This document shows positions 1-10,602 of a stretch of 10,602 bases of DNA, in pieces (within the stretch, counting starts at the first letter, position 1; the number at the start of each line of letters is the position of its first letter). The notes under the pieces were generated by a model. That model saw only the letters and a list, made by a program, of their open reading frames with translations. It had not been told where the DNA came from and did not search any database. Origin of the DNA: Candidatus Thorarchaeota archaeon (lineage in GTDB: Archaea > Asgardarchaeota > Thorarchaeia > Thorarchaeales > Thorarchaeaceae); NCBI GenBank assembly GCA_048882045.1, contig JBHLRZ010000061.1, positions 1-10,602 on the forward strand, written 5' to 3'. A program made the translations under genes and the position numbers.

Positions 1-5
1 AATCA

Positions 6-416
6 TTGACTAATTATCTGGAGGAAACAAAATTGGGAGTAACGGTATTCAAGTTCGAGTTTCCTGGTAGTGAAGATCAGTTTATTGCAGCAGTCAGATC
101 ATGGATGACTTCCACAGTTGAAGGCAATCGATACGAAGTCAGAGAACCTAGTCGAGGTATGTTTCTGAAGATTCAGAGAGGCATGGGAGTTCTTACAGCT
201 CCAATAATAATTGAGTTCGAAATTGGATCCGTGTTGGGGCTATCAACTGAAGTGCTGGCAAGAGGTTATGTCAAGATGTTTGCTCTGAAGCGGTTTAAGC
301 AAGACCTCCGGTCAGATGCAGTATCGGGAGCACTTCCGCGACGGAACGGTTGGAAAGACATGGTGAAATTACTAGAACATCTACAAGTTTCCTATGACAA
401 CTGGTTTGAAAAGTAG
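6..416 (+). CDS. Hypothetical protein (about 136 aa; 5' end may lie outside the window)
   Basis: Open frame from TTG at 6 to TAG at 414-416 with protein-like alternating alpha/beta composition. The preceding in-frame codon (3-5, TCA) is sense, so the true start could be upstream. No family motif recognised. Confidence 0.75.
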   Translation: MTNYLEETKLGVTVFKFEFPGSEDQFIAAVRSWMTSTVEGNRYEVREPSRGMFLKIQRGMGVLTAPIIIEFEIGSVLGLSTEVLARGYVKMFALKRFKQDLRSDAVSGALPRRNGWKDMVKLLEHLQVSYDNWFEK

Positions 417-550
417 AACACAGCACTTACTATTGATATTCAGAATTGGCTACTTTGCAGAGTTACTTTGCAAACTATATTGATGTTGCTCAGCTTTGAA
501 TCTCTAGGACCTTATATCACAAGGCCGCTACTCAGAAATGGGTCCAGAGC

Positions 551-802
551 ATGAATCTTGTCCTTCTCCAATCACCACTAACAAACTTTGCTGAGATGAT
601 AGGTGCGTACCTAGCAGAAATCTGGGATTTTCTAATCTTCTTGGGCCAGATATCAGGAATCATGGTAGTTCTGATTGGTGCTATCCTCTGGTTTACGGAT
701 GTGAATCCAAAGAGGGGAAAGGGACTTGTTGCAAGTGGTATCATCCTCTCTGTGGTCATCGAGTACTTTATTCTGTTTCCACCTGGATTTGTAGGTACAT
801 AG
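551..802 (+). CDS. Small membrane protein with two hydrophobic helices (VirB2/TrbC pilin-like candidate)
   Basis: ATG start, 83 aa. Hydrophobic stretches FLIFLGQISGIMVVLIGAILWF and LVASGIILSVVIEYFILF are separated by a basic loop PKRGK. TATA-like TTATAT at 512-517. Confidence 0.75.
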   Translation: MNLVLLQSPLTNFAEMIGAYLAEIWDFLIFLGQISGIMVVLIGAILWFTDVNPKRGKGLVASGIILSVVIEYFILFPPGFVGT

Positions 803-809
803 AGGGAAC

Positions 810-1004
810 TCAGAATCCCTTACTCAGTATATGCCTTATTTCTCTCCTCACAAGCTCGATGAAGTCTGGAGCGTTACAAACGCCGTACTGATCATGGTAG
901 TCACGATACTCATCTGTATCAAAGATACTGAGAACTGATTCCACTGCTTCAAGCTGGTCCTTTGTCAGACTACGAACTAGAGAGGATAGTACTGTGTCTG
1001 TCAT
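810..1004 (-). CDS. Small acidic, probably helical hypothetical protein (64 aa)
   Basis: ATG start with TATA-like TTATAT (1032-1027, minus) 28 nt upstream, the geometry of a leaderless archaeal transcript. Converges on 551..802 with a 7-bp gap. Confidence 0.65.
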   Translation of the reverse strand: MTDTVLSSLVRSLTKDQLEAVESVLSIFDTDEYRDYHDQYGVCNAPDFIELVRREIRHILSKGF

Positions 1005-1026
1005 ATCCTCCTGTCAGCTGAGTTGA

Positions 1027-1058
1027 ATATAACCTCACCAATTTCTAGGAGGTTATTA
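1027..1058. promoter_or_regulatory. Back-to-back divergent TATA-like boxes embedded in the inverted repeat ATAACCTC-N12-GAGGTTAT
   Basis: ATAACCTC (1029-1036) and GAGGTTAT (1049-1056) are perfect reverse complements. Read outward, each strand gives GAGGTTAT(A/T)(T/A). Minus-strand TTATAT is 28 nt before the ATG at 1004. Plus-strand TTATTA (1053-1058) is 28 nt before 1081. Confidence 0.55.
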
Positions 1059-1080
1059 GACAATCTCAGTACTCAGATAT

Positions 1081-1158
1081 GATGGGCGCCACGGCCCCCA
1101 CACGTACTGCGTGTCTATCGTTCCCCCGCTTTCCCGGCGGTGTGGCGCCTTCACTTTT
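1081..1158 (+). ncRNA. Candidate small structured non-coding RNA (three-way junction), family unknown
   Basis: 1084-1149 has 48/66 G+C in an otherwise AT-rich intergenic region. Closing stem GGGCGCCACG (1084-1093)/TGTGGCGCCT (1141-1150), hairpin ACACG (1100-1104)/CGTGT (1110-1114), hairpin CCGC (1126-1129)/GCGG (1137-1140). G-U wobbles extend the stems only on the plus strand. TATA-like box upstream and TTTT at 1155-1158. Confidence 0.55.
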
Positions 1159-1400
1159 CGGTCCTTAAATCCTATTGATGATCATTATCTTCTGGGGGTG
1201 AAGAAGGGACATGCATCCACCAAGTCATCCACTTGATGAGCCATTCTAAGAAAGTACTTGGGCCAAACCTAATGCAATCAATTCATACTTAGTTTAATGG
1301 TAGGAGGGGATATGTTCACACACCCACTCTGTTTTCTTTTAGCGCAGACAATCATGCTTTAATGTGGGAACCATCCTGCTCGGACTCGAGGCGAAAGCTG

Positions 1401-2222
1401 TTGACCTACGACGAGATTCCTATTGTGAAGAGCATTGAGGAGATAGATGTCCCCATGGCTCGTGAACGCCTCGAAGGTCTCATTAAAGAACCACATGTTC
1501 TTGGTGTGATGCTTTGGGGTAGTAGAGCTACAGGATTTGGTGCTCCGACCACTGACTGGGATGCTTTGATCTATGTGACAGAAGAGTACTACGACACTCT
1601 CGACATGAAGGATACAATCTGGCTAGAGTTTGATGAGTCAGTAGAGCCAAAAAAGCTCGTCATTGACTTTTCTCCTGTTGCTGACTCTTGGTTTAGACAA
1701 CAGATGGACTCACCATTGGACATCGACCACTCACCATATGCAGAGGGAGTTGTGATTCATGACCCCTCGGGAAAGCTTGAAGAATGGCGACAGAAGCTTG
1801 CCAGATACCCAGAAGAGGAGCATGAGGAACGTCTAAAGAACAAGTTTGCTTTGGCTGTAGGTGCCTTTGGAGCTGGTCGAATAGACCATGAGCGCGAGTT
1901 CACTCATGATTCCAAGCTGAATCTCTACCGCTCTATTGTTGCAGCAGTCAATCTCTGGTTTACAATAAAGAAGTCTTGGACACCGCCCCTGAAGTGGTGG
2001 ACTCCACATGCAAAGAAAATGGGAATGACAGATGAAACCTACAATCTGTTCTGCGATGCAATAGACAATCCTTCCGTTGAAACCGTCGGAGTCGTTCTCA
2101 AGAATCTCAGGGAGATGATTCTGGCTGAAGGGTATGAGTTTCCAAATGACTTCATTACTGCCTTTCTAGAAACCATTCATGTAGATGGTCGACCCGGACA
2201 AATCCGCCACAGTTACATGTGA
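1401..2222 (+). CDS. Nucleotidyltransferase-domain protein (Pol-beta superfamily, MNT/KNTase-like N-domain plus C-terminal helical domain)
   Basis: Motif LWGSRATGFGAPTTDWDALI fits the hGS...DxD signature, with a likely third carboxylate in VIDFS. The C-terminal half is helical. The ORF track starts at 1362, but TTG at 1401 preceded by GAGG (1388-1391) is the more likely start. Confidence 0.85.
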   Translation: MTYDEIPIVKSIEEIDVPMARERLEGLIKEPHVLGVMLWGSRATGFGAPTTDWDALIYVTEEYYDTLDMKDTIWLEFDESVEPKKLVIDFSPVADSWFRQQMDSPLDIDHSPYAEGVVIHDPSGKLEEWRQKLARYPEEEHEERLKNKFALAVGAFGAGRIDHEREFTHDSKLNLYRSIVAAVNLWFTIKKSWTPPLKWWTPHAKKMGMTDETYNLFCDAIDNPSVETVGVVLKNLREMILAEGYEFPNDFITAFLETIHVDGRPGQIRHSYM

Positions 2223-2223
2223 T

Positions 2224-3429
2224 TCAATGTTTGATCACCGTCTTACCCATGAGGATGACTCTTTCAATGGACTCCGGATTTTGAAGAACGGTAATGTCTT
2301 CCAGTGGATTCTTACCGTGTGCAAGAACAAGTAGGTCTGCTGACTTGCCTGATTCTATTGTTCCGATCTTGGATTCTATGTTCAATGATTTCGCAGCATT
2401 CAGAGTTCCTGCCACAATTGCAGTCATCTCAGATGCTCCCCCAAGTCTGACCATCAGTTCCATCTCTTCAACAGTGGACTTTCCATATGGAGTGTATGGC
2501 ATTCCTGAATCTGTACCTACTACCAGTTCCACCCCAGCTTTTGTAGCATTCTTCACTCCTTCTTCTATGAGTGGGAAAATTTCCTTTTCCTTTCTGACCA
2601 TGTATTCAGGAAGGTCTCCGTCGTCATGATGGAGCTGCGATTCATAGTATGTCACTATTGTAGGCATGTACATAGTGTTATGCTTCAACATCAAATCGAG
2701 GTTATCTTTGTTCATTGGATGACCGTGAACCAGGACATCGACTCCGGCGAGAATCGTGTTCCTGATTCCCTCATCGCCGTAGGCATGAGCATGAGACTTC
2801 AGTTGAACCTTACGAGCTTCATTTGCTGCTGCCTTGAGTTCGTCAAGGTCAAACTGTGTGTTGAAACTCTCTGTGTGCTCCGATGAAATGGCTCCAGTTG
2901 CGGCCAGTTTGATGAATCGTGCTCCTCTACCAATCTCTTCTCTGACTGCACGTCGAACGTCATCAGGTCCGTTTGCTTCATTAGATTCCCCCATTGAATC
3001 TCTTCCGCCACTGATAGTTATCATTCTTCCACACGGAAGCAAGCGCGGACCATTAACCAGCCCCCTTTCAATAGCCTCTTTAACAGCGTACGGTACATTT
3101 CCTCTCCCAGCTGCATCACCTGCAGTAGTAACTCCATAATCAAGCAGTTTCTCAACGAGTTGTGCTCCACGTATTGCCAGAAGTTCATCTGAGAGTTTTC
3201 CGACTTCAGCGGGATCTGAAGAACCATCATAACAAACATGGACATGAGGATCAATCAAACCAGGCATCACAACGCGGTCAGAGTAGTCTAGAACTTCAGC
3301 CTCTGATGTTGCTTTGACATCCTGTCCTACCTCTGTGATTTTTCCATCTTGTAATAAGACTGAAGCGTTCTCGAGTGTTTCACCATTACCAACTATCAGT
3401 AATCCAGTCCTGATCAGAAGATCGCTCAT
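2224..3429 (-). CDS. Metal-dependent amidohydrolase (TIM-barrel; Xaa-Pro dipeptidase/carboxypeptidase-like subgroup)
   Basis: Motifs MPGLIDPHVH (HxH), FIKLAATG (carboxylated Lys position), SHAHAYG, LVHGH, GTDSG (catalytic Asp) and GTIESGKSADL. GAGGTG SD at 3446-3441 favours ATG at 3429 over GTG at 3438. Confidence 0.92.
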   Translation of the reverse strand: MSDLLIRTGLLIVGNGETLENASVLLQDGKITEVGQDVKATSEAEVLDYSDRVVMPGLIDPHVHVCYDGSSDPAEVGKLSDELLAIRGAQLVEKLLDYGVTTAGDAAGRGNVPYAVKEAIERGLVNGPRLLPCGRMITISGGRDSMGESNEANGPDDVRRAVREEIGRGARFIKLAATGAISSEHTESFNTQFDLDELKAAANEARKVQLKSHAHAYGDEGIRNTILAGVDVLVHGHPMNKDNLDLMLKHNTMYMPTIVTYYESQLHHDDGDLPEYMVRKEKEIFPLIEEGVKNATKAGVELVVGTDSGMPYTPYGKSTVEEMELMVRLGGASEMTAIVAGTLNAAKSLNIESKIGTIESGKSADLLVLAHGKNPLEDITVLQNPESIERVILMGKTVIKH

Positions 3430-3490
3430 GCTTCGCACTCCACCTCAATTCTAGGGAAACCACCCTTTGAGTGTAATGGGAAATACCCCT

Positions 3491-5377
3491 CTATAGTTTG
3501 AGTGTGAAGAGGTACTCTTCATCCTCAAGCGAGAGCTTGCTCTCCACAACTTTGCCAGTCCTATGGATGAATCGAATCATCGGTTGGTTCTGTGGATGCA
3601 CAAATGCGATGAAGGCGTCAACACCCTTACTCTTTGCAATCCTCATAAGGTGATTGAGAATATATGTACCAATTCCAATTCCCTGATATTCATCCTTAAC
3701 GAGTAGAGCAAATTCTGCTTTGTTTGTGCTTCTGTTCAAGAGATATCTTCCTGCACCAATGATGCGTTCAGTTTCCCCTTCGACATCTGATTTCACAACC
3801 GCTACAACACTGATGTCACTGGATTGGTCCACATTGTAGAAGTCTTGTAGTGTCTGTCTTTGCAGTGATTTCAGAGGTGTCAGGAACCTGAAGTAGATAC
3901 TTTCTTCACTTAGTCCGTAGAACAACTCTTTGATTCGGTCTGTATCATCAGGTCTTATCAGTCTGAATTGAACCTCAATCGGTCCTTCCTTTGTCTTGAA
4001 GGTTTCCTGCATCTCGTACTCTGATGCGAAATAGGTCCCCTGTACAAGGAACGGAACCTGGTCTTCGAATACATAGTGCATTTTCTTTGCAGCCTCAAGC
4101 AACTCATTCCTGAATTTGGGATGTGCTATTGCAATCAATGAGAGCACTCGTTCTCTGATTGTTTTACCGTGCAAGTTTGCAAGACCGTATTCGGTAATGA
4201 CAACATCAACATCTCCACGGGTAGTCACTACTCCAGCACCTTCGCTCAGGCGGGGTACTATTCTTGAAACTTGACCATCCATGGCTGTAGAGAGCAGGCA
4301 GATTATAGCCTTCCCTCCTTTTGACCTCTTTGCACCACGGATAAAGTCTACCTGTCCTCCGATGCCACTATAGAATCTATGTCCAATTGAATCTGCGCAG
4401 ACCTGTCCTGTTAGGTCCACTTCAAGAGCTGAGTTGATTGCAATCATCTTATCATTTTGTCCAATAACAAAGGGATCATTCACATATTCAGTGTCATGGA
4501 AATGAAACATTGGATTGTCGTTTATGTAATTATACAGTTTTTCTGTACCCATTGCAAAGCTTGCAATCACCTTTCCACGTTGGAAGTTCTTCTTCTTGTT
4601 CGTTACTACCCCCTGTTCAATGAGAGGAATTAGGCTGTCACTGAACATCTCTGTGTGTATCCCGAGGTCTCGAACACCGGTATCCAGTAGATTGCTGCAG
4701 ACCGATTGAGGTAACGCTCCAATACCCAGTTCAAGCGTAGAGTCATTCTCGACTAATCTAGCGACGTAACCCCCAATCTTGTCTATCGTTTCGGTGACCT
4801 CATCACCATGAAACTCTCTCAGCGGCTCATTGTATGGAACTAGATAGTCAATATCTCGTACATCAATGAAAGAATCTCCGTGTGTGATGGGCATACGGTC
4901 ATTGACCTGCGCAATAACCAAGTCTGCACTTTCTGCGGCTGATTTGGTGATGTCCACGGAGATACCCAAAGAACTGTATCCATTGCGGTCAGGAGGACTG
5001 ATCTGTATCATTGCCACATCTAAAGGCATTCTTCTATTTCTGAAAAGCCGAGGAATGTCTGAAAGCATAATTGGAGTATAGTCCGCACGACCTTCTGAAA
5101 CAGCATCACGAATATTAGCACTTACAAAGAAAGTGTTGTGTCTGAACTGGTTCTGAAACTTACTATTTGCAGAAGGTGTGTCTCCAAGGGTGAGAAGATG
5201 CACAATCTCATTATCAGCCATATGTCCCGCGTTTGCAGCGAGTTCCTGAACCAAGTGATATGGAACTCCACAGCCGGTTCCTAGAAAGATTCTTTCCCCT
5301 CGCTTGACCTTTCCAATGGCTTTAGAAGCATTGACAATCTTGTTCTTGAATGTCTTAGTCCAGTCTGGTTCGCTCAT
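3491..5377 (-). CDS. Acetyl-CoA hydrolase/transferase (4-hydroxybutyrate CoA-transferase-like) fused to a C-terminal GNAT acetyltransferase
   Basis: The N-terminal ~430 aa carry GRADYTP, LELGIGALP, LGIHTEMFSD (catalytic Glu), INSALEVDLTGQV, SGIGGQVDF and IAHPKFR. The C-terminal ~170 aa carry RLIRPDD...LSEESIYFRF, AEFALLV and the acetyl-CoA-binding motif YQGIGIG. GAGGTG SD at 5390-5385 favours ATG at 5377 (ORF track start 5437). Confidence 0.92.
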   Translation of the reverse strand: MSEPDWTKTFKNKIVNASKAIGKVKRGERIFLGTGCGVPYHLVQELAANAGHMADNEIVHLLTLGDTPSANSKFQNQFRHNTFFVSANIRDAVSEGRADYTPIMLSDIPRLFRNRRMPLDVAMIQISPPDRNGYSSLGISVDITKSAAESADLVIAQVNDRMPITHGDSFIDVRDIDYLVPYNEPLREFHGDEVTETIDKIGGYVARLVENDSTLELGIGALPQSVCSNLLDTGVRDLGIHTEMFSDSLIPLIEQGVVTNKKKNFQRGKVIASFAMGTEKLYNYINDNPMFHFHDTEYVNDPFVIGQNDKMIAINSALEVDLTGQVCADSIGHRFYSGIGGQVDFIRGAKRSKGGKAIICLLSTAMDGQVSRIVPRLSEGAGVVTTRGDVDVVITEYGLANLHGKTIRERVLSLIAIAHPKFRNELLEAAKKMHYVFEDQVPFLVQGTYFASEYEMQETFKTKEGPIEVQFRLIRPDDTDRIKELFYGLSEESIYFRFLTPLKSLQRQTLQDFYNVDQSSDISVVAVVKSDVEGETERIIGAGRYLLNRSTNKAEFALLVKDEYQGIGIGTYILNHLMRIAKSKGVDAFIAFVHPQNQPMIRFIHRTGKVVESKLSLEDEEYLFTLKL

Positions 5378-5535
5378 CTCAGAGCACCTCGCTACAACGT
5401 TTTTTTCCGCTAGTCTGTTGTATTTAGGGATTTGCAATTAACTACATTTTAGACCATTCCACTACGGGAAGGCTTTTAGTGGGGTTATTTCCGCCAGCGG
5501 CATAATACCTGACACTCTGACAGGTGAATTTCATA

Positions 5536-6798
5536 ATGTCTGATCAAAAAATTGGTAATAGGAACCTTGTCATTCTTGGTGCACTCATCGTCCAGTTGTG
5601 TTTGGGTTCAATATACGCATGGTCTTTCTTTCAGACTGCTCTGAGAGGAGGCGCGTATGGATGGGACTCACTCCTAACACAACTGCCATTTGCTGCTGGT
5701 CTGGCATCGTTCGCTCTGTTCATGATATTCGCTGGAAGATGGCAAGATCGCGTCGGTCCAAAGATGGTAGCTTCTGTGGGTGGTGTCCTTCTTGGTGCTG
5801 GCTATATTCTTGCATACTTCGTTGATGCAGTTGCAGGATCTGACGCTATTCTAGGCACAATCTATCTCATCATCACCTATGGAATAATTGGTGGTGCAGG
5901 AATTGGCTTTGCCTATGTCTGTCCAATCGCTGCTCTAGTGAAGTGGTTCCCAGATAAGAAAGGTGCAATAACTGGTATTGCAGTAGCTGGCTTCGGTGCT
6001 GGTGCTCTGGTGTTTGGATATGTCGAGCAGTTCTTGCTTACATTGTTTGATGTTCCAGTCGTAGCTGCTATTGGTACTCCAATGCTGATCTTAGGTGTAA
6101 TCTATCTGTTTCTTGTTGTACTTGGTTCGCAACTTCTCACAAATCCTCCAGAGGGCTGGCTTCCAGAGGGATACACACCACCCGCAACAACCGCAGATGG
6201 TGCAGGTACTGGAGTGATGCCTGGTGAGATGATTCGAACCTCCACATTCTGGTTGCTCTGGTTGATGTTTGTCTTTGCAGCAACAGCTGGTCTGATGACA
6301 CTGGGCAATGTCAAGAGTGCCTCATTAGCAATCGACCCACTCACGGATGCTGTTGTGATTGTCGGAGTTATGAGTCTCCTCAACGCTGCTGGTCGAATTG
6401 TTTGGGGTGCAACCTCTGACAGGTTAGGTCGTGAGAATACAATGATCTTGATGTTCCTGTTCCTAGCTATCGGTATGTTCACCTTCGCATGGATGTCAAC
6501 CACCTCCATTAGCTGGATTGCGGTGATGGGAATTGCCTCCCTCATAGGCTTCTGCTTCGGAGGTAACTTTGCACTATTCCCCTCAGCCACAGCAGACTTC
6601 TTTGGAAGCAAGAACGTTGGTAAGAACTATGGAGTGATGTTCACCGCCTATGGAATTGCTGGAATTACCGGAGCTCTTGTTGCAGGCCCAATTGTTGACG
6701 CCACAGGATCCTACTTCATGGCCTTCATCGTAACTGGTGTGCTCGCTATCATAGCAATATTGTTTACGCTACTCTTGAAGTCCAAGCGAAGAGCATAG
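5536..6798 (+). CDS. MFS transporter, oxalate/formate antiporter (OFA) / monocarboxylate transporter family
   Basis: About 12 hydrophobic helices. Motifs GSIYAWS, AGRWQDRVGP (MFS motif A), KWFPDKKG, NAAGRIVWGATSDRLGR and GGNFALFP...ADFFG. AGGTGA SD at 5522-5527 favours ATG at 5536. Confidence 0.92.
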   Translation: MSDQKIGNRNLVILGALIVQLCLGSIYAWSFFQTALRGGAYGWDSLLTQLPFAAGLASFALFMIFAGRWQDRVGPKMVASVGGVLLGAGYILAYFVDAVAGSDAILGTIYLIITYGIIGGAGIGFAYVCPIAALVKWFPDKKGAITGIAVAGFGAGALVFGYVEQFLLTLFDVPVVAAIGTPMLILGVIYLFLVVLGSQLLTNPPEGWLPEGYTPPATTADGAGTGVMPGEMIRTSTFWLLWLMFVFAATAGLMTLGNVKSASLAIDPLTDAVVIVGVMSLLNAAGRIVWGATSDRLGRENTMILMFLFLAIGMFTFAWMSTTSISWIAVMGIASLIGFCFGGNFALFPSATADFFGSKNVGKNYGVMFTAYGIAGITGALVAGPIVDATGSYFMAFIVTGVLAIIAILFTLLLKSKRRA

Positions 6799-6811
6799 AT
6801 GTTCGAAAAAC

Positions 6812-6852
6812 GAGGTCGAGGACTACTCCTTTACCTCAATCCTATCTTTTTT
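6812..6852 (+). terminator. Putative hairpin plus T-tract terminator after the MFS gene
   Basis: GAGGTcGAGGA (6812-6822), loop CTAC, TCCTTtACCTC (6827-6837), followed by T6 at 6847-6852. Confidence 0.55.
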
Positions 6853-6987
6853 ACATTGATTTCTTTGCGAATGCAAAATTCTTCGACAGTGTGCTAATTT
6901 CTCTCAATTTTACGTATTATTAGACAAGCTTCATATACTCAAGCTTTTGCTCGTCGGCCATCGAATTGACGGTATTAGGTGACATAC

Positions 6988-8979
6988 TTGTCAGAAGAAA
7001 AGAAGATTACAGTTTATAGCCAGGAAGAAAGGCGCTTCGACCCCCCAAAGAGCTTCGTCGACAAGGCCTATGTAAAGAGCCAAGATGAACGAATGAAGAT
7101 TTGGACGGAGTCTGTCGAAAACCCCGATGAATTCTGGCTTAGAGCAGCCAAAGAACTTTGTTACTGGAAGAAAGAGCCAACTAAAGGATTTGAATGGGAA
7201 GACATCGATAAAATTCGCTTCACTTGGTTCAAAGATGGTGTAACCAACATGGCCTACAACTGTCTTGACAAGCATGTCGAGGCAGGAAAGGGTGACCAAA
7301 TTGCTTTGATCTGGCAGGGTGAACCTCTTGAAGAGTCAAAGACCTATACTTACAGCGAGCTCCTCAGTGAGGTCAATAAGGCAGCTAATGTCTTGAAAAA
7401 CCTCGGTATAAAGAAGGGCGACAGGATTACTATGTACCTTCCCATGATTCCTGAACTCGCAATCATCATGCTTGCGTGTGTCAGAATCGGAGCAGTACAC
7501 AGCATTGTCTTCGGAGGCTTCAGTTCCGACTCTGTCAAGGACAGAATCATTGATTGTGAAGGTAAAATTCTCGTTACAGCTGACGGTTACTACCGTGCTG
7601 GAAAGACCATTCCTCAAAAGAAGGGTGCTGACGCCGCTGTCGAAGGTCTCGATATGGTCGAGAAGGTTCTTGTTGTTAAGAGAGTAGGAATTGATGTTCC
7701 ATGGACAGAGGGCAGAGACGTTTGGTACCATGAGGAATATGAGAAGGTCAACGACAAATGCGACCCTGAGTGGGTTGGTGCTGAAGACCCACTATTCATT
7801 CTCTACACCTCTGGTTCGACTGGTAAACCAAAAGGAGTACTCCACACTACTGGAGGATACATGACCTATACAACCCACACCTTCAAGCACATCTTTGATT
7901 GGCATGAGGGTGATGTATACTGGTGTACAGCAGACATTGGTTGGATCACAGGACACTCTTACATCGTATATGGTCCTCTATCAGCTGGTGCCACTTCACT
8001 GATGTTCGAGTCTGTTCCAACATATCCAGACAACGACCGCTTTTGGCTTGAGGTTGAAAGGTGGAAAGTCAACCAGTTCTACACTGCTCCAACAGCTATC
8101 CGTGCGTTAATGCGGTTTGGTGACGATCCAGTGCTAAAGCATGACCTATCATCTCTGAATTTGCTAGGTACTGTCGGTGAACCCATCAATCCTGAGGCTT
8201 GGATTTGGTACCACGAGATGATTGGTAAGAAGAAATGTCCGATTGTTGACACTTACTGGCAGACTGAAACAGGTGGCGTGATTCTCACTCCACTACCCGG
8301 TGCCACTCCTACTATACCTGGGAGTGCAACTTTTCCGTACTTTGGTGTAGATCCAGTAATCGTAGCCGAGGATGGAGTTCCAGTGAACGCAAACGAGGGT
8401 GGTTATCTTTGCATGAAGAAACCCTGGCCTGGTCTTATGAGAACAGTCTATGGTGACCACAAGAGATTCATGGATACCTACTGGGTCCAATTCAAGAACC
8501 CTGACAACGGCGAGCCAATGTACTACACTGGTGATGGTTCCCGATTCAACGATGATGGTTACTACTTCGTGATGGGACGACTTGACGACGTTCTCAAGGT
8601 GTCCGGCCACAGACTTGGTACTGCTGAGATTGAGTCCTCTCTAGTCAAACATCCTGCAGTGGCTGAGTGCGCTGTCGTAGGGTTCCCCCACGAAATCAAA
8701 GGTGAGTCAATCTATGTCTTCGTCACTCTGAAGATGGGTATTGAGAAGACCGATGAGCTCAAGACCGAACTCAGGAACCATGTTCGTTCTGATGTAGGTC
8801 CCATCGCTACTCCTGAGAAGATTCAGTGGGCTGACGCACTGCCAAAGACCCGCTCAGGCAAGATCATGCGCCGAATTCTGAAGCGCATTGCTGCTGGTCA
8901 GATTGATGACCTTGGTGATGTCACTACCCTAGCAGACCCAACAGTCGTTGAAACCCTGGTCAGAGAGCGAATTAAGTAG
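6988..8979 (+). CDS. acs: Acetyl-CoA synthetase (AMP-forming)
   Basis: Motifs YTSGSTGKPKG (P-loop), WCTADIGWITGHSY, GTVGEPIN, DTYWQTETGG, GRLDDVLKVSGHRLGTAEIES and LPKTRSGKIMRR. AGGTGA SD at 6977-6982 favours TTG at 6988 (ORF track start GTG 6979). Confidence 0.97.
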   Translation: MSEEKKITVYSQEERRFDPPKSFVDKAYVKSQDERMKIWTESVENPDEFWLRAAKELCYWKKEPTKGFEWEDIDKIRFTWFKDGVTNMAYNCLDKHVEAGKGDQIALIWQGEPLEESKTYTYSELLSEVNKAANVLKNLGIKKGDRITMYLPMIPELAIIMLACVRIGAVHSIVFGGFSSDSVKDRIIDCEGKILVTADGYYRAGKTIPQKKGADAAVEGLDMVEKVLVVKRVGIDVPWTEGRDVWYHEEYEKVNDKCDPEWVGAEDPLFILYTSGSTGKPKGVLHTTGGYMTYTTHTFKHIFDWHEGDVYWCTADIGWITGHSYIVYGPLSAGATSLMFESVPTYPDNDRFWLEVERWKVNQFYTAPTAIRALMRFGDDPVLKHDLSSLNLLGTVGEPINPEAWIWYHEMIGKKKCPIVDTYWQTETGGVILTPLPGATPTIPGSATFPYFGVDPVIVAEDGVPVNANEGGYLCMKKPWPGLMRTVYGDHKRFMDTYWVQFKNPDNGEPMYYTGDGSRFNDDGYYFVMGRLDDVLKVSGHRLGTAEIESSLVKHPAVAECAVVGFPHEIKGESIYVFVTLKMGIEKTDELKTELRNHVRSDVGPIATPEKIQWADALPKTRSGKIMRRILKRIAAGQIDDLGDVTTLADPTVVETLVRERIK

Positions 8980-8989
8980 TTAAAGTTGA

Positions 8990-9027
8990 AGAGAGGTCAC
9001 GTTCGGCCTCTCTCTTCCTGTTTTTTT
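8990..9027 (+). terminator. Hairpin plus T7 terminator after acs
   Basis: AGAGAGGTC (8990-8998) pairs with GGCCTCTCT (9005-9013, one G-U) around a 6-nt loop. A pyrimidine run follows, with TTTTTTT at 9021-9027. Lies between convergent genes. Confidence 0.7.
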
Positions 9028-9032
9028 GCTGT

Positions 9033-9308
9033 TTACTTTTCCTTAGGAGCCAGCCAAGTGTCGCGATAGATCCATACTTCTGAGATACTGCCCTTTTTTC
9101 CAATATTTGGAGGTAACCGACCCCGAAGAGTATGTCTATACTTACTGAGATTAATTGGGCAGCTCGTGACATCTCCAAATGAAAGACTCACTCCTCCTTT
9201 GTAACGTCCTGGTTTCAGTTGATAGAAATCCGTTACATACTTAGGTACATAGAATCCAAGATGCTTCTTATCAAACTCAGATATTCTCGAAATGAAACGT
9301 ATTGGCAC
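9033..9308 (-). CDS. Small basic protein, possibly tandem AbrB/MazE/SpoVT-like (swapped-hairpin) DNA-binding fold
   Basis: GTG start with a strong SD GGAGGT (9321-9316). Two AbrB-like units: LGFYVPKYVTDFYQLKPG and LRGRLPPNIGKKGSISEVWI. Lys/Arg-rich. The fold call is pattern-based only. Confidence 0.7.
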   Translation of the reverse strand: MPIRFISRISEFDKKHLGFYVPKYVTDFYQLKPGRYKGGVSLSFGDVTSCPINLSKYRHTLRGRLPPNIGKKGSISEVWIYRDTWLAPKEK

Positions 9309-9430
9309 GTCTTCAACCTCCTAGAAAGAGTCAGAATCTAGATGCTTATTTCTGATTTCTGGTTTGTGGTCCAATCTAACCATTGTTCAAGACCCCAGTG
9401 ACTCATTTTCCTTTCTAATATCGCAAATTG

Positions 9431-9436
9431 TTTATC
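9431..9436 (+). promoter_or_regulatory. TATA-like box for the leaderless 9459..9935 gene
   Basis: TTTATC lies 28 nt upstream of the ATG, preceded by a BRE-like CGCAAA. No SD is evident. Confidence 0.5.
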
Positions 9437-9458
9437 ATCTACAGTCCCAGTTAGTCCT

Positions 9459-9935
9459 ATGAATGAGGAAACCGAATTTCGAGCGACACTTTGGAAGAGA
9501 CTACAGGAAGTCAGAGGATGTTACAAGGATCCTGAGCAGCTCAAACTACTAGTGGAGAAGTGGGAGGAGGACTTTGGTCCTGAACACCAAGACCTTGTTG
9601 ATGAGATGATAGGAAAGGCATCACGAAATTACTGGAGTGACATGTCCTTACGAGAGGGAAAGACCTTGGATGACTTAGTTCGCACCCTTTGGAAAACATG
9701 GGATGAGGGAGATTTTACAATCGAGAAGATTCCAGATGGTGTACAGGTCTATGTCACAAAATGTCCCATGTTCGATGCATTCAAATCAATTGGGAAAACT
9801 GCACTGGGAGTTCAATTCTTCTGCAATGAGGATGAGCACATAGTTGAAGGCTTCAATCCCCATATTCGGTTCACTCGTACTAAGACTCTGATGGAGGGAG
9901 ATGATTGCTGCAATCATCAATACGAGTTGAAGTAA
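9459..9935 (+). CDS. L-2-amino-thiazoline-4-carboxylic acid hydrolase family protein (V4R-like Cys motif)
   Basis: The characteristic pattern VTKCP...FFCNED...FNPHIRFTRTKTLMEGDDCC is present. The family name does not establish that activity. Confidence 0.85.
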   Translation: MNEETEFRATLWKRLQEVRGCYKDPEQLKLLVEKWEEDFGPEHQDLVDEMIGKASRNYWSDMSLREGKTLDDLVRTLWKTWDEGDFTIEKIPDGVQVYVTKCPMFDAFKSIGKTALGVQFFCNEDEHIVEGFNPHIRFTRTKTLMEGDDCCNHQYELK

Positions 9936-10022
9936 TTCATTCGTATTCACTCGATTCCACAGACCTGAAGATTAAATACTTGATTTAACAATAGTGAATT
10001 ACATAATAGAGAGGAAAGAAAG

Positions 10023-10602
10023 ATGGAAGACCTACCTCAATTCACTGGATTTCCGAAGGAAACCCTCAGCTTCTATGCAGAACTGAAGGAGAACAACTTC
10101 AAAAAATGGTTCAATGAGAGAAAGGACTACTATGAGGAGTACGTCCTGAAACCAGCTCAGTCTTTCGTTGTAGCGTTTGGCGAGAGGCTAAAGACAATCT
10201 CTGATGGCTTTACTTACGACACTCGCACAAACGGAAGAGGATCCATATTGAAGATCTACCGAGATATTCGTTTCAGCAAGGACAAAACTCCCTACAATAC
10301 AAGACTTAGGTTCAGATTCGGAGAAGGTACTCCCGAAAAGGGAGAATACCCTGGTTTCTTCTTTGGTCTGGATGAAACAGGGGGTCACCTTCTTGGTGGA
10401 ATCTACAAGTTTGCCAAACACACTCTTGATAGATATAGAAACGCAGTAGACAATGAGAACTCAGGAAAGATGTTGGCTAAGATTGTTGAGGACATTAGAG
10501 GTCAGAAAGGATTCGAGGTAAAAGGAGCAAATTACAAACGGGTTCCAAGGGGATTCGATGTGGACCACCCCCGGGCTGATCTTCTCCTGCATGATAGTCT
10601 AT
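10023..10602 (+). CDS. DUF2461 (TIGR02453-type) family protein, 3'-truncated by the window end
   Basis: Manually translated open frame from ATG 10023 to the window end: MEDLPQFTGFPKETLSFYAELKENNFKKWFNERKDYYE...SILKIYRDIRFSKDKTPY...YKRVPRGFDVDHPRADLL. The NN.+.WF and IYRD.RFSKDK.PY motifs are typical of this family. GAGG SD upstream. Absent from the ORF track because it has no stop codon. Confidence 0.9.
   Translation, partial: MEDLPQFTGFPKETLSFYAELKENNFKKWFNERKDYYEEYVLKPAQSFVVAFGERLKTISDGFTYDTRTNGRGSILKIYRDIRFSKDKTPYNTRLRFRFGEGTPEKGEYPGFFFGLDETGGHLLGGIYKFAKHTLDRYRNAVDNENSGKMLAKIVEDIRGQKGFEVKGANYKRVPRGFDVDHPRADLLLHDSL

Follow-up and report, generated by a model that had tools for sequence, protein, structure and literature searches.

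A genus-restricted candidate small RNA gene of Thorarchaeota that may pair with the mRNA start of its divergent neighbour

The DNA analysed here, called the window throughout, is a stretch of 10,602 nucleotides from a Candidatus Thorarchaeota archaeon. Close to its beginning, a GC-rich island lies in the gap between a minus-strand open reading frame at 810-1004, which encodes a 64-amino-acid orphan protein (p64), and a plus-strand open reading frame at 1362-2222, which encodes a nucleotidyltransferase of the Pol-beta type with DUF4037. The gene order is constant in every locus: a gene for an 83-amino-acid membrane protein (plus strand), p64 (minus strand), the RNA element (plus strand) and the nucleotidyltransferase gene (plus strand). 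The features of p64 and of the island are the following, in window coordinates.

810-1004, minus strand: p64, 64-amino-acid orphan gene, divergent neighbour and candidate target, syntenic in all loci
994-1004, minus strand: first 11 nucleotides of the p64 mRNA, AUGACAGACAC, complementary to the RNA core
1025-1032, minus strand: TATA box of p64, TTATATTC, about 20 nucleotides before the ATG
1053-1060, plus strand: TATA box of the RNA gene, TTATTAGA (GCTTATTAG in most relatives), conserved in all loci
1081, plus strand: predicted transcription start, the G of TG, inferred as the 21st nucleotide past the 8-nucleotide TATA box
1081-1158, plus strand: full span of the island, GAUGGGCGCCACGGCCCCCACACGUACUGCGUGUCUAUCGUUCCCCCGCUUUCCCGGCGGUGUGGCGCCUUCACUUUU
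1084-1093, plus strand: 5' strand of the closing stem P1, GGGCGCCACG, paired with 1141-1150; 98% of alignment cells paired
1094-1099, plus strand: C-rich junction GCCCCC (GGUCCCU in most relatives), conserved, unpaired and pyrimidine-rich
1100-1114, plus strand: P2 hairpin, ACACG-UACUG-CGUGU, specific to the clade of the window
1112-1121, plus strand: conserved core UGUCUAUCGU, candidate seed against the 5' end of the p64 mRNA
1126-1140, plus strand: P3 hairpin, CCGCU-UUCCC-GGCGG, with an invariant UCCC loop; 99% of cells paired
1141-1150, plus strand: 3' strand of P1, UGUGGCGCCU, paired with 1084-1093
1151-1158, plus strand: 3' tail UCACUUUU, probable termination tract

Next to p64, open reading frames at 551-802 (plus strand) and 532-759 (minus strand) overlap on opposite strands. 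The plus-strand frame, which encodes the hydrophobic 83-amino-acid protein, is the conserved one, with 70-95% identity across the genus compared with 47-88% for the antisense frame; its product has two predicted membrane helices and falls into no Pfam or NCBIfam family.

The p64 gene was found in 24 of 24 genomes of the genus and in none of the 276 other Asgard genomes searched. Its product is soluble, acidic and helical; no Pfam or NCBIfam family was found for it, and a protein atlas gave no informative look-alike. An invariant motif of the protein, EYRDYHxQ(F/Y)GxCNAP, contains a single conserved cysteine. The p64 promoter box is conserved and AT-rich, and its distance of about 20 nucleotides from the ATG is fixed across lineages. 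A TATA box this close to the start codon predicts that the p64 mRNA is leaderless. Between p64 and the RNA element, the distance is nearly fixed at 48-52 nucleotides. A single symmetric bidirectional promoter, as considered in the preliminary description of this DNA, does not account for the arrangement in the gap, which instead contains two separate back-to-back TATA boxes, each about 20 nucleotides from its own start.

At 71.6% GC, positions 1084-1150 stand well above the window (45%) and the genome (44.2%), in agreement with the high-GC island described earlier. Elsewhere in the window, 67-nucleotide stretches reach at most 61% GC, and of 3.6 million genomic segments of this length, 166 (4.6e-5) have at least 71.6%. 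The minimum-energy fold matches the structure drawn previously, in which paired ends enclose two hairpins: P1 closes the element, and 1081-1082 with 1151-1152 extend the pairing. All three wobble pairs named at that time (1084-1150, 1093-1141 and 1130-1136) are found in this fold, and the reported TTATTA upstream and TTTT after the stem are located at 1053-1058 and 1155-1158. The fold energy of the plus strand is -30.5 kcal/mol (z = -2.6, with 2 of 200 shuffled sequences folding equally well); for the minus strand, z is -1.9.

The genome, of 3.6 Mb, contains a single copy of the element. Within the same Thorarchaeota genus, searches with BLAST and with a covariance model of 21 homologues located exactly one copy in 26 of 27 genomes, and metagenome contigs contributed about 20 further copies, giving 47 distinct sequences in total. 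In 58 genomes from 15 other genera of the family, the same two methods did not find the RNA; a single weak match scored 19 bits. A dispersed MITE- or REP-like repeat, which would have undermined the original proposal, is not what these counts describe, since the genome itself and each of 26 relatives carry a single copy. In one species of the genus (G025), a clean deletion has removed the promoter and the RNA body, and both p64 and the nucleotidyltransferase gene are retained. The island is very likely a genuine and undescribed small RNA gene, restricted to one genus of Asgard (Thorarchaeota) archaea.

Sequence identity of the element in relatives is 73-89%, while synonymous sites of the adjacent gene are saturated. 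The four-fold sites of the adjacent protein gene have entropies of 0.9-1.95 bits in the same sequences; because these sites are near saturation, the conservation of the RNA is meaningful. The conserved block extends from about 40 nucleotides upstream (TTCTAGGTGCTTATTAGAC) to the UCAC and T/C tract past the stem, and then ends. Within the block, GGCGCCAC, UGUCUGUC, CCGCUUCCCGGCGG and GUGGCGCC are invariant or nearly so. Of 45 sequences, 44 share the first eight bases of the core, UGUCUGUC, unchanged, the sole exception being the window itself (A1117). In most relatives the core reads UGUCUGUCGU; in a clade of nine loci with insertions it reads UGUCUGUCUU and ends in UU rather than GU.

Standard pairs occupy 98.7% of the P1 and P3 cells of the alignment. 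In P3, one-sided changes from C-G to U-G occur in loci L042 and L177, and from U-G to C-G in L198; in P1, there is a single double change from C-G to U-A (L052), and G-U wobbles occur in L054, L056, L204 and L212. Covariation is not significant, since the helices hardly vary: there is only the one double change, and 58 of 500 shuffles attain the observed value. RNAalifold first offered an alternative helix, CUGUCG/CGGCGG, which we rejected: A1117 of the window and the G-to-U change of the insertion clade break its pairing and are uncompensated. CCGCU/GGCGG is preferred because the U-G and C-G changes keep it paired. P2 is strong only in the window, L050, L052, L177, L207 and L216; in other lineages the corresponding region forms weak and different pairings. 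The conserved architecture thus consists of P1 and P3 framing a flexible centre of about 35 nucleotides.

In ten variants, 25-60 additional nucleotides follow immediately on the 5' strand of P1; both P1 strands and the promoter spacing are kept in them. In L053, the inserted bases fold into three hairpins of their own. The expansion between P1 and the ACGGUCCC junction, of 25-60 nucleotides, marks one clade (L053 from G010, L054-L056, L187, L190, L198, L199 and L203), and it seems to have originated by duplication of the UGAA(C/A)GG start region.

An independently transcribed plus-strand RNA of about 70-78 nucleotides had been proposed from the window alone, and the comparative evidence agrees with such a predicted transcript. 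As is characteristic of an archaeal small RNA gene, the element has its own TATA box at a fixed distance, and its conservation is bounded by its ends. In all 45 of 45 loci, the box (TTATTAG) stands exactly 24 nucleotides ahead of the stem's first residue, with a spacer that varies in sequence and is fixed in length; indels are frequent elsewhere in the locus. A TG dinucleotide at positions -4/-3 relative to the stem is nearly invariant in every lineage, so that the likely transcription start is G1081. The same type of box (CTTAAATC, TTTTATTAG, GCTTAATAT and others) lies 22-31 nucleotides upstream of the 17 tRNA genes identified in this genome by ARAGORN, whose T/C-rich trailers resemble the tail of the RNA, UCACUCUUUC. 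In most loci the tail consists of UCAC and a T/C-rich run after the stem, where conservation ends. Three loci are devoid of a T-run after P1, and in these some read-through into the downstream gene is possible. As a side observation, 17 is a low number of tRNA genes for this 93%-complete genome (G000), in which no archaeal 16S rRNA was detected; many tRNA genes are probably intron-containing or unassembled.

The strand of the transcript is indicated by the wobble pairs. As previously noted for the window, these exist on the plus strand only: U1130-G1136, which closes the P3 loop, and G1093-U1141 are conserved and correspond to A-C mismatches on the other strand. Stem substitutions in L042, L054, L056, L177, L204 and L212 likewise generate G-U or U-G pairs on the plus strand only. 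Taken at the level of sequence comparison, we consider it highly probable that the island is an independent small RNA gene of about 75 nucleotides.

The preliminary description could not place this RNA in any known class, and our searches lead to the same result. Rfam 15 gave no match at gathering thresholds across the whole window; at E up to 10 in the region 1000-1370, two chance-level matches appeared, both outside the element and neither a riboswitch, and ARAGORN detected no tRNA or tmRNA gene in the window. The fold contains neither a 7-nucleotide anticodon loop nor a T-loop sequence. Readings of the UGA...UCA flanks as a K-turn, a C/D box or an H/ACA element were rejected by eye, as neither GA/AG tandem pairs nor an ACA box are present. 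The loose likeness to Y RNA or vault RNA suggested earlier did not find support. What is shared is limited to the pairing of the 5' and 3' ends, the richness of the internal loops in pyrimidines and the U-rich tail; the conserved motifs of these families are absent from the Thorarchaeota RNA, which has no match in Rfam. A TROVE/Ro protein (PF05731) was not found in the 93%-complete genome by a search that detected the Deinococcus and Bacteroides controls. The corresponding search for the vault protein matched none of its control genomes and is uninformative.

The central segment (A)GUGUCUGUCGU of the RNA is the reverse complement of the coding start of p64, AUGACAGACAC(U), AUG included, and the majority core, UGUCUGUCGU, is complementary to nucleotides 1-13 of the p64 mRNA. 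With the register fixed at nucleotide 1 of the p64 AUG, a duplex of 8-13 base pairs with these 13 nucleotides can form in 39 of 44 loci, and the seed complementarity expected of a base-pairing sRNA is therefore present. Its length is 13 base pairs in 15 loci, 11 in 11, 10 in six and 8-9 in seven; the last group is the insertion clade, in which the duplex begins at nucleotide 3. In five loci, window included, the duplex is reduced to 6-7 base pairs or interrupted, and in the window A1117 splits it into 4+6 base pairs. Among 3000 gene starts of the genome, only 0.1% pair as well with an RNA of the majority type; the corresponding rank is 0.3-0.5% for L207, 1-7% for other clades and 2.6% by energy for the window. 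All of 40 sequences have A at the four-fold site of p64 codon 2, in contrast to every other four-fold site, where the entropy is 0.9-1.95 bits; alternatively, this invariance could reflect a constraint on a leaderless 5' end. An additional GTACTG match between the P2 loop of the window and p64 codons 4-6 was set aside as possibly due to chance, being confined to the window and, in part, L207.

On this basis we tentatively propose that the RNA is a base-pairing regulator of p64, acting by a specific pairing mechanism. The RNA would be transcribed from its own TATA box at 1053-1060, starting near G1081 and ending in the pyrimidine/U tract past 1150. P1 and P3, the latter a GC hairpin with a UCCC loop, would form a rigid frame that presents the flexible central segment of about 35 nucleotides, in which the invariant UGUCUGUCGU would pair with the extreme 5' end of the p64 mRNA. 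On a leaderless mRNA, such a duplex would extend over the 5'-terminal AUG and codons 2-4, and either translation initiation on p64 would be blocked or the stability of its mRNA altered. The broader picture, in which the RNA would silence a leaderless mRNA through sequestration of the 5'-terminal AUG within a recent, genus-specific orphan module of an RNA and a 64-amino-acid protein, is possible but doubtful.

Our confidence in the pairing mechanism is restrained, because the match was noticed post hoc, no compensatory changes accompany it, and breaks in the duplex are about as frequent as changes that keep it by wobble pairing. Across loci, no compensatory changes between seed and target were seen, and the co-evolution of a regulator with its target is thus not apparent. 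About five lineage-level changes break the duplex (replacement of G7 by A or C in L046, L212 and L183, a change in L048, and the G-to-U change of the insertion clade), and about as many changes preserve it through wobbles. Confidence is lowered further because several unrelated genes likewise start with ATGACAGAC, because the codon-2 site has the alternative explanation given above, and because p64 occurs without the RNA in G025.

Pairing with p64 alone does not explain why P3 and its UCCC loop are so strictly conserved. That P3 and two UCCC motifs are conserved in this way suggests an additional function, for example a protein partner or pairing with ribosome-binding sites. Another possible reading, to which we give limited weight, is accordingly that of an independent small RNA gene with a different job, as a protein-bound or scaffold RNA or as a general anti-Shine-Dalgarno regulator. 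The invariant UCCC motifs, in the junction GGUCCCU and in the P3 loop, would then act on many mRNAs, and the complementarity to p64 would be a by-product, for example of a local duplication. One short seed would not need P1, P3 and the UCCC loop to be conserved so strictly, and both the tolerance of duplex-breaking changes in several lineages, that of the window among them, and the retention of p64 by the species that lost the RNA fit this reading. From the sequences, the C-rich junction can also pair with the ribosome-binding site GGGGGUGA of a tiny open reading frame downstream, although a match of UCCC to a G-rich ribosome-binding site is generic. However, no partner protein or target set was identified, and p64 is acidic and matches no RNA-binding family. 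A genome search with the RNA found no complementarity beyond chance; for the RNA of the window, extended trans targets were at chance level only (14-mers, E about 0.7). Base pairing with p64 remains the reading we prefer.

The DNA on the 3' side of the RNA is variable. In most relatives a conserved GCTTTAAT box follows within about 25 nucleotides, in the window and some relatives a module of a promoter and a tiny open reading frame lies between the RNA and the nucleotidyltransferase gene, and in two lineages a 1.3-kb gene on the opposite strand does so. An explanation of this variability by an integrase or att sites finds no support, as the inserted 370-amino-acid gene has no Pfam match. The tiny module of the window (1164-1249) has a TATA-like CTTAAATC at 1164-1171, a strong ribosome-binding site, GGGGGTGA, at 1194-1201 and an open reading frame of 12 codons at 1211-1249 (MHPPSHPLDEPF, followed by a stop). 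The corresponding peptides of relatives are MHPPADPEDEPF, MPPSNSPDEPF, MNPSNPDDEPY and MTRDPNSPPAEPW, with a conserved C-terminal (D/A)EP(F/Y/W). This module is confined to a subset of the genus.

In the region 1341-1403, ATG 1362, the apparent start of the nucleotidyltransferase frame, lies inside a conserved motif, GCGCAGACAATCATGCTTTAATG, which behaves as a promoter (the GCTTTAAT box) and not as coding sequence. Seven genomes have stop codons in the nucleotidyltransferase frame upstream of about residue 14, and the GCTTTAAT motif is therefore non-coding in these seven. The real start of the gene is probably TTG 1401, which has GAGG 9 nucleotides upstream. In four genomes of another genus (G086, G088, G090 and G091), the nucleotidyltransferase is 83-86% identical to that of the window, compared with 69-73% for many orthologues of the same genus, which hints at gene transfer between Thorarchaeota genera.

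The position of the RNA, always upstream of the nucleotidyltransferase gene and on the same strand, raises the question of a cis-acting 5' leader, either an attenuator or a riboswitch-like sensor, that would control read-through from the upstream promoter into this gene (1362/1401-2222). The tail is only about 25-30 nucleotides from the start region of the gene in most relatives, the three loci lacking a T-run would allow such an arrangement, and the highly conserved unpaired nucleotides of the junction resemble those of ligand-binding RNAs. We nevertheless consider a leader unlikely. The conserved TATA-like GCTTTAAT box stands between the RNA and the gene, and either the promoter and tiny-frame module or the 1.3-kb opposite-strand gene can intervene. 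The element is thus not in an obligate 5' UTR position free of an intervening promoter. Orthologues of the nucleotidyltransferase in four other genera (63-86% identity) have no such element within 1.5 kb upstream in a search with filters off, and p64 is likewise absent upstream of them. Moreover, the species that deleted the RNA kept the gene together with its promoter box, and Rfam contains no matching riboswitch even at the relaxed threshold. Because the nucleotidyltransferase gene is separable from the RNA and has its own promoter, the RNA is unlikely to be an obligate cis leader.

Very improbable, finally, is a role as DNA, in which the inverted repeat GGCGCCAC...GTGGCGCC and the repeated GTGTCTGTC would be protein sites regulating the back-to-back promoters. 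In its favour, the inverted repeat hardly varies and shows next to no covariation, and most lineages have two directly oriented copies of GTGTCTGTC (994-1002 and 1111-1119) spaced by about 118 bp. Against it, the stem substitutions keep G-U pairs on the plus strand only and degrade the palindrome as DNA, insertions of 25-60 nucleotides split the arms and neither arm is lost, the arms are about 47 bp apart around a conserved, asymmetric interior, and the element follows a TATA box at a fixed distance, as expected of a transcribed gene.

The arrangement of the RNA and p64, as proposed here for base pairing, has counterparts in known systems. In the bacterial type I toxin-antitoxin loci tisB/istR-1 and shoB/ohsC, sRNA and gene form divergent, non-overlapping pairs, and the sRNA shares a short complementarity with the 5' part of the mRNA of the back-to-back small protein gene. 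The RNA and p64 are also back-to-back with a short 5' complementarity, but the host is an archaeon and p64 is soluble, acidic and helical, not a hydrophobic membrane toxin. No toxin function of p64 is suggested.

Archaea commonly have leaderless mRNAs, and sRNA targeting of the mRNA 5' end is considered rare among them. In sRNA162 of Methanosarcina mazei, a single-stranded linker between structured parts pairs with an mRNA and masks its translation start signal (PMC3510493). sRNA162 is likewise an intergenic archaeal small RNA adjoining one of its targets; it masks an internal ribosome-binding site, overlaps its cis target and has been tested experimentally (PMC3510493). By contrast, the Thorarchaeota RNA is known from sequence alone, it would act at the 5'-terminal AUG of an mRNA that is probably leaderless and comes from a non-overlapping divergent gene, and it has no sequence or structural homology with sRNA162. 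The intergenic sRNA154 and sRNA41 of M. mazei have loops with sequences that mask ribosome-binding sites (PMC5867862). The two invariant, unpaired UCCC motifs of the Thorarchaeota RNA are reminiscent of these loops, but the RNA comes from another phylum, lacks homology to sRNA154 and sRNA41, and no ribosome-binding-site target was identified for it. By its predicted properties, the RNA would belong with the known class of archaeal intergenic regulatory RNAs, within which the family itself is undescribed and genus-restricted.

Our literature searches found no description of Thorarchaeota small RNAs. To our knowledge, no regulatory RNA of Asgard archaea has been characterised, and we know of no archaeal case in which an sRNA sequesters the 5'-terminal AUG of a leaderless mRNA. 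The RNA described here is confined to one genus, and its reach is narrow either way. It is a clean candidate, as a single-copy gene with a defined predicted promoter and ends and with one obvious neighbouring target. Should the pairing with p64 prove untrue, it would still be a strictly conserved structured RNA. Should it prove true, the locus would show small-RNA control of a leaderless mRNA, and a young pair of an RNA gene and a protein gene being born within one genus.
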